DNA of 64,000 bases. It comes from a virus. The translations under genes and the position numbers were made by a program. This document shows, one piece after another, positions 1 to 64,000 of the stretch. Positions within the stretch are counted from its first letter, which is position 1, and each line of letters opens with the position of its first letter. The stretch is from positions 13,010-77,009 of IMG/VR virus record IMGVR_UViG_3300026097_001210; one strand, 5' to 3'. The notes below the pieces were generated by a model. The model searched no databases, was not told the origin of the DNA, and worked only from the letters and a program-made list of their open reading frames with translations.

Positions 1-2
1 AA

Positions 3-881
3 ATGGAAATACTGAGAGTTCCGTCATATCAAATTCAAGCAGAAATTTCGGTTTCTTCGCCATCAACGAGTTACGACTATACCGTAACAGATATGGCGGA
101 TAACTCAGTTTCTAATGGGACGCTAACTTCTAGCATCGATTCTAAAATTACAATAGATTTTTCCGATAAGTATGATTCTAGCTATTTAGTTAACGTAGAT
201 GGCACAGATCATTATATTGATGTTGTCAGACCGTATGTAGACCCCACTACTAAAGCAGAAACAGCTTCTGAAATTAATGATTATGCAAAATATGAAATTA
301 TTGCAAGAGCAATTATTGACTCAGTTGTTCGAGAGGGATTCTACTACAAAAAGCACACAATTCAAACTACTGGTCTAGGTGCTGACTATATACCGCTTTG
401 GGTTAACGCTCACAGGGTGCTGAAGCTTTATGAAAACAATGTCTTAATGTATGATTTTGACAATGCAGAAAACTATAGCACATCTTACAAAGTTACTACA
501 GATAAAACAGCTGTTATAGAAGATTATGAAGATATGATTAATAGGTTGGAATCCTCCGCCCTTATGATACCCTCGGCTGGTTCAGATATCTTTGATATCA
601 AATACACATACAAAGGTTTTCCTAAGACTTTTGACTACACGATTGTTTTAGAGGTGGGGTATCCAAATATTCCATCAGACATTGTTAGAGCTACGGAGCT
701 ATTGGTTGATGATATTGCTTGCGGTAGGCTAGACTATGCCCAAAGATATATGAAGAGCTATCAAACAGATCAATTTAAGATAGGCTTTGATGACAGAGTA
801 TTTGAGGGTACTGGCAATCTAGTTGTAGACAAGATACTTTCTAAATATGCAAAGTCAATCACTAATCCTGGAGTATTGTAA
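3..881 (+). CDS. Putative head-to-tail adaptor/neck protein
   Basis: First of four coupled ORFs before the tail tube gene; C-terminal 'GYPNIPSDIVRATELLV...' is adaptor-like. Mainly synteny. Confidence 0.5.
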   Translation: MEILRVPSYQIQAEISVSSPSTSYDYTVTDMADNSVSNGTLTSSIDSKITIDFSDKYDSSYLVNVDGTDHYIDVVRPYVDPTTKAETASEINDYAKYEIIARAIIDSVVREGFYYKKHTIQTTGLGADYIPLWVNAHRVLKLYENNVLMYDFDNAENYSTSYKVTTDKTAVIEDYEDMINRLESSALMIPSAGSDIFDIKYTYKGFPKTFDYTIVLEVGYPNIPSDIVRATELLVDDIACGRLDYAQRYMKSYQTDQFKIGFDDRVFEGTGNLVVDKILSKYAKSITNPGVL

Positions 882-1327
882 TGGAATGTGGATCAAACGA
901 CCCCTTGTTCCCAATGCAAGCAGATATTTACTATCCAGAAGTTAACCAAAGCGCTTATGGGAATGTTAGCAAGAACTGGATGAAAGATAGAACGATTTCT
1001 TGCAACCTTGGGCCAGCAGGCTCTCGCTTTAAGGAAGAGGTTGACCCACAAGTTGCTTTAAACATAGAGTCTCTCTTAATTGGTAGATTTAAAGAAGATA
1101 TTAGGTTTTCGGGTGACGATCGGGGTAAAGCAATTACCAACATTGTCATTAGCAATGTAAAAGATAGAAACTGTAATGATTTATATGTAGAAACATCTGG
1201 CGCTAGATCTGGACAGTCAACTATTTTTGAAGTTGCAACGGTAACTCCCCACGTCGGACCTTTTGGAGGAGTAGAGTATTATCGAGTTATTCTTAAAAGA
1301 TCAGAGAATCAGGGGGTAGACGTATGA
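881..1327 (+). CDS. Putative head closure/stopper protein
   Basis: 148 aa, TAATG coupling, neck-module position. Confidence 0.4.
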   Translation: MECGSNDPLFPMQADIYYPEVNQSAYGNVSKNWMKDRTISCNLGPAGSRFKEEVDPQVALNIESLLIGRFKEDIRFSGDDRGKAITNIVISNVKDRNCNDLYVETSGARSGQSTIFEVATVTPHVGPFGGVEYYRVILKRSENQGVDV

Positions 1328-2001
1328 TAAGCGTTGAGTTTGATTCAAAATCTTTTGCAAGAGAAATGAAAATGATTACCGACTATGCCTATGGTTTTGT
1401 TCAGGGGGCTAGATCTGGACAGAAAGTTTTAATAGATCAAATTGGTAGAACCGCTGTAGAAATTCTTGGTGAGTTTATTGATTCTAATGCTAGAGCTAAC
1501 TCAGATGCACTTCATCATGTTTATGAATGGGGGCAATCTGGAAGCCCCGCCGCAAGACTTTTTGATTTACAATATTCTACATATGGAGGAGGCCTAACAA
1601 TTAGCTCCTCTTTTAGACAGTCGTCTAGTATTAAAAAGGGGTCCAACGTTCCTTTCTACGACAAAGCAAGAATAATGGAGCAAGGCATTCCAGTGAGAAT
1701 TAAACCCGTCAGGGCGCAAGCACTACGATTTGAAGATGATGGCGAAGAGGTTTTTACAAAAAAACCAGTAACGGTAGACAATCCAGGTGGAAGCCAGGTA
1801 GAGGGTAATTTTAAAGAAACTATTGATATGTTTTTTAACAATTATTTTTCACAGGCTTTTTTGCAGGTAAGTGGAATTTCTCAAATACTAAATGATGTTG
1901 TAACATTTTCTAAAAATTTACCAAGAGCAAAATCTGGTGGACGTTCTGCTGGATATGATGTTGGATATCGTTGGATTGCTGCAAGGAGGTTTGGAGTATA
2001 A
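1324..2001 (+). CDS. Putative neck/tail completion protein
   Basis: ATGA overlap, neck-module position. Confidence 0.4.
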   Translation: MISVEFDSKSFAREMKMITDYAYGFVQGARSGQKVLIDQIGRTAVEILGEFIDSNARANSDALHHVYEWGQSGSPAARLFDLQYSTYGGGLTISSSFRQSSSIKKGSNVPFYDKARIMEQGIPVRIKPVRAQALRFEDDGEEVFTKKPVTVDNPGGSQVEGNFKETIDMFFNNYFSQAFLQVSGISQILNDVVTFSKNLPRAKSGGRSAGYDVGYRWIAARRFGV

Positions 2002-2633
2002 TGGCTATAGATTATCCCCCAGTTTTTATTAATTATTATTTAGCTGACAAAGTGTATGAAAGAATTCCAGATTATTACTTTAAACCTTCTCTTGGAATAC
2101 AGGAAGAGTTCTTTCCAAGTGAAAACAATCCCTTTAGCTACCCCCTGAGATTTTTTCCAACACAGCCAACATCTATCGACACTTTAACCGAAGAGTTTCC
2201 AGAAGCTGCCGAAAACGTTTTTGCTGTATACGACAGAATGTTTAGAATGAGAAGGGGCCCCTTTCCTCATAAAAGAACTGAGCAGTTGCTGTACTACTTC
2301 TACAAAACAGCAGGAGACATCGAGGCACTAATTGAAACAACTCAGATTGTTGCAGAGCTACTGGATGATGGCGACGAATCCGCGGTAGATGTCAATAGAT
2401 GGATCAGAGATCTTTATAAAAATGCTGGAACCACCTCAGATTATTCAAAAGGAGAAGATTCCAACGGAAGACCATACCTGACTATTTTAGGAAAAGATTT
2501 CTATCTTCCATATTTTCATGAGTTTAAGATTTTTCAATTAGAAGAAGCAAGAGATATTATTGATTTTGGAACAGCTAGAACATATGCTGCCAACAAACTA
2601 ATTATTGAGTACTGCTGGCATAAAACTGTTTAA
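2001..2633 (+). CDS. Putative tail terminator protein
   Basis: Directly before the tail tube gene; ATG 2001 preferred (TAATG coupling, GGAG upstream). Confidence 0.4.
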   Translation: MAIDYPPVFINYYLADKVYERIPDYYFKPSLGIQEEFFPSENNPFSYPLRFFPTQPTSIDTLTEEFPEAAENVFAVYDRMFRMRRGPFPHKRTEQLLYYFYKTAGDIEALIETTQIVAELLDDGDESAVDVNRWIRDLYKNAGTTSDYSKGEDSNGRPYLTILGKDFYLPYFHEFKIFQLEEARDIIDFGTARTYAANKLIIEYCWHKTV

Positions 2634-2709
2634 TTTAAAAATGGCTGTTATACTTAAAGCTGAGGAAACGCGCCTACTACTTCATATATGAAAGAAGAGG
2701 TGAAATACT

Positions 2710-3369
2710 ATGGCATATTCAAGAGGTAATAGCTCCCAGATTATTGTGGGTGCTGCTGCTCTTTTCACATTCGAAGAGGGTGAGCTTACCGATGCTGACC
2801 TGCCAACAGTTGTAGATGACCTAAGCTACCGCGAGACTCTCTCGGACGCTACTGACGGTGTGGGCTTCCGCAACGTTGGTTACACCATGAACGGTCTAGA
2901 AATTGTTTTCCAGCCCGACTTTGGTGAGGTACAGGTAGACCAGATTCTCGACGTTGCTAAGCTTTACAAGCAGGGTATGCAGGTTAATCTAAACACTGCA
3001 TTCGCTGAAGCAACACTTGAGAACCTGCTATTTGCAGTTGCAGGTAAGAGCGATGACATCACAGAGGGCCCAACAACTGGTTCCTTTGCTGGTTCTTCAA
3101 ACACAGTGCTAGACATGTCGTCTGGTGACATCGGTGAGTGCCCAGTCGAGCGTGGTCTTGTTGCTGTCGGACCAGGTACAGGAGACTGTGCAATTGGTGA
3201 TCAGATCGAGCGTATCTATGTTGGATACCGTGCACTTTCAATTGAAAGCGTTACAGTGTCCGCAAAGCGCGACGAGCCAACAATGTTTGAAGTTTCATTC
3301 AGAATGCTTCCAAACAACAGCGGTTCCTACGGTAAAATCGTAGACCGTACCATTCCAGCTTCTAGCTAG
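2710..3369 (+). CDS. Major tail tube protein
   Basis: 'FRNVGYTMNGLEIVFQPDFGEVQVDQ...AFAEATLENL' tube-protein pattern; GAGGTG RBS; followed by a terminator; upstream of chaperones and TMP. Confidence 0.8.
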   Translation: MAYSRGNSSQIIVGAAALFTFEEGELTDADLPTVVDDLSYRETLSDATDGVGFRNVGYTMNGLEIVFQPDFGEVQVDQILDVAKLYKQGMQVNLNTAFAEATLENLLFAVAGKSDDITEGPTTGSFAGSSNTVLDMSSGDIGECPVERGLVAVGPGTGDCAIGDQIERIYVGYRALSIESVTVSAKRDEPTMFEVSFRMLPNNSGSYGKIVDRTIPASS

Positions 3370-3387
3370 AATACAATTTAATATAAG

Positions 3388-3426
3388 GCGCCCAGGGGCT
3401 AATATCCCCCTGGGCGCTTATGTTTT
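3388..3426 (+). terminator. Intrinsic terminator after the tail tube gene
   Basis: GCGCCCAGGGG / CCCCTGGGCGC 11-bp stem followed by TTATGTTTT. Confidence 0.8.
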
Positions 3427-3434
3427 GGTACAAT
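3426..3434 (+). promoter_or_regulatory. Extended -10 promoter (leaderless)
   Basis: TGG-TACAAT, 6 nt before ATG 3441. Confidence 0.6.
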
Positions 3435-3440
3435 TATATT

Positions 3441-4124
3441 ATGGCTACCGACATATACAAGAAAAACTATGTAGAGTTGATTGACGGTACCAAGGTAGTC
3501 TTGTCACCATTAAAAATAAAATATCTAAAAGAATTTATGAATATTTTTGAAAATATTAAAAACTCAAAAAACGATGACGAATCCATCACAATACTTTCTG
3601 AATGTGCTGCTGTATGTATGCAACAAAACTATCCCATTATTCAAACTAGAGAAGATTTGGAAGACCACGTTGACCTTCCAACCGTTTATGAAATATTAGA
3701 TTATTGTGCGGGTATTAAAATTAATCCCGAAGAAAGCAGTGTTGACGAACAAGCAAAACAACAAAAGACTGGCAACAGCTGGGACGAGCTGGACTTAGCT
3801 TCTCTAGAAGCAGAAATTTTTACTACGGGTGCCTGGAAAAACTTTGAAGAACTTGAGTCCTCGATTAACATGAAAGAACTAGTTGCCGTTCTAGAAAAAA
3901 TTAGAGAGCTTGATTATAATGAGAAAAAGTTTTTTGCTGCAATCCAAGGCGTTGACTTGGATAAAAACTCCAACAAGGGCCAGGATGAATGGGAAAAGAT
4001 GAAAGCAAGAGTCTTTAGCAATAATGCTACTGAGGACCCAGATGACATCCTTTCCTTGCAGGGTATAAATGCAGAAAAGGCTGGATTTGGAATAGGCATG
4101 GGGCTTTCCTACGAAAAACTTTAG
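3441..4124 (+). CDS. Tail assembly chaperone, long (GT-like) form
   Basis: Between tube and TMP genes; N-terminal ~100 aa paralogous to 4182..4502; start revised to 3441. Confidence 0.65.
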   Translation: MATDIYKKNYVELIDGTKVVLSPLKIKYLKEFMNIFENIKNSKNDDESITILSECAAVCMQQNYPIIQTREDLEDHVDLPTVYEILDYCAGIKINPEESSVDEQAKQQKTGNSWDELDLASLEAEIFTTGAWKNFEELESSINMKELVAVLEKIRELDYNEKKFFAAIQGVDLDKNSNKGQDEWEKMKARVFSNNATEDPDDILSLQGINAEKAGFGIGMGLSYEKL

Positions 4125-4145
4125 TCAATAATTAAGAATCGATTA

Positions 4146-4154
4146 TGTTATAAT
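4146..4154 (+). promoter_or_regulatory. Extended -10 promoter
   Basis: TGT-TATAAT upstream of the short chaperone and TMP genes. Confidence 0.55.
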
Positions 4155-4181
4155 TAGATAGCCAAAAAAACAAAAGGAGAC

Positions 4182-4502
4182 ATGATTTATATGGCAAACA
4201 CTACAAACAATGAAGAACAAGAAATTAAATTAATGGATGGAACAAAAATCAAAGTAAGACCACTAAAGATTTCACTACTTCGTGAATTTATGAAAAAGTT
4301 TGAGGGTATTCAAGCAGTTGCATCTGATAATGAAAAGTCAATGGACATTTTGCTTGAGTGTGTTCAAATAGCCATGAAGCAGTATAAGCAAGAGCTTTCT
4401 GAGGACAAGGAACAGCTCGAAGAACTTCTCGATCTACCAACAGTATATCGAATTGTTGAAGAGGCATCTGGAGTAAGACTTTCAGATTCTCTTATAAATT
4501 AA
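4182..4502 (+). CDS. Tail assembly chaperone, short (G-like) form
   Basis: Immediately before the TMP; AAAGGAG RBS; shares PLKI..L.EFM and DLPTVY.I with the upstream gene. Confidence 0.65.
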   Translation: MIYMANTTNNEEQEIKLMDGTKIKVRPLKISLLREFMKKFEGIQAVASDNEKSMDILLECVQIAMKQYKQELSEDKEQLEELLDLPTVYRIVEEASGVRLSDSLIN

Positions 4503-4517
4503 AAGGAGCTATTCTGA

Positions 4518-7500
4518 ATGGCTGAAGCACAAGCCAATATAAATCTGAATCTAAATACCTCTGGAGCCCTCGCACAATTGCGAGCGCTCCAGAGGCAGAT
4601 TTCTTTGTTTCAGCAACAAATGGCTCGTGGGAATGCCAACACTGTTGCCCAAGCTCAGGGCATGCAGAGAAACCTTCTTAATAGCATAAACTCTACTGGC
4701 CAGTTCGCAGCCAGTATGACGACGGTATCCACAGCTACCGAATCTTTTACTAGTGCACTTCAAAAAAACAAACTCTCTATGGGGGAGTACTTTAGGTTTG
4801 CTGGCGGGGCATCTAAAAACTTTGGTCGTTTCTTTAGAAATGAAATGAATCTTGTTGGCAAAGTTGCCAGGGAAAGAGTAAAAGACCTTCAAACCCAATA
4901 CATTAAAATGGGTCGAGACACTAACGGAGCCATGAGGGCTATGGCCGTTAGGCCACTAACCCTTGATATGGAAAATCTTGCCACTAGGACGGCAATGGCT
5001 GCTCAAAAACAGCAAATATTCAATCAGCTTATTCGTCAAGGATCAACCAATCTTCTAAACTGGGGTAAGAATACTCAGTGGGCTGGTAGACAGCTTATGG
5101 TTGGTTTTACTATTCCGCTTGGAATAATGGGTGCAACAGCCATTTCTGAGTTTAGAAAACTTGAAGAGCAAGCGGTTAAATTTAGACGTGTTTATGGAGA
5201 CATGTTTACCACCAGCGCTGAAACAGAAAAAGCTCTAGACAACATTAGAGAACTCGCTGATGAATTCACAAAGTATGGTATTGCTGTTGAGAAGACAATT
5301 GATTTAGCCGCAAAAGTCGCCCAGATGGGTAACATGGGCGACGCCCTCGAACAACAGGTAACTCAAGCAACAAGACTTGCTGTTTTGGGTGGGCTAGAGC
5401 AGCAAGAAGCACTAGACACCACAATTTCTCTTACTAATGCTTTTGGTGTTGCAACAGAAGATTTGGCTAGCAAGATTGCCTTTTTGAATGCCGCAGAAAA
5501 CCAAACAATTCTTGCCATTGAAGACTTTAACGAAGCGATTCCAAAAGCTGGTTCTGTTGTTCAACAGCTTGGTGGGGACGTAGAAGACCTTGCATTCTTC
5601 CTTACTGCCATGCGAGAGGGTGGAATTAACGCCAGCCAAGGTGCAAACGCTCTAAAGTCATCTCTTGGTAGATTAGTAAACCCAACCGAGGTTGCCAGAA
5701 AGAAAATGGCAGAGCTGGGAATTGACATCGTCGGCATTGTTGAAAATAATGTCGGTGATTTGCGCGGTACCATTATGGAGCTTGGTTATGAGCTAGATGC
5801 CTTGGCCCCACTTGACAGATCTAGAGCTATTGAACAAATGTTTGGAAAGTTCCAGTTTGCTCGAATGTCTACAATGTTCCAAAATATTGTAAAAGATGGA
5901 AGTCAGGCACAAAAAGTTCTAGAGCTTACTACTAACAGCTCCGAAGAGCTTGCTATTTTGGCAGAGCGCGAGCTTGCCAGGGTAGAAGAATCTCCAGCAT
6001 TCAAACTACAAAAAAGCTTTGAGCAACTTAAAGCATCTCTTGCCCCACTAGGTGAGCAGTTTGTTAAAATTGTTACCCCAATTATAGAGTTTGGTACAAA
6101 CATACTTGAAAAGTTTAACGCTATGGGCGAAGGTGGAAAACGTTTTGCCACTATTGCGATTGCCTCACTTGGTCTTGTTGCCCCAGCAGCATTGATGATT
6201 ATTGGTCTTATTGCCAACGGTGTGGCAAACTTGGCAAAATTCTTTACCATGCTAATGAGCGTTGGAAAGCAGGGGTCAACATCAATGACTCAGCTTGGCG
6301 CACAGACACAGTATATGACTCAAGAACAAATTGAAGCAAGCGCTGTAGCGGCTTCTCTTAATAATTCTCACGAAAGATTGCGACAAACATTTACATCTGA
6401 AGCAGCTGCTGTTAGAAATTTGACAACCGCATACCAACAAGGAATTGGGGCACAAAGAGCTTTTGCATTTGGTCCTGGACGCGGCCCAGCAAGAGGTAGG
6501 ACTGCTTCTGGATTTGCAGAGGGGGTTGTTTCCGTACCTGGTCCAAAAGGCGCGGGGGACATAATTCCAGCAATGCTCTCCCCAGGGGAAGCAGTTATTC
6601 CAGCAAAGATGGCTGAAAAATATGCGCCATTTATTAGTCAAATGATTGAAGGTACGGTTCCTGGATTTATAAAAGGAACCTTTTTAACAAATAAACAGGT
6701 TGCAGATGAAAAGTTTTATAGCGCTCCAAGGTCTGTCTCTCAACAGGCGTCGGAAATGCCAGCCTGGTCAACTGAGGCCGCGGAGGATGAATTTCTTGAA
6801 AGACTAGCGGCAGAAGAAGGGTTGTCAGAACAACAAACCAAACAGTTAAAGAGAAGACAAACTTCTCACATTGAAAAAGACACATCTCCAGTTGAAATTG
6901 GTGGCCAGAAGGTTGAAATGAAAAACTGGAAAGCAGACAACCTTATGCTTGACAAGGGGGCAGTTAACAATTTTCAAAACAGCCTAGAGCAAAGCGGTGG
7001 AGTACTAAAAGACCTGTCTGATTCAGACATTGGCAATATCGCAAAAGAAGCAGGGACGAGCTTTAAAGACACCAAAAAAACTTTAGAAAAGTTTGACAAG
7101 GGAATTGCTCCAGCAACCAAAAAAGAAGCAAAAATAATGCAAAAGGTTGCCGAAAGAAAAGCAGCCGAAGCTGACGCAGCCTATAAGGCCGAAGAAGCTA
7201 AAAAAAGACCAAACCAAAGAAACTTAAGCAGACTGAGAAATCAAAGATATCAGGCTAGGGCAGCCGCGGGAGTGCTGCAAGAAAGGCTTAAGGCACCAAC
7301 CGGTAAGGGTTTTTATGATACAAAAGATCAAAGGTCTTATGACCCTAAAAAAGATGCCAAGGCTGATCAGGAACAAAAAAGAAAAGTAGACAGCTTAAAT
7401 CGCAAAAACGAAAAGCTAAAAGAAGAAAACAGCAAAGCCATAAAAAAGAATACGCGGTCAAAGAAAAATTCAACTCGGGCAACTGATAAGAATACCGCGG

Positions 7501-10500
7501 CCACTCAAAAAGAAGAGGCGGCAACGAAAAGGTCTGTTGCCGCAAAGAAGGGGTGGGAAACTAGGCGAGCAAGAGCTGCCGCAACATCAGCCGCATCTGC
7601 CCCAAGAGATTTAAGTGGCGTTACTAGATTAACTTCTAGACAACCAGTTTTGGCTTATGCTGGCGGTATGCCAGAAACAAGCCCAGCACCAGCAGCACCA
7701 GGAAGATTTAAAAGATTTATGTCTGTTGGTAAGGGTAGCGGCGGTATGGGTATTGCCATGGGTGCATCTGCTTTGGCAATGGGCGGTTCTATGCTTCCAG
7801 GTCAAATAGGTCAAACTGTTCAAAAGCTAATGCCAGCAATTATGGGAATTTCAATGCTTGCCCCAATGATCGGTATGCTTGGAGCGCCACTAACTGCTTT
7901 AATTGCTGTTGTTGGTGGGCTAACCGCTGCTTATTTCTTGCACAAGAAAGCTATTGAGGATACCGCCAAAGAAACGTATGAATTGCAAAGAGCGCTGGGT
8001 ACCAGTAGAACAGCAGTTCAGTCTTTGGCAGAAGAGGCGGGGAGGGTAACAGACAGAGAGCTTGTTGAAAGGCAACAACAGGACAGATTTGACCCATTCC
8101 AAATTGCAGCGGGTAAAACCACTTTCGGTGAAAACTTTGCAGAGGGAGAAGCTGGTCAAGAGCTAGTAAGTAACATTAGAACATCACTAACTGATTTGGG
8201 AAGAGACCAAACAGTTATAAGTGTTTTCCAGCAACTTGGTCAGGCCGTAGGAGAGGGTGCTCTTTCTATCCCAGAAGCCAGAAGTATCGCCACAGAGCTT
8301 GGAGATCAAATTGACGATATGTCATTTGGTATGGAGGTTAATGCAAACTTAATGAGGCTGCTTGGCCCAGGGGGAGAAGACCTAACCGCTGGGGACAGAC
8401 TAACAATCCTTGCAGACCTTAGAGAGGATCGAGAAAGAACCAGAGAAGAGATGGATCTGGACTATGAAGCAACCTCTTATGGGGATATCTTCGATGCTGA
8501 ATCCGAAGCCAATGAAAGGCTAGGAGAAATAATTGAACAAAGTGGTAGCATGCTTGGCGCAATGGCTACTTCTGGAGAAGCCTGGAAGATTTGGTGGGGT
8601 GCCATTACTGGCACTACCGCAGCTCAAGATAATATAAAGCAGATGTCTACTATTTTAGCTCAAGGTGTCAATGACGCCGATGCATACGCTTCAGAAATGG
8701 CTGCAATAGAAGTAGCTTATGGCGAGGACCTAGAAAAAGCCTATGCTATGGGAGATCAGTACGAAATATCAAGACTTGAAAGAGAAAAGAGCGATGCGCA
8801 AAGGGAGCTGGTTGCTCAAAGGAAACAAGATCAAGATCAAATTTTATCAGAGCTTGGCGAAGATACTTCAAAAGCCAGAATAGCCATGAAGCAAGCCCTA
8901 GAAGTTGATTTTGCTGGTGACGAAGCCGCCCTAGCTCAATATCAAGGGGCCTTAAAACAAATACAAGAGCTGGGCCTGTCTGATCAAAAATCCTTACAGT
9001 TAGAATATATGCTTACTTCTGGTGACATGGAGTTTTCAACTGCAATGGCAATTGTAGAAAATTATGAAAAATTACCAAAAGTTTCCAACAAAATATTAGA
9101 AATTCAAACCAAGCTTGGCGGAGATTTTGGCAAAAACGCATCAGACTTATTCAATATATTCAATGATCTAGATGAAGCATTAGCAGAAGAATTTGTTTTG
9201 AGTCTAGACACCAGAGATCTAGATGAGTATCAAAGACAAATTGAAGGATTTGGTGCAATTTCTAGGATTACTAACCTTTTTCCAGAAGGGGAAGAAATTC
9301 TTTTAGATTTGGCACTTAAAGACCCAAGTGTTTTAGATGGAATTGTAGAAAGAACTAGCAGAATAGAGGCTTTAGATAATGAACAGATTACCCTAGACTT
9401 TATTGCTAATACATTTGGAGACGAAGCACTCGCTGCAGCAGAAACTATTTGGTCAGATATACCAAAGGAAGATAGAAAAGACGCTCTTTACAGTATTTTA
9501 ACAGCCTTAGACCTTCAGATGGGAGAAGGATTCGACGATCTTTTCTCATCACTAGAAGGGCAAACAATTGCTGGGGTGACAATTAGTGAACCTGGAGACA
9601 TTCTTTCCCTTATTGGAGCAAGAACCTCTGGCATAGCACAAGGAAACAGAGAAGCTGGCGATGGTGAAGATGAAATAGAGGCAGCAGGCGGCAGCGCCAA
9701 AAAGCTAACCTCTATTATGGATGACCTAGTTAAAAAACTAAGAGACGTTAGACTTAGCACAATCTTAATGACAAACGGATGGGTTGAATCTGCGAATAAG
9801 CTAGAAGAGCTTTTTGGAGGCGGCAGGGGTATTTCTGTATTCAGAGGTCTAGAACAGGAAATGCGTAGCCTTGGTGCAGGCGAAGACCTAATTGACCTAA
9901 TTGTTGGAATGGATCCTGAAGAGTTTGAAAAGAAAAAAGATCAGCTATTTACTTTTGATGCTGCTGGAAATATTACTGGAGCAACAAACATTCTTGCCAA
10001 CATGGGCAAAGCGCTAGATGCAATTGCTCTTGGAGACTTCCAAAGTGAACAGGAAAAGGTTGTTAGAACTATAAGTGATCAAATTATCGCAACAAGAAAA
10101 CTTACAGCTGCTGGATTTAGCCAAGTTGAAGCCTATGAGGCAGTCCAGGATGCAGCTTTTGCTGCGGCGGTAGCTCAAGAAAAAAACAAAGATGTAATAA
10201 GACAGCTCGTAAATGTAACAAAAGAAGCAAAAGAAATGACTGAGGCTTTTGCCGCTGCTCAGGCGGTAGCTTCATCAAATCAAGAATTTGTTGACAGAGG
10301 TAATGCCATAGACTTTATTGCTAAAAATATTGAAAACCTTACTGAAGCACAAAAACAATTAATTATGAGCGATAGCAATGTTCAAGCATTAATTGGAACT
10401 ACCGTCGATGCAAAGGCGCTTAGGCAGGCATTGGCTAATGCTGAAAAAGAAGCACAGCTTGAGCTTAGAATTAAAAAGCTAACATTTGAGGGGCAGATAG

Positions 10501-13220
10501 ATATCTTTGAAGAAGGATTTAGTAATGCTATGGAAGCATTTGCTGTTCAAGAAAAAGAAATCGAACTTGATTTTAAGATTAAAAAGCAGCCACTTATTGA
10601 CGCCATAGAGGCGGCAGAACGACAAATTCAAGACATTCGTGATAGACCAGGGGGACTAGATGATCTTGAAGCAGACCTTAGCAGAATTTCTGATAAAGAG
10701 GAAGAGCTTAACGAAAGATACGACGAAAGAATTAAAGCACTCGAAGAAGTTAAAAGCATTAATGAAGCCGTCGCTAAGCTACAACAAAATCAGTTAGATG
10801 TAGCAGAAGCTTTGTCCCGTGGTGACATTGCCGCAGCGGCCAAAGCTGCTCAACAAAGAAGACAGCAGTCAGCAAGCATAGCTGTAGAAAATCAGTCAAA
10901 GCAAATAGAGCTACAAAGAGAAACAGAGCTTGCCAATCTTACTGCTAAGACTGGTCTAAACAGAAAACAGCTTGAAGAGTCAATAAAAACACTTAAAGAT
11001 GAAATTTTTGAAATAGAAGAAAGAACTATTGAGCCAGCACAGTATAGGCTAGAACTTCTTGAAAGAGAGCAGCAAGAGCTTATTGATGGGGTTACCGTTC
11101 TTGGAAAAACCAGGGACGAGTGGGAAAGAATTAAAAACAACATTGATCTTGCAAAGATTAGTAGTGATAGCTTCCAACAAACCATGCAAGAAGCACTAGA
11201 CATTGTAGAAAGCATTGTTAATTATTGGAATGATTTTGACCCAGACCCCAAAGAAATACAAATTACAGAAAAGGTTGTAGAAGAAAGAGAACCACTTGAG
11301 CCAGTAGCTACGGTGGTGCCAAAAGATACCCAAGACGGAACTGGTCCTGGAACAGAAAAAGAGGAAGAAGAAGAGAAAGAAGAGTATGAATGGCCAGGGG
11401 AGGCAGTGGGTTGGCGACCACCAATGCTTCCTGGTTACGACCCAAACGCACCCAGTCTTCCAGGAATCAGGCCATGGGAATTCAGAAAATACGGACCACA
11501 AAACCCAAGGCAGGCGGATGGATCTTTCCCAGAAGAAGAAGCAGGAAGAAGAAGAAGAAATAATTCCTTTGATGTTCTTGGTGGGGTTCCAGAAGGATAC
11601 TATCAAAAACCAGGAACTGATCCTGGTCCTTTTGGAGACCCAGCGCTGGCCTTGACCGAATACGAAAAGAGACTACTTGGACAGGCAGGATCTTCTAAAA
11701 CAAATATTAATGGCTCTGACGCCAGTGCCGGTGGCACGGGCGGATATGACCCACTAACTGGAAGATACAATCCACAATCTTCTATAGCACTACCAGGAGG
11801 GGGACCAGCAGGTGTACCCTCAGCACTTTCTGGTGGTCAAGATTTTAATGCTATAGTTTCACAAATTACTCAGGGTCTAAGTGCTAAACTTCAACAAGTT
11901 CAAAACGATACCGCTGAAACAACCAGGGTAATGCTTCAACACTTTGGACAATTTGGAATTACAGCCCCAATCTTAATGCAAACAATTCCAAACTTTATTA
12001 ACAAAATTCCAGAACAAAGCAGGGTAGCTATTTTGGAAAATGTTCAAGGACACTTTAATACACTATCTATAAACGCTAAAGAGACTCTTAATCAAATACC
12101 CGACTTCTTCACAAGGTTACCGGAAATAAGTCAGCAAGCCCTTCTTGAGCAAATGAACTCTCAGTTTGGCCAGTTTAGCAATCAAGCGTTAACCGATTTG
12201 GGTGGAATTAACGAGTGGATTTCGGCACTTCCAGCAGACGCCCAAGTTGCGGCATGGGATATCTTGTCCCAACAAATTTCTAAATTAGCTGTCGATGCTG
12301 AGGGCAATTTAAATGAAACTATCTTTAAGTTTTTCGACGTGTTACCCGAAAACGTACAGGGTCCAATTGTTGAAGAGCTTGGCGCTCAAATTCAAACAAT
12401 GGCTAAAAATGCGGGTATGAGTGTTGACCAGTACATCACTACAAAATTAAAGGATTTGCCAGAAGAAACAAAGCAAATGCTGGTAGATGGAATTCAGGGA
12501 AATATAACAGAGGCCTCGGAGGGCAGCGCTGAAGCCATTACAACTTATATTCCTGGTGGTTTGAATGAGGTAAGCGAGTCGGGCAGTACAACAGCTTCTG
12601 GAATTGAAGAAGACTTTGAGAATGCCTCTATTTCTGCTGTAGAAAATATTGAGACTATTAAAACACCCTTTGAGGCCCTGGCTGCATACATTTCAGACGA
12701 TGGAAACGAGGGCTTTACTGGAATCTTAAACAAAGCATTCGATGATGCCAAAAACAATGGTGTTTCTGCGGCAGGGGATATTAAGGATGCTTTTGGTTCT
12801 GCTGGTAGAAAATTTGCCTCAGAGTTTAAGGGTAAGTTTAGTGATTTACTGGACAAGCTTGAAGGAGTCAGGGTAGACGGAGAAAAAATTGATATTGATA
12901 GAAATGGCTTCAACAAGGGAGGCCTTGTTCCTGGAATAGGAAGCACCGATATTATTCCAGCTTCTCTTACCCCAGGAGAGTTTGTTATAACAAAATTTGC
13001 TACTAAAAACTTTGGAATAGAAAACCTTCAAGCAATTAATGATGGAAAATTTCCCGTTGCAGCTATTGACGTACCATCAAGCAAGGATATAAGCTATAAT
13101 AATAGTTATCAAATCAATGTTAACGTCAAGTCTGATGCAAACCCAGAGGACATAGCAAGAACAGTGGTGCAAAACATTAAGAGAGTGGATAGTCAAAGGG
13201 TTAGGGGGAATAGGATTTAA
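4518..13220 (+). CDS. Tape measure protein (2900 aa)
   Basis: Very long helical Ala/Gln-rich ORF after the chaperones; TP901-type core, hydrophobic segments, two GG.VPG...D.IPA.L.PGE.VI motifs, typical C-terminus. Confidence 0.92.
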   Translation: MAEAQANINLNLNTSGALAQLRALQRQISLFQQQMARGNANTVAQAQGMQRNLLNSINSTGQFAASMTTVSTATESFTSALQKNKLSMGEYFRFAGGASKNFGRFFRNEMNLVGKVARERVKDLQTQYIKMGRDTNGAMRAMAVRPLTLDMENLATRTAMAAQKQQIFNQLIRQGSTNLLNWGKNTQWAGRQLMVGFTIPLGIMGATAISEFRKLEEQAVKFRRVYGDMFTTSAETEKALDNIRELADEFTKYGIAVEKTIDLAAKVAQMGNMGDALEQQVTQATRLAVLGGLEQQEALDTTISLTNAFGVATEDLASKIAFLNAAENQTILAIEDFNEAIPKAGSVVQQLGGDVEDLAFFLTAMREGGINASQGANALKSSLGRLVNPTEVARKKMAELGIDIVGIVENNVGDLRGTIMELGYELDALAPLDRSRAIEQMFGKFQFARMSTMFQNIVKDGSQAQKVLELTTNSSEELAILAERELARVEESPAFKLQKSFEQLKASLAPLGEQFVKIVTPIIEFGTNILEKFNAMGEGGKRFATIAIASLGLVAPAALMIIGLIANGVANLAKFFTMLMSVGKQGSTSMTQLGAQTQYMTQEQIEASAVAASLNNSHERLRQTFTSEAAAVRNLTTAYQQGIGAQRAFAFGPGRGPARGRTASGFAEGVVSVPGPKGAGDIIPAMLSPGEAVIPAKMAEKYAPFISQMIEGTVPGFIKGTFLTNKQVADEKFYSAPRSVSQQASEMPAWSTEAAEDEFLERLAAEEGLSEQQTKQLKRRQTSHIEKDTSPVEIGGQKVEMKNWKADNLMLDKGAVNNFQNSLEQSGGVLKDLSDSDIGNIAKEAGTSFKDTKKTLEKFDKGIAPATKKEAKIMQKVAERKAAEADAAYKAEEAKKRPNQRNLSRLRNQRYQARAAAGVLQERLKAPTGKGFYDTKDQRSYDPKKDAKADQEQKRKVDSLNRKNEKLKEENSKAIKKNTRSKKNSTRATDKNTAATQKEEAATKRSVAAKKGWETRRARAAATSAASAPRDLSGVTRLTSRQPVLAYAGGMPETSPAPAAPGRFKRFMSVGKGSGGMGIAMGASALAMGGSMLPGQIGQTVQKLMPAIMGISMLAPMIGMLGAPLTALIAVVGGLTAAYFLHKKAIEDTAKETYELQRALGTSRTAVQSLAEEAGRVTDRELVERQQQDRFDPFQIAAGKTTFGENFAEGEAGQELVSNIRTSLTDLGRDQTVISVFQQLGQAVGEGALSIPEARSIATELGDQIDDMSFGMEVNANLMRLLGPGGEDLTAGDRLTILADLREDRERTREEMDLDYEATSYGDIFDAESEANERLGEIIEQSGSMLGAMATSGEAWKIWWGAITGTTAAQDNIKQMSTILAQGVNDADAYASEMAAIEVAYGEDLEKAYAMGDQYEISRLEREKSDAQRELVAQRKQDQDQILSELGEDTSKARIAMKQALEVDFAGDEAALAQYQGALKQIQELGLSDQKSLQLEYMLTSGDMEFSTAMAIVENYEKLPKVSNKILEIQTKLGGDFGKNASDLFNIFNDLDEALAEEFVLSLDTRDLDEYQRQIEGFGAISRITNLFPEGEEILLDLALKDPSVLDGIVERTSRIEALDNEQITLDFIANTFGDEALAAAETIWSDIPKEDRKDALYSILTALDLQMGEGFDDLFSSLEGQTIAGVTISEPGDILSLIGARTSGIAQGNREAGDGEDEIEAAGGSAKKLTSIMDDLVKKLRDVRLSTILMTNGWVESANKLEELFGGGRGISVFRGLEQEMRSLGAGEDLIDLIVGMDPEEFEKKKDQLFTFDAAGNITGATNILANMGKALDAIALGDFQSEQEKVVRTISDQIIATRKLTAAGFSQVEAYEAVQDAAFAAAVAQEKNKDVIRQLVNVTKEAKEMTEAFAAAQAVASSNQEFVDRGNAIDFIAKNIENLTEAQKQLIMSDSNVQALIGTTVDAKALRQALANAEKEAQLELRIKKLTFEGQIDIFEEGFSNAMEAFAVQEKEIELDFKIKKQPLIDAIEAAERQIQDIRDRPGGLDDLEADLSRISDKEEELNERYDERIKALEEVKSINEAVAKLQQNQLDVAEALSRGDIAAAAKAAQQRRQQSASIAVENQSKQIELQRETELANLTAKTGLNRKQLEESIKTLKDEIFEIEERTIEPAQYRLELLEREQQELIDGVTVLGKTRDEWERIKNNIDLAKISSDSFQQTMQEALDIVESIVNYWNDFDPDPKEIQITEKVVEEREPLEPVATVVPKDTQDGTGPGTEKEEEEEKEEYEWPGEAVGWRPPMLPGYDPNAPSLPGIRPWEFRKYGPQNPRQADGSFPEEEAGRRRRNNSFDVLGGVPEGYYQKPGTDPGPFGDPALALTEYEKRLLGQAGSSKTNINGSDASAGGTGGYDPLTGRYNPQSSIALPGGGPAGVPSALSGGQDFNAIVSQITQGLSAKLQQVQNDTAETTRVMLQHFGQFGITAPILMQTIPNFINKIPEQSRVAILENVQGHFNTLSINAKETLNQIPDFFTRLPEISQQALLEQMNSQFGQFSNQALTDLGGINEWISALPADAQVAAWDILSQQISKLAVDAEGNLNETIFKFFDVLPENVQGPIVEELGAQIQTMAKNAGMSVDQYITTKLKDLPEETKQMLVDGIQGNITEASEGSAEAITTYIPGGLNEVSESGSTTASGIEEDFENASISAVENIETIKTPFEALAAYISDDGNEGFTGILNKAFDDAKNNGVSAAGDIKDAFGSAGRKFASEFKGKFSDLLDKLEGVRVDGEKIDIDRNGFNKGGLVPGIGSTDIIPASLTPGEFVITKFATKNFGIENLQAINDGKFPVAAIDVPSSKDISYNNSYQINVNVKSDANPEDIARTVVQNIKRVDSQRVRGNRI

Positions 13221-13810
13221 TGACAAGTCAAAGTTATTTAGAAGGTCGTAAATCTTATGGTAGACCCCAAGCAATGCTTTTTTCCAATAATCCTGGATCT
13301 ATTGAAAATGGCTTTTATGTCCCAGATGGCACAGAGTTTGAAGATTTTCTTATTCTTTCAGATCATAATCGTGACCCAATTAATTTTACTCATCAAAGAA
13401 TTGAAAACAGGTTAAGAACCATTAACGGAAGGATGAGGTCTTATCATATTGCAGATAAGCTTTCTATATCTACTAGTTGGCAGAATTTACCATCCCGCTC
13501 CGCTTCGTCAAGGCTAATTATTGACCAGGAAAGCGGTCAAACCTTTATTGGCGCAGATGATCTTTCCTACATTGTTGATAACGGTGCAGCTGGTGTAGAC
13601 TTGCTAAATTGGTATGAAAATAACCAAGGATCTTTTTGGGTATTCTTAGCCTATGATAAGTTTAACAACTTTAATAATGATTACAATAAGTTTGGCCAAT
13701 ACAATGAAATACTAGAAGTTTTCTTTGTTGATTTTCAGCACGAGGTTGTTAAACGAGGACAGTCATCCCATGACTTTTGGAATATATCTTTGACGGTGGA
13801 AGAGGTATAA
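13220..13810 (+). CDS. Distal tail (Dit)-like protein
   Basis: Coupled to the TMP stop; ends 'WNISLTVEEV'. Confidence 0.6.
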   Translation: MTSQSYLEGRKSYGRPQAMLFSNNPGSIENGFYVPDGTEFEDFLILSDHNRDPINFTHQRIENRLRTINGRMRSYHIADKLSISTSWQNLPSRSASSRLIIDQESGQTFIGADDLSYIVDNGAAGVDLLNWYENNQGSFWVFLAYDKFNNFNNDYNKFGQYNEILEVFFVDFQHEVVKRGQSSHDFWNISLTVEEV

Positions 13811-16800
13811 TGTTTCAAAATGATGAATTACAAAATCATTTAGAGACTTCTTCTACAATTAGAATTGAGTCTTTTGTTACCGCTGAATGGAACATGAACG
13901 TTGCTGAAAACATTGCTCGTATAGGTAACTACAGATACCGACCCACTGACCCTGAAACATCAAAATACTTTAGGGTAGCAGAATCATTTGAATATAATGA
14001 TGAAGGGTCTATGTTTTACACAGGCGCAACTGATGCAGACGTTATTGTAGACGGTGGGTTTGATGACAACAATGTGCCAATTGCTTTTATTTCTAAAAAA
14101 GAAAAAGAAAAAATGCTTTATTCTTTGGAAGATTGTTTTGGAAGATTTCGCCCTCGCTCTGGAATTAATAAGCTTCGTTATTTTTCAGACAAATATTCTC
14201 ATCACGACAATAGGCTAATGTCTCAAAGACCAAGATACTATATGGCAGATAAAAAAGATCCTTTCAAGTATTGGTCTTCTTTTAGAACAGAAGATGGAAT
14301 CGAGAGGGGGATTGCTGATACTGTAGTTAATGGTAGATATTATATTTCAGATGCCGCCCCATTTGTGGTTTATAAGAATAAAATTCCAGCCAATCGAATT
14401 GTTGTAAAAATGCAAACGAGTGTTGGGTCTGTAGATTTGGGTCCTTTTTCAGATTCTTCTGGAGCATTTAATGATCCATTTTTTGGAGAAGAAAACAAAA
14501 CAACACCAGTTAGATGGAAGATTCAGTATTTAAAAGACTCTAACTGGGTAGATGCAATAAGGTTTGATGAAAACTCAACAAGAAGAGATGGCTCTCCAAT
14601 AATTGGATCAGATGGATATTTAGAAATTGGCTATGGTCTTATTATTCCAGATGAATATTATAATATTTTTAATTTTGAAAAAGTTTTAGCATCAGAGTCT
14701 TTGCTACCCCCTGCTTCTGAAATGGTTAATGGTGTCGCTTTTCTTATTATTAACAACAGCAGTTCTAAAGGGGTTGTTCACATAGCAATGAATGGTCAGT
14801 ATGAAACTTTTAATGCATCGTATGGATGGCAAATTATTGATGAAATAAACAGATCTGTTAGCTTTGTAGAAAATTTAACCAACCCAGAATATTTTGTAGA
14901 AAATAACTCTAATGAAAAAATTTATAGAGAGCTTGCATATATTCAAGGCCTAAGAGTTGTTGCGGAAACAATGAATAAGATTGAATCATCGCTAGATTTA
15001 ATAGAACTATCTCCAAGACTTTCAGCAAACATTTCAGATAAGATTAATCAATTTTCAATTACTAAGCCAGCCTCTGATCTTGGTGTTAGTGGAATGCCAG
15101 TAGGGCAGCTTCTCGTTTCAACGGGTACCCTCGATATATTTGATTACGATCAAGCATTTTTTGACACAAACACCAATAGCATTGTTAAAGATTATACAAA
15201 TCAAAGCATTCAGTTTAAATTTTATGAAACAGTTTTAGGTGTTAATGGCTCAGATTACTTTGTTCCAATTAAAACTATGTATGCAGATGGTTTTCCTTCT
15301 ATTAATAATCAATCCAGAACTGCATCAATAACTTTGAGAGATTTGTTTTTCTATTTAGAATCTTCAGCAGCGCCGACTATTCTTTTAGAAAGTGCTTCGC
15401 TGAGCTATGCTGTTTCGTTATTGTTAGACTCTATTGGCTTTTCTAATTATGTATTTTTAAGAACAGAAAACGAAGCTGAAGATGTAATTCCATATTTTTA
15501 TATTGAACCAGACAAAAGTGTTGCTGAGATCTTAAACAGTATAGCGAGGTCAACCCAATCAGCAATGTTCTTTGATGAATACAATAACCTCATTGTAATG
15601 AGTAAAAACTACATGATGCCAAGCACTACGGAAAGGGGCACAGATTTAACACTTTATGGAAGCAAAGATTTTGCTCAAAATGGTGCCATTAAAAATCAGG
15701 GTACCAGTAACAAGCTTTCCAACATAGTTAACATCACTTCTCAAGATAACAGAATATATAATGATGGGAAAATACTTTATTCAACTAGATACATTCAAAG
15801 ATCTTATGCCTCTATCAGGCAAGCATCGCTATTAGATAGAGATAAGACCTGGATTTACAAGCCAGCTTTATTGTGGGAGGTTTCAGCGACTGAAAACACA
15901 AAATCAGTAAATGAAGAGGTCAACGAGCAGTCCGCTTACGCCTTGGCTGCAATCCCCCTTAACTCTGATCTCAACACTAAATTGCCAAAGGTGGTAAATC
16001 ACCAGCTTGTCAATAATATTATTGACCTTGGTGACGGAATTTATTGGCTAACTAGATACAACGGATATCTTTATGCTAATGGTGAAATTATTAAATTTGA
16101 TGCTGTTCAATATAATATTCCTGGACTTAGCGCAACAGAAAAAACAGAAACTGGCGATGACAATGTTTGGATAAGCAGTCGTAAAGAGTATCAGAGATAT
16201 TTTGAAAAGGTTCCCTTTAATGGAAAGATATATCCTACTGGTATTTTAAGAATTTATTCCGAACCAAATTATGAAACTGCTGGAGATACAGTAAGACTTA
16301 AAAACGGCGATGTAGCTAAGCACGGTAGGGGACAGTTCGGAACGGAAATTGTAGAACATTCTTCTGGAATATCTTCGCATTGGACAGATGATAACAATGT
16401 TCGCGGCGCCCTGATGGAATCTAAATATCTATTTGGTGACACAAAAGTTTTTAAAACAGTAAGCAGCGTTGAGCTTATATCGAATGATCCCGTTGCGCTT
16501 TTTTCTGTCTCTGACCCGTCTGTATTGCGTCCTGGAGATTATATTGAGAGATATGACGAGGAAGAGTATGAGGGCGTAGAGATTTCTGCCAATATTATTC
16601 AAGAAAACACACAGGTTACGGGGGTAGATGTAGAAAATAAACAGATAGTAGTAGACAAGCCAGTCCTAATTGAGTCTGAAGAGCAAACCCCAATTGTTGC
16701 TTTAAGAGTTTTCACTCAAATACCTGCAACGGTTACTGGAGCTGCTGGAATTGATAACGCCAGGGCACAACAAACAAACAGAACTGACTTAATTAGAAAC

Positions 16801-18408
16801 TTTTTAGCCAAAAAGAGTGTTAGCGAATTGCCAGGTGCACAAGAGTATCCTGCAACAACCCAGTCTTCTGCCTTAGTAATGGAAGGTGCTTTTCCCACAG
16901 ACAATATTTCTCCTACTGATTTTGTTTCTTATGTCTATAAACCTTTAGAAAATAGATTTAGACACTTTGGAACAAGGCTAAGAATCGTTGGACAAATTAA
17001 TGACAATGACATCCGCGGACAGTCTCCAGAGGGTGCCTCTACTTATTTTACAGTGACAGATGCTCGTGGCTCTCGTGATGTTTCTATTTCTGGATCTTCT
17101 GCTGGAATAGCGATTATGGTAAACCCAGAAACAAATAACGGATACTTTTTTGAGCTGGCAGGTCTTAGCGTTGCTAAGAATCTTTCAAATTACCAGTCAG
17201 ACGAGAACGTTGCAGATATGATTTTCTACAAGGTTTTAAAACGAGACGGTGCTGAAAACGATAACGAGAAAGCAATTCCCGTCCCTCTTTGGAGGGGCAT
17301 AGGAAATATCCTTGTTGACTCTGGTGATTTTGTTGGTCAGCAAAGGTTGGCGGTAGAGGCAGAAACAACAGTGTACGATATAGCCATAGAGTACGAAGAG
17401 CTAGGAAATACCAGAAGGTTTTATCTATACGTAAACAATGTTCTTGTTGGAATAGCAGATGACGAAGAGCCGCTACCGATTTATAGCAATATGGCTCTTT
17501 TTATTCGAGGATCTTCTAAAGCTATGTTTGAACACGTTTATGCATTAACTAAAAATTATAGTCAAAACGCTACTTTTTCTTTAGAAACACCAGCAAGCGA
17601 TGTTTTTGAAATTGAAGATCTTAATGCCAATCAGTCTTTTAGAAAGTATGCAGTTAGTGGATTTGTGCAGTCTACATTTTTAAGCGGTATTGGACCAGAT
17701 CAACCACCGAAATATAACATATATTACGATGAATTTGGAACAATAATGAGAGAAGCTGCCTACTTTAATGTTAGATATGATAAGGCATACCCAGCTCTTT
17801 CGGCAGAAATTTCTCCAACCTTTAACAGAATTAAGGGATACAGTGTTTCTGGATTTAGGGCAAGCTCGTATGGCGCAGAGTTTCTAATATTTAACAATAC
17901 AGACTCTGCATTAAATCTCGATTCGACAAGTGGCAACTATTTAAGAATACAAGGAGTAACCTTTACTCAGCAATCTAAAAACGAACTAACGGTTGATGAG
18001 TATTTTGAAAAGATAGGAAATCTTTCGGATCCAGAAATTTTAGACAACAACGTTATCGTTTCTCCAGAAGTTGCTGAAGAAAGATATCGAGACATCAAGC
18101 TAAGCAGAATTACGCATGGAAGAACAGAGTTCTCCATTGATGCCCCCTATATTCAAAGCCAGGATTCTGCCAATGGATTAATGAAGTGGATGACTGAAAA
18201 GGTTATGAAAAAGAGAAAGTCTGTAGGTCTTCAAATTTTTGCAATGCCCACGCTACAACTGGGAGACATCGTCACCATTAACTATGTCAATGAGCTGGGT
18301 ACCCCAGAAATATCTTCTTCAGATTCTAGATTTGTAGTATATTATATTGAATATAACAGGGGGCCACAGGGGCCTACGATGAATGTTTATTTAAGTGAGG
18401 TGATTTAA
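13810..18408 (+). CDS. Large minor tail/baseplate hub protein
   Basis: About 1530 aa after Dit; hub-like 'AMFFDEYNNL' and 'PTLQLGDIVTI'; start revised to ATG 13810. Confidence 0.7.
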   Translation: MFQNDELQNHLETSSTIRIESFVTAEWNMNVAENIARIGNYRYRPTDPETSKYFRVAESFEYNDEGSMFYTGATDADVIVDGGFDDNNVPIAFISKKEKEKMLYSLEDCFGRFRPRSGINKLRYFSDKYSHHDNRLMSQRPRYYMADKKDPFKYWSSFRTEDGIERGIADTVVNGRYYISDAAPFVVYKNKIPANRIVVKMQTSVGSVDLGPFSDSSGAFNDPFFGEENKTTPVRWKIQYLKDSNWVDAIRFDENSTRRDGSPIIGSDGYLEIGYGLIIPDEYYNIFNFEKVLASESLLPPASEMVNGVAFLIINNSSSKGVVHIAMNGQYETFNASYGWQIIDEINRSVSFVENLTNPEYFVENNSNEKIYRELAYIQGLRVVAETMNKIESSLDLIELSPRLSANISDKINQFSITKPASDLGVSGMPVGQLLVSTGTLDIFDYDQAFFDTNTNSIVKDYTNQSIQFKFYETVLGVNGSDYFVPIKTMYADGFPSINNQSRTASITLRDLFFYLESSAAPTILLESASLSYAVSLLLDSIGFSNYVFLRTENEAEDVIPYFYIEPDKSVAEILNSIARSTQSAMFFDEYNNLIVMSKNYMMPSTTERGTDLTLYGSKDFAQNGAIKNQGTSNKLSNIVNITSQDNRIYNDGKILYSTRYIQRSYASIRQASLLDRDKTWIYKPALLWEVSATENTKSVNEEVNEQSAYALAAIPLNSDLNTKLPKVVNHQLVNNIIDLGDGIYWLTRYNGYLYANGEIIKFDAVQYNIPGLSATEKTETGDDNVWISSRKEYQRYFEKVPFNGKIYPTGILRIYSEPNYETAGDTVRLKNGDVAKHGRGQFGTEIVEHSSGISSHWTDDNNVRGALMESKYLFGDTKVFKTVSSVELISNDPVALFSVSDPSVLRPGDYIERYDEEEYEGVEISANIIQENTQVTGVDVENKQIVVDKPVLIESEEQTPIVALRVFTQIPATVTGAAGIDNARAQQTNRTDLIRNFLAKKSVSELPGAQEYPATTQSSALVMEGAFPTDNISPTDFVSYVYKPLENRFRHFGTRLRIVGQINDNDIRGQSPEGASTYFTVTDARGSRDVSISGSSAGIAIMVNPETNNGYFFELAGLSVAKNLSNYQSDENVADMIFYKVLKRDGAENDNEKAIPVPLWRGIGNILVDSGDFVGQQRLAVEAETTVYDIAIEYEELGNTRRFYLYVNNVLVGIADDEEPLPIYSNMALFIRGSSKAMFEHVYALTKNYSQNATFSLETPASDVFEIEDLNANQSFRKYAVSGFVQSTFLSGIGPDQPPKYNIYYDEFGTIMREAAYFNVRYDKAYPALSAEISPTFNRIKGYSVSGFRASSYGAEFLIFNNTDSALNLDSTSGNYLRIQGVTFTQQSKNELTVDEYFEKIGNLSDPEILDNNVIVSPEVAEERYRDIKLSRITHGRTEFSIDAPYIQSQDSANGLMKWMTEKVMKKRKSVGLQIFAMPTLQLGDIVTINYVNELGTPEISSSDSRFVVYYIEYNRGPQGPTMNVYLSEVI

Positions 18409-18924
18409 ATGGTTGATGCAGTTCCTTCTGTGCCAAGCTCTCAAGTTTCTTCATCAAGCGATATGGTTAATGCAATAAAAATTGCTACACCAGATCTTAT
18501 TATTTTTAAAGAGGACTTGCCAGTAGAGGGGTTGGCTCAAATTGCCTTTGAAAATATTGCTGCCCAAGAGCTTATTAGCATAACTCGTAACAATCTTGTA
18601 GATGGACAAAGTGTTTCTTATAGCTTAGTTGGAAATTTAAAACAAATACAAGATGCTTACAATACTAGAAACATATTCACACTTTCTGAAACTGGAGATA
18701 GATATTTTCAAAACTTTGGCATTAGGTTTTCGACCCATGTGCCCGAAGTTGGTAGCGGACCAGAAGAGCTAAGGGCTTATATTGTTCCAGCAAACTCTGC
18801 TATCGCCAACAGGGGCGACTTGATTATAGATGTTGTTAATATGGAAATTAACGAGAGGGTAGATATAGAAATTCTTAGAAGCGGAGAGTCTCTGGGTGAT
18901 ACAATATATGTGGAGGAATCTTGA
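18409..18924 (+). CDS. Minor tail protein
   Basis: Position in the tail operon. Confidence 0.45.
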   Translation: MVDAVPSVPSSQVSSSSDMVNAIKIATPDLIIFKEDLPVEGLAQIAFENIAAQELISITRNNLVDGQSVSYSLVGNLKQIQDAYNTRNIFTLSETGDRYFQNFGIRFSTHVPEVGSGPEELRAYIVPANSAIANRGDLIIDVVNMEINERVDIEILRSGESLGDTIYVEES

Positions 18925-20087
18925 TTACTAATACTGGTCGTACAATTATTTCTAAATATTTAGTTGGTCAGGCGCCAGCATACGCATCGCACATTGCTTT
19001 GGGCGTGGGGGCCAATCCATTAGGACCTAACGATTCTTTTGGCGACTATTCTAGCAAAAAACAATTAGACTTTGAGGTTCTCCGCATTCCAATTACCTCT
19101 CGCGGCTATGTTTATGATGAAGATGGTGAATCTAATATTGTTTTTGCTGGAGAGCTTCCTGGCGATCAGAGATATCTTTTTACTGAGATTGGTGTATTTT
19201 CAGCAAGATCTAACCCATCGGCTGGAACAATTGGTAGCAGATTTGTTTATACATTTTCAGAATCAGAAAACTGGGAATATCACAATGAAACATCCGCACA
19301 ATCTTTGCCTTTAATTCTAGAACCTTTAGATGCCAACTCAACTACTGGGAAAATAGATAATATTTTGGATGATCTTGGAAACCCAGTTTTTGCTTTTAGA
19401 ACTAACTCAGACAATGATGTCTTTAACAGTATCGCCAGGACAGAGGTTTTTGAACAGCCCAGATTTTTGGATCGTACACTAATTTTGCCAGGAGATATGT
19501 CTTATTTAGAATCGGTTAACGGTAACCTAGCTATTGCTAGCGCCCCAGAAGGGGAGTATTATGGAACACACATTCACCTAACTGGAATTAGCGCTGATTT
19601 TAATCAAAACTCTTCTCAAGATCAGCTAAGGCTTGCATTTGCGGTTTTAGACAAAGAAGCAGGCCAGTCTATAGATGTAGGCGGGGTAAGAATTTTGCTC
19701 GAATTTGCTTCAAGCGACTCTTTGAATCCAGACAACTTTGCGAGACTTGAGATTGATATAGATAATTCTGATGTTTTGTTTAATAATAATAGATACATTG
19801 TTATAACTAAAACTTTAGGAGAACTTATTAAAAGTACTTCGTTCACTTGGAACGCAGTTAACCTTGTTAAAATTTATGCTACCGTATACGATACAACAAG
19901 CGAAACACCATCTAGCGACTTTTATATAGCGCTAGACGGTCTTAGGTTTGAGAATGTTACCGCTCAGAACCCACTTTATGGAATGACAGGCTATACAGTG
20001 GTTAAGACTCAAGATGGATACCCAGTTGTAAAAGAAAATAACACATCTAATATTGTTGAGTTTAGGTTTGGTATGGGAATACAGTAA
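18921..20087 (+). CDS. Minor tail/baseplate protein
   Basis: 'MITNTGR...IALGVG...TEIGVF' resembles tail-fibre/collar N-termini. Confidence 0.55.
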   Translation: MITNTGRTIISKYLVGQAPAYASHIALGVGANPLGPNDSFGDYSSKKQLDFEVLRIPITSRGYVYDEDGESNIVFAGELPGDQRYLFTEIGVFSARSNPSAGTIGSRFVYTFSESENWEYHNETSAQSLPLILEPLDANSTTGKIDNILDDLGNPVFAFRTNSDNDVFNSIARTEVFEQPRFLDRTLILPGDMSYLESVNGNLAIASAPEGEYYGTHIHLTGISADFNQNSSQDQLRLAFAVLDKEAGQSIDVGGVRILLEFASSDSLNPDNFARLEIDIDNSDVLFNNNRYIVITKTLGELIKSTSFTWNAVNLVKIYATVYDTTSETPSSDFYIALDGLRFENVTAQNPLYGMTGYTVVKTQDGYPVVKENNTSNIVEFRFGMGIQ

Positions 20088-20533
20088 TGGCAAGAGGAAA
20101 AGAAAAAGTTATTATTTCTAGAGAAGACTTGCCAGCCGTTTCTAAATTATCCAATGGCACTTATGGATATGTTGTTAGATATAGAATAATTTCAGAAGAC
20201 CAAAACAGGTTTTCTCACTGGTCCCCAATTAGGGAGCTGGCAATACCTTCGCCATTACAGGTTACTGGAGATTTGGCAATTAATATATCTAATGGAGGTG
20301 GTCAGGCCTCACTCGTCTGGGGGGACGAAGAGTCAAGGCCTAGCTACGACATTTTTGTTAGCTTTAACGGAGAAGATTATTTTTATCATGGAACATCGCC
20401 AACTCATCAATACGGCTTTATATTAGAGAGTGGCACAACTTCGGTCCAAGCCGCGGTTCAAATAGAGTCTGTAAACAAGGAACGCTCTTCTCAAATACAA
20501 ATATTTGAAAGTCAAGCTATAAGTTTGGTATAA
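20087..20533 (+). CDS. Minor tail protein (beta-sandwich-like)
   Basis: Coupled gene; 'YVVRYRII...FSHWSP' is FN3-like. Confidence 0.45.
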   Translation: MARGKEKVIISREDLPAVSKLSNGTYGYVVRYRIISEDQNRFSHWSPIRELAIPSPLQVTGDLAINISNGGGQASLVWGDEESRPSYDIFVSFNGEDYFYHGTSPTHQYGFILESGTTSVQAAVQIESVNKERSSQIQIFESQAISLV

Positions 20534-20558
20534 TTGTTTAACAACTTAGGAGATTAGA

Positions 20559-21005
20559 TTGTCAAAAATACCATTGCCCGAAAGGGGTCAGCCCCTAGAT
20601 GTTTCTTATATTTATCAAATTGCAAAAAGTATAAATGAGCTAGCAACGCAAGTTTCTGGATCGGCTAACAGATATAGCTCAATTGACACAGTTTCTTCTG
20701 GAACACAAAACATAAGAACAGCAGACTCAAGGATTGTCGGCGGGTACGTTACTGTAACCAACAACTCAACCACAAGCCCAGACGGCGAAGGAAGCTTCAG
20801 CTACAACTTTTCTGATTTTGTATATGCACCCGTAGTAACCGCCACCCCAATACTTATTGACGAAAACTCAACAGAGGCTGGTAAAGATGTTACAGTAGTT
20901 TTGACAAAAGTTTCAAATAACAGGGTTGAGGGCATTGTTCAGTTTAACACTATTGGTGTTGCATCGGTTGGTATTAACCTTATAATGGTTGGCGTCCCTG
21001 TCTAA
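20559..21005 (+). CDS. Minor tail/fibre protein
   Basis: TTG start with AGGAG RBS; beta-rich C-terminus. Confidence 0.45.
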   Translation: MSKIPLPERGQPLDVSYIYQIAKSINELATQVSGSANRYSSIDTVSSGTQNIRTADSRIVGGYVTVTNNSTTSPDGEGSFSYNFSDFVYAPVVTATPILIDENSTEAGKDVTVVLTKVSNNRVEGIVQFNTIGVASVGINLIMVGVPV

Positions 21006-21013
21006 GAGCCACT

Positions 21014-21535
21014 ATGGATAGAGAGGCATACAATACCGCACCCGTTGTTCCTGGCAATAAAAGTGTTTGGTTTTTAAACGGGGACTTAGTGAGAAAACAC
21101 CATTTTAGTAAGGCTAATGGAATAATGTCTGTTTATAACATTAACAAAGACAGAATTGAAAGCTGTTTCATTCATGACTTTAAAAAAAATAGAGAAAAGG
21201 CTTATACCGTTAAAGAAACAGCACAGCTTGTTGACAGGCATCACAAACATCTTTATAGGCTTATTCACCAAGGAGTAATACCGCCTCCTGTTGGTGCAAC
21301 AAAAAATGGAGAAAGAGCTTGGAGGATTAGAGCTTACTATTCAGCTACGGCAGTAAAAGAAATTCGTGATATACTCGCATCAAGGCACATGGGTAGAGAA
21401 AGAAAAGATGGTCTAATTACCAATAACTTAACTCCTACCGTTCAAGAGTTGAATCGTAGAATGGGTTCTGGTATACTGACTTATACGAGAACAGAAGACG
21501 GAAACTTTGTACCAGTTTGGTCAGAGAGTATTTAG
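21014..21535 (+). CDS. MerR-like HTH DNA-binding protein
   Basis: 'YTVKETAQLVDRHHKHLYRLIHQGVIPPP...RAYYS...EIRDI'. Confidence 0.6.
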   Translation: MDREAYNTAPVVPGNKSVWFLNGDLVRKHHFSKANGIMSVYNINKDRIESCFIHDFKKNREKAYTVKETAQLVDRHHKHLYRLIHQGVIPPPVGATKNGERAWRIRAYYSATAVKEIRDILASRHMGRERKDGLITNNLTPTVQELNRRMGSGILTYTRTEDGNFVPVWSESI

Positions 21536-21547
21536 AAAGGGTATGGG

Positions 21548-21751
21548 ATGGAAAACGAACAAACCAAAGTCAATGTGGCTTTGGGATACACATTAAACCT
21601 TGGCAATTTTCAATCGCTTCGAATCGATCTAGGAATCGAAGATTCTCGCAGAGATGGCGAAAACATTAGCGAGGCATTTGAAAGAGTCTACAGCTTTGTA
21701 GAGGAAAAGCTAACACAAAAAGTTCAGGAAGCTTCCAAGGAAATTAACTAG
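21548..21751 (+). CDS. Hypothetical protein
   Basis: ORF with RBS; 'YTLNLGNFQSLRIDLG'. Confidence 0.55.
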   Translation: MENEQTKVNVALGYTLNLGNFQSLRIDLGIEDSRRDGENISEAFERVYSFVEEKLTQKVQEASKEIN

Positions 21752-21753
21752 CA

Positions 21754-22062
21754 GTGGCTGATCGCAAGCAAAGAATGGCCCTGCTTTCCAGATACAGTAG
21801 ACTGTACAATATCAAGTACGGAACAAGGCCAGATCTGAACCTAAACAAAGAGCAGTGGTCGTCAGATGCCTTGGTAGATTCTTATGGGCTTACTGACTGC
21901 TATGACTTGCTTTCGTATTATTTTGAAACGGCTAATGCTCCCAGCTGGAACTATTTTGCATACAATGCCGACAAAATATTGGAAGCAAAAAAACAGCTTG
22001 AGGAAGACTTAAAAGAAAGAGAAGAGAGACGCAAGATGGCTAAGGAGTGGTTAAATGGCTAA
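21754..22062 (+). CDS. Hypothetical protein (possible helicase loader)
   Basis: Overlaps the helicase start; function inferred from position only. Confidence 0.4.
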   Translation: MADRKQRMALLSRYSRLYNIKYGTRPDLNLNKEQWSSDALVDSYGLTDCYDLLSYYFETANAPSWNYFAYNADKILEAKKQLEEDLKEREERRKMAKEWLNG

Positions 22063-23278
22063 CACGGAAGCAAAAGTTATTTCAGCAGTATTGGAAGATA
22101 AGCAAATTCATGTCTTGCTTCAAGCCAACGTAGACACTATTTTGCGCACACATAACGATGTGTGGGGATTTATTAGGTCTTATTTTGAACAAAACTCTTC
22201 TGTCCCACCGTCCTCACTGGTTGTTGAAAAGTTTAGAGACTTTCAACCCGTAGATGGGGTTGGTGCCACCAAACACCACCTTGAAGAGCTTCAGTCTGAA
22301 TATTTAAATGATAGTTTAAAAGAAATTTTAAGGTCCGCAGCGGCGGAGGTTCAGGGGGGCAGTGGAAGTAGTGCACTAGAAGACATCATTGGTCAAACAG
22401 CAGAGCTTAAAAAGAACACTTCTGCAATTAGGGATATCGATGTTACAGATTTAGATTCTGCCGTTGCTTACTTTGAAAATGTTAAAAAGCAACAGGAGGC
22501 AGGGGTATCTGGAATCAAAACGGGACTACCTGGATTTGACGGATACTTGCCAGCAGGCATTATGCCTGGTCAGCTTGGCGTTTTCTTGGCATATCCTGGC
22601 ATCGGAAAGTCTTGGCTATCTTTATATTTTGCCGTACAGGCGTGGAAGCAGGGAAGATCCCCGCTTGTTGTAAGTCTTGAAATGTCGGAAACAGAGGTTC
22701 GTAATCGTGTATTTACAATTATGGGTGAGGGGTTGTGGTCACATCGTAAGCTAAGCTCTGGCGAAGTAGAGCTGGACACATTAAAAATGTGGCATCAAAA
22801 ACATCTTCAGGGGAAACCAGAGTTTCACATTATTTCTAATGATACTGGTGGCGACATCACACCATCTGTGTTAAGAGGAAAAATTGATCAATACAAGCCA
22901 GACTTTGTTATTGTTGACTATTTACAGCTAATGAGCCCTAATCAAAAGTCTGATAACGAAACGGTAAGAATGAAAAACCTGTCTCGTGAACTAAAGCTAA
23001 TGGCTATTGCAGAAGAGGTGCCAATTATTGCTATTTCATCTGCAACACCAGATGATGTCACGAAACTGGAAACTGTTCCCACCTTGGGCCAGACGGCATG
23101 GTCTCGTCAAATCGCCTATGATGCCGACTGGGTGCTTGCTTTGGGCAGAGCAACCAATAGCGATGTGATAGAGTGTGTTTTTCGAAAAAACAGGCATGGC
23201 TTTATGGGTGAATTTATGGTTCAGGCTGATTTTGACAAGGGATACTATAGATACAAGGACGTAGAAGATTTAACATAA
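22055..23278 (+). CDS. dnaB: DnaB-like replicative helicase
   Basis: Walker A AYPGIGKS, SLEMS, IVDYLQLM, KNRHG. Confidence 0.93.
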   Translation: MANTEAKVISAVLEDKQIHVLLQANVDTILRTHNDVWGFIRSYFEQNSSVPPSSLVVEKFRDFQPVDGVGATKHHLEELQSEYLNDSLKEILRSAAAEVQGGSGSSALEDIIGQTAELKKNTSAIRDIDVTDLDSAVAYFENVKKQQEAGVSGIKTGLPGFDGYLPAGIMPGQLGVFLAYPGIGKSWLSLYFAVQAWKQGRSPLVVSLEMSETEVRNRVFTIMGEGLWSHRKLSSGEVELDTLKMWHQKHLQGKPEFHIISNDTGGDITPSVLRGKIDQYKPDFVIVDYLQLMSPNQKSDNETVRMKNLSRELKLMAIAEEVPIIAISSATPDDVTKLETVPTLGQTAWSRQIAYDADWVLALGRATNSDVIECVFRKNRHGFMGEFMVQADFDKGYYRYKDVEDLT

Positions 23279-23299
23279 AGTCCTAATATAATGTTGTGT

Positions 23300-23641
23300 A
23301 TGAAAATACATCACAAACCACTAAAAAGATTCGGACTTGATGGATCAATATATGATGACTCCGCCATTTGGAGACTTAAAATAGAATATATGAGATTAAT
23401 AATCTCTGAAATGCGTTTAAGTGGTTATGTGCCAAGACTTGATATTGCACCAGATTTTACGCTAGAATATAATGACAAGACAAAAGCATTTATTTTTGAA
23501 CTATCTTTATATGGAATACATGTTGGAAAGAGACAAAGCGAGTGGATATTCGGAATAAACGAAAGCCAAGTAATACCTATACATCAAAACAAATTGGAAG
23601 AGTACTTACGGGCAGCGGCCTCGATATACAATCAGAAGTAG
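23300..23641 (+). CDS. Hypothetical protein
   Basis: ORF; ATG 23300 lies 7 nt after TATAAT. Confidence 0.55.
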   Translation: MKIHHKPLKRFGLDGSIYDDSAIWRLKIEYMRLIISEMRLSGYVPRLDIAPDFTLEYNDKTKAFIFELSLYGIHVGKRQSEWIFGINESQVIPIHQNKLEEYLRAAASIYNQK

Positions 23642-24486
23642 ACTCTGATTACATTATTTTTTGCCCCTTTCATGCTAACAATCGTACCCCAGCGGGGGAG
23701 GTTGACAAAGTTAAGGGAACATTTTTCTGTTTTGCCTGTCACCATGTATGCGATTTAAACGAGCTTGTGATGCATCAAACCGGAAGAACATATTTTGAGG
23801 CAATTCGATTTATTAAAAGTAAAGAAACATCGTCTAGCCTTGAGTCAGAAATAAACGAAAGGCTTGTTGAAAAGCCAGATTACGTGCCATTTGATGAAAT
23901 ATTGGTTAAAAGATTAGCCGCCACAGCTTTGGAATCTCCACGGGCAAAGAGCTATTATCACGGTCGCAGAATTACAGAAGATTCTATGAAAAAGTTTGCT
24001 TTGGGCTACTCTGAAAAACAAGACATGGTAACTATTCCAGTTCACTCTCCAGAAGGAATGCTGATTGGTTTTGTCGGAAGGTCTGTCGAGGGAAAGGTTT
24101 TTAAAAATACCCCAGGGCTGCCAAAATCAAAAACAATGTTTAACCTGTTTAGAGTTAAGTCTTCTAAAGCTGTTTACGTTGTTGAGTCCTCATTTGATGC
24201 AATTAGGCTAGATCAGTGCGGATTTCCAGCGGTAGCAACATTAGGCTCAAATGTATCTAATCTTCAAGTAGACTTGCTAAAAAAATACTTCAATGATATT
24301 ATAGTCATTGCAGACAATGATGAGGCTGGAAACCATATGGTTAAGCGACTCAGTGAGAAGCTTACATCTAGGGTTTCTGTGATTCATTTAGAAAATAAAT
24401 ATAAAGATATAGGTGATATGGAAGACGAAGAAATTAAATCTCTGGGGTTTGACTTCTCAGATTCTATAGCATCAATACTAAAATAA
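23542..24486 (+). CDS. dnaG: DNA primase (CHC2 zinc finger + TOPRIM)
   Basis: CPFH...CFAC, VVESSFDA, DNDEAG, KDIGD. Confidence 0.9.
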   Translation: MDIRNKRKPSNTYTSKQIGRVLTGSGLDIQSEVDSDYIIFCPFHANNRTPAGEVDKVKGTFFCFACHHVCDLNELVMHQTGRTYFEAIRFIKSKETSSSLESEINERLVEKPDYVPFDEILVKRLAATALESPRAKSYYHGRRITEDSMKKFALGYSEKQDMVTIPVHSPEGMLIGFVGRSVEGKVFKNTPGLPKSKTMFNLFRVKSSKAVYVVESSFDAIRLDQCGFPAVATLGSNVSNLQVDLLKKYFNDIIVIADNDEAGNHMVKRLSEKLTSRVSVIHLENKYKDIGDMEDEEIKSLGFDFSDSIASILK

Positions 24487-24539
24487 AATACATAAATATA
24501 TAAATAAAATATCAATTAGAGTATAGGAGAAAATATATT

Positions 24540-25196
24540 ATGGGAGTAGTACAAGGACTAGCAAACATTAACGCATTGCTCGACAAGCCAAAGTATGATG
24601 CAGACAAGCCAAGGGTTCGTTGGCTTAAGCTTGCAGATGGTCAGTCTGTCAAGATTCGTTTTGTAGAAGAACTTGACGAAGATTCTGCTAACTATGATGC
24701 AGAGCGAGGGCTCTCTCTGGTGGTTAAAGAGCACACTAATCCAAAAGACTATCGTCGCAAGGCAGTAGACACTATGGACACTGAGGGTCGAGACTGGGCA
24801 GAAGAAATGCACAAGAAAGACCCCAAAGCTGGGTGGGGAGGACGACTTCGCTTTTACTGCAACGTACTTGTTGACGACGGCATCGATGAGCCATATGTTG
24901 CCATCTGGTCAATGGGTGTTGGCAAGCAGTCGCCATTCAACACTGTTCGTGACTATGCACTAGAAACGGGTAGTATCTCAAACCTTACTTGGAAGCTAAA
25001 AAGAAATGGAATGGGTACAGAAACAAACTATACTCTTATTCCAGTTGGCCCAGATAGTGAGCCATTCGATTGGAGCGGATTCAAGCCATACGATCTTAAT
25101 CTAGCTCTTAACCACGTGCCATACGCAGAGCAAGAAGCCTTTTACCTAGGCTTCGATAGCCCCTCTGTAACCTCCGCTTCAAACGTGGAGTGGTAA
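24540..25196 (+). CDS. Single-stranded DNA-binding protein (gp32-like)
   Basis: 'WLKLADGQSVKIRF...KLKRNGMGTETNYTL'; between primase and polymerase. Confidence 0.65.
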   Translation: MGVVQGLANINALLDKPKYDADKPRVRWLKLADGQSVKIRFVEELDEDSANYDAERGLSLVVKEHTNPKDYRRKAVDTMDTEGRDWAEEMHKKDPKAGWGGRLRFYCNVLVDDGIDEPYVAIWSMGVGKQSPFNTVRDYALETGSISNLTWKLKRNGMGTETNYTLIPVGPDSEPFDWSGFKPYDLNLALNHVPYAEQEAFYLGFDSPSVTSASNVEW

Positions 25197-25202
25197 TAAA
25201 AC

Positions 25203-28200
25203 ATGGCATATGTTGGCTTGCATGTACACACTCACTACTCACTCTTCGATGGAATCGCCACCCCTCAAGAGTATGTAGATAGAGCAGCTGAACTGGGTAT
25301 GAACGCTTTAGCGATTACAGACCACGGTTCTCTTTCTGGACACAGGGAGATGTATAGAGCTGCAGTGGAAAAGGGCATCAAGCCAATCCTTGGCGTGGAG
25401 GGCTATATAACCGAAGATAGGTTCGATCAACGAGATCGGGACAGTAGAGAAGGTCCACTAGACCTTGTCTATAACCATATAGTCCTCCTAGCCAAGAATC
25501 AAAAAGGTTTAGAAAATCTTAATAAACTTAACGAAGTTGCCTGGACAGAGGGATACTACAAGAAGCCACGTATCGACTACGAGGTTTTACAAAAGTATAA
25601 AGAAGGCCTTGTAGTTCTTTCTGGCTGCCTTAGTGGTGCGATTGCTAAGGCCATTGAGGCTGGCGAGCTAGCAGAAGCCAAAAGGCAAATTGAGTGGCAC
25701 AAAGAAGTATTTGGTGACGACTATTACATTGAGGTTATGCCACACAACCCCGCAGAAATGAATCATCAACTGCTAGCTCTTGCCGATGAGTTTGGCATTA
25801 AGGCTGTTGCTACTCCAGACTGCCACCACGCACACACGGGGCAGAAAGAAATACAAGAACTTAAACTAATTCTTAATACATACAGCAATAAGATTCAAAA
25901 AGATGCTACCTATCAAAAGTCTGTAAAATATGAAAACCTTAAAGATAGGTTAGATTATTTGTATGGTGAACGCGATATCAGCTTTGTCAATTTTGATATT
26001 CATTTGTTGTCTGATGACGAAATGAGGAGTCAGATGACAGCGCAGGGAATTGAAAGAGAAGACATCTACGAGCACTCTTTAGAAATTGCCAATAAAATTA
26101 AAGACTACAACATTCAAGATGGACTAGATCTGCTACCCGCACAGTATCAAAAGCCCGATGAAGAGCTTAAGTCTCTTGCCATCGAGGGACTGAAGGCGAG
26201 GGGGCTAGATGATAATGAAGAATATCTTAAAAGGTTAGACGAAGAAATGGAAGTTATTACTTCTAAAAAGTTTAGCCCCTACTTTCTTGTTGTTCGTAAT
26301 ATGATTAATTGGGCAAAGAAAGAGGGTATTCAGGTTGGCCCTGGTCGTGGCTCTTCTGCTGGCTCCCTGCTTTGCTATTCTTTGGGCATTACAGATATTG
26401 ACCCCATTAAGTATGGTTTGCTATTCTTTAGATTTATTAATCCAGAACGTAATGACTTTCCCGACATAGACACAGACATTCAAGACTCTCGTCGTGAAGA
26501 AGTTAAAGATTATCTTGTTAGACAATACCGTCACGTAGCTTCTATTGCCACCTTTCTTGAGTTTAAGGATAAGGGCGTTATTCGAGATATTGCAAGAGTT
26601 TTGCACATTCCCCTCACAGATGTGAATAAGGTTGGCAAACTTTTTGACACCTGGGACGAATACTGTACATCTAAATCAACTGCATGGTTTCGTGAAAAGT
26701 ACCCAGAAATTGAGCACTACGGAGATCAGCTTCGTGGACGTATCCGTGGAACTGGTATTCACGCTGCTGGCGTTGTCACATCTAAAGAGCCAATCTTTAG
26801 ACACGCACCAATGGAAACCAGAAAGGCTCCAGGATCTGGAGAGAGAATCCCAGTTGTCGGGGTAGACATGGAAGAGGCAGAGCGAATTGGCTTAATTAAG
26901 ATTGATGCCCTTGGCCTAAAAACTCTCAGTGTTTTACGCAATACGCTTGACATCATTAAAGAGCGTCATCGCAAAGAAGTAAACTTGTTAAAAGTTGATC
27001 TAGAAGATGAAAAAGTATTTGAAATGCTATCTAATGGTCACACTAAGGGTGTTTTTCAATGTGAGGCTACTCCATACACTAATTTGTTAATGAAAATGGG
27101 GGTACGTAATTTTGATGAGCTGGCAGCCTCGAACGCCCTTGTCCGACCTGGTGCCATGAATACTATTGGAAAAGATTACATTGAGCGCAAAAAGGGTAAG
27201 CAAGGTATCACCTATCTTCACGATGTAATGAAGCAATATACTTCAGATACCTATGGTTGCATTCTTTATCAAGAACAGGTTATGCAATCGTGTGTTGAGC
27301 TTGGCGGTATGTCAATGGCTGAAGCAGACAAAGTTCGTAAGATCATTGGTAAGAAAAAAGATGCAAAAGAGTTCGACGTCTTTAGGGATAAGTTTGTGAA
27401 TGGCGCATCTCAGTATATGAGCCCTAATCTTGCTAAGGATTTGTGGCACGATTTTGAGGCACACGCTGGTTATTCTTTTAACAAGTCTCACGCCGTGGCA
27501 TACTCTACGCTTTCTTACTGGACAGCATGGTTAAAGTATTACTACCCTCTCGAATTTATGTTTGCCATTCTTAAAAACGAAAAAGACAAGGATGCTAGAA
27601 CAGAGTATCTTATTGAGGCAAAGCGTATGGGCATCCCAATTAGGCTGCCACACGTTAATGATTCGGATGCAGACTTTAAAATTGAAGGAAAGGGTATTCG
27701 ATTTGGTTTAACCGCAATTAAATTTATTTCAGAAAATGCAGCAAGGGTAATTCTTAAACACAAGCCGTTCTCATCATTTAAACAATTAACGGAAGTTTTT
27801 GCTACAAAAGGAAACGGTGTTACTAAGCGACAGCTTGAATCTTTGCGAATTATTGGCGCTGCAACATTTGAAGATAACCCAAGAAATGAAGAGGAAATTA
27901 GAGAAAATTTGTATGAATATTTAAATTTGCCAGAGTTTAATGTTACTGTGCCTTCTCACTACCACGCTTTTATTAATTCAGTTGATGAGTTTGAAGAAAA
28001 GGGTTCCTTCGTTTTGATGGGTATGATAAAAAGCATAAAGAGGGGTAAGGGATGGTCTCGAATTGAAATATTGGATAAGACGGGTTCAGTTGGCATTTTT
28101 GATGAAGAGCAAACCAGCATTGAAAGTGGTAAGACCTATATACTTTTGGCTAGCGATAACAGGATTGTTTCTGCTATTCCTGCTGACGAGATAAGAAAAT

Positions 28201-28475
28201 CAGAAGCTGCGCTCATTAAATTTTTAAATTACAAAATGCTTCCATACAAGGAAGATGAGATGTATGTTGTTTCTTTTAAACCCAGAGTTACAAAGGCTGG
28301 AAAGAAGATGGCTACCCTGACCCTGGCAGATAGCGGTAGAGATCTGCACTCTGTGGTTGTTTTTCCAACCACCTTCGCTAAGGCTTATATGAAAATTCAA
28401 GAGGGTAACGCTTATAATTTTTCTTTTGGCAAAACAAAAGATGGAACGGTAATATTGGAGGATATAAATGTTTGA
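25203..28475 (+). CDS. dnaE: DNA polymerase III alpha subunit
   Basis: PHP HVHTHYS/TDHG, GPGRGSSAGS, PDIDTD, HAAG, FNKSHA, C-terminal OB folds. Confidence 0.96.
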   Translation: MAYVGLHVHTHYSLFDGIATPQEYVDRAAELGMNALAITDHGSLSGHREMYRAAVEKGIKPILGVEGYITEDRFDQRDRDSREGPLDLVYNHIVLLAKNQKGLENLNKLNEVAWTEGYYKKPRIDYEVLQKYKEGLVVLSGCLSGAIAKAIEAGELAEAKRQIEWHKEVFGDDYYIEVMPHNPAEMNHQLLALADEFGIKAVATPDCHHAHTGQKEIQELKLILNTYSNKIQKDATYQKSVKYENLKDRLDYLYGERDISFVNFDIHLLSDDEMRSQMTAQGIEREDIYEHSLEIANKIKDYNIQDGLDLLPAQYQKPDEELKSLAIEGLKARGLDDNEEYLKRLDEEMEVITSKKFSPYFLVVRNMINWAKKEGIQVGPGRGSSAGSLLCYSLGITDIDPIKYGLLFFRFINPERNDFPDIDTDIQDSRREEVKDYLVRQYRHVASIATFLEFKDKGVIRDIARVLHIPLTDVNKVGKLFDTWDEYCTSKSTAWFREKYPEIEHYGDQLRGRIRGTGIHAAGVVTSKEPIFRHAPMETRKAPGSGERIPVVGVDMEEAERIGLIKIDALGLKTLSVLRNTLDIIKERHRKEVNLLKVDLEDEKVFEMLSNGHTKGVFQCEATPYTNLLMKMGVRNFDELAASNALVRPGAMNTIGKDYIERKKGKQGITYLHDVMKQYTSDTYGCILYQEQVMQSCVELGGMSMAEADKVRKIIGKKKDAKEFDVFRDKFVNGASQYMSPNLAKDLWHDFEAHAGYSFNKSHAVAYSTLSYWTAWLKYYYPLEFMFAILKNEKDKDARTEYLIEAKRMGIPIRLPHVNDSDADFKIEGKGIRFGLTAIKFISENAARVILKHKPFSSFKQLTEVFATKGNGVTKRQLESLRIIGAATFEDNPRNEEEIRENLYEYLNLPEFNVTVPSHYHAFINSVDEFEEKGSFVLMGMIKSIKRGKGWSRIEILDKTGSVGIFDEEQTSIESGKTYILLASDNRIVSAIPADEIRKSEAALIKFLNYKMLPYKEDEMYVVSFKPRVTKAGKKMATLTLADSGRDLHSVVVFPTTFAKAYMKIQEGNAYNFSFGKTKDGTVILEDINV

Positions 28476-28785
28476 TGATTTAGCAACTAGATTGCATGAA
28501 ACAGCAATTTCTAAGGGTTTTTGGAATCACACTGTTGATGATATTTTTATTGCAAAGCAGTGCATGATGATTGTTTCAGAAGTTACAGAGGTTATGGAAG
28601 CTGTTCGTAAGGATAAGGGCAGCCAAGAAGTCGCAGAAGAGCTTGCAGATATTATTGTTCGCACGCTTGACCTTTGGAAGGGAATGTACGATAATGGATA
28701 TGTAGAACATTCGTTAGATGATGCATTAGAGCGCAAAGCAGAGCACAACAAAACCAGACCAGAAAAACACGGAGTGAGATTTTGA
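28468..28785 (+). CDS. MazG-like nucleotide pyrophosphohydrolase
   Basis: 'SEVTEVMEAVRK...EELADIIVRTLD'. Confidence 0.8.
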   Translation: MFDDLATRLHETAISKGFWNHTVDDIFIAKQCMMIVSEVTEVMEAVRKDKGSQEVAEELADIIVRTLDLWKGMYDNGYVEHSLDDALERKAEHNKTRPEKHGVRF

Positions 28786-29792
28786 TGACAACTATTGAAG
28801 AGGCAATTGCCAAGCTAGACCCTAAAATTCGTAAACAAATTGCAAGCGGTGAAGGAATTGAGATTGAACGCCAGCCCACTCCAAGTTTTGGGTTGAATAG
28901 AGCTTTGGGCGGTGGCTTTCCATATGGCAGACAGGTTCTTGTTTGGGGCAGCAAGTCAAGCGCAAAGTCTTCTGTTTGTCTGCAAACAATTGCAATGGCA
29001 CAAAAAGACGACAAGCTTTGTGCCTGGATTGATGCAGAAATGTCTTACTCAGAAGACTGGGCAAAAAGATTGGGGGTAGATACTGAAAAGCTAATTTATT
29101 CTCAAGCTAGAACCATCAATGAAATGGTAGATGTTAGTGTTGCACTAATGGAAGCTGGGGTGGATGTTATTGTTGTTGACAGTATCACCTCTCTTTTGCC
29201 AGCAATTTACTTTGAAAAAGGCACCCAAGATCTTAAGCAACTAGAAAACACAAAACAAATTGGTGCAGAGTCTAGAGACTTTAGCAATGCATGGAAAATG
29301 ATTAACTATGCAAATAACAAAGAAAAGCCAACTTTGTTTATTTTAATTTCTCAGTCAAGAAATAACATTAATGCTATGTATACTAGTCAACAACCTTCTG
29401 GTGGCCAGGCTACAAAGTTTTATTCTTCAACAGTAATTAAACTATTTTCTTCTGAGTCTGACAATCAAGCAATTAAAGGAAAAATTCCCGTGGGAGATAA
29501 GCTAATTGAAGAAAAGGTTGGCAGAAAGATTCGCTGGGAGGTTCAATTTTCTAAGACCTCTCCCGCTTTTCAATCAGGAGAGTACGATTTTTACTTTAGA
29601 GGTGAAAAGATTGGGGTAGATGGAATTGCTGATTTAGTTGATACCGCTGAAATGAGCGGCCTTGTAGAGCGCACAGGAGCCTGGTACCAGCTTGAAGATG
29701 GCACTAAAATTCAGGGTAGGGAAGCGTTTATTGACAAGGTTAGAGAAGACGAAACATTGCAACAAAAACTTGTGGATCAGCTAAATGCATAG
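28782..29792 (+). CDS. recA: RecA-like recombinase
   Basis: LGGGFPYGR, WIDAE, VVDSI, GGQATKFYSS, GAWY...QGRE. Confidence 0.9.
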   Translation: MMTTIEEAIAKLDPKIRKQIASGEGIEIERQPTPSFGLNRALGGGFPYGRQVLVWGSKSSAKSSVCLQTIAMAQKDDKLCAWIDAEMSYSEDWAKRLGVDTEKLIYSQARTINEMVDVSVALMEAGVDVIVVDSITSLLPAIYFEKGTQDLKQLENTKQIGAESRDFSNAWKMINYANNKEKPTLFILISQSRNNINAMYTSQQPSGGQATKFYSSTVIKLFSSESDNQAIKGKIPVGDKLIEEKVGRKIRWEVQFSKTSPAFQSGEYDFYFRGEKIGVDGIADLVDTAEMSGLVERTGAWYQLEDGTKIQGREAFIDKVREDETLQQKLVDQLNA

Positions 29793-29970
29793 ATATACGA
29801 TATACCACGGGAGCTTTGTGTGCCACACGTGTAAAATGCAGGTACCAACACTAAGATATTATGATTCAAATAAAAGACTAACCTGGATGTGTAAAAACAA
29901 ACATTTATCTGAGGTTAGTTTGCAAACAAAGAAAAGTAGAAAAGACTATGAGCGAACAGAGCGAAAGTAA
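29785..29970 (+). CDS. Small zinc-ribbon protein
   Basis: CHTC...CKNKH; overlaps both neighbours. Confidence 0.5.
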   Translation: MHRYTIYHGSFVCHTCKMQVPTLRYYDSNKRLTWMCKNKHLSEVSLQTKKSRKDYERTERK

Positions 29971-30232
29971 AAGAATTGGCGCAAAGTTACATAAGAACAG
30001 TGGTCGTAACACCAAAAAGGGCGACGCTAGTTGGGAAAATTTTGTAATTGATTTTAAAGAAGTAGGCAAAAGCTTTACTTTAAATAAAGACGTCTGGGCA
30101 AAGGCTGTAACCGACGCCTTGAAATCTAATGCCGATCCTGCTATAGTTGTAGTTATAGGAGAAACACAGAAAACAAGACTAGCAGTGATTGAGCTGTCGT
30201 TGCTAGAACAACTGCTAGAAGAGAGAGAATAA
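29948..30232 (+). CDS. PD-(D/E)XK Holliday junction resolvase-like protein
   Basis: 'SG...KGD...IDFK...SFTL...W.K'. Confidence 0.6.
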   Translation: MSEQSESKRIGAKLHKNSGRNTKKGDASWENFVIDFKEVGKSFTLNKDVWAKAVTDALKSNADPAIVVVIGETQKTRLAVIELSLLEQLLEERE

Positions 30233-30834
30233 TGAAAATCCTATTGTTAGATATTGAAACCACACCTATGAAAGTTTATACATGGGGACTGTGGGACCAG
30301 AACATTGGTATTAATCAAATTATTGAACACACTGAAATGATGTGCTTTGGTGCCAAGTGGCTAGGTAAAAAGCAAGTTACTTTTAAATCTGTGCATCATC
30401 ACGGAAAGAAAGAAATGCTAGAAACTCTGCACGATATGATGAATGAAGCAGATATTCTTGTGGGTTGGAACTCTGCCGCATTTGACCACAAGCATATTCG
30501 AAGGGAATTTCTTGAGGCAGGGCTGGCTCCTCCATCTGAAACTAAAGACCTTGACCTAATGAGTATTGTAAAGGCTAACTTCTTGTTTCCTTCTAACAAA
30601 CTTGACTATGTTGCACAAAAGCTTGGGGTAGGAGCTAAGGTAAAACATTCTGGCTTTCAGTTATGGATCGATTGTATGGAGGGCAAAGATAAAGCCTGGC
30701 GTGAAATGAAAAAGTATCAAATTCAAGACGTCCAGCTCCTTGACGATTTATACGAAAAACTACTGCCATGGCTCCCTGGAAAGGTTAGTGTGACTAGCCA
30801 ACAAAAGAAGGAAATGGCAGAGGTGGTACAATAG
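30232..30834 (+). CDS. DEDD/RNase H-fold 3'-5' exonuclease
   Basis: LDIET, GWNSAAFD, KLDYVA, Y..QDV. Confidence 0.8.
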   Translation: MKILLLDIETTPMKVYTWGLWDQNIGINQIIEHTEMMCFGAKWLGKKQVTFKSVHHHGKKEMLETLHDMMNEADILVGWNSAAFDHKHIRREFLEAGLAPPSETKDLDLMSIVKANFLFPSNKLDYVAQKLGVGAKVKHSGFQLWIDCMEGKDKAWREMKKYQIQDVQLLDDLYEKLLPWLPGKVSVTSQQKKEMAEVVQ

Positions 30835-30835
30835 A

Positions 30836-31150
30836 ATGGTGGAAAGCGCTGAAAACAAAACCACCATTGAAATGATTAATGGTTTATCTGAAATTGCAGA
30901 CTACATGCAAGATGAAGAGCTTAACGCAGCTTTAACAATGATTGCAAAATTAATTGTAAAGCCAGACATTCCAATTAACATTGCTACTCTGGAAATTGTT
31001 AGGCTGCAAGCCATAGCCGCTAAAATGAGCTTTAGGGCAACTTGGATGGCCAATGTTGAAAAGGGAGACAGGGCAAAAAAGAATATATATTTTACAGCAG
31101 CCTCTGCAGTAAATGAGCTGGTGGCCGCTCTTAAATATATTACCCGATAA
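30836..31150 (+). CDS. Hypothetical protein
   Basis: ORF preceded by TGG-TACAAT. Confidence 0.55.
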   Translation: MVESAENKTTIEMINGLSEIADYMQDEELNAALTMIAKLIVKPDIPINIATLEIVRLQAIAAKMSFRATWMANVEKGDRAKKNIYFTAASAVNELVAALKYITR

Positions 31151-31155
31151 AAAAT

Positions 31156-31950
31156 ATGGTTAAAAACTTATTAAATCAAATAATGGTAGCAGATAAACAA
31201 AAGGCTACCTCTGAAAGTCTTAATGGGCTAATTGAAAAAATTAATTCTGGTTATATTGCTAAGCGAGGACCTAGACATCAACAAAAGAAAAGCTTTGCGC
31301 CCTCCACTATTGCGTATGGGCACGGCGAGTGCCCTAGATATTGGTATCTAGCTTTTGAAGGCGGCACATTCCAAGATCATGCAGACGCTTTTGCAGGGGC
31401 AAACATGACTAATGGAATCAAGTCACATGAAAGAATTCAAGAAGCAATAAAAGACTCTGGAATCCTTGTTGAAGATGAGTTTAAGATAACATTTGATGAC
31501 CCGCCAATTTTTGGTTTCGGTGACGCTCTGGTTGAGTGGGAAGGCGAAGAGCTTCTCATTGAAATTAAGACAGCGATGCAAGAAGGCTTTGAGTACAGAA
31601 AAAGGACGGGCAAGGCAAAGCTAGGACATCTTATTCAGATTTTGATTTATATGAAAATACTGAAAAAAGCTAAAGGTGTTATAATTTATGAGAACAAAAA
31701 TAATCATGAACTGTTGGCGATACCTGTCGAGGTAAATGATTATTATATTAAGTGGGTAGATCAGACGTTTGAATGGATGAGGACGGTTCGTAAAGCTTGG
31801 GAAAATAAAACAATGCCCAAGAAGAACTATAGATCTAATTCAAAAATTTGCAAGACTTGTCCTCTTAGGGCAGTGTGCGATGAGGCTGGTGAGGGAGATA
31901 TAAAGATTAATTCTTTGGAGCCCTTAGATGAAAACATGTCAATGGTGTGA
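31156..31950 (+). CDS. Cas4-like PD-(D/E)XK exonuclease
   Basis: CPRYWY, D...EIK, Q...Y, CKTCPLRAVC (Fe-S staple). Confidence 0.8.
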   Translation: MVKNLLNQIMVADKQKATSESLNGLIEKINSGYIAKRGPRHQQKKSFAPSTIAYGHGECPRYWYLAFEGGTFQDHADAFAGANMTNGIKSHERIQEAIKDSGILVEDEFKITFDDPPIFGFGDALVEWEGEELLIEIKTAMQEGFEYRKRTGKAKLGHLIQILIYMKILKKAKGVIIYENKNNHELLAIPVEVNDYYIKWVDQTFEWMRTVRKAWENKTMPKKNYRSNSKICKTCPLRAVCDEAGEGDIKINSLEPLDENMSMV

Positions 31951-32227
31951 CAACTCCTTTGAGCCAAACGTTGGCTATCAAATATATTGTCGCTCTGAGT
32001 GCAGAGAATCTGCAACAAAAGAAAAAATTGCGCAAAGATATCAAATATCTAGACGTAATAGAATGATGAACAAGAAAAGAAGTTGCAGCTCTTGTGGATT
32101 GCCTCTATCTGCTTACAACGATGAAGATCTTTGCCAGGCCTGCCTTGTTAATCCAAAAGAAGTTTCTAAAGCTTTAAAGGAAATAAAGGGAATAGCTAAT
32201 GGTAAAAACGAGCAATTTAATTTATAG
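31928..32227 (+). CDS. Cys-rich zinc-finger protein
   Basis: Four Cys pairs. Confidence 0.55.
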   Translation: MKTCQWCDNSFEPNVGYQIYCRSECRESATKEKIAQRYQISRRNRMMNKKRSCSSCGLPLSAYNDEDLCQACLVNPKEVSKALKEIKGIANGKNEQFNL

Positions 32228-32774
32228 GCCACAAAGTGTTTGCTCAATTGATGCAAGCACAAATAGCTTGGCTTTTGCTATTTTTAATGAAAAAGAGCTA
32301 CAGTCTTATGGAAAAATTATTTTTTCTGGTTCTGGAACTTATGAAAAAGTTGTTGACGCTGCAATAAAAACCTTAGACTTTTTTAATTTTTATGGCACAC
32401 CAGAAGCGGTTGTGATAGAGCACACCGTTTATTTAAACAGCCCCAAGACAGCGGCAGACCTTGCCTTGGTACAGGGGGCTTTGCTTGGCGCAATGGGCAG
32501 AGCGGGTGTGAAAAAAATTAAATCAATTAACCCAATTGCTTGGCAAACCTATCTTGGAAACGGTAGGCTACAAGCAAAAGAAAAAGAGGGTATTAGAAGA
32601 GCTAATCCAAACAAAAGCAGCTCTTGGTATAAAAACAAAGAAAGAGAATTTAGAAAAGAAAGAACAATTGGTTTTATTAATACCTATTATGATAAATGCA
32701 TAGATGATAACGATATTGCCGATGCCATTGGTATTGGTCATTATGCTATTTATAACTGGGAAAAGCTAACTTGA
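32199..32774 (+). CDS. RuvC-like resolvase
   Basis: SIDAST, VVIE, DDNDIADAIGIG. Confidence 0.8.
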   Translation: MVKTSNLIYRPQSVCSIDASTNSLAFAIFNEKELQSYGKIIFSGSGTYEKVVDAAIKTLDFFNFYGTPEAVVIEHTVYLNSPKTAADLALVQGALLGAMGRAGVKKIKSINPIAWQTYLGNGRLQAKEKEGIRRANPNKSSSWYKNKEREFRKERTIGFINTYYDKCIDDNDIADAIGIGHYAIYNWEKLT

Positions 32775-32786
32775 CAGGAGGCCTAA

Positions 32787-32942
32787 TTGGCTGCTAAACT
32801 TTATCAAAACCCTATGTGGTTAAAAAAAAGATTTCAAATAGATAAAAAAACTCCACAAGATATTGCGAAAGAGTGTGGAGCAAGCACTGCAACTATATAC
32901 AATTATTTAGACAAGTTTGGTTTAAAGAAAAAAAATAAATAA
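32787..32942 (+). CDS. Small HTH protein (51 aa, not in the ORF track)
   Basis: TTG start after AGGAGG; MAAKLYQNPMWLKKRFQIDKKTPQDIAKECGASTATIYNYLDKFGLKKKNK. Confidence 0.7.
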   Translation: MAAKLYQNPMWLKKRFQIDKKTPQDIAKECGASTATIYNYLDKFGLKKKNK

Positions 32943-32960
32943 AAAATTTCAAGGAGAGAG

Positions 32961-34004
32961 ATGAAAAAATATACAAGTGAAGAGCACCTGTCTTTCGATG
33001 ACATTTTGCTAGTTCCTCAACACTCCAGCATTTCAAGTCGTAAAGACGTGAGCACTAGGGTAAGCCTGGGCAGCGGAATGACGGGATTTAGTCTTAACGT
33101 TCCAGTAATTGCAGCACCTATGGATACCGTATGCGAATGGGAGATGGCTGTTGGTATTCGTAAAGCTGGCGGCATTGGAACCTTGCATCGCTACATGCCC
33201 ATTGAAGAGCAGGCTCGGCACATTAAGATGGCTAAGGCTAACGGCGCTATTGTTGGTGGGTCTGTGGGGGCTATCGGACAGTTTGAACATGATGCCGCTG
33301 AGCTTTTGGAGGCTGGAGCAACATTTATTTTGATTGATGTGGCTAACGGTCATAGTGACCACGCAATGCTTGCTACACAAAGGCTCAAAAAGAGCTTTGG
33401 CAGAGAGACCCACATTATGTCTGGAAATGTATCTACATGGGAGGGCTACGCCAAGTTAGCAGATGCTGGGGCAGATTCAATTAGGGTGGGCATCGGAGGC
33501 GGATCGGCTTGCACTACTCGTGTTGTAACTGGTCACGGCGTCCCCACTCTGGCATCTATTATGGATATTAGAAACAATTTTAAATACGGAGAAGGACCAG
33601 ACATCATTGCCGATGGTGGAATTCGCAACTCTGGGGATGCCGCTAAAGCTCTTGCTGCTGGCGCAAACGCCGTAATGCTTGGTCGCATGCTAGCTGGCAC
33701 CAAGGAGTCCCCAGGGGAGATAGTGGAGGGGCGTAAAGTATTTCGTGGGATGGCATCGGCAGAAGCACAGCACGAAGGTAGGGGCTCTGTTTCTGGAGTA
33801 GAAGGAATTGCCACAACCGTACCATTTGTGGGACGGGTTTGTGACATCGTAGATGAGCTTGCCGCAGGCCTCAGAAGTGCAATGTCTTACACGGGAGTGG
33901 ACAACCTAGTTGATTTCTATCATCACAGCGTGTATAATAGAGTTTCAGGTAATTCGTTAAACGAAACAAGACCTCACGCTAAGGAGTTAAATGCCTCGTC
34001 GTAA
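32961..34004 (+). CDS. guaB: IMP dehydrogenase/GMP reductase family (CBS-less)
   Basis: LSFDDILLVP, APMDTV, GIGGGSACTT (catalytic Cys), IIADGGI, RGMAS. Confidence 0.88.
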   Translation: MKKYTSEEHLSFDDILLVPQHSSISSRKDVSTRVSLGSGMTGFSLNVPVIAAPMDTVCEWEMAVGIRKAGGIGTLHRYMPIEEQARHIKMAKANGAIVGGSVGAIGQFEHDAAELLEAGATFILIDVANGHSDHAMLATQRLKKSFGRETHIMSGNVSTWEGYAKLADAGADSIRVGIGGGSACTTRVVTGHGVPTLASIMDIRNNFKYGEGPDIIADGGIRNSGDAAKALAAGANAVMLGRMLAGTKESPGEIVEGRKVFRGMASAEAQHEGRGSVSGVEGIATTVPFVGRVCDIVDELAAGLRSAMSYTGVDNLVDFYHHSVYNRVSGNSLNETRPHAKELNASS

Positions 34005-34281
34005 AAGGGTAAGCGCAAAACCAACCTACTTTGTCACAGAGCCTTATATGGAAGTGGATGGTTTTCCCATTCATGCTGGTGACATTATAAAGGTGAGGGG
34101 CGAATACGGCACTAAGTTTAAATTTGTTGGTGTCACTACTAACACCCTGACAGGTTCTAATTGGGTTGACTGTCATGAAATTTTTAGAGGTAAGCCCCAA
34201 CAGTTTAGAGCTTTTAAACAAGATAAGATTAAGCGGGTACCGCAAAAGGGAAGAAGGGCTAAACGTGTCGCAAAGTCCTGA
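33991..34281 (+). CDS. Hypothetical basic SH3-like protein
   Basis: ORF with AAGGAG RBS. Confidence 0.5.
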   Translation: MPRRKRVSAKPTYFVTEPYMEVDGFPIHAGDIIKVRGEYGTKFKFVGVTTNTLTGSNWVDCHEIFRGKPQQFRAFKQDKIKRVPQKGRRAKRVAKS

Positions 34282-34807
34282 AGAAGAAATCACTAAACAT
34301 TTAGACACTGTAAATAAAGTGGTTGGAGAATACCTTAAGGGAAACGATCCAACTAAAATTTCTAAACAGCTCGATATGCCCAGAACAAAGGTTGTTACTT
34401 TAATTAAAGAGTGGCAGTCCATGGCTTCTGATAATAGTGCTATTAGGGCTAGGGCTAAAGAAGCATTGGCTGCCGCGGATGAACACTATAGTAGATTAAT
34501 TAGCCAAGCCTACGAAGTTATTGATGATGCAACAACCAATGGAGATTTGCGCAATAAGTCTGGTGGCATCAAACTTGTTATGGACTTAGAGTCCAAGCGC
34601 ATTGAAATGTTGCAGAAAGCTGGGCTGTTAGAAAACAAAGAGCTAGCAGAAGAGATGTTGGAGATTGAGCGCAGGCAAGAGATCTTGATGGGTATTCTTA
34701 AGGATATTGCTGCAGAACATCCAGAAGTTCGTGATAAAATTATGGGCAAGCTTTCAGAGGCTTCTCAGGGCTTAAATGAAACGGTAACGATAGTACATAA
34801 TGTTTGA
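34265..34807 (+). CDS. Putative terminase small subunit
   Basis: N-terminal HTH plus helical region, overlapping the TerL start; GTG 34265 preferred. Confidence 0.6.
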   Translation: MSQSPEEEITKHLDTVNKVVGEYLKGNDPTKISKQLDMPRTKVVTLIKEWQSMASDNSAIRARAKEALAAADEHYSRLISQAYEVIDDATTNGDLRNKSGGIKLVMDLESKRIEMLQKAGLLENKELAEEMLEIERRQEILMGILKDIAAEHPEVRDKIMGKLSEASQGLNETVTIVHNV

Positions 34808-36575
34808 TGATTTTTTAGAGGCATTACAAGACAATCCATTCGAAGAAGAGCCCGTGGATGTTGTCACTTTTGTAGAAAGCGAAGACTTTTTAGGCCAACC
34901 ACCGCTTTCTGAAATTCAATACGACATTGTCCGTGCAATGAGTCAAATTTACGAAAAACAAGACCTGGTAAGCTTGATGGGGCACGAAGAGGGGGCTCGT
35001 TATTATCAGAAGTATACTAAGAATGAAATTATTCTTCAGCTTGGTAAAGGATCTGGAAAAGACTTCACCTCTACCGTTGCAGTAGCTTTTGTTGTTTATA
35101 AACTGCTTTGTCTAAAAGATCCCGCCAGGTATTTTGGCAAACCTTCTGGCGATGCTATTGATATTATTAACGTTGCAATCAATGCGCAGCAAGCAAAAAA
35201 CGTTTTTTTCAAGGGGTTTAAAAGTAAAATTGAGAGATCTCCATGGTTCGCAGGAAAATATTATGCCAAGATGGACTCAATAGAGTTTGACAAATCCATT
35301 ACCGTTTATTCTGGTCACTCAGAAAGAGAGTCTCATGAGGGCCTAAACTTGTTGATCGCTGTTTTGGATGAGATCTCTGGTTTTGCTAGTGAAACCGCAA
35401 GCGGCAACGACCAGGGTAAAACAGCAGACAACATATACAAGGCCTTCCGTGGTACGGTAGACTCTCGTTTTCCCGATTTAGGCAAGGTGGTTCTTCTTTC
35501 CTTCCCCCGATACCCTGGTGACTTTATATCCACAAAATATGAAGATTGTATTTTGGAGAAAGAAGTAGTTAAAAGAACACACACCTTTACTATTAATCCA
35601 GAACTGCCAGAAAACCAAGAAGGAAATACTTTAGACATTGAGTGGGATGAAGATCACATTATTTCTTACAAATATCCAAACACTTATGCACTTAAAAGAC
35701 CTACTTGGGAAGTTAACCCCACTCGAAAAATAGAAGACTTTAAGCTAGCCTTCTTTACTGATATGGGGGATGCAATGATGAGATTTTTATGCATTCCCAA
35801 ATTTGCGTCAGATACTTTTTTCAAGCAACGTGAAAAGGTTCAGTCTTGTATGACTGGGCGTAATCCTCTAGATACCTTTAGGCGCTTTGATTCTAATTTT
35901 AAACCAGATAAAGATAAAAAGTATTTTGTCCACGCGGACCTTGCCCAAAAACATGACAAGTGTGCAGTGGCAATTGCTCACGTAGAAAAGTGGGTAAATA
36001 TTCAAATTTCTAAAGACTACGAACAGGTTGTCCCCTTTGTAGTTGTAGATGCTGTAGCTTGGTGGGAGCCAAGGGTAGAGGGGCCAGTAGACCTTTCAGA
36101 AGTTAAGCAGTGGATACAAGGACTTAAAAGGATGGGTTTTGATATTGGCATGGTTAGCTTTGACCGATGGCAGTCGTTTGATATTCAAAACGAGCTAAAG
36201 TCTTACGGTATCAGAACAGAAACTGTTTCGGTAGCAAAAAAACACTATGAGGATTTGGCTATGCTTATTTATGAAGAGAGGGTCGTAATGCCAGCAATCG
36301 ATCTTTTGTTTGAAGAGCTGACGGAGCTTAAAATTATGAGAAACAACAAGGTTGATCACCCCAGAAAGAAGTCTAAAGACCTTGCGGATGCTGTTTGTGG
36401 TTCTGTGTTTGGCGCTATCTCTCACACGCCAAGAGATAATGATCTTGAGGTAGAGGTTCACACCTTTAGAGATAGACCAAGAAGAGAACTTGAAGAGTTG
36501 CCAGATAACGTGATACAATATAAAGCCATGCCAGATGATGTTAAAGATTATTTGGATCGTTTTGGGCTTGTCTAG
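34800..36575 (+). CDS. terL: Terminase large subunit
   Basis: Walker A GKGSGKD, Walker B AVLDE, nuclease HADLA...FDRW...DHP....KDLADA. Confidence 0.9.
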   Translation: MFDDFLEALQDNPFEEEPVDVVTFVESEDFLGQPPLSEIQYDIVRAMSQIYEKQDLVSLMGHEEGARYYQKYTKNEIILQLGKGSGKDFTSTVAVAFVVYKLLCLKDPARYFGKPSGDAIDIINVAINAQQAKNVFFKGFKSKIERSPWFAGKYYAKMDSIEFDKSITVYSGHSERESHEGLNLLIAVLDEISGFASETASGNDQGKTADNIYKAFRGTVDSRFPDLGKVVLLSFPRYPGDFISTKYEDCILEKEVVKRTHTFTINPELPENQEGNTLDIEWDEDHIISYKYPNTYALKRPTWEVNPTRKIEDFKLAFFTDMGDAMMRFLCIPKFASDTFFKQREKVQSCMTGRNPLDTFRRFDSNFKPDKDKKYFVHADLAQKHDKCAVAIAHVEKWVNIQISKDYEQVVPFVVVDAVAWWEPRVEGPVDLSEVKQWIQGLKRMGFDIGMVSFDRWQSFDIQNELKSYGIRTETVSVAKKHYEDLAMLIYEERVVMPAIDLLFEELTELKIMRNNKVDHPRKKSKDLADAVCGSVFGAISHTPRDNDLEVEVHTFRDRPRRELEELPDNVIQYKAMPDDVKDYLDRFGLV

Positions 36576-36637
36576 TACAAAATATTGTGCATATTTTAAG
36601 ATTTGACCACTAGGTTTTGTGTAAAGGAAGAGTATAA

Positions 36638-37051
36638 TTGTTACCTATTGACATCGTGTACTTCTCTCACAAGTCCGAAAACACTAAAAGATTTGTAGAA
36701 AAACTAGATGTCAATGCTTACAGGATACCGCTAGATTGGGATGACAGCAATCCTTACCAACACTTAAGTGATTATGTGTTGGTATTGCCAACTTATGGTA
36801 ACGGTAATGATAGACATACTATCCCTAAGCAAGTAAAGAAATTTCTAAACATACCAGAGAATAGAAATCATCTCAAGGGTGTGATTGGAACGGGTAATAC
36901 AAACTTTGGAGAGCACTTCTGCAAAGCAGCATATATGATTGCCGCAAAAGTGGGGGTACCTCTGATTGCTAAAGTAGAAATCTTTGGCACAGAACAAGAC
37001 GTTGAAAAAGTAAAAGAAGGGTTAAGGCTGCTTTATGAGTACGAACTATAG
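36638..37051 (+). CDS. nrdI: Flavodoxin NrdI
   Basis: [23 protein letters not shown]. Confidence 0.92.
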
Positions 37052-39152
37052 CTATCACGAGCTAAACGCAATGCTAAATCTATATGATGAGAATGGCAAG
37101 ATTCAATTTGACAAAGACAGGGAAGCAGCTAAAAGATACTTTCTTGATCACGTAAACCAAAATACTGTATTCTTTCACAGCTTAGAAGAAAAGATTGAAT
37201 ATCTAATAGAAGAAGAATACTACGAAAAAGAGTTGCTGGATCAGTATGACTTCGAGTTTATTAAGTCTTTGTTTAAGCAAGCATATGCACACAAATTTCG
37301 ATTCCCCACCTTTGTTGGGGCGTACAAGTTTTACACCAGCTACGCACTAAAGACATTTAATGGTAGTCGCTACCTTGAAAGGTTCGAAGATCGCGTCTGT
37401 ATGAACGCCCTGATGCTTGCTAGAGGCGATAAGAAACTTGCTCAAAACCTAGTAGACGAGATTATTTCTGGACGATTTCAACCAGCTACACCCACCTTTT
37501 TAAACGCAGGCAAGAAGCAAAGGGGTGAGTTTGTGAGCTGTTTCCTGCTTCGCATTGAAGATAATATGGAGTCTATCTCACGAGGCATCAACTCTTCATT
37601 GCAGTTGTCTAAGCGAGGAGGGGGTGTAGCACTTAACATGACAAACCTTCGTGAAGCTGGCGCACCGATTAAGAAAATTGAGGGCCAATCCTCTGGCGTT
37701 CTTCCAGTAATGAAACTGCTAGAAGACAGCTTTAGTTATGCCAATCAGCTAGGTGCTCGTCAGGGTGCTGGGGCGGTATATCTTAATGCACATCACCCAG
37801 ATATCCTTCAGTTCCTCGACACCAAGCGAGAGAATGCGGATGAGAAGGTTCGTATCAAGACGCTAAGCCTTGGGGTAGTGGTTCCAGACATTACCCTTGA
37901 GTTAGCCAAGTCAAACGAAGACATGTACCTATTTTCTCCATACGATGTGGAAAGAGTCTACGGCCTTCCTATGTCTGATATTTCTGTTACCGAAAAGTAT
38001 CAAGAGATGGTGGACAACCCAGACATTCGTAAAAAGAAAATTAGTGCTCGCGGTTTGTTTCAAACTATTGCAGAGCTACAGTTTGAGTCGGGGTATCCTT
38101 ACATTGTCTATGAAGACAACGTAAACAACGTAAACCCAATCGAAGGTCGAATCAATATGTCTAACTTGTGCTCTGAAATTTTGCAGGTAAATGAGCCAAC
38201 AACATACAACGACGACTTATCGTATAACCACATTGGTAGAGATATCAGCTGCAATCTGGGCTCAATGAACATTGCTAAAATGATGGAGTCGCCAGACTTT
38301 GGAAAGAGTGTTGACACAGCAATCAAGGCACTGACTTCTGTGGCCGATCTTAGCTACATCGAGTCTGTAATGTCAATTGCTGAGGGCAACAAAAAGACTA
38401 GAGCAATTGGTCTGGGTCAAATGAATCTTCACGGGTACTTTGGAAAAGAAAGAATGCATTATGGTGACGAGGAGTCTCTAGACTTTACCAATATGTATTT
38501 TTATACTATTCTTTATCACTCTCTTAAGTCTTCTAACGAAACTGCTAAGAAGACTGGTAGCCCATTCTACAACTTTGAAAATTCGAAGTATGCGACGGGA
38601 GAGTTCTTCGACAAATATACTAACATATCATGGGCACCTGTAACGAAAAAGGTTGCCAAGCTTTTTAAGGATGCCGACATTGAAATCCCCAATCAGTCTG
38701 ACTGGGAAAAGCTTAAGAAGTCTGTTATGAAGCATGGCTTATATAACCAGAATCTTCAGGCAGTACCGCCAACAGGATCAATTAGTTATATCAATAACAG
38801 TACTAGCTCGATTCACCCTATCGCTTCTCAGGTTGAGATTCGTAAGGAAGGAAAGCTGGGGCGTGTTTACTATCCTGCACCATACCTTACAAACGACAAC
38901 AGGGAATACTTCATGGATGCTTATGAAGTAGGGCCAGAAAAGATTATTGATGTGTATGCTGCTGCAAGCCAGCACGTAGACCAAGGCCTATCCCTTACCT
39001 TATTCTTTAAAGACGAGGCAACCACACGTGATATCAACCGTGCACAGATTTACGCATGGAAGAAGGGTATCAAAACAATTTATTATATTCGTATTAGGCA
39101 ACAGGCCTTAGAAGGAACAGAAATGGAGGGCTGCGTTTCTTGCCAGCTATGA
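37035..39152 (+). CDS. nrdE: Class Ib ribonucleotide reductase alpha subunit
   Basis: [36 protein letters not shown]-terminal CVSC. Confidence 0.96.
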
Positions 39153-39172
39153 GTGTGTGATACCATAGATAT

Positions 39173-40677
<1,505 letters not shown>

Positions 40678-40680
40678 TCA

Positions 40681-40815
40681 ATGACATACGAACAAGACCT
40701 AGCTAGCTGGCTAGCCGATCCTGATAATCTTAATAAATTTATCGGAGTAGCTGTTACAGAATCTTTGGGGTATAAGTTGACAGAAGACGGTCAATGGGTT
40801 AAACTATATTCATGA
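40681..40815 (+). CDS. Small hypothetical protein (44 aa, not in the ORF track)
   Basis: MTYEQDLASWLADPDNLNKF...; fills the gap; ATGA overlap with the next ORF. Confidence 0.5.
   Translation: MTYEQDLASWLADPDNLNKFIGVAVTESLGYKLTEDGQWVKLYS
40777..40805 (+). promoter_or_regulatory. SigA-type promoter (leaderless)
   Basis: TTGACA-17-TAAACT, 6 nt before ATG 40812. Confidence 0.6.
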
Positions 40816-40994
40816 CAGTTCCTATTGAATCAATTGAATTTGCTGACTGGCTTCAGCAAGGTATGAATAATGGATGGATTTCTCGTCCCTTTTGCAATAC
40901 GCACGATATGGATCCAGCCATGACAGAAGAAGAAGAAGCTGAATGGGAAGCAGGCGGGGACCCATGTCAACATGTTGTAAGGATAAATGTTTAA
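40812..40994 (+). CDS. Hypothetical protein
   Basis: C.TH D...W..G.DPC.H pattern. Confidence 0.55.
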   Translation: MTVPIESIEFADWLQQGMNNGWISRPFCNTHDMDPAMTEEEEAEWEAGGDPCQHVVRINV

Positions 40995-41741
40995 ATGAAA
41001 AGAATTTTTGACTGGAAATCAAATCATGATAACAGGTCTAGGCAATATAGCATCAGGCAGGTTATTGGAAACAACATTAAACCAACAAAAATATTGTGGG
41101 AAGAGGGCACAGTTCTTGACCAGGGCTCGGAAGGGGCCTGTGTTGGATTTGCTTGGACGGCAGAGCTTTTAGCAGAGCCATCGGCTCCAGAGAGTCAGCC
41201 TAGCGAAGAATTTGCAAATGCATTAGCTAGTGAATTTTATCAGGAAGCCAAGCACGTTGATGAATGGCCAGGGACAAACTATGAAGGCACTTCAGTTTTG
41301 GCGGGTGCAAAAATTATGCATCGTAAAGGTTTTATCAAACAATATCGTTGGTGCTTTAGTGTAGACGAGGTAAGAGATGCCCTTATCGCAGAAGGCCCTG
41401 TAGTAATTGGAATACCCTGGCTAAGCGGTATGTATGAAACAGCACCTGGTGGTATTGTAAGGGTATTTGGAAAGCCAGTAGGTGGCCACGCTCTAGTTTT
41501 AACGGGGTACAACCCAGCAATGAACATTGGTCAATCCACAGAAGAGTGTTTCCGTTGGAGAAATTCCTGGGGGAATGATTATGGAAATAACGGATCAGGA
41601 TGGATTAGACGTAAAGATTTAGAAAAATTACTTGCCTCTAATGGAGAAGCTTGTGTTCCAATGCAAAGACAAACCCCTATTTTTAAGAAAGCAAAGGTAT
41701 CTAAAATAAAACGATGGTTTAGTTTTATTTGTAAAAAATAA
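40995..41741 (+). CDS. Papain-like (C1) cysteine peptidase
   Basis: DQGSEGACVGFA, GGHALVLTGY, RNSWG catalytic motifs. Confidence 0.85.
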   Translation: MKRIFDWKSNHDNRSRQYSIRQVIGNNIKPTKILWEEGTVLDQGSEGACVGFAWTAELLAEPSAPESQPSEEFANALASEFYQEAKHVDEWPGTNYEGTSVLAGAKIMHRKGFIKQYRWCFSVDEVRDALIAEGPVVIGIPWLSGMYETAPGGIVRVFGKPVGGHALVLTGYNPAMNIGQSTEECFRWRNSWGNDYGNNGSGWIRRKDLEKLLASNGEACVPMQRQTPIFKKAKVSKIKRWFSFICKK

Positions 41742-41749
41742 TTAAATAT

Positions 41750-41822
41750 TGGGGTGTGGCGAAATTGGCAGATCGTTCGATTGTTAATCGATAGGTTGTA
41801 GAATCGTACCCTACCACCCCAG
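41750..41822 (+). tRNA. tRNA-Asn(GTT), atypical or possibly pseudo
   Basis: TGGGGTG/CACCCCA acceptor stem; loop TTGTTAA; degenerate T-loop ATCGTAC. Confidence 0.6.
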
Positions 41823-41851
41823 CGGTTCAATTTTTATGATATAATTGAACC

Positions 41852-42259
41852 ATGAAACACAAAAAAAATATTCTTAGGCTAAGGGCGGAGGGAAAATCTT
41901 ATCGAGAGATCCAAAACATAATTGGCTGCTCTAAGGGAACTATTGCTTTTCATTTGGGCGAGGGGCAAAAAGAAAAATACTATGAAACAACCAAAAGGAG
42001 AAGAACAGAGCTTTCTAGAAAAATTTGGGATATAAAAGAAGCCTCTGGCTGCGTTGATTGTGGAGAGAAATATCCTCACTTTATGTTGGATTTTGACCAT
42101 CTTCCAGGATATGAAAAAGTGAATAGCCCAACATATTTGGCCAGGACTTACAGCCTAAAAAGAGCAATGGAAGAAATTGAAAAGTGTGAAATTGTTTGTG
42201 CAAATTGTCACAAAATTAGAACCTGGAACAGAAATATTAATCCAGAACAGATAGCCTAA
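41852..42259 (+). CDS. HTH-HNH endonuclease
   Basis: CVDCG...DFDH...CANCH. Confidence 0.8.
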   Translation: MKHKKNILRLRAEGKSYREIQNIIGCSKGTIAFHLGEGQKEKYYETTKRRRTELSRKIWDIKEASGCVDCGEKYPHFMLDFDHLPGYEKVNSPTYLARTYSLKRAMEEIEKCEIVCANCHKIRTWNRNINPEQIA

Positions 42260-42264
42260 TAATT

Positions 42265-42335
42265 GCGAATATAGTTTAATGGTAAAACTACAGTCTTCCA
42301 AACTGTTGATGTGAGTTCGATTCTCACTATTCGCT
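42265..42335 (+). tRNA. tRNA-Gly(TCC)
   Basis: GCGAATA/TATTCGC; ACAGT-CTTCCAA-ACTGT; GTGAG-TTCGATT-CTCAC. Confidence 0.93.
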
Positions 42336-42336
42336 C

Positions 42337-42408
42337 GGCCCTGTAGCTCAAAGGAAGAGCATCCGCCTGTCCAGCGGAAGGTTGAGATTTCGAAATTCTT
42401 CAGGGTCG
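42337..42408 (+). tRNA. tRNA-Asp(GTC)
   Basis: GGCCCTG/CAGGGTC; TCCGC-CTGTCCA-GCGGA; TTCGAAA loop. Confidence 0.82.
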
Positions 42409-42425
42409 CTGATAATTAAATATAT

Positions 42426-42497
42426 GCCCCCTTAGCTCAAAGGCAGAGCGCCACTCTTGTAAAGTGGAGGTTGAGATCTCGGAATTCTCAGGGGGCT
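42426..42497 (+). tRNA. tRNA-Thr(TGT)
   Basis: GCCCCCT/AGGGGGC; CCACT-CTTGTAA-AGTGG; variant T-loop CTCGGAA. Confidence 0.82.
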
Positions 42498-42512
42498 CTA
42501 ATAATTAAATAT

Positions 42513-42590
42513 GCCCCTGTAGCTCAGTGGATAGAGCGGAGTCCTTCTAAGTCTTGTCAGTCGCAGATTCGAATTCTGCCAGGGGCACCA
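42513..42590 (+). tRNA. tRNA-Arg(TCT)
   Basis: GCCCCTG/CAGGGGC-A-CCA; loop CTTCTAA; GCAGA-TTCGAAT-TCTGC. Confidence 0.9.
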
Positions 42591-42611
42591 AAAGGAGATA
42601 TAATATTAACA

Positions 42612-43040
42612 ATGTCAGCAGTGATTATTTATAATAATGGTGGTATGGAAATACTGGGTGCTGTCAGTGTTAAGAAGTCTATTACTATGCTATACCGTGG
42701 CGTTGCACGGGTACGCACTGAATCGGAGGATGGGCGGTTTGGTCCATACCCTATCCCTAAGTCTTTAGAATTAAACAAATATATTTTTCCTAAGTGGAAG
42801 TATAGTAGAAAAACTATTCATTATTCTCGTAAGGGTGTTTTGGAGCGGGATGGATATATTTGTGCATATTGTCATGAGTATGCTAATACTATTGATCATG
42901 TTATTCCTAAGTGTGATGGTGGGGAATCTACTTGGTTAAATACCGTCGCTTGTTGCAAAAAATGTAATACCGTAAAAGCTGGCAGAACACCAGAAAAGGC
43001 GAGTATGATTCTTAGGAATAAGCCTGCTATGCCAGCTTGA
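42612..43040 (+). CDS. HNH endonuclease (McrA-like)
   Basis: RDGYICAYC...TIDHVIP..GG..W.N.VACC..CN; start moved to ATG 42612 because the longer ORF runs through tRNAs. Confidence 0.88.
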   Translation: MSAVIIYNNGGMEILGAVSVKKSITMLYRGVARVRTESEDGRFGPYPIPKSLELNKYIFPKWKYSRKTIHYSRKGVLERDGYICAYCHEYANTIDHVIPKCDGGESTWLNTVACCKKCNTVKAGRTPEKASMILRNKPAMPA

Positions 43041-43065
43041 CAATGATATCGATGACCTGTATTAT
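43037..43065 (+). promoter_or_regulatory. SigA-type promoter for the atypical tRNA/thyX
   Basis: TTGACA-17-TATTAT. Confidence 0.7.
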
Positions 43066-43075
43066 TTAATGGTGA

Positions 43076-43151
43076 GCCCTGGTATCCCCTCACGCTTATA
43101 ACGTGTTGAAAGGGTAGTCGGTTCACGCGAGTTCAATCCTCGCCCAGGGTA
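43076..43151 (+). tRNA. Non-canonical tRNA-Ile(TAT)-like RNA lacking a D-arm
   Basis: GCCCTGG/CCAGGGT-A acceptor; CACG-CTTATAA-CGTG anticodon arm; GCGAG-TTCAATC-CTCGC T-arm; only 8 nt where the D-arm should be. Confidence 0.75.
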
Positions 43152-43168
43152 CAAAAAGAAGGAGAGCA

Positions 43169-43879
43169 ATGGAAAAAGTAAGTGTATTAGATAAAGGTTA
43201 TGTTCGACTTGTTGATCACATGGGTAGTGATTTGTCTGTAGTCAATGCAGCGAGGGTATCATATGATAAAGAATCAGAAGAAATAACAGATCGTGATCGT
43301 AAACTACTTAATTTTTTAATTAGGGAAAAGCATACTTCTCCATTTCGTCATGCAGCTATGACTTTTGAAGTTTATGCCCCGCTTGTTGTGGCACGTCAGT
43401 GGTGGAAATATTCTGTATCTTCTACTCATGTTGATGATCAGAATGGGTGGAACGAATCTTCTAGAAGGTATATTACAGAGGATGAAGAGTTTTATGTCCC
43501 TACCGCCACGCAGTGGCGTAGCAAGCCTGAGAACAGCAAACAGGGCTCTGGAGAGCCAGTAGATGAGCTAGTGGGGCAAAGGTTTACCGATAGACTAGAG
43601 GAGATGATTAGGTTGGGAGAAGAAGCCTATGAGTCCGCTATGGAGCAGGGCATCGCTCCAGAGCTTGCTAGACTATTTCTGCCAGCTTATGGCATGTATG
43701 TTCGCTGGCGTTGGACTACCTCTTTGCAGGGGGTAATGACATTTCTTGAACAACGTCTGCCTCATGATGCTCAATCAGAAATTAGAGAATATGCTGATGC
43801 TGTTCTTAAACTATCTAAAAATATTTTCCCAGAAACCTTTAAGTCATACCTCGATCTTGACACACAAATCTGGGTATAA
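43169..43879 (+). CDS. thyX: Flavin-dependent thymidylate synthase
   Basis: VVNAARVSY, HTSPF, NESSRRY, ELARLFLP, AQSEIREYA. Confidence 0.92.
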   Translation: MEKVSVLDKGYVRLVDHMGSDLSVVNAARVSYDKESEEITDRDRKLLNFLIREKHTSPFRHAAMTFEVYAPLVVARQWWKYSVSSTHVDDQNGWNESSRRYITEDEEFYVPTATQWRSKPENSKQGSGEPVDELVGQRFTDRLEEMIRLGEEAYESAMEQGIAPELARLFLPAYGMYVRWRWTTSLQGVMTFLEQRLPHDAQSEIREYADAVLKLSKNIFPETFKSYLDLDTQIWV

Positions 43880-43908
43880 TAGATACATTCAACTACAAAG
43901 GAGACCTA

Positions 43909-44466
43909 ATGACAAATCTCAGGAAATGCACTTCCTGCGGAGTTGTCAACGATGGGGAAAATTTTCACAAAGGTAGTCCAGCAAAAGATGGATATCAATC
44001 TAGATGTAAAAGTTGCAGAAACTCTTATATTGTTGAAAATAAAAAAAGATTTCCTGTTGACAAAAGCATTGCATCAAAAGCTTGCAAGAAATGCTTTAAG
44101 GAGCGCGGGTCTGACAAGTTTCATTCCAACAATAGCCAGATTGACGGACTGTCTCCTTATTGTAAAAAATGTAGTGCAAAAAAAAGAAAGTCCTATTATA
44201 CTTTAGAATATCGTGCGTCTTTGTATAATTTAGACATCAATGCTTTGAAAAATATGCTTGAGGGTGGATGCATGATTTGTGGATCGCATGAAAGACTTGT
44301 AATTGATCACGATCATTCCTGTTGCGATAAACAAAATTACAGTTGTGGAGAATGTGTTCGTGGGGTGCTATGCAACAGGTGCAACATCGGATTAGCTCAT
44401 TTTGCTGACAACATTTTAAAACTACACAATGCCATTAAATATTTAAACAAGGAGGATAAATGGTAA
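43909..44466 (+). CDS. Endonuclease VII-family nuclease with tandem Zn fingers
   Basis: CMICG...IDHDH...VRGVLCNRCN.GL. Confidence 0.85.
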   Translation: MTNLRKCTSCGVVNDGENFHKGSPAKDGYQSRCKSCRNSYIVENKKRFPVDKSIASKACKKCFKERGSDKFHSNNSQIDGLSPYCKKCSAKKRKSYYTLEYRASLYNLDINALKNMLEGGCMICGSHERLVIDHDHSCCDKQNYSCGECVRGVLCNRCNIGLAHFADNILKLHNAIKYLNKEDKW

Positions 44467-44684
44467 CCTTATATACTAAAGAAAACTGTGTCCAGTGCTC
44501 GATGACAAAACGACACATGGACAAGATTGGGGTAGAGTATACAACAGTAGACATTACCGAAGATACCGCTGCCCTTGACAGATTAATTGAAATGGGGTAC
44601 AAGGCTGCCCCCGTTGTTGTAACAGACAATGGTGAAAAATGGTCTGGCTTTCAACCTGAAAAAATTAACGAGCTAGCCGCTTAG
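44460..44684 (+). CDS. nrdH: NrdH-like glutaredoxin
   Basis: CVQC, APVV, WSGF.P. Confidence 0.9.
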   Translation: MVTLYTKENCVQCSMTKRHMDKIGVEYTTVDITEDTAALDRLIEMGYKAAPVVVTDNGEKWSGFQPEKINELAA

Positions 44685-45145
44685 CTTGTTGCCATATAGC
44701 TACCAGCTATATGAAAGCTATCTGATTGAGTCAATGTTATTGGTTCATTGTAGCTAAAGGGAAAGTCGTATATTCTGCTGGTAAACTGAACGTCTGTTGT
44801 GTATAAAAGTAGATTAGTCTCTCCTTCATCTATCTCGCCAGAAATGTGATATATTCTACCAGTGCCGTTATCGTGAAGACATCCCTCTCTAAACATTCTG
44901 CTGTACTTAGAGGGAAAGGGCAAGGTAACGTAATACTGTCCAGTTCCAAAAGATGCAATGTTGGTAAAGTCTACAAAAATATTAAAATTAACAAAGCTTC
45001 CCACCTTAATATAGGAAGCTGTAAAAGCGTTAAAGCCGCCAAAGTCTGGCTGAGTGCCACCAATTGTTCCACCCTCTGCCTGGAAGGCAATCTCTTGTAC
45101 GGAAGAGCTTATGTTGAATGCGCTTTGATCTGTAAATCTTGCCAT
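44681..45145 (-). CDS. Receptor-binding/fibre-tip-like protein, paralog A
   Basis: Y.KVG..V.F....F...GTGQYYVTLPF; paralog of the adjacent gene. Confidence 0.45.
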   Translation of the reverse strand: MARFTDQSAFNISSSVQEIAFQAEGGTIGGTQPDFGGFNAFTASYIKVGSFVNFNIFVDFTNIASFGTGQYYVTLPFPSKYSRMFREGCLHDNGTGRIYHISGEIDEGETNLLLYTTDVQFTSRIYDFPFSYNEPITLTQSDSFHIAGSYMATS

Positions 45146-45148
45146 TTT

Positions 45149-45622
45149 TTATCCAGTAAATATTTCGAATGTTCCCGTGAGATGAAAATTATCTGCGGTG
45201 CTTAGGGTAACAGGAACACTGTGTTCAAATGGAACATGCCTACCATTGGAGGCAATAGAAAAAAGCATTAGCTGATCAGAACCAGCAACAACGTGTCCCA
45301 ATATTGAATACTGATTACCACTTGAAACGTCATGCAAACAACCACCATTAAACAACATGTTATCTTGCACTTGAAAGGGTAAAACCATGTAGTACTGGCC
45401 TGATCCAAAATCAGTAATATTATCCATGTCTACATCAATAGTAAATTCGCACAACTCACCAATAACAATATATCTTCCAGTAAAAAGTGGATCTCCGTTA
45501 AATTGAGGTTGGTCGTCAGCAATTATATTGCCAGACTCATCTTTGGTTCCACCGATGAGATTCCATTCACCGGTTTCCGTACCACCCCTTGCTGAAATTG
45601 CTGGGTGAGTAAACCTAGCCAT
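45149..45622 (-). CDS. Receptor-binding/fibre-tip-like protein, paralog B
   Basis: MARFT start; FGSGQYYMVLPF...GCLHD. Confidence 0.45.
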   Translation of the reverse strand: MARFTHPAISARGGTETGEWNLIGGTKDESGNIIADDQPQFNGDPLFTGRYIVIGELCEFTIDVDMDNITDFGSGQYYMVLPFQVQDNMLFNGGCLHDVSSGNQYSILGHVVAGSDQLMLFSIASNGRHVPFEHSVPVTLSTADNFHLTGTFEIFTG

Positions 45623-45903
45623 TACTGACCCTGTTCTAGATTAATCTTAAGAACAGACGCCACAGCTGGCGATTCGTTAGAGCAAATGTAAAGGTCGTCT
45701 TGACCGCTCAATTCAAATGATATAGCATGATTCGGAAGAATCCTGTAGCCATAGTCAGCTGTCGTGACGCCCTCTCCGCCAACATAAATATTTGCAGAAT
45801 CATTGACATTTTGGATTGTAATATCCATTCCAGAGTGTGTTCCGTTGGGGGTAATCTGTGTGGCCTCGCCATAGAGTAATGTATAAATATTGTGTGTAGT
45901 CAT
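45622..45903 (-). CDS. Small beta-rich virion-type protein
   Basis: ITIQN....IYVGG..VT...G.......IS.E.....DLY; leaderless TGT-TAAAAT promoter. Confidence 0.5.
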   Translation of the reverse strand: MTTHNIYTLLYGEATQITPNGTHSGMDITIQNVNDSANIYVGGEGVTTADYGYRILPNHAISFELSGQDDLYICSNESPAVASVLKINLEQGQ

Positions 45904-45999
45904 GATACAATTTTAACATATGTATTAATGATATAATTAAAAATGTGAAGTACTGGAGATGGTTTATTAAAGAATTAAAAAAGTCTTTTTGGAGGAATC

Positions 46000-46791
46000 T
46001 TGAAAATTTATAACCCTGCCCCAAATCGTCCTGTCACAAGCCCATATGGGCCACGTAAGCACCCCATTACTGGCGAGGTCGGCAAGATGCATCATGGAAT
46101 CGACTACGGAGGAAGCTTCAACGTTCTAGCAGCTCAAGATGGCAAAGTTGTACACATTGGATGGTCTCCACGCGGTGGAGGCCACGTCGTAATCTTAAAG
46201 CACGGTACTAGATTTTATACAGTATATTATCACGGTGCTCACAGAACACCACTTAAAAAAGGCGATCGCGTCAAGGCGGGAGATTTTATATATCGATCTG
46301 GAACAACTGGTGCTAGCACAGGCAACCACCTTCACTTCGAGGTTCGTACTCCAACAAGGGTTTGGGGGACTACACAAGATCCCGTTATCTATATGACAGA
46401 AGAGAGTCCTGACAACAGGCCAGACCCAGACAAAGAAGACGTGTCTATTGTTCCAAGCATCGGTGGGCCAGAAAACTTTGCGGCTGGGCTCAAGGTAGAT
46501 GGCAGATTGGGTCGTAGAACATGGAGAGCCTGGCAAGAGGTTCTTAAGGATAGATATGGATACCGAGGAATGGTTGACGGTAGGCCAGGAAAAATGACCT
46601 GGACAGCAGTACAGAAATCCACTGGCAAACACTACAAGGGTAGAATTGATGGAGTCACTGGTCCGCTGACCCGTAAAGCAGTTCAGCTTAAGCTAAAAGA
46701 AACGGGCCATTACGACATGGCTATCGATGGTATTTGGGGTAGAGGCACCATTGCGGCACTGCAAAGAGCATTAAATTCGGGTAGGTATTAA
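46000..46791 (+). CDS. Endolysin: M23 peptidase + peptidoglycan-binding repeats
   Basis: HHGID, YYH, STGNHLHFE; repeated (V/I)DG..G..T..A.Q. Confidence 0.9.
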   Translation: MKIYNPAPNRPVTSPYGPRKHPITGEVGKMHHGIDYGGSFNVLAAQDGKVVHIGWSPRGGGHVVILKHGTRFYTVYYHGAHRTPLKKGDRVKAGDFIYRSGTTGASTGNHLHFEVRTPTRVWGTTQDPVIYMTEESPDNRPDPDKEDVSIVPSIGGPENFAAGLKVDGRLGRRTWRAWQEVLKDRYGYRGMVDGRPGKMTWTAVQKSTGKHYKGRIDGVTGPLTRKAVQLKLKETGHYDMAIDGIWGRGTIAALQRALNSGRY

Positions 46792-47174
46792 TGTTTACAG
46801 CACTAATTACTTCTATGAGTAAGGCCATGAATGAGCGAACAAGAAGAAAAAGTAGACAGCGCAAGGCCGATGACAAAGCACTAACCGAAGGGCCAAGCTG
46901 GAGGTATCGTCGTAGACTTATTTATGGCGCATATTTTTTGGGATTTGGTATGGTGATCTTTGGCGCTGCTACCGTTTTTCTTGACAGCATGATTGGTGTA
47001 GAGCTTATTATTGGCGGGGTAGCACTAGTGTCAATAATCATAACTGCCTATACGACTTCTGCCACATACGAAGATGTTAGGCTTTGGAATCATACCCCCA
47101 GAATTCGTTTTGGACAAGGGCAGGGGCAAGAGCCCTTGCACAATTACGAAACAAACAACCCAGACGGAACTTGA
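46791..47174 (+). CDS. Two-TM membrane protein (holin-like)
   Basis: Two hydrophobic helices; coupled to the endolysin gene. Confidence 0.55.
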   Translation: MFTALITSMSKAMNERTRRKSRQRKADDKALTEGPSWRYRRRLIYGAYFLGFGMVIFGAATVFLDSMIGVELIIGGVALVSIIITAYTTSATYEDVRLWNHTPRIRFGQGQGQEPLHNYETNNPDGT

Positions 47175-47199
47175 CACAGATATAGATATAAGCTACAAT
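47171..47199 (+). promoter_or_regulatory. SigA-type promoter
   Basis: TTGACA-17-TACAAT. Confidence 0.7.
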
Positions 47200-47232
47200 C
47201 GTATAGTTAACAAAACGAAAGGAAGTTCATAA

Positions 47233-47478
47233 ATGATTATGACTGCTGATTTTTGGAAGACTTCTGGAGAGGCTGCCATTAAGGCTGCCGCTGCAGCTGC
47301 TCTTGCTGTAATTGGAACGGATCAGTTCCTTAGCGCAATGTCTGTTGACTGGACCCAGGTGGGTGGCGTAGCTCTGCTTGCGGGTGTTGTTTCGCTACTA
47401 ACTTCAATTGTGGTTCCAGATGCTCAGACTCGTGCCGCTCGCCGTGAGGCTAAGCGTGTAGCTAATGAGGAAAAGTAA
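47233..47478 (+). CDS. r1t-type holin
   Basis: FWK..GE.AIK.AA..ALAVIG...VDW......LAGVVSLLTSI. Confidence 0.75.
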   Translation: MIMTADFWKTSGEAAIKAAAAAALAVIGTDQFLSAMSVDWTQVGGVALLAGVVSLLTSIVVPDAQTRAARREAKRVANEEK

Positions 47479-47491
47479 TATATAATTAAAT

Positions 47492-47677
47492 ATGGCTGTT
47501 TATGAGTACTCCTGTGGGGTCTGCAATAAATCTGAAACCATTGTAAGATCTATTTCAGACCCCGAGGAGTCTTATTTTTGTAAGAGTTGTAATAATAGTC
47601 TTAATAGGGTTTACTCTAAAGTTGGGGTAACTTTTAATGGCAGTGGGTTTTATACTACTGATAATCGAAAGGTTTAA
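47492..47677 (+). CDS. FmdB-like zinc-ribbon protein
   Basis: YEYSC..C...C..C...F.GSGFY.TD. Confidence 0.8.
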   Translation: MAVYEYSCGVCNKSETIVRSISDPEESYFCKSCNNSLNRVYSKVGVTFNGSGFYTTDNRKV

Positions 47678-47679
47678 AT

Positions 47680-47922
47680 ATGACACAAACAGTTCAAAAA
47701 GAATATTCTCTTACCGCCAATGATAGGTGTGACAGATGTGGTGGTCAGGCTTTTGTTTCTGTTAAGGGAGTTTCTGGAGAGCTGATGTTTTGTGGGCATC
47801 ACTATAAAAAGATTATTAATAATCCCGTTGCTAATGAAAAGCTTCAAAGCTTTGCTTACGAGGTTAACGATGAAACTGACAGGCTAAATCAATACGAAAG
47901 AAATCGTATCTTAGAGGGGTAA
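47680..47922 (+). CDS. Small actinobacterial-type zinc-binding protein
   Basis: LTA.DRCDRCG.QA...L.FCGHH. Confidence 0.65.
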   Translation: MTQTVQKEYSLTANDRCDRCGGQAFVSVKGVSGELMFCGHHYKKIINNPVANEKLQSFAYEVNDETDRLNQYERNRILEG

Positions 47923-47925
47923 TAT

Positions 47926-48345
47926 ATGGAGTATTTTGCAGGAGCATTTATAACCCTGTCTGTTGTTTTTGTTATGAATAAACTTATTTCTAAACAACTT
48001 GTCAAAGAAAAAAAGACCGTGGTCAGATATAGCCAAAGCCATGTTTATAAAATGTCAGAAGCTATTATGTTTGGGCCTAAAAATTCTCCAGTTCCCGATT
48101 CTCAATCAAAGAGATATCAAAATAATGTTTATTTAAAGATTGTTGTAGCTGAGGGAAGGGCCTATTGGATTAAAGATAATGCCTTTTATGTGGCAGATAT
48201 TGTAGATGGAAGTGTTGACAAAGAAACAACGAAACAGGTTGACACAATGTCTATGGATAATGTAGAATTGAAAAAGATGTTAGTAATTGTAGAGACTTTA
48301 AGAGAGGGTGATGCAAATGATGGTAGGAATTCAGGCAAGCCGTAA
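47926..48345 (+). CDS. Hypothetical protein with N-terminal TM segment
   Basis: ORF with RBS. Confidence 0.55.
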   Translation: MEYFAGAFITLSVVFVMNKLISKQLVKEKKTVVRYSQSHVYKMSEAIMFGPKNSPVPDSQSKRYQNNVYLKIVVAEGRAYWIKDNAFYVADIVDGSVDKETTKQVDTMSMDNVELKKMLVIVETLREGDANDGRNSGKP

Positions 48346-48667
48346 GTTTGATGACTACGCCGTGTTTCTACGCGCAATGGGCACCGCACTTTCTATGATG
48401 GAAGATGGTGAAAAATATTTCACTATCTGTTCTGCAGGACCAGCACGGCTTAACTCGATGGCTTTGGAGTTTGCTAATGTTTCTGAGAGAAGCCTAAAGG
48501 CTCGGGGCATTTATGTAAGAGTGCGAAAGGTACCACCTTACTGGATTAAAAATAACATTGCCGAATTGGGCTATTTTGCATACTTTAGCAAGCCAAAAGA
48601 GCCAGCCTCTGACCTTGTAGAGTGTGCCGAAGGCAACGATATAGAGGTAGGTGTTTATAGATTCTAA
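48308..48667 (+). CDS. Hypothetical protein
   Basis: ORF coupled to its neighbours. Confidence 0.5.
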   Translation: MMQMMVGIQASRKFDDYAVFLRAMGTALSMMEDGEKYFTICSAGPARLNSMALEFANVSERSLKARGIYVRVRKVPPYWIKNNIAELGYFAYFSKPKEPASDLVECAEGNDIEVGVYRF

Positions 48668-49026
48668 TGGGGCTTAGTAGAAGTGAAAAGTCCTACCTTT
48701 CTGTAGCACGTTACCTGGCTGAAAAATCAAAATCAAACAAAAGGCATGGTGCAGTAATAGTGAAGTCTGGAAGAGTAGTTGGTACTGGATATAACAAAGA
48801 CAGGAACAATCCTCTTTTTGTTTCTCCAGAACATATTAAAACCCACTGCTCTAGACACGCAGAAGTACAGGCAATTAGAGAAGCAAAACACAACACAAAC
48901 GGAGCCATATTGTATGTTGCGAGAGTCAACAGGCAGGGCGAAGATCGTAACAGCAAACCATGTACGCTGTGCGAAAAAGCAATCAATGAATCAAATATCA
49001 AGAAAGTAATTTACACAAGGGGATAA
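48667..49026 (+). CDS. Cytidine/dCMP deaminase-family protein
   Basis: HGAVIV...GYN, HAE, PCTLC. Confidence 0.85.
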   Translation: MGLSRSEKSYLSVARYLAEKSKSNKRHGAVIVKSGRVVGTGYNKDRNNPLFVSPEHIKTHCSRHAEVQAIREAKHNTNGAILYVARVNRQGEDRNSKPCTLCEKAINESNIKKVIYTRG

Positions 49027-49030
49027 AACA

Positions 49031-49261
49031 ATGTATATTAAGTCATTAGAAGAGATGGAAAAAATTGTTGATTCTTTTAGGTTTTTGTATTGGGATGGTT
49101 GGGACGTAATTCAAACATTCCCCTCGGACAAAGCAAGGACATCAAAGCGCGGTATTTTTAAAAATGGCCGCTGGTATCTTCACAATAGATATCGACCTGG
49201 CGCAAAGGGATGGAATATCCCAGACAAACTAATTAATAAGAAAGGCAAAAGTGAATCGTAA
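49031..49261 (+). CDS. Hypothetical protein
   Basis: ORF. Confidence 0.55.
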   Translation: MYIKSLEEMEKIVDSFRFLYWDGWDVIQTFPSDKARTSKRGIFKNGRWYLHNRYRPGAKGWNIPDKLINKKGKSES

Positions 49262-49541
49262 TGAATGGAAAGACGATGCTGCTTGCCTAGGCTATGACAC
49301 AAATCTCTTTTTTGATAAGTATGAGGAAAGCGAAGAGTTTCGTCCAGGAATAGATAATCTTTGTGCTGGTTGCCCAGTGGCCAGACAATGTTTTGCTGTT
49401 GGGGTTTCTCAAAAAGAATGGGGAGTCTGGGGCGGTATCTATTTAGAAAATGGAAAAATCTCTAGAGAGTTTAATAGACATAGGTCTAAGCAAGACTGGG
49501 CAGATACATGGCAATATTTAACAATAGATCAAAGGAAATAG
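49251..49541 (+). CDS. whiB: WhiB-family transcription factor
   Basis: W...AAC...LFF...CAGCPV..QC...WGVWGG. Confidence 0.88.
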   Translation: MNRNEWKDDAACLGYDTNLFFDKYEESEEFRPGIDNLCAGCPVARQCFAVGVSQKEWGVWGGIYLENGKISREFNRHRSKQDWADTWQYLTIDQRK

Positions 49542-49542
49542 T

Positions 49543-49782
49543 GTGTATACAGAAGAAATGGCTAAAGCTTTTAGATCTTTAGATCATTTTGCCCCCAAGG
49601 GCTTCGCATTAAAAATAGCAGATGAAGAACACTTCATTTCAGTTATTGCAGATGAAAAACAATTCAGTCAGCTAGTTGACTTTGATAAGCGTCGTGCTGT
49701 AGAATATATGGTACGTGTAAAAAAAGCACTAGAAGAAAATGGAGCAATCGTTCTATTGGTGAGAGAGGGAGGCCAAGAATAA
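49543..49782 (+). CDS. Hypothetical protein
   Basis: ORF. Confidence 0.55.
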   Translation: MYTEEMAKAFRSLDHFAPKGFALKIADEEHFISVIADEKQFSQLVDFDKRRAVEYMVRVKKALEENGAIVLLVREGGQE

Positions 49783-50009
49783 TGGCAAATAATAAAAAAG
49801 AAGAAAACCTGGACTTGTCAGAGTCTCAGCAAAGGGTGGCAGAAGCGTTAGTATTTTCTGGTGTAAATTATGAGAGGGAGCGCTTGGTTAGCATTCTTGA
49901 GCCACACAGAGACAAGGCTATCAATGTTGACACCATGATTGATATTATCAACAACATCCCACCCAAGCAGCAGGAGCAGTCAGCTGCCAGCGAGGAAAGT
50001 AAAAAGTAA
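49782..50009 (+). CDS. Hypothetical protein
   Basis: ORF with TAATG coupling. Confidence 0.5.
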   Translation: MANNKKEENLDLSESQQRVAEALVFSGVNYERERLVSILEPHRDKAINVDTMIDIINNIPPKQQEQSAASEESKK

Positions 50010-50503
50010 TGCAAACCTTTCTGCCGCATAAAAACTTTGCTAAGACCGCTAGTGTTTTGGATAACAAAAGGCTTAACAAACAAATCTTGGAATGCTATCA
50101 AGTTCTTAATGTTTTATCAAACAAAGATCCTAAAGCAGCCTGGAGAAACCATCCAGCCGTAAAGATGTGGCGGAACTACGAGTTTGGTCTTTATAATTAT
50201 GTTCAAGCAATGATTGTAGAGGCCAACTCTCGTGGAATTAAAACAGACAAGAACGCTGAAAATATTCTTAACTTACGTTACAGGTTTGGCCTAGAGTGGA
50301 GTATGGGCAACCCAGACTGGATGTCTGACAAGCGGCTAATGAAGCGGGTAACTACAACACACAAGGCTAATCTTTTTAAAAAAGAGCCAGAGTCTTATCC
50401 ACAATTTCTTAAAGCATTGACCAACAAAAACAACAAGCCCTGTTGCGATAAGTGTCAATATTTTTGGGTAACACATTGGGAGAGTAATAATGGAAATATT
50501 TAA
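50009..50503 (+). CDS. Pyrimidine-dimer DNA glycosylase (DenV-like) family protein
   Basis: MQTFLP...LD.KRL.KQ..E..Q...W.NHPAV.MW. Confidence 0.8.
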   Translation: MQTFLPHKNFAKTASVLDNKRLNKQILECYQVLNVLSNKDPKAAWRNHPAVKMWRNYEFGLYNYVQAMIVEANSRGIKTDKNAENILNLRYRFGLEWSMGNPDWMSDKRLMKRVTTTHKANLFKKEPESYPQFLKALTNKNNKPCCDKCQYFWVTHWESNNGNI

Positions 50504-50909
50504 TCTTATTATCTTTATTGTTTTTATTTTGTTGCTTGCGCTTTTTGTTTTTGATTCAGTTAGGTTAAGAATTGTTAATCGTAACCTTTTTTCAAAATTG
50601 GTTCAGGCCGAGATTGATAAAAATACCCTGGCTGATAAGCTAAATAAAACTATTTTAGAGCATAGTGCAGAGAAAAGCGATGGCTTTTTGAGATTTGTTT
50701 CTGACTCAAGGGAGCAAGCGTTTAAGTATATTGAAGAGGTTCAGGATGCCATCAAGGTTTTTGACGAAGAAATTGGAACAACGGTAGAGCATTACAAGAA
50801 AACTGGTAAATCGCCTACAAGAAAACAAACAGAGCTGCTTAAAAAGATTTCATTAGCTTATGATATTATTATGACGTTAATGCCAAAGGACTCTGAAAAA
50901 GATGTATAA
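50490..50909 (+). CDS. Membrane-anchored coiled-coil protein
   Basis: N-terminal TM helix. Confidence 0.55.
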   Translation: MEIFNLIIFIVFILLLALFVFDSVRLRIVNRNLFSKLVQAEIDKNTLADKLNKTILEHSAEKSDGFLRFVSDSREQAFKYIEEVQDAIKVFDEEIGTTVEHYKKTGKSPTRKQTELLKKISLAYDIIMTLMPKDSEKDV

Positions 50910-51285
50910 ATACAATGCTAAAGTTTTAAGAGTGATTGACGGAGACACCGTAGATCTTGAAGTTGATTTAGGTTTTAAGGTTAGTTTTAAAACTAGGGTA
51001 AGACTTGCTGGCATCGACACCCCAGAAAAATGGCATCCTTATGGAAAGGTAGTTACTCAGTTTCTAAAACAAGAAATAGAGGGTAAAGAAATTTATTTGG
51101 ACGTTACCGAAAAGGACAAGTACGGAAGGTATTTGGCTAAGATATATAAAAATAGGTCAGACACGATGTCTGTGAACAATCTGCTTATTAATCAAAATAT
51201 GGCAAAAGCTTATCACGGTGGATCTAGGGATAATAGTTGGACTGAAGAAGAGCTTGCACAAACCAGTCATAATCTGCTAAAATAG
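50902..51285 (+). CDS. Thermonuclease (SNase-like)
   Basis: VIDGDTV, RLAGIDTPE, DKYGRYLA. Confidence 0.9.
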   Translation: MYKYNAKVLRVIDGDTVDLEVDLGFKVSFKTRVRLAGIDTPEKWHPYGKVVTQFLKQEIEGKEIYLDVTEKDKYGRYLAKIYKNRSDTMSVNNLLINQNMAKAYHGGSRDNSWTEEELAQTSHNLLK

Positions 51286-51288
51286 AAT

Positions 51289-51342
51289 TACCTCGCCGTA
51301 AAGGGAGGTAGTAACAAAGTACTCGCTGAAAAGGAGAACAAT
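51289..51342 (+). promoter_or_regulatory. ROSE-like two-hairpin hsp20 5' UTR
   Basis: CTCGCT-GAAA-AGGAG sequesters the SD with a bulged G; upstream hairpin TACCTC(G)CC/GGGAGGTA; TGC-TAAAAT promoter at 51275-51283. Confidence 0.65.
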
Positions 51343-51762
51343 ATGGTAAGTACAATGCTGGATTTATTTAAAGATCCATTTTTTATCGGTATTGATCGAG
51401 AACTGGATCGATTCCGCCACACATCCGAGGTAGCTGCAAAGCAGTCCTACCCACCCTATGATCTCATTCAACTAAACGAAGATCATTATAAACTGACACT
51501 GGCTGTTGCTGGATTCTGCAAAGAAGACATTGAGATTACCGTTAAAGACGGATATCTCATTGTTACTGGCGATCAGTGTTTGCCAGAAAAAGATACAACC
51601 TATTTGCACAAGGGTATCGCCACAAGAAAGTTTACAAGAACTTTTGCTCTTGGCGAATACATGGAAGTGTGTTGTGCAGAAATGGAAAACGGTCTTCTTA
51701 ATGTGGAAGTAAAGAGAGAGGTTCCAGAAGAGAAGAAGCCAAAACAAATTACAATTAAATAG
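51343..51762 (+). CDS. hsp20: Small heat-shock protein (Hsp20/IbpA-like)
   Basis: YPPYD...LAVAGF...YLHKGIA.RKF.RTF.L...ENGLL. Confidence 0.92.
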   Translation: MVSTMLDLFKDPFFIGIDRELDRFRHTSEVAAKQSYPPYDLIQLNEDHYKLTLAVAGFCKEDIEITVKDGYLIVTGDQCLPEKDTTYLHKGIATRKFTRTFALGEYMEVCCAEMENGLLNVEVKREVPEEKKPKQITIK

Positions 51763-51776
51763 TATATAATATAAAT

Positions 51777-51849
51777 GGTCCCTGTAGGACCTTGGGATGG
51801 ACTAGTTACCTATACCGCGGCCTTCGTGCCTGAATTTCCTGCAGGGGCC
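51777..51849 (+). ncRNA. Candidate structured ncRNA
   Basis: 13-bp closing stem GGTCCCTGTAGGA/TCCTGCAGGGGCC; TATAAT 6 nt upstream; T-rich tail. Confidence 0.55.
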
Positions 51850-51877
51850 TTTATATTTTTTATGATAGAATGTTTGT

Positions 51878-53251
51878 ATGCCTTATCATGTTGGAGAAAA
51901 GGGATCATACGGTTGCTCTGGCTACCCAGTTATTAAAGATGGCACTAGCGAAGTCATGGGATGTCACGATACAGAGGCGGCTGCCCGTAATCAAATTACA
52001 GCAATTAACATGAGCGAATCGGAAAGCTCTAAGAAAAAGCTTTCTTCTGGAATGGATGGGCCTGTGCCAGCATCTAACAAGGACTCAGTTCTTTTTCCAC
52101 CTGTAAGAAGGAGATCTGCAGGACGGGGCGGGTATTCAAATGCTCTAGGCTCAGTGGGCACAACTAATGGTGGCACAAGTATGGGCACAAAGTCTGACTA
52201 TAATAATAATACTGGCGCATGGTCTAATCCAAGACCAATCCCAGAAACTTCTGCTTTTCAAGATGAAGTAGAAACAAGAAATAATATTAGTAGAGAAATT
52301 GGTAAAGAGCATATGGAAATTAAAGAAGGCGACTTCGTAATGGGGGAAACCTCGGAAGGCATTGTGCATGGTCGTGTTGAGCACATTATGTGGGAGGGCG
52401 GTATCCTGGGATCTCCAGAAGGAGAGTATTCTATTGAGTCTATGCCCCCAGAAAACCCAGCAATGTCAGTTAGAATCTATGAAGAAGAAGACGAGGGCTA
52501 TTGGGAAGAAACCGCTTACAGCATCGGCATGATGTATCAAGATGCACAAGTGCTAGAAGATCTTCAGGGACACACCATGCCAGAAATGCCAGAGGGCGGA
52601 AACCCAAATATGGAAGATGTTTACGCTATGGCTAAAGCAGAAACCTATACTCCCAACGATGGGATGAAGGCCGCCGCTCGTCGTGCTATTAAGTGGAAAG
52701 AAGACGGAAAAGCTAAAGGCGCTGGCACAGCAGTTGGCTGGGGTAGAGCAAGAGACATTGTAGCAGGAAGATCAATGTCTCTCAGCGTAGTTAAAAGAAT
52801 GTATTCTTTTTTCTCTCGACACGAGGTAGACAAGAAAGCCAAGGGGTTTCGTTCAGGTGAAGAGGGTTACCCATCCAAGGGTCGCGTAATGTGGGACGCT
52901 TGGGGAGGGGACGCAGGATTTAGCTGGTCTCGTAAAATTGCACAAAGAAATGAGGACAAGGCATTGTTTGCAGAATTTGGTAAAGATGTTACAAAAGCAG
53001 AAAAGCTAACAGAGGTATTTAAGGCAGAAAGTGTTCGAGTTGGTCAGATGGTATCTTGGAATTCATCTGGCGGTACTGCAAGGGGTAAAGTAAAAAGAGT
53101 TATTCGTAGCGGATCATACGATGTTCCAGGTACAGACATTACAATTAATGCTACCGAAGAAGATCCCGCTGTCGTAATTACACTTTACCGCGATGGAGAT
53201 GCTACAGATACCGTTGTAGCTCACCGCATGAGCACCCTCAGAGCCTCTTAG
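51878..53251 (+). CDS. Multi-domain putative head-associated protein
   Basis: 'GM..AARRA...GT.VG..RA...KRMYSFFSRH...WGGDAG..W' domain seen in phage head modules; two Tudor/SH3-like segments. Confidence 0.5.
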   Translation: MPYHVGEKGSYGCSGYPVIKDGTSEVMGCHDTEAAARNQITAINMSESESSKKKLSSGMDGPVPASNKDSVLFPPVRRRSAGRGGYSNALGSVGTTNGGTSMGTKSDYNNNTGAWSNPRPIPETSAFQDEVETRNNISREIGKEHMEIKEGDFVMGETSEGIVHGRVEHIMWEGGILGSPEGEYSIESMPPENPAMSVRIYEEEDEGYWEETAYSIGMMYQDAQVLEDLQGHTMPEMPEGGNPNMEDVYAMAKAETYTPNDGMKAAARRAIKWKEDGKAKGAGTAVGWGRARDIVAGRSMSLSVVKRMYSFFSRHEVDKKAKGFRSGEEGYPSKGRVMWDAWGGDAGFSWSRKIAQRNEDKALFAEFGKDVTKAEKLTEVFKAESVRVGQMVSWNSSGGTARGKVKRVIRSGSYDVPGTDITINATEEDPAVVITLYRDGDATDTVVAHRMSTLRAS

Positions 53252-53289
53252 AGCTTGTATGAGGATTCTAGGTATACTAGACCATGCCT

Positions 53290-53439
53290 TCAATTGGTGT
53301 TTTGTTCTATTAGCCTTTTGAGTTCTTCAACATATTTATCATAGTCTATTTCTATAATCATGTCTTTTCCAATAGTGTGTATTTTTATTTCTTTTCCTAT
53401 TTGAAATAGTATATTTCTAATTGATTCTTCTATGCTCAT
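53290..53439 (-). CDS. Small hypothetical protein (49 aa, not in the ORF track)
   Basis: MSIEESIRNILFQIGKEIKIH...; ATGA overlap with the GT25 stop. Confidence 0.55.
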   Translation of the reverse strand: MSIEESIRNILFQIGKEIKIHTIGKDMIIEIDYDKYVEELKRLIEQNTN

Positions 53440-54071
53440 CCAAAAGCTCTTTCTGGACCAAAGTTTTTTAGGGCAGAAAGATTTATTTTGGTAAACTTTT
53501 CATGTCTACCCTTTTGAAAAAAGGTGGGGGAGTCAGAAGCATAAATATTAAAATACTTCATAGTTTGAGCCCTAGCTTTATCTTGATTGGTTTTTATTGT
53601 AATATTAAAATCAATGGCTTTTATTAGAAAATCAACATACTCTTTATTTAAATAAAGTATTGCGTGTGCTGCAAGCATGTTGTGAATTTTGTAAATGTCT
53701 TTGTCAAAGTGAGATTTGGACACTTGCAGAGATCCTCTGCTTCCATAAAGACCCCAAGCAGAATTTCCAAGATAGTATGCGTCAGCATCATTTGGTATTT
53801 CAATGGTGCTTTTAAATGATGCAATGTCTACATCATCTTCTAAAATTAACACTGGAAAATCTTTATCTGCAATGTTTTCTAAAATTTTTTTGTGGGACTT
53901 TGCAACACCGTTTCTTTTAGGCTCTTCCAAAACACCCGAGAACCTGTTAATATTTTTAAATCCAAGTTGTTTTAGCAAAAGCTCTAAGCTTTGAGCCTTT
54001 TCTTTATCTTTATCTAAGTTAATATAATAAACTGGAATCTCAAGCAAATTTAAAGTAAAAGTGTTATTCAT
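53436..54071 (-). CDS. Glycosyltransferase family 25-like protein
   Basis: YYINLD, SH..IL, LILEDD; start 54071 lies 7 nt after TGC-TAGAAT. Confidence 0.75.
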   Translation of the reverse strand: MNNTFTLNLLEIPVYYINLDKDKEKAQSLELLLKQLGFKNINRFSGVLEEPKRNGVAKSHKKILENIADKDFPVLILEDDVDIASFKSTIEIPNDADAYYLGNSAWGLYGSRGSLQVSKSHFDKDIYKIHNMLAAHAILYLNKEYVDFLIKAIDFNITIKTNQDKARAQTMKYFNIYASDSPTFFQKGRHEKFTKINLSALKNFGPERAFG

Positions 54072-54112
54072 ATATATAATTCTAGCAGAACGCATGATAA
54101 AATAGTATATGT

Positions 54113-54838
54113 ATGAAAACAACGGTCGTATTGCTCACTTGGCAAAGATTAAATACTCTTCGCAGAACTCTATCAGCTTTAAGCAGTCAAACCTATAAAA
54201 ATTTTGATGTAGTTATTAGTAACGCTAATTTGGAAAAGGTTGATTTGGTAGAGAGACAGGCAAATGTTTTTTCTAATAGGCTAAGAATTACCGTAAGACA
54301 CGATGGCAACGAAGAGTATGCTTTTAGAAGAATGACCGTAGGCAGAGACCTCGCAAACTCGGGCACAGATTTAGTTATTTTTATTGATGACGATGTTACA
54401 TTTAGCTTTAGCTATATTCAAAACTGTATTAATCAGTATGAGCCAAAAACATATCAGTCATATTTTGCATGGAGATTTTATAATAATGGCGCAGATTATT
54501 ATAAATTTCGAAACAGGGTATATGACAATACCAAAAGAATTCATTATTGTGGAACAGGCGTAGGAATGATTGATGCTTCGATATTTTTAGAAGAGGGGCT
54601 ATTTAAAAAACCAAAAGAAGCCTTATTGGTTGAAGATCTTTGGCTATCTTATTATGCCCAGCACGTTTTAGGCTGGAATCTTAAATTTATGAACCAGCCA
54701 GGAACAGTTATTAGGGGCGGAGATTCTGCCGCTCTTTACAAAAAAATTATTTTAGATAAAAAGAATCAGCAGATCGGTTACGATAAGGCAGATTTGTTAA
54801 GACTTCTAATTAAAAAATATAAATGGAAGCTGTATTAA
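54113..54838 (+). CDS. Glycosyltransferase family 2-like protein
   Basis: L.ALSSQTY..FDVVI, FIDDD, EDLWLS. Confidence 0.8.
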   Translation: MKTTVVLLTWQRLNTLRRTLSALSSQTYKNFDVVISNANLEKVDLVERQANVFSNRLRITVRHDGNEEYAFRRMTVGRDLANSGTDLVIFIDDDVTFSFSYIQNCINQYEPKTYQSYFAWRFYNNGADYYKFRNRVYDNTKRIHYCGTGVGMIDASIFLEEGLFKKPKEALLVEDLWLSYYAQHVLGWNLKFMNQPGTVIRGGDSAALYKKIILDKKNQQIGYDKADLLRLLIKKYKWKLY

Positions 54839-55449
54839 AGTTTAATTGCTTTAGCGAATACTACCCTAGATGCCATCTTAGATGCGCTGATGATAGCAAT
54901 TGGTGCTGAAATACTTAAGATGATACCAGCCCACATTCTTGGTTCTACCCAGTTCCATTCCCAATAGTCAAAGGTATGGAATCCGTTAGCAAGAACTGCA
55001 AGCCCACCAAAGGAAACCATTCCCATAATGGCACCCCAAGTTTTTTCTTGCTTTCCATCTTCGTCAACTCTAGAGGCCAAAACAAGGTAGGCAATTAAGA
55101 ACAAGAGATACATTAATTCAATAAAGAAAAAGAATAGTCCAGACATCCACGGCTGAGATAGGCCAACAAAAAAGGCTACAGATGTGATGCCATTAAAAGA
55201 AACAATGGCTGATGCAATAAAGGCAATTCCAATTCCAATAATCCAAGACCAAAGAACAATGCGCTGGTCAATTTGCACCTTTGGTGCTCTTAAAGATTCT
55301 TGCTTTTCATAGTTCTGCAATTTTCTTGCTTGCTCAGCATTTTTTGCTGTTTCGACGCTGTCTACCACAACTGCTTCTTGTTCTTCCATTGAATTTTCAG
55401 TCCTAACTGTTTGCCACAATGTGCGGGGGTAAGTTTCATATTTAGACAT
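54835..55449 (-). CDS. Four-TM membrane protein
   Basis: Four hydrophobic helices; GGAGG RBS. Confidence 0.6.
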   Translation of the reverse strand: MSKYETYPRTLWQTVRTENSMEEQEAVVVDSVETAKNAEQARKLQNYEKQESLRAPKVQIDQRIVLWSWIIGIGIAFIASAIVSFNGITSVAFFVGLSQPWMSGLFFFFIELMYLLFLIAYLVLASRVDEDGKQEKTWGAIMGMVSFGGLAVLANGFHTFDYWEWNWVEPRMWAGIILSISAPIAIISASKMASRVVFAKAIKL

Positions 55450-55473
55450 AATAAACCTCCACTTAATTATACA

Positions 55474-55761
55474 CTAGGAAGGTTGAGTTCGCAACCAAGT
55501 GCGATATCTGTGACAGTTTGCGCAAACGACTTCGCATTTTTTAATTTCTTCTTTAATTGTTTTTATGCTTACTGAAGAGTTTGCATATCTTGAAAGATTA
55601 TGTTTTTTCTTTCCATCCACGTGATCAAAGTCCATTTGGCTGTAGTGATATTTTTCTCCACAGTCTGCACAGGAGTGTTTTTCTTTTATTTGTCGTATAT
55701 ATTCTTTGTTGCGATCTCTTGCCTCACGCTTCCGTGCGGCTTCTGTGCTTGAGCGTGCCAA
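55474..55761 (-). CDS. HNH endonuclease
   Basis: CADCG...DFDH...CANCH; paralog of 41852..42259. Confidence 0.8.
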   Translation of the reverse strand: MARSSTEAARKREARDRNKEYIRQIKEKHSCADCGEKYHYSQMDFDHVDGKKKHNLSRYANSSVSIKTIKEEIKKCEVVCANCHRYRTWLRTQPS

Positions 55762-55827
55762 ATTAAATTATCTCCTGTGTCTAGTACGGCTAAAAACCAA
55801 CAGCCACAAGACTATTATACAGGATTG

Positions 55828-56562
55828 TTAGGCTGTTGGGCGTTTAACCACATATCCCCTTCGCACATCCGAAAGATAGCCGCTTGCGCTATATTGATTC
55901 ATATCTTCGTGCAGGTTTCCCTTCCACTCCCCTTCTGGCGCAACCTCGTCGTTCCAAACAGGAATGATGATGGTTCCATCGGGGTATTCGTCAAAAGGAT
56001 CGTTGCCCAATCTTAGATGAATTTCAATTACATATGGACCACGCATCTCAATATTAAAATAAGCAACATATGGATCATCTAAAAAGTCTAGTTGAATTGG
56101 TAATTCAGTAACCCTTGGTGCAAAGTGATTCTCTATTCTTTCCCAACTTTTAAACCTTGTAAGATTTTCTTCAGAATGGTGCATGCCTTTCCAGACGGAC
56201 CTGGCTTCCCAAGATCCGTCAGAGTATTGCTGATAGTCAATTGACAAATGATCACCCTCAATCCATTGACACCAAAAGTTTCCAGGAGGGACTATTCCAT
56301 TGTTAATCATTTGATCGTGCATTTCTTGAGACTCATCGTAATAAAATTTTGTAGCACCAAGACCCATTCCATACAAATTGTAAATAGGACGATAAAGATA
56401 ATATCCTTCATAAACTGGTGCTGTGGCTGCTGGCCCACAATGCAATCCTTGCATAGTGGCAACCTCTAATTTATTAAATGTCCAACGATAAAGACTTCTT
56501 CCAAAAGCTTCCCAAGCATGAAAATCTTCTTCAATAAAGTTTTTAAGTGGTGACTTCGTCAA
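55828..56562 (-). CDS. ATP-grasp-like protein
   Basis: RP.YNL.GMG.G, QWIEG.H.S.D, FNIE....VIEIHLRLG; TTG 56562 preferred. Confidence 0.55.
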   Translation of the reverse strand: MTKSPLKNFIEEDFHAWEAFGRSLYRWTFNKLEVATMQGLHCGPAATAPVYEGYYLYRPIYNLYGMGLGATKFYYDESQEMHDQMINNGIVPPGNFWCQWIEGDHLSIDYQQYSDGSWEARSVWKGMHHSEENLTRFKSWERIENHFAPRVTELPIQLDFLDDPYVAYFNIEMRGPYVIEIHLRLGNDPFDEYPDGTIIIPVWNDEVAPEGEWKGNLHEDMNQYSASGYLSDVRRGYVVKRPTA

Positions 56563-56767
56563 TTTCTTTGCCTTTCGATGTTTGTAAAAAATCATGCCAA
56601 GCAATCCAAGCATAGATTGCGCTTTCCGCATATTCAATATCAGATTCTTCAGCGGTTTCAAAAGACCAGTCTCCAGCCCGATAAACCTGATTAACAGATT
56701 TATCCTCTAGCTGCCACTCTCTTTCTAGTGAAACATCAGGAACTTTTGTAGGATCATATTTAAACAT
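56543..56767 (-). CDS. Hypothetical protein
   Basis: ORF with G-rich RBS. Confidence 0.55.
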   Translation of the reverse strand: MFKYDPTKVPDVSLEREWQLEDKSVNQVYRAGDWSFETAEESDIEYAESAIYAWIAWHDFLQTSKGKEIDEVTT

Positions 56768-56799
56768 TTTCCCCCCCTTAACTATGTAGCAATACCAGT

Positions 56800-56964
56800 T
56801 TAGTGGTCTATGCCAGAATAGTCAAGTGGGCCTGTGTCTTCATCTTTATAATCTACATAGGCTTTAGAATAGCCACAGTAGTTGCAGTATTCAAAGATGT
56901 GAAAGAAGGACTGTTTTTCTTCAATAGCTATAGAAATTTTTGCATCGCAGGTGGGGCAATTCAA
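56800..56964 (-). CDS. Small zinc-ribbon protein (54 aa, not in the ORF track)
   Basis: MNCPTC...CNYCGY; TTGA overlap with the upstream ORF. Confidence 0.55.
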   Translation of the reverse strand: MNCPTCDAKISIAIEEKQSFFHIFEYCNYCGYSKAYVDYKDEDTGPLDYSGIDH

Positions 56965-57152
56965 AGCAGCCTACCTGGTTCATAAAAGGCTTCTGTATAG
57001 CCACAACTTTTGCAGTTTTTAAAAAACATATTGCGATCATTATATTTTGTAGATATATATTGAAAGTTGTGCATTTTTAAACAGCCATTTTTAAAAAGGT
57101 TTATCCAATCTAAAAACATGAAATATTTATAAATTATTTTGTTTATCATCAA
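56961..57152 (-). CDS. Small Cys-containing protein
   Basis: C..H...CKSCGY. Confidence 0.45.
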   Translation of the reverse strand: MMINKIIYKYFMFLDWINLFKNGCLKMHNFQYISTKYNDRNMFFKNCKSCGYTEAFYEPGRLL

Positions 57153-57157
57153 GAAGA

Positions 57158-57310
57158 TTATTCCTCTTCTTCTTTAATATATTTTAAATATCCACCGCCC
57201 CGATAGTGGTCGGGGCCCACATCAAGAAAAGATCTTCTGCATTTGCAGGTATCTGGTACTCCGTTTTTAGATTCTATAATATCTTTACACCAAAGGCATT
57301 GAGCTTTCAT
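57158..57310 (-). CDS. Small Cys-rich protein (50 aa, not in the ORF track)
   Basis: MKAQCLWCKDIIES...CKC; TGA-TATAAT 6 nt upstream. Confidence 0.6.
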   Translation of the reverse strand: MKAQCLWCKDIIESKNGVPDTCKCRRSFLDVGPDHYRGGGYLKYIKEEEE

Positions 57311-57327
57311 AAAGAAATTATATCATT

Positions 57328-57654
57328 TTAATTGGAAGACTTTACCCATTTTGTTATTGTTTGTACAGGCACTCCCAAGCTTTTAGCTAATTCTTTTTTG
57401 TCATACCCAAGAGAAATAGCTCTAATGGCTCTCCATCGACATTCTTGCTCAAGATTTTCATAAGCTTCTTTGGCACTGTGGTATTCTTTACCAACCTTTT
57501 GTAGGCTATCCATTGTAAGCTCCTTGAGCCTAACCTCTTCCCAACTTTTTTCTTTTTCAGCAAGAAACTCGGGGGTAATCTCATCAAAAGACTTAATAGG
57601 TTTATCTTTGACACTAATAGGTTTTCTAACTGGCATACGCTTTCCTTTCGTCAA
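57328..57654 (-). CDS. HTH DNA-binding protein
   Basis: C-terminal 'KKELAKSLGVPVQTITKWV'. Confidence 0.7.
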   Translation of the reverse strand: MTKGKRMPVRKPISVKDKPIKSFDEITPEFLAEKEKSWEEVRLKELTMDSLQKVGKEYHSAKEAYENLEQECRWRAIRAISLGYDKKELAKSLGVPVQTITKWVKSSN

Positions 57655-57662
57655 TAAATATA

Positions 57663-57726
57663 ATTATCTCATTGTAATCTTTTTGTGTCAAGTCGTATTG
57701 ACACCAGTCTTTGCTTTGTGTACAAT
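57663..57726. promoter_or_regulatory. Back-to-back divergent SigA promoters
   Basis: Minus: TTGACA(57691-86)-17-GATAAT; plus: TTGACA(57698-703)-17-TACAAT. Confidence 0.75.
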
Positions 57727-57732
57727 ATATAT

Positions 57733-58029
57733 ATGGGTATGAAGAAGATTAAGAACGAAATTGAACGCTATGCCGATAAGGCTTATCACGAGGGGTACAT
57801 GTGGGGGTTCAAGGATGGCTCTGAAACCGAGGCATCCAAAGGCCAAGCATTTGAAGAAGGCGTTCGAGCTGAACGTCAACGGATTATCGGAATGTTTGAG
57901 ATGATGAGTAAGCAAGAGCTTGAGGTGGGCTCAGCAACAAAGTCAAAACAGTGGCACGATGCGGCGGGTATGGTAAAGCTTGCCGATCATCTAGAAAACT
58001 CAGATAATTTCGTTGAAGAAGAATTTTAA
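57733..58029 (+). CDS. Hypothetical protein
   Basis: ATG 6 nt after TACAAT. Confidence 0.55.
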   Translation: MGMKKIKNEIERYADKAYHEGYMWGFKDGSETEASKGQAFEEGVRAERQRIIGMFEMMSKQELEVGSATKSKQWHDAAGMVKLADHLENSDNFVEEEF

Positions 58030-58044
58030 ATAGGAGAAATAAAA

Positions 58045-58287
58045 ATGGCAACAATGGACGAAGAGTTTGAAGAGCCAGAGCCTCTTCTTGGAAGTATGCA
58101 AGAAGGAGAAGAGTGGATTGCCAGATTAGAGGCAGACAAAATTAAGCTACTTGCTGACATTCAAATGGGCAATGTTAGTGATGTCGGTATGAGCATGTTG
58201 CATTATGGCTTAGAAAAAACCGAAGAGGCTATAGAACAAATTAAACTAGAAATGATTTTATTAATGGGGGACGACTCTGGTGAGTAG
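58045..58287 (+). CDS. Acidic hypothetical protein
   Basis: AGGAG RBS. Confidence 0.55.
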   Translation: MATMDEEFEEPEPLLGSMQEGEEWIARLEADKIKLLADIQMGNVSDVGMSMLHYGLEKTEEAIEQIKLEMILLMGDDSGE

Positions 58288-58474
58288 TGAACTTACTTAT
58301 TTTGCATCAGACGGTAGTTATGGCGATGCCGAGGGCATCTCCGTCATCGACACCTCTGATTGGACTGAAACAGACTGGTCTCACGTAACAGTGGAGTCCG
58401 ATCATAATCGTGTTTTTATTGCTAGAATGATTGCTTTCACAAAAGAGTTGGATAGGCGAAATGCTAAAAAATGA
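58280..58474 (+). CDS. Hypothetical protein
   Basis: YFA.DG.YGDA motif; overlaps the upstream gene. Confidence 0.55.
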   Translation: MSSELTYFASDGSYGDAEGISVIDTSDWTETDWSHVTVESDHNRVFIARMIAFTKELDRRNAKK

Positions 58475-58586
58475 ATGTCCCCAATGTGGCAACACTAAGA
58501 TTTTTGGTCGTATGGGCGAATGGTGGTGCGGTAACACAGACTGTGCCGTAAAGTGGAGAAATGATGAATTCAAAAGTACGAACTGA
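58461..58586 (+). CDS. Small zinc-ribbon protein (41 aa, not in the ORF track)
   Basis: CPQCG...WWCGNTDC. Confidence 0.5.
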   Translation: MLKNECPQCGNTKIFGRMGEWWCGNTDCAVKWRNDEFKSTN

Positions 58587-58752
58587 CAAATATTGGACTG
58601 TTGGTAAGATAGTGTTTCATTTTATTCACTATCTACCCCAGCCTTGGAGCCCAAGCTATTACGGCTGGAATCTGTGGTACTTTAAGCGTTGGACTTTAGA
58701 TATTTATTTTAAGAAACATGTATTTGTTTTTACCTGGGAAAAGGTGAACTAA
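58561..58752 (+). CDS. Hypothetical aromatic-rich protein
   Basis: GGAG RBS. Confidence 0.45.
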   Translation: MMNSKVRTDKYWTVGKIVFHFIHYLPQPWSPSYYGWNLWYFKRWTLDIYFKKHVFVFTWEKVN

Positions 58753-58967
58753 TGAGTCATAGTGCTAATTATACTGATAGAGGGCCTACTACTGTTTTTT
58801 ACCAGGGCCGAAATTCGGGTATCAAAGAAGAACGTGAACGTATTATTGAACTTCTCGAATATGAGGCATCAGAGTGGCTATCTCATCATGGCACTTGTGA
58901 TTGCAAGGCAAGAGGAGAAGAAGTTCTGAGGCTTATTTCAAAAATTGAGGATAGCGATCAGCTATAG
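58752..58967 (+). CDS. Hypothetical protein
   Basis: G..EERERII motif shared with 57733..58029 and 49782..50009. Confidence 0.5.
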   Translation: MSHSANYTDRGPTTVFYQGRNSGIKEERERIIELLEYEASEWLSHHGTCDCKARGEEVLRLISKIEDSDQL

Positions 58968-58972
58968 ATATT

Positions 58973-59059
58973 ATGGATGACGAAGAATGGATGACCGAAG
59001 AGGAGTTCTTGGAGCTTTTAGAAAGTTGGGATGAGGAAGATGAGCATACCAGTAACTGA
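58973..59059 (+). CDS. Very acidic micro-protein (28 aa, not in the ORF track)
   Basis: MDDEEWMTEEEFLELLESWDEEDEHTSN fills the gap between genes. Confidence 0.4.
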   Translation: MDDEEWMTEEEFLELLESWDEEDEHTSN

Positions 59060-59333
59060 ATTTACTTGGCCTCTTGATGATAATATGGATTGTGAGCTGT
59101 GTGGCTTTACCTGGAACGAGGTGGGCCTTGAATGCTGGGATGAGGAAGAAAATATCTGGCAGTTGTATATCCGTGTGGGATGTTACGAAGGGGATAGCGC
59201 AATGTCTAACGATCCTGAATGGGAAACTAAGTCTGCTGATATTATTGAACAAGCATTAATGTATTCTAGATTTAATGAAGAAGAGGCAAATCATTTAAAA
59301 GATAAGATTAAATGGATTAAGGAAAGATCGTGA
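59031..59333 (+). CDS. Hypothetical protein
   Basis: ORF. Confidence 0.55.
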   Translation: MRKMSIPVTEFTWPLDDNMDCELCGFTWNEVGLECWDEEENIWQLYIRVGCYEGDSAMSNDPEWETKSADIIEQALMYSRFNEEEANHLKDKIKWIKERS

Positions 59334-59683
59334 CTTGGCAAGAAGAGCTAAATAGAAAAAGAGTTAAGGATAAAGCCTGGTATGGTTGTATCGCTCCTGA
59401 TGGCTGGAAAGATATTGTTCTTAAAGCAGACGAGATGCTTGCTCACATAGATCCTGACTACCAGATTTTTCAAATCAAGGAGAAATTCGGTACGCTTAGA
59501 TATTACTTCGGCAGCAATCACGATTTTGACAGTGTTGAGTATGATATCATGAGGGCTATCGAAGTCTGGGCAGAACAGCGTTCGCAGTGGACATGTAAAT
59601 CCTGCGGTAAGTTTGGAGAGCTAAGAACTGATAGGTATTGGATTGTAACGCTGTGCGATACATGTAACGAGGAAAGAACATGA
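59330..59683 (+). CDS. Conserved phage protein (QIKEKFG.LR.Y + Zn ribbon)
   Basis: GW....QIKEKFGTLRYY...C..CG...TLC..C. Confidence 0.65.
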   Translation: MTWQEELNRKRVKDKAWYGCIAPDGWKDIVLKADEMLAHIDPDYQIFQIKEKFGTLRYYFGSNHDFDSVEYDIMRAIEVWAEQRSQWTCKSCGKFGELRTDRYWIVTLCDTCNEERT

Positions 59684-59928
59684 GCTACGCTAGATTTGGG
59701 TGGGATGGATCAGATGTCTATGTGTATATGAGTGTAAGTGGATTTTTGGAATGTTGTGGCTGTTTGCTTGTGCCATTGGAGGATGAGTTCGATGCCCCAG
59801 TATTTTATGGTCGTAGCACACAAGAGATGGTAGATCATTTAAAAAGACATGAGGCCGAGGGCGATACTGTGCCTCAAGATATTTATGAAAGTTTGTGGGA
59901 AGATGATAAGGAGAATTTCGGTGGATAG
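59680..59928 (+). CDS. Hypothetical protein
   Basis: MSYARF...SDVYVY...CCGC. Confidence 0.6.
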   Translation: MSYARFGWDGSDVYVYMSVSGFLECCGCLLVPLEDEFDAPVFYGRSTQEMVDHLKRHEAEGDTVPQDIYESLWEDDKENFGG

Positions 59929-60142
59929 AATTGAAGAAGAATTACAGCAAATGCGTAAACGCCGCGATGTAATCAAGGCTGATATTAAAAAGTTTGCTTT
60001 AGAATTAAGTGCAACGTCCCAAGTGGCATTAATAGCAGAAATGGCAAGGATTGAGCTTCACATTAAAGATATTGAGGACGAACTTGCTGACATGAAGTTT
60101 AAGAGTATTGTGAATGATTATTTTAAAGAAGACGGGCGTTAA
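59921..60142 (+). CDS. Coiled-coil hypothetical protein
   Basis: GTG 59921 after AAGGAG. Confidence 0.5.
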   Translation: MDRIEEELQQMRKRRDVIKADIKKFALELSATSQVALIAEMARIELHIKDIEDELADMKFKSIVNDYFKEDGR

Positions 60143-60198
60143 GCTCGGCGCAAAAATAATATTTAAAGTTCGGCGGTAAATAGAGATGAAGCACACTA

Positions 60199-60227
60199 TT
60201 GACAATTGTACGTGCTGGATATATACT
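60199..60227 (+). promoter_or_regulatory. SigA-type promoter
   Basis: TTGACA-17-TATACT. Confidence 0.7.
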
Positions 60228-60250
60228 TATCTTACACTGTCTAAAACTAT

Positions 60251-60493
60251 TTGCACGAACTGTCTGAAAGGTGGATGTATTTGTTTAAATGGATAAGAAG
60301 GCGTATGTCTAAATCGTATAAAGAGTTGTGGTTTATGGTTTTTGGTTTTGATGAGTATCGCAGTGGTTTGTTGTATCGTTATGAACGTTATAAGGCACGT
60401 GTTGAAGCGTTGGATACAACGGTTGACGTGCTACGTAAACGTGTTGCAAAGTTGGAGAAGGATTTGGAGAGGGTGAAAGATGGAAGCAGATAG
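60251..60493 (+). CDS. Coiled-coil hypothetical protein
   Basis: ORF; start uncertain. Confidence 0.45.
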   Translation: MHELSERWMYLFKWIRRRMSKSYKELWFMVFGFDEYRSGLLYRYERYKARVEALDTTVDVLRKRVAKLEKDLERVKDGSR

Positions 60494-60584
60494 TACAGCG
60501 TGGCATTTTCTTGGTCCTTGGACGGGGTATTATATTGGAGCTGTAGCAGCATTATTGGTGTTATGGATAAATAAAAAAATATGA
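60480..60584 (+). CDS. Single-TM micro-protein (34 aa, not in the ORF track)
   Basis: MEADSTAWHFLGPWTGYYIGAVAALLVLWINKKI; ATGA coupling to the EIIA gene. Confidence 0.5.
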   Translation: MEADSTAWHFLGPWTGYYIGAVAALLVLWINKKI

Positions 60585-61021
60585 GCATTGACGATATGTT
60601 AAATACACATTTGCTTCGTAATGTTCGTGTTGTGGATGTGTTGTTGGATTATGAGTTTAATGATTCTGATGAGGTTATTACTGCTTGTGGTGATTTGCTT
60701 GAGTTAGACAATAGTCTTATTCGTTCTTTGTTTAGTAGGCATAATCGTATTGGATCTTCGGTGGGGGATGAGTTTGCTATTGTTCATATTGATAAAGATA
60801 TGAGAGATAAGATAAATAATAATAAGATTGTTTTTATTCGCCTAGCCAATTCGATACCTTGGGATAATAGCATGGTTAAATGTGTTGTTGGTGTGTGTTC
60901 TACAAATAAAGATCATTCTGAAGTGATGGCTGGTATTGCGAGGGTACTGTTGAATTCTCACAATCGTGCTTTTTTAAAAATGTCTAAGGATAAAGAAGAA
61001 ATAGTGGAGATGTTTTTGTAA
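60581..61021 (+). CDS. PTS EIIA (mannitol/fructose-type) domain protein
   Basis: R....SSVGDEFAIVH (cf. RE...T.LG..IA.PH), IVFIRL...IPW, H.EV...IA..L. Confidence 0.7.
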   Translation: MSIDDMLNTHLLRNVRVVDVLLDYEFNDSDEVITACGDLLELDNSLIRSLFSRHNRIGSSVGDEFAIVHIDKDMRDKINNNKIVFIRLANSIPWDNSMVKCVVGVCSTNKDHSEVMAGIARVLLNSHNRAFLKMSKDKEEIVEMFL

Positions 61022-61023
61022 TA

Positions 61024-61353
61024 ATGGTGTGTAGGATTTGTAAAGAGTCTAAAGAGTCTGCTGATATGGTGATTAACCATACTACACCTGTGAAAGTGCA
61101 CTATAAGGATATTTGTAAAAAATGTGCGGGTATTAAGTCAAGACTTGTAAATAAACTAAGGAAAGATAATCCTTACCCTGATGATAATCATGTATGCCCT
61201 ATATGTTTAAAACAGGCTAACAAGTATTATTTAGATCATGATTGGACTACTGGAGCATTCAGAGGATGGTTGTGTAATGGATGCAACATTGCTTTGGGGT
61301 TGTTGAAAGATGATGCTAGTATTTTAAATAGGGCTATTGATTATTTGGATTAA
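61024..61353 (+). CDS. Endonuclease VII-family nuclease
   Basis: CPIC...LDHD..TG..RGWLC..CN..LG...DD. Confidence 0.85.
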   Translation: MVCRICKESKESADMVINHTTPVKVHYKDICKKCAGIKSRLVNKLRKDNPYPDDNHVCPICLKQANKYYLDHDWTTGAFRGWLCNGCNIALGLLKDDASILNRAIDYLD

Positions 61354-61466
61354 TTTTTTGCGGGGTATCAAGGGTGTGCCCCATTACCTATATAACAATA
61401 AACCTATATAAGAACATATAAACCTAATAGCCTGTAAGCCCAATAGCCCAGTATGCCAATACTTCG

Positions 61467-61541
61467 CTACCCGCCGAATAAAACCTTAGCTAATCCATAG
61501 GCAATAAGAAAGAATGCTGAGACAATAAAATACTTTTCCAT
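61467..61541 (-). CDS. Single-TM micro-peptide (24 aa)
   Basis: MEKYFIVSAFFLIAYGLAKVLFGG; TATAAT 6 nt upstream. Confidence 0.45.
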   Translation of the reverse strand: MEKYFIVSAFFLIAYGLAKVLFGG

Positions 61542-61664
61542 TACTCTATTATACTATTGGATCAAAACAACTCACGATTTTAAAGACTCCTTCGTAATGA
61601 AATTTTGTCTGAGTACGGAGACATTATATAAATGTCTTAGTACGACTACACGATACCCCCACAT

Positions 61665-61695
61665 TTATCCACAGATTTATCCACAATGTGGAAAA
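61665..61695. promoter_or_regulatory. DnaA-box cluster
   Basis: TTATCCACA at 61665 and 61677; inverted TTTTCCACA at 61687-61695. Confidence 0.65.
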
Positions 61696-62064
61696 AAGAT
61701 GTTACCAGATATGGTGGTTCTGAGTGGAGCAAAGTGGAGAGAAATGGAATATGGGTGATGGGCGACCCTTCGTAGCACCGTAATGCTTTATTTTATTTAA
61801 CATATCGCCTATAGGGGGATAGCGGATTATGTTCTATCACGCATATTCTATCAAAATGTATAGGGTATTGTCTTATATAGGGGGATAATGTGTGTGTTTA
61901 AGCAGATTTTATACCCTCGAAAATCATTAAAAATTAAATAAAAACAAATAAAAATCAGGGAAAATAAAGAAAAATAATCAAAACCCTTTGATAAACATCC
62001 ATATAGCTATACCTATAGTAAATGCTATATATAGGAGTATTTCTGCTATCAATTGATTCCCCGC

Positions 62065-62133
62065 TTATTTTACACTAAGGTATGCTAACACCCAACATAC
62101 CGTAATAACAGATAATATAATTAAAAGATCCAC
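62065..62133 (-). CDS. Single-TM micro-peptide (22 aa)
   Basis: MDLLIILSVITVCWVLAYLSVK; GTG and AAGGA lie inside repeat copy 2. Confidence 0.35.
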   Translation of the reverse strand: MDLLIILSVITVCWVLAYLSVK

Positions 62134-62161
62134 GATTTCAAATGTTCCTTCGTAATAATGT

Positions 62162-62428
62162 TTAACCAACTAATAAATCATCTAGTGATTCAAAGCCGGT
62201 ATCCTCTTTAATGTCTAATGATGCTAGTAATAGAGTAAATGTTTCTTGGATGAATGTTTTACCCCGTTCATTCGCGGTAGCCATTTCTTCTGACAATGCA
62301 AAAGCTAATGGCAGCCCAATATCATTATACTCAATAAAGTCTTTGAATTCAAGATCTGTCTTATAGTTCATCCATAGATCAGATAGTATTTCACACTTTG
62401 TTTCAAATGGTGTTTCTTTTTCTTCCAT
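62162..62428 (-). CDS. Acidic hypothetical protein, paralog 1
   Basis: NDIGLPLA motif; GAGGGG RBS. Confidence 0.65.
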   Translation of the reverse strand: MEEKETPFETKCEILSDLWMNYKTDLEFKDFIEYNDIGLPLAFALSEEMATANERGKTFIQETFTLLLASLDIKEDTGFESLDDLLVG

Positions 62429-62509
62429 TACATACCCCTCAAACTTTCCACGATTTTTATATGTTCATCGTAATAGATTTAATTATATAGTTTAAAATAG
62501 TCCGGGGTA

Positions 62510-62581
62510 TTAGGATCGAACAAACACATACATACTAGCAATAACAAATACTAATGCAATAGCAGCAAATACAATATCCAT
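62510..62581 (-). CDS. Single-TM micro-peptide (23 aa)
   Basis: MDIVFAAIALVFVIASMYVFVRS; AAGGGGG RBS. Confidence 0.5.
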   Translation of the reverse strand: MDIVFAAIALVFVIASMYVFVRS

Positions 62582-62685
62582 AAATACCCCCTTTGATCTT
62601 ATCATAAAACACTCACGATTTCAAAACACTCATCGTAATAGATTTAAAATAGTATATCGTAAAAATGTTTCCTGAATGTTTCATG

Positions 62686-62722
62686 TGAGGTCCGGGCCTC
62701 ATCGGGGAGTTTGCCCCCCGAT
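62686..62722 (-). terminator. Tandem GC-rich hairpins
   Basis: TGAGG/CCTCA and ATCGGGG/CCCCGAT just 3' of 62728..63003; weak U-tract. Confidence 0.4.
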
Positions 62723-62727
62723 AAGAT

Positions 62728-63003
62728 TTATTCCACTAAAGATACTTCTAGGTCGTCCAAGCCAGAGAATCCGCTGTCCTCAACCTCTATCCATTTGAGA
62801 AGTTCTTGGAATGAAACATTTATAGCCTCACGACCTTCTGGCGAAAAGTCTGTGGCAAAGTTGTGGTGCAATAGCCAAGCAAGGGGCAAGCCAATATCGT
62901 TTTGTCGAACAAACTCTAAAAAAGACTCCTCTTCACCAAACTCATCAAGAAACTCGGCAAGTATTTCCACCCTAGTATCAAAAGTCGTCGTCATCGTCCT
63001 CAT
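62728..63003 (-). CDS. Acidic hypothetical protein, paralog 2
   Basis: NDIGLPLA...GF..LDDL shared with 62162..62428. Confidence 0.65.
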   Translation of the reverse strand: MRTMTTTFDTRVEILAEFLDEFGEEESFLEFVRQNDIGLPLAWLLHHNFATDFSPEGREAINVSFQELLKWIEVEDSGFSGLDDLEVSLVE

Positions 63004-63211
63004 ACTTTCTTCCCGTGATAATATCGTGTAACCATTCTAACCTATGTTGCTTTTCCTGTTTAGCAGACTCTACTAGTAACTCGAACTTTTCCCATACCTC
63101 TGCCCTCGACTGTTGGGCAAGGTATCTTCCCACGAGATATGGGTCAGTCCGAATGTCCGATAGAGAGTCATAGATTTTCATAGCAATCGCTTCTTCTCTA
63201 CTGCTTTTCAT
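62978..63211 (-). CDS. Hypothetical protein
   Basis: GGGAG RBS; TATAAT upstream. Confidence 0.55.
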   Translation of the reverse strand: MKSSREEAIAMKIYDSLSDIRTDPYLVGRYLAQQSRAEVWEKFELLVESAKQEKQHRLEWLHDIITGRKYEDDDDDF

Positions 63212-63237
63212 ATTCTCCCATTATACCGTTGTCGTGT

Positions 63238-63612
63238 CTAACTAGCAACCAATCCTGTCCAAGTGTCAACTATCTGCTCATATTCTGGCAGGGTATCAAA
63301 ATGGTCTAACAGCCTCTGTGGAATGTTTTCATAGGTGTGGAAGAATGTTTCCATATCAATAAAGAAATCGTCATCTTCGATATAGTCTCCACCTAGGTCA
63401 GTACCCCAGCCGAGTGTCAACTGTTTGGCCTCTTCTTCAGTGAGATAGAAATCATACTCCTGGAGCATTGTGCCTGCCCCATAGTGGATACCTACCTGTG
63501 GAATGGTGTAGAAATTAATCTTCCATCCCCCCGTTTGCTCGCCACTTGATTCCCAAGCTGTCTCGTCCCAGATGTTCATATCATAGTTATTAGTTTTAAA
63601 AGTATTAGACAT
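63238..63612 (-). CDS. Acidic hypothetical protein
   Basis: Start probably ATG 63612 (GGGAG RBS; overlaps the upstream stop). Confidence 0.55.
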   Translation of the reverse strand: MSNTFKTNNYDMNIWDETAWESSGEQTGGWKINFYTIPQVGIHYGAGTMLQEYDFYLTEEEAKQLTLGWGTDLGGDYIEDDDFFIDMETFFHTYENIPQRLLDHFDTLPEYEQIVDTWTGLVAS

Positions 63613-64000
63613 ATGCTCCCACTCCTCTGACTGCATATTCGGCAAGGTACTCATCTCGATTATATATGATAGAGGGTGTCAAGTCAATATACCCTCCAGC
63701 ATTGTCCCACTTTTCTTTATGAACACTAATAGTTTTATTAGCAAAGTTATAGACAGGAACATCATATCCATCACCTGTGGCAGATAGCTTATTGATTGAC
63801 ATGCCTACCCCAGTTTCTTTATCCCAGTCACGGTCAATGACTCTTGAAACAAAGATACGTGTGAAGTATGACTCATCACTATCACGGCCCATGGCGTGTG
63901 CTAAAGCATTAGCAACAATCTCATGCCTGTCCAATCCTCCCCAATGGAGATACAGGAAAATTGTATTGTTATCGGTATTACGAATTCCAACAGTTGCACG
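63605..64000 (-). CDS. Conserved phage protein (LYLHWGG motif), 5'-partial
   Basis: Frame is open to the window edge: RATVGIRNTDNNTIFLYLHWGGLDRHE... Confidence 0.6.
   Translation of the reverse strand, partial: RATVGIRNTDNNTIFLYLHWGGLDRHEIVANALAHAMGRDSDESYFTRIFVSRVIDRDWDKETGVGMSINKLSATGDGYDVPVYNFANKTISVHKEKWDNAGGYIDLTPSIIYNRDEYLAEYAVRGVGAYV

What the first reader, a model, noticed from the sequence alone, without database searches (positions are those of the whole stretch)
43037..43154. Topologically rearranged, D-armless tRNA-Ile(UAU) with its own promoter
Seen: a 7-bp acceptor stem with discriminator A, a canonical T-arm (GCGAG-TTCAATC-CTCGC) and an anticodon loop CT-TAT-AA. Only TATCCCCT lies between the acceptor and anticodon arms, so there is no D hairpin. 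A 21-nt segment, TTGAAAGGGTAGTCGGTTCAC, replaces the variable loop. Its AGGG can pair with the 5' CCCT and extend the anticodon helix. The following TAGTCGGTT looks like a D-loop (AG...GG) moved to the 3' side. A TTGACA-17-TATTAT promoter sits about 10 nt upstream. Known: bacteria normally read AUA with TilS-modified CAU, and UAU anticodons are rare. Inference: a functional tRNA that rebuilds the elbow with permuted connectivity, giving TilS-independent AUA decoding or resistance to tRNA-targeting defences. Standard scanners may miss it. I recall reports of distorted phage tRNA-like RNAs, so novelty must be checked.
Basis: partly seen in the sequence, partly recalled or inferred. Interest (0 to 1): 0.85.

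Follow-up and report, generated by a model that had tools for sequence, protein, structure and literature searches.

The report
Phage isoleucine tRNA with rewired core
This 76-base phage gene is very probably a working isoleucine tRNA (anticodon UAU) whose D-stem halves and D-loop are joined in a different order from the universal cloverleaf; the design recurs in 170+ distinct phage and bacterial sequences, one gene finder misses it, and no paper I could search describes it.

Summary
ARAGORN misses it. Rfam's tRNA model scores 28.0 bits against a cut-off of 29.

It is not a one-off deletion. I collected more than 170 distinct relatives, nearly all 77-78 nt, from viral contigs, cultured phages (Rhodococcus phage Peregrin, Streptomyces phage LilMartin; unannotated there) and 66 bacterial species assemblies.

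- **Covariation:** all four helices covary (about 98% paired). This includes a 3-bp helix joining bases 5' and 3' of the anticodon arm.
- **D-loop equivalent:** the 3' linker keeps A14, R15, G18G19 and A21 equivalents. R15 covaries with the base before the T-stem, as a Levitt pair would.
- **Identity elements:** members with Arg anticodons carry A20 (8/8 against 1/147).
- **Slot filling:** members sit in same-strand tRNA arrays and fill the place of the missing canonical isoacceptor.

Best reading: a functional L-shaped tRNA in which segments 10-21 and 22-47 have swapped order. Expression and charging are untested. The proposed benefits (TilS independence, escape from defence) are unshown. This scan's notes report the same family in at least 26 other genomes. 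No paper searched describes it.

The parts
43037..43065 (+). Sigma-70-like promoter match TTGACA-17-TATTAT. The -35 hexamer overlaps the TGA stop (43038-43040) of the upstream HNH ORF.
   Evidence: 11 of 12 positions. Conserved only in the near-identical contig L007. Function not shown.
43076..43082 (+). Acceptor stem, 5' strand (tRNA positions 1-7).
   Evidence: Pairs with 43144-43150. All 7 pairs show changes on both sides across the family.
43083..43084 (+). U8 A9.
   Evidence: TA in 155 of 155 parsed members. The fetch patterns for most members fixed these bases, but they are also invariant in the 14 fetched with a pattern that did not.
43085..43088 (+). UCCC, the equivalent of the D-stem 3' strand (positions 22-25). 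It runs straight into the anticodon arm.
   Evidence: 43086-88 pair with 43114-12. The three pairs take C-G/A-U/U-A, C-G/G-C/U-A and C-G/G-C.
43089..43089 (+). C, the equivalent of position 26.
   Evidence: C in 153 of 155 members (fixed by the later fetch patterns, free).
43090..43106 (+). Anticodon arm: a U.U pair (27.43), 4 Watson-Crick pairs, and the 7-nt loop CUUAUAA with anticodon UAU at 43097-43099.
   Evidence: The 4 stem pairs covary. U33 and A37 occur in all members.
43107..43111 (+). UGAAA (family NGAAA), the connector from the anticodon stem back to the D-stem. It stands where 44-47 would be.
   Evidence: NGAAA in 154 of 155 members (GAAA was fixed by the fetch patterns).
43112..43115 (+). 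GGGU, the equivalent of the D-stem 5' strand (positions 10-13).
   Evidence: Pairs with 43088-43086. U.U stands at the 13.22 equivalent in 152 of 155 members.
43116..43125 (+). AGUCGGUUCA, the D-loop equivalent: A14, G15, 16-17, G18 G19, U20.., A21.
   Evidence: Closely resembles the D-loops of canonical tRNA-Ile genes in related contigs (e.g. AGCTGGTTA). The first base after GG is A in 8 of 8 Arg members and in 1 of 147 others.
43126..43126 (+). C, the equivalent of Y48 and Levitt partner of G15 (43117).
   Evidence: 15/48 equivalents: A-U 98, G-C 38, G-G 11, A-C 5, other 3. Mutual information 0.71 bit, ranking among the helix pairs.
43127..43143 (+). T-arm: 5-bp stem GCGAG/CTCGC and loop UUCAAUC.
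   Evidence: Four of five pairs covary and G53-C61 is invariant.
43144..43152 (+). Acceptor 3' strand (43144-43150), discriminator A (43151) and an encoded C (43152). No CCA is encoded.
   Evidence: Discriminator A in all 147 Ile, Met and Val members. The following base is C in 153 of 155 members, as in most canonical tRNAs of the same loci.
41750..42590 (+). The rest of the phage's tRNA cluster on the same strand: Asn GUU (41750-41822), Gly UCC (42265-42336), Asp GUC (42337-42409), Thr UGU (42426-42497), Arg UCU (42513-42590).
43169..43879 (+). thyX, starting 17 nt after the tRNA. It is the anchor gene used to find related loci.
   Evidence: Pfam Thy1, E 1e-40.

Best explanation
The gene at 43076-43151 encodes an elongator tRNA-Ile(UAU) that reads AUA codons for the phage.

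All the building blocks of a class I tRNA are present. The order of two internal segments is swapped.
- **Normal order:** U8-A9, then [10-21: D-stem 5' strand plus D-loop], then [22-47: D-stem 3' strand, 26, anticodon arm, variable loop], then 48 and the T-arm.
- **Order here:** U8-A9, then [equivalents of 22-47], then [equivalents of 10-21], then 48 and the T-arm.

On paper the RNA is therefore a three-way junction. The D-stem sits on top of the anticodon stem as one long arm, and the D-loop is a single-stranded linker leading into the T-arm.

In three dimensions, by inference, the same layers can form as in any tRNA: the D-stem stacked on the anticodon stem, U8-A14, R15-Y48, and G18G19 docking on the T-loop. 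Only three backbone joins differ: 9 to 22, 47 to 10, and 21 to 48.

What follows, also by inference:
- The acceptor/T-arm half is unchanged, so RNase P, 3' trimming, CCA addition and EF-Tu should act as usual.
- The anticodon loop, A73 and U20 should allow charging by the host IleRS.
- The most economical origin is tandem duplication of 10-47 followed by loss of the outer copies.
- Arg, Met and Val members share the odd U27.U43, C26 and GAAA features, which points to one origin followed by changes of anticodon and identity.

Shown here: conservation, covariation, identity-element correlations and genomic slot filling. Inferred: the 3D fold, processing, charging and decoding.
For: 1. **Conserved family.** More than 170 distinct members exist, and 153 of 155 parsed are 77-78 nt. 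They come from viral contigs, cultured phages Peregrin and LilMartin and 66 bacterial species assemblies.
2. **Covariation.** 97.7-97.9% of cells are paired, against 62-67% in shuffles and 33-51% with slid partners. 16 of 19 to 19 of 20 pairs change on both sides, including all three pairs of the split D-stem. This holds in three sets.
3. **Tertiary signature.** The 15/48 equivalents covary (A-U 98, G-C 38, G-G 11). The 18 highest mutual-information column pairs are exactly the helix pairs plus 15/48. G15:G48 is a known Levitt variant (PMC9976931).
4. **Identity elements track the anticodon.** A20 occurs in 8 of 8 Arg-anticodon members and 1 of 147 others (p = 1e-12). Discriminator G occurs in 6 of 8 against 0 of 147. 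A73 occurs in all Ile, Met and Val members. These match the bacterial identity sets in PMC9976931.
5. **Genomic behaviour of a tRNA gene.**
   - Members lie inside same-strand tRNA arrays.
   - Canonical Ile(GAU) is present in 3 of 22 arrays that have a swapped GAU and in 16 of 27 that do not (p = 0.0013). The trend is the same for UAU (1/19 against 7/30) and CAU (2/5 against 34/44).
   - Contig G006 has canonical tRNAs for 19 amino acids and only the swapped tRNA for Ile.
   - Contig G008 has 44 canonical tRNAs, and its only AUA reader is a swapped UAU.
   - In ThyX-related contigs the slot upstream of thyX holds either this tRNA or a canonical tRNA, including a canonical Ile(UAU) in L028.
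6. **Codon fit.** AUA makes up 19% of Ile codons in the window's ORFs. Three of the phage's five other tRNAs also have U34 and read A-ending codons (UCU, UCC, UGU; the other two are GUU and GUC).
7. **Tolerance of the machinery.** E. coli EF-Tu, ribosome and HisRS accept an engineered tRNA lacking the D-arm (PMC11551756).
Against: - There is no direct evidence of transcription, processing, CCA addition or charging. No RNA run holds the window.
- The 3D model is reasoned from sequence only. No RNA modelling tool was available.
- Many invariant positions (TAT, C26, U27.U43, GAAA, UA-R, GG) were fixed by the patterns that fetched most members. Their invariance is independent only in the first 14 sequences.
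- Sequences are related, so the Fisher tests overstate independence.
- Some phages carry a member alongside a canonical tRNA with the same anticodon (LilMartin; L321 and L183). The member is therefore not always needed for decoding.
- Slot filling for UAU and CAU is not significant on its own.
- Loci are fragments, so 'absent' canonical genes may lie outside them. This was checked for G006 and G008 only.
Confidence: 0.8

Rival explanations
1. It is a tRNA mimic with a non-decoding role. It could be a decoy or sponge for host tRNA-targeting defence nucleases or tRNA-binding sensors, using tRNA shape and an anticodon loop without serving the ribosome.
For: Some phages carry it beside a canonical tRNA with the same anticodon (LilMartin; L321 and L183). 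LilMartin also encodes RNA ligase, polynucleotide kinase, a Ro-like protein and tmRNA, a gene set linked to tRNA damage and repair.
Against: - Members replace rather than accompany the canonical isoacceptor in most arrays. One is the only Ile tRNA beside 19 canonical amino-acid sets in G006.
- Synthetase identity elements (A20/G73 for Arg, A73/U20 for Ile) track the anticodon. A decoy for a nuclease would not need them.
- LilMartin duplicates many ordinary tRNAs too.
Confidence: 0.08
2. It is a working tRNA, but with a loose, non-L shape like the D-armless mitochondrial tRNA-Ser. On this view the 3' linker is only a spacer and makes no D-loop-like contacts.
For: The secondary structure alone (a three-way junction with an extended anticodon arm) resembles mitochondrial D-armless tRNAs. 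E. coli translation tolerates a tRNA without a D-arm (PMC11551756).
Against: - The linker is among the most conserved parts. It keeps A14, R15, G18G19 and A21 equivalents in D-loop spacing.
- R15 covaries with the base before the T-stem.
- Position 20 carries the ArgRS determinant in Arg members.
- Length is held to 77-78 nt.
Confidence: 0.08
3. It is a cis-acting, tRNA-like leader that marks a processing site or stabilises the thyX mRNA. It would not be a decoding tRNA.
For: It ends 17 nt before the thyX start codon. It keeps that position in the related contigs L007, L011 and L014-L016.
Against: Most members are not next to thyX and lie in tRNA arrays. In other ThyX relatives the same slot holds ordinary tRNAs of several identities. 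This fits tRNA clusters that happen to lie upstream of thyX.
Confidence: 0.03
4. It is a decaying tRNA pseudogene made by a local rearrangement or deletion.
For: It scores below Rfam's cut-off and ARAGORN does not find it. A few copies do look degenerate or interrupted (L047, L276, L313).
Against: More than 170 distinct sequences keep the same length and architecture. They show compensatory changes in every helix, and the loops are conserved.
Confidence: 0.01

Closest known systems
Canonical bacterial and phage tRNA-Ile(UAU). Examples: the ordinary gene just upstream of thyX in related contig L028, the annotated tRNA-Ile(tat) of Streptomyces phage LilMartin, and Mycoplasma mobile tRNA-Ile(UAU) (PMC3575796).
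   Same: Anticodon loop CU-UAU-AA, A73, a 7/5 acceptor/T branch, T-loop consensus, a D-loop sequence of the AGYYGGUU(N)A type, the same genomic slot and arrays, and presumably the same job of reading AUA without lysidine.
   Different: The D-stem 5' strand and the D-loop lie after the anticodon arm instead of before it. There is no D hairpin and no ordinary variable loop. A GAAA connector and a U27.U43 pair are family hallmarks.
D-armless mitochondrial tRNAs (metazoan mt tRNA-Ser(AGY), nematode mt tRNAs; PMC7609411, PMC4394434).
   Same: No D hairpin, an anticodon helix extended towards the junction, and a three-way junction on paper.
   Different: Those tRNAs have lost the D-loop and its contacts with the T-loop, are flexible, and rely on adapted organellar factors. 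Here every D-arm element is kept, with G18G19 and a covarying 15-48 pair, only in a new order. The carriers are phages and bacteria that use standard machinery.
Circularly permuted tRNA genes of Cyanidioschyzon merolae and Archaea (PMC3978253, PMC3218864).
   Same: tRNA sequence segments are encoded in a non-standard order.
   Different: There the whole gene is permuted (3' half before 5' half), and processing through a circular intermediate restores a normal cloverleaf. Here both ends are in the normal order, the swap is internal (10-21 with 22-47), and no cut-and-join step is evident. The mature RNA itself would be permuted.
Engineered 'mini HisT' lacking the D-arm, in E. coli (PMC11551756).
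   Same: It shows that bacterial EF-Tu, ribosome and a synthetase can use a tRNA that is not a cloverleaf.
   Different: It is artificial and has the D-arm deleted rather than rewired. That paper states that all known bacterial tRNAs are cloverleaves.
allo-tRNAs and other 8/4 or 9/3 tRNAs (PMC5389517).
   Same: Natural non-standard tRNAs found in metagenomes, bacteria and phages. UAU is among their common anticodons.
   Different: They change the lengths of the acceptor and T stems but keep the four-arm order. The present family keeps 7/5 and changes the order.

Membership tests
tRNA (functional class; Rfam RF00005) | 7-bp acceptor stem with a discriminator base, and a 5-bp T-stem with a 7-nt T-loop of consensus TTCRANY. 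| tested here: met
   Covariation.
tRNA (functional class; Rfam RF00005) | Anticodon stem with a 7-nt loop, U33 and a purine at 37. | tested here: met
   Loop CUUAUAA. U33 and A37 in all 155 parsed members. The stem has 4 Watson-Crick pairs plus U.U.
tRNA (functional class; Rfam RF00005) | A D-arm hairpin between positions 9 and 26 (cloverleaf order). | tested here: not met
   Only 6 nt lie between A9 and the anticodon stem. [quoted passage not shown]
tRNA (functional class; Rfam RF00005) | A score at or above the family's gathering threshold (29 bits). | tested here: not met
   28.0 bits in the window. Other members score 28.4, 29.7 and 31.2, or show no hit at E<1.
tRNA (functional class; Rfam RF00005) | Core tertiary set: U8, A14, R15-Y48, G18G19, A21. 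| tested here: met
   Equivalents are present. The 15/48 equivalents covary. That they make these contacts in 3D is inferred.
tRNA (functional class; Rfam RF00005) | Processed, given CCA, aminoacylated and used by the ribosome. | not testable with these tools
   No RNA run holds the window. Indirect support comes from identity elements and slot filling.
Bacterial tRNA-Ile isoacceptor | Identity set A73, N34 A35 U36, A37, A38, U20 (PMC9976931). | tested here: met
   The window element has A73, UAU, A37, A38, and U after G18G19. C4-G69 is also present. The U12-A23 equivalent is G-C here and U-A in 26 of 155 members.
D-armless mitochondrial-type tRNA | The D-arm is replaced by a short connector, with loss of the D-loop and of its contacts with the T-loop. 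| tested here: not met
   The D-loop equivalent is kept with invariant GG and a covarying 15/48 pair.
Circularly permuted tRNA gene (C. merolae type) | The 3' half is encoded upstream of the 5' half. The termini are joined and reopened during maturation. | tested here: not met
   Acceptor 5' and 3' strands are in normal order at the two ends of the gene. The permutation is internal.
allo-tRNA / 8/4 or 9/3 tRNAs | A 12-bp acceptor branch split 8/4 or 9/3, with a long V-arm. | tested here: not met
   The branch is 7/5 and there is no V-arm hairpin.

The most novel reading that the evidence does not exclude
The rewiring is adaptive rather than a frozen accident. One possibility is that a continuous D-stem/anticodon hairpin, or the altered hinge (C26, U27.U43, GAAA), lets these tRNAs escape host nucleases or sensors that deplete tRNAs during infection. 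Another is that it stiffens the body so that an unmodified UAU anticodon reads AUA without misreading AUG. On this view phages and mobile tRNA arrays spread a privileged second tRNA architecture that runs in parallel with the universal cloverleaf.
Probability: 0.25. Interest if true: 0.95.

Novelty: new variant of a known kind. Interest (0 to 1): 0.88.

Why it matters
The cloverleaf order of arms is treated as universal outside organelles. A 2024 paper states that all known bacterial tRNAs adopt it (PMC11551756).

If this reading is right, a natural and widespread class of phage and bacterial tRNAs keeps the tertiary contacts but changes the chain topology.

- **Constraint on tRNA.** It would show that selection acts on the L-shape and not on the connectivity.
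- **A natural experiment.** It gives test cases for what synthetases, RNase P, modification enzymes, EF-Tu and the ribosome actually read.
- **Annotation gap.** ARAGORN misses these genes and Rfam scores them at or below threshold. They are unannotated in curated phage genomes, so phage tRNA sets and codon-supply analyses under-count Ile, Arg and Met tRNAs.
- **Engineering.** The design offers a scaffold for orthogonal tRNAs.
- **Testability.** Members exist in cultured systems: Rhodococcus phage Peregrin, Streptomyces phage LilMartin, Ohtaekwangia koreensis DSM 25262 and Pedobacter nyackensis DSM 19625.

Tried and rejected
- **Near-identity search of cultured phages.** A megablast search with the 2.5-kb region found nothing.
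- **First pattern scan.** The exact anticodon-arm 15-mer mostly hit unrelated DNA. Only L095, L106, L108 and L112 were real members.
- **Deletion pseudogene.** Rejected, because homologs share the architecture and covary.
- **MFE fold.** RNAfold on the single sequence pairs U8-A41 and shifts the helix register. Members with A-U or U-A at the 11-39 pair contradict that register.
- **TilS replacement in the cellular carriers.** Rejected, because TilS is present in all 5 isolate genomes tested.
- **Core, vertically inherited gene of Cytophagales.** Not supported. The model found it in 1 of 121 genomes of the order and 2 of 41 of the family. The first-look filter scores only a fraction of candidates, so this is 'not found in those searched'.
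- **Expression.** No RNA holder was listed for the window. This says nothing about expression.
- **Other RNA families.** No Rfam family other than tRNA matches.
- **Literature.** Eight full-text searches and readings of two papers on non-canonical tRNAs found no description of an internally permuted tRNA in phages or bacteria. Subscription-only papers were not searched.
Full report
**1. What is in the window**

| Element | Sequence | Coordinates |
|---|---|---|
| Acceptor stem | GCCCTGG with CCAGGGT (7 bp) | 43076-82 / 43144-50 |
| Discriminator, then C | A, C | 43151, 43152 |
| T-arm | GCGAG-TTCAATC-CTCGC | 43127-43143 |
| Anticodon stem and loop | CACG/CGTG, loop CTTATAA | anticodon TAT at 43097-99 |
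| 5' connector | TATCCCCT (8 nt) | 43083-43090 |
| 3' connector | 21 nt | 43106-43126 |

- ARAGORN reports three ordinary tRNAs in the window and not this one.
- Rfam's tRNA model aligns it end to end at 28.0 bits, just under its 29-bit cut-off. To do so it deletes the D-arm and inserts 17 nt in the variable region. No other Rfam family matches.
- The gene closes a same-strand cluster of five ordinary tRNAs: Asn GUU, Gly UCC, Asp GUC, Thr UGU and Arg UCU.
- That cluster is interspersed with an HNH endonuclease ORF and an HNH-like ORF. It lies in a nucleotide-metabolism module: RNR small subunit, ThyX, an endonuclease VII-like protein and glutaredoxin.
- The gene ends 17 nt before the thyX start codon.
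- The window is part of a 77-kb IMG/VR viral contig.

**2. It is a family, not an accident**

Loci encoding ThyX relatives carry the same D-hairpin-less gene in the same place in L007, L011 and L014-16. Compensatory changes occur in the acceptor, T and anticodon stems.

Other relatives carry ordinary tRNAs in that slot, including a canonical tRNA-Ile(UAU) in L028.

A scan for the linker motif gave 14 distinct 77-nt sequences (A1). The covariance model built from them (R1) separates members from ordinary tRNAs:

| Group | R1 score |
|---|---|
| Members | 60-102 bits |
| A few divergent or interrupted copies | 36-55 bits |
| Ordinary tRNAs | 30 bits or less |

- **Viral contigs.** Nearly every listed stretch scanned was a member.
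- **Cultured phages.** Members occur in Rhodococcus phage Peregrin (UAU) and in Streptomyces phages LilMartin (GAU), MulchMansion, Angela and Coruscant. In four of them the match lies under no annotated feature (the gaps were inspected for Peregrin and LilMartin). In Coruscant it falls under an ORF annotated as FtsK-like.
- **Bacterial assemblies.** A scan of one genome per bacterial species gave 66 hits, all confirmed by R1. They include Ohtaekwangia koreensis DSM 25262, O. kribbensis, Chryseolinea lacunae, Chryseosolibacter histidini and indicus, and Pedobacter nyackensis DSM 19625.
- **ARAGORN.** It overlaps only 2 of 175 distinct members, and both calls are wrong in extent or identity.

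**3. Structure supported by covariation**

I tested the following structure: acceptor 1-7/69-75, a 3-bp helix 11-13/37-39, anticodon stem 16-19/27-30, and T stem 52-56/64-68.

| Set | Cells paired | Pairs changed on both sides | Shuffles reaching the observed score |
|---|---|---|---|
| 14 founders | 97.7% | 16 of 19 | 0 of 500 |
| 76 distinct viral rows | 97.9% | 19 of 20 | 0 of 500 |
| 65 distinct bacterial-assembly rows | 97.8% | 19 of 20 | 0 of 500 |

- With partners slid by 1-3 columns, only 33-51% of cells pair.
- The later alignments were fitted to the model. The fetch patterns fixed several unpaired positions but none of the paired ones, apart from restricting position 42 to a purine.

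**4. The linker behaves as a D-loop, and the core is a permuted tRNA core**

Read along the chain, the elements are:

- U8 A9
- U-N-C-C, which pairs with the later G-G-N'-U
- C
- the anticodon arm, opening with U.U
- N-G-A-A-A
- G-G-N'-U
- A-R-N-N-G-G-U-...-A
- Y
- the T-arm

*Mapping by chain direction.*
- The strand that runs into the anticodon stem corresponds to positions 22-25.
- The strand that runs into the A-R..GG..A stretch corresponds to 10-13.
- The helix is therefore a D-stem in its normal orientation: G10-C25 next to position 26 and the anticodon stem, and 13.22 next to U8 and A14.
- The order of segments [10-21] and [22-47] is exchanged.

*Evidence for the mapping.*
- The linker (AGTCGGTTCA here) closely resembles the D-loops of canonical tRNA-Ile genes in related contigs, such as AGCTGGTTA.
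- The R15 equivalent covaries with the base just before the T-stem. Counts are A-U 98, G-C 38, G-G 11 and A-C 5. The mutual information of 0.71 bit places it among the helix pairs.
- G-G is a known Levitt variant (PMC9976931), and it argues against a simple cis Watson-Crick pair.
- The first base after GG (position 20) is A in 8 of 8 members with Arg anticodons (UCU, ACG) and in 1 of 147 others.
- The discriminator is G in 6 of 8 Arg members and in 0 of 147 others. It is A in every Ile, Met and Val member.
- A20 with A/G73 is the bacterial arginine identity set. A73 with U20 belongs to the isoleucine set (PMC9976931).

That the canonical layers (13.22, 8-14-21, 15-48, G18G19 with the T-loop) can all form with only three changed backbone joins is my inference from standard tRNA geometry. 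It was not computed.

**5. It behaves as a tRNA gene in genomes**

- Members lie inside same-strand tRNA arrays in phage contigs and in bacterial assemblies.
- The base after the discriminator is C in 153 of 155 members, as in most canonical neighbours.

Among 49 distinct arrays with at least 8 canonical tRNAs, the canonical gene with the same anticodon is usually missing when a swapped one is present:

| Anticodon | Canonical present, swapped present | Canonical present, swapped absent | Fisher p |
|---|---|---|---|
| GAU | 3 of 22 | 16 of 27 | 0.0013 |
| UAU | 1 of 19 | 7 of 30 | 0.13 |
| CAU | 2 of 5 | 34 of 44 | 0.11 |

- In 22 of 40 arrays the swapped gene is the only Ile(UAU/GAU) tRNA.
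- Contig G006 (27.7 kb) has 29 canonical tRNAs covering 19 amino acids. Its only Ile tRNA is a swapped GAU.
- Contig G008 (111 kb) has 44 canonical tRNAs for all 20 amino acids. Its only AUA reader is a swapped UAU.
- In the window's own ORFs AUA is 19% of Ile codons and AGA is 46% of Arg codons. Three of the phage's five other tRNAs have U34 and read A-ending codons.

**6. What is not shown**

- No RNA data set holds the window. Transcription, processing, CCA addition, modification and charging are therefore untested.
- The TTGACA-17-TATTAT site is a good consensus match (11 of 12). The number of such sites in the region is no higher than in shuffles, and only the near-identical contig L007 shares it.
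- 'TilS-independent AUA decoding' follows from the UAU anticodon (PMC3575796, PMC3919564). The five cultured bacteria tested that carry a member all have TilS.
- LilMartin carries canonical Ile(UAU) and Ile(GAU) beside its swapped GAU. Independence from TilS is therefore not the general reason for the design.
- No test linked the family to defence systems.
- In bacteria the gene is rare and patchy: 66 of about 185,000 species with a strict pattern, and 2 of 41 in the family of O. koreensis. It sits in tRNA arrays, which fits carriage on mobile DNA.

**7. Comparison with what is known**

- **Function.** The closest things by function are ordinary tRNA-Ile(UAU) genes.
- **Drawn secondary structure.** The closest are the D-armless mitochondrial tRNAs, but those have lost the D-loop contacts that this family keeps.
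- **Gene order.** The known permuted tRNA genes of red algae and Archaea are whole-gene permutations that mature into normal cloverleaves (PMC3978253, PMC3218864).
- **Literature.** Two papers on non-canonical tRNAs do not mention an internally permuted tRNA (PMC7609411, PMC5389517). A 2024 paper states that all known bacterial tRNAs are cloverleaves (PMC11551756).
- **This scan.** Its own notes record the same family in at least 26 other genomes, with follow-up reports reaching the same reading. I formed my reading before seeing them (note). I re-tested the slot-filling lead on my own loci.

**8. Verdict**

- The element is very probably a functional tRNA-Ile(UAU) of a new structural class, with the D-arm elements permuted around the anticodon arm.
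- I file it as a new variant of a known kind, of high interest, and directly testable in cultured phages and bacteria.

Noticed in passing
window 41750-41822 and 42426-42497 (+): Rfam calls two tRNAs here, Asn GUU (36.2 bits) and Thr UGU (50.5 bits), that ARAGORN does not report. Both have mismatches or odd bases in the T-arm. The phage's ordinary tRNAs are therefore also somewhat off-consensus.
   Followed up: no
window 41852-42259, 42612-43040, 43909-44466 (+): Three small nuclease-type ORFs lie in and around the tRNA cluster and thyX, a layout typical of homing endonucleases. They are an HTH plus Cys-rich HNH-like ORF, an HNH_5/HNH ORF, and an endonuclease VII-like ORF. The stop codon of the HNH ORF overlaps the -35 hexamer upstream of the tRNA.
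   Followed up: partly
L279:~600-855, L336 (- strand) 3625-3870, L338:3195-3355, L288:1005-1250: In the Cytophagales tRNA arrays, the roughly 100-250 nt before the swapped tRNA hold other conserved structured elements. One ends in a T-arm-like GGCAGGTTCAACTCCTGC plus an acceptor-like GGGTGAG. ARAGORN either misses them or calls them oddly: a 93-nt 'Gly(ccc)' and 'tRNA-???' with 4-base anticodons. They may be further non-standard tRNAs.
   Followed up: no
L276:5208-5287(-), L313:3732-3810(-): In two Bacteroidota MAGs the swapped tRNA is interrupted in the T-loop by a short palindrome (TCCCGATAGCTATCGGGA). The same palindrome sits in a neighbouring tRNA-like element in L276 and L279. It may be a small mobile repeat that targets tRNA loops.
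   Followed up: no
L100:8809-8891(-) and L100:8504-8581(-): Two divergent members lie 230 nt apart in one viral contig. One is a UAU member with an 11-nt connector (GGATCACAATG) in place of NGAAA. The other is an Arg(UCU)-like member with a 5-bp Watson-Crick anticodon stem. They show that the design tolerates variation at the 47-to-10 join.
   Followed up: no
L047/L048:4697-4773 (+): This copy has anticodon loop CTTACTG (UAC with a pyrimidine at 37), T-loop CTCAATC, no GG in the linker and discriminator G. It is probably a decaying member.
   Followed up: no
L274/L275 (Streptomyces phage LilMartin MT684590, 73463-73541): The unannotated swapped Ile(GAU) lies directly after a 'nucleotidyltransferase' gene. 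The phage also encodes RNA ligase, polynucleotide kinase, a Ro-like protein, tmRNA and many duplicated tRNAs, a gene set associated with tRNA damage and repair.
   Followed up: partly
L333 (Saprospiraceae MAG contig): ARAGORN calls a 'tRNA-Stop' (suppressor-type anticodon) in a 21-tRNA array that also holds a swapped Ile(UAU).
   Followed up: no
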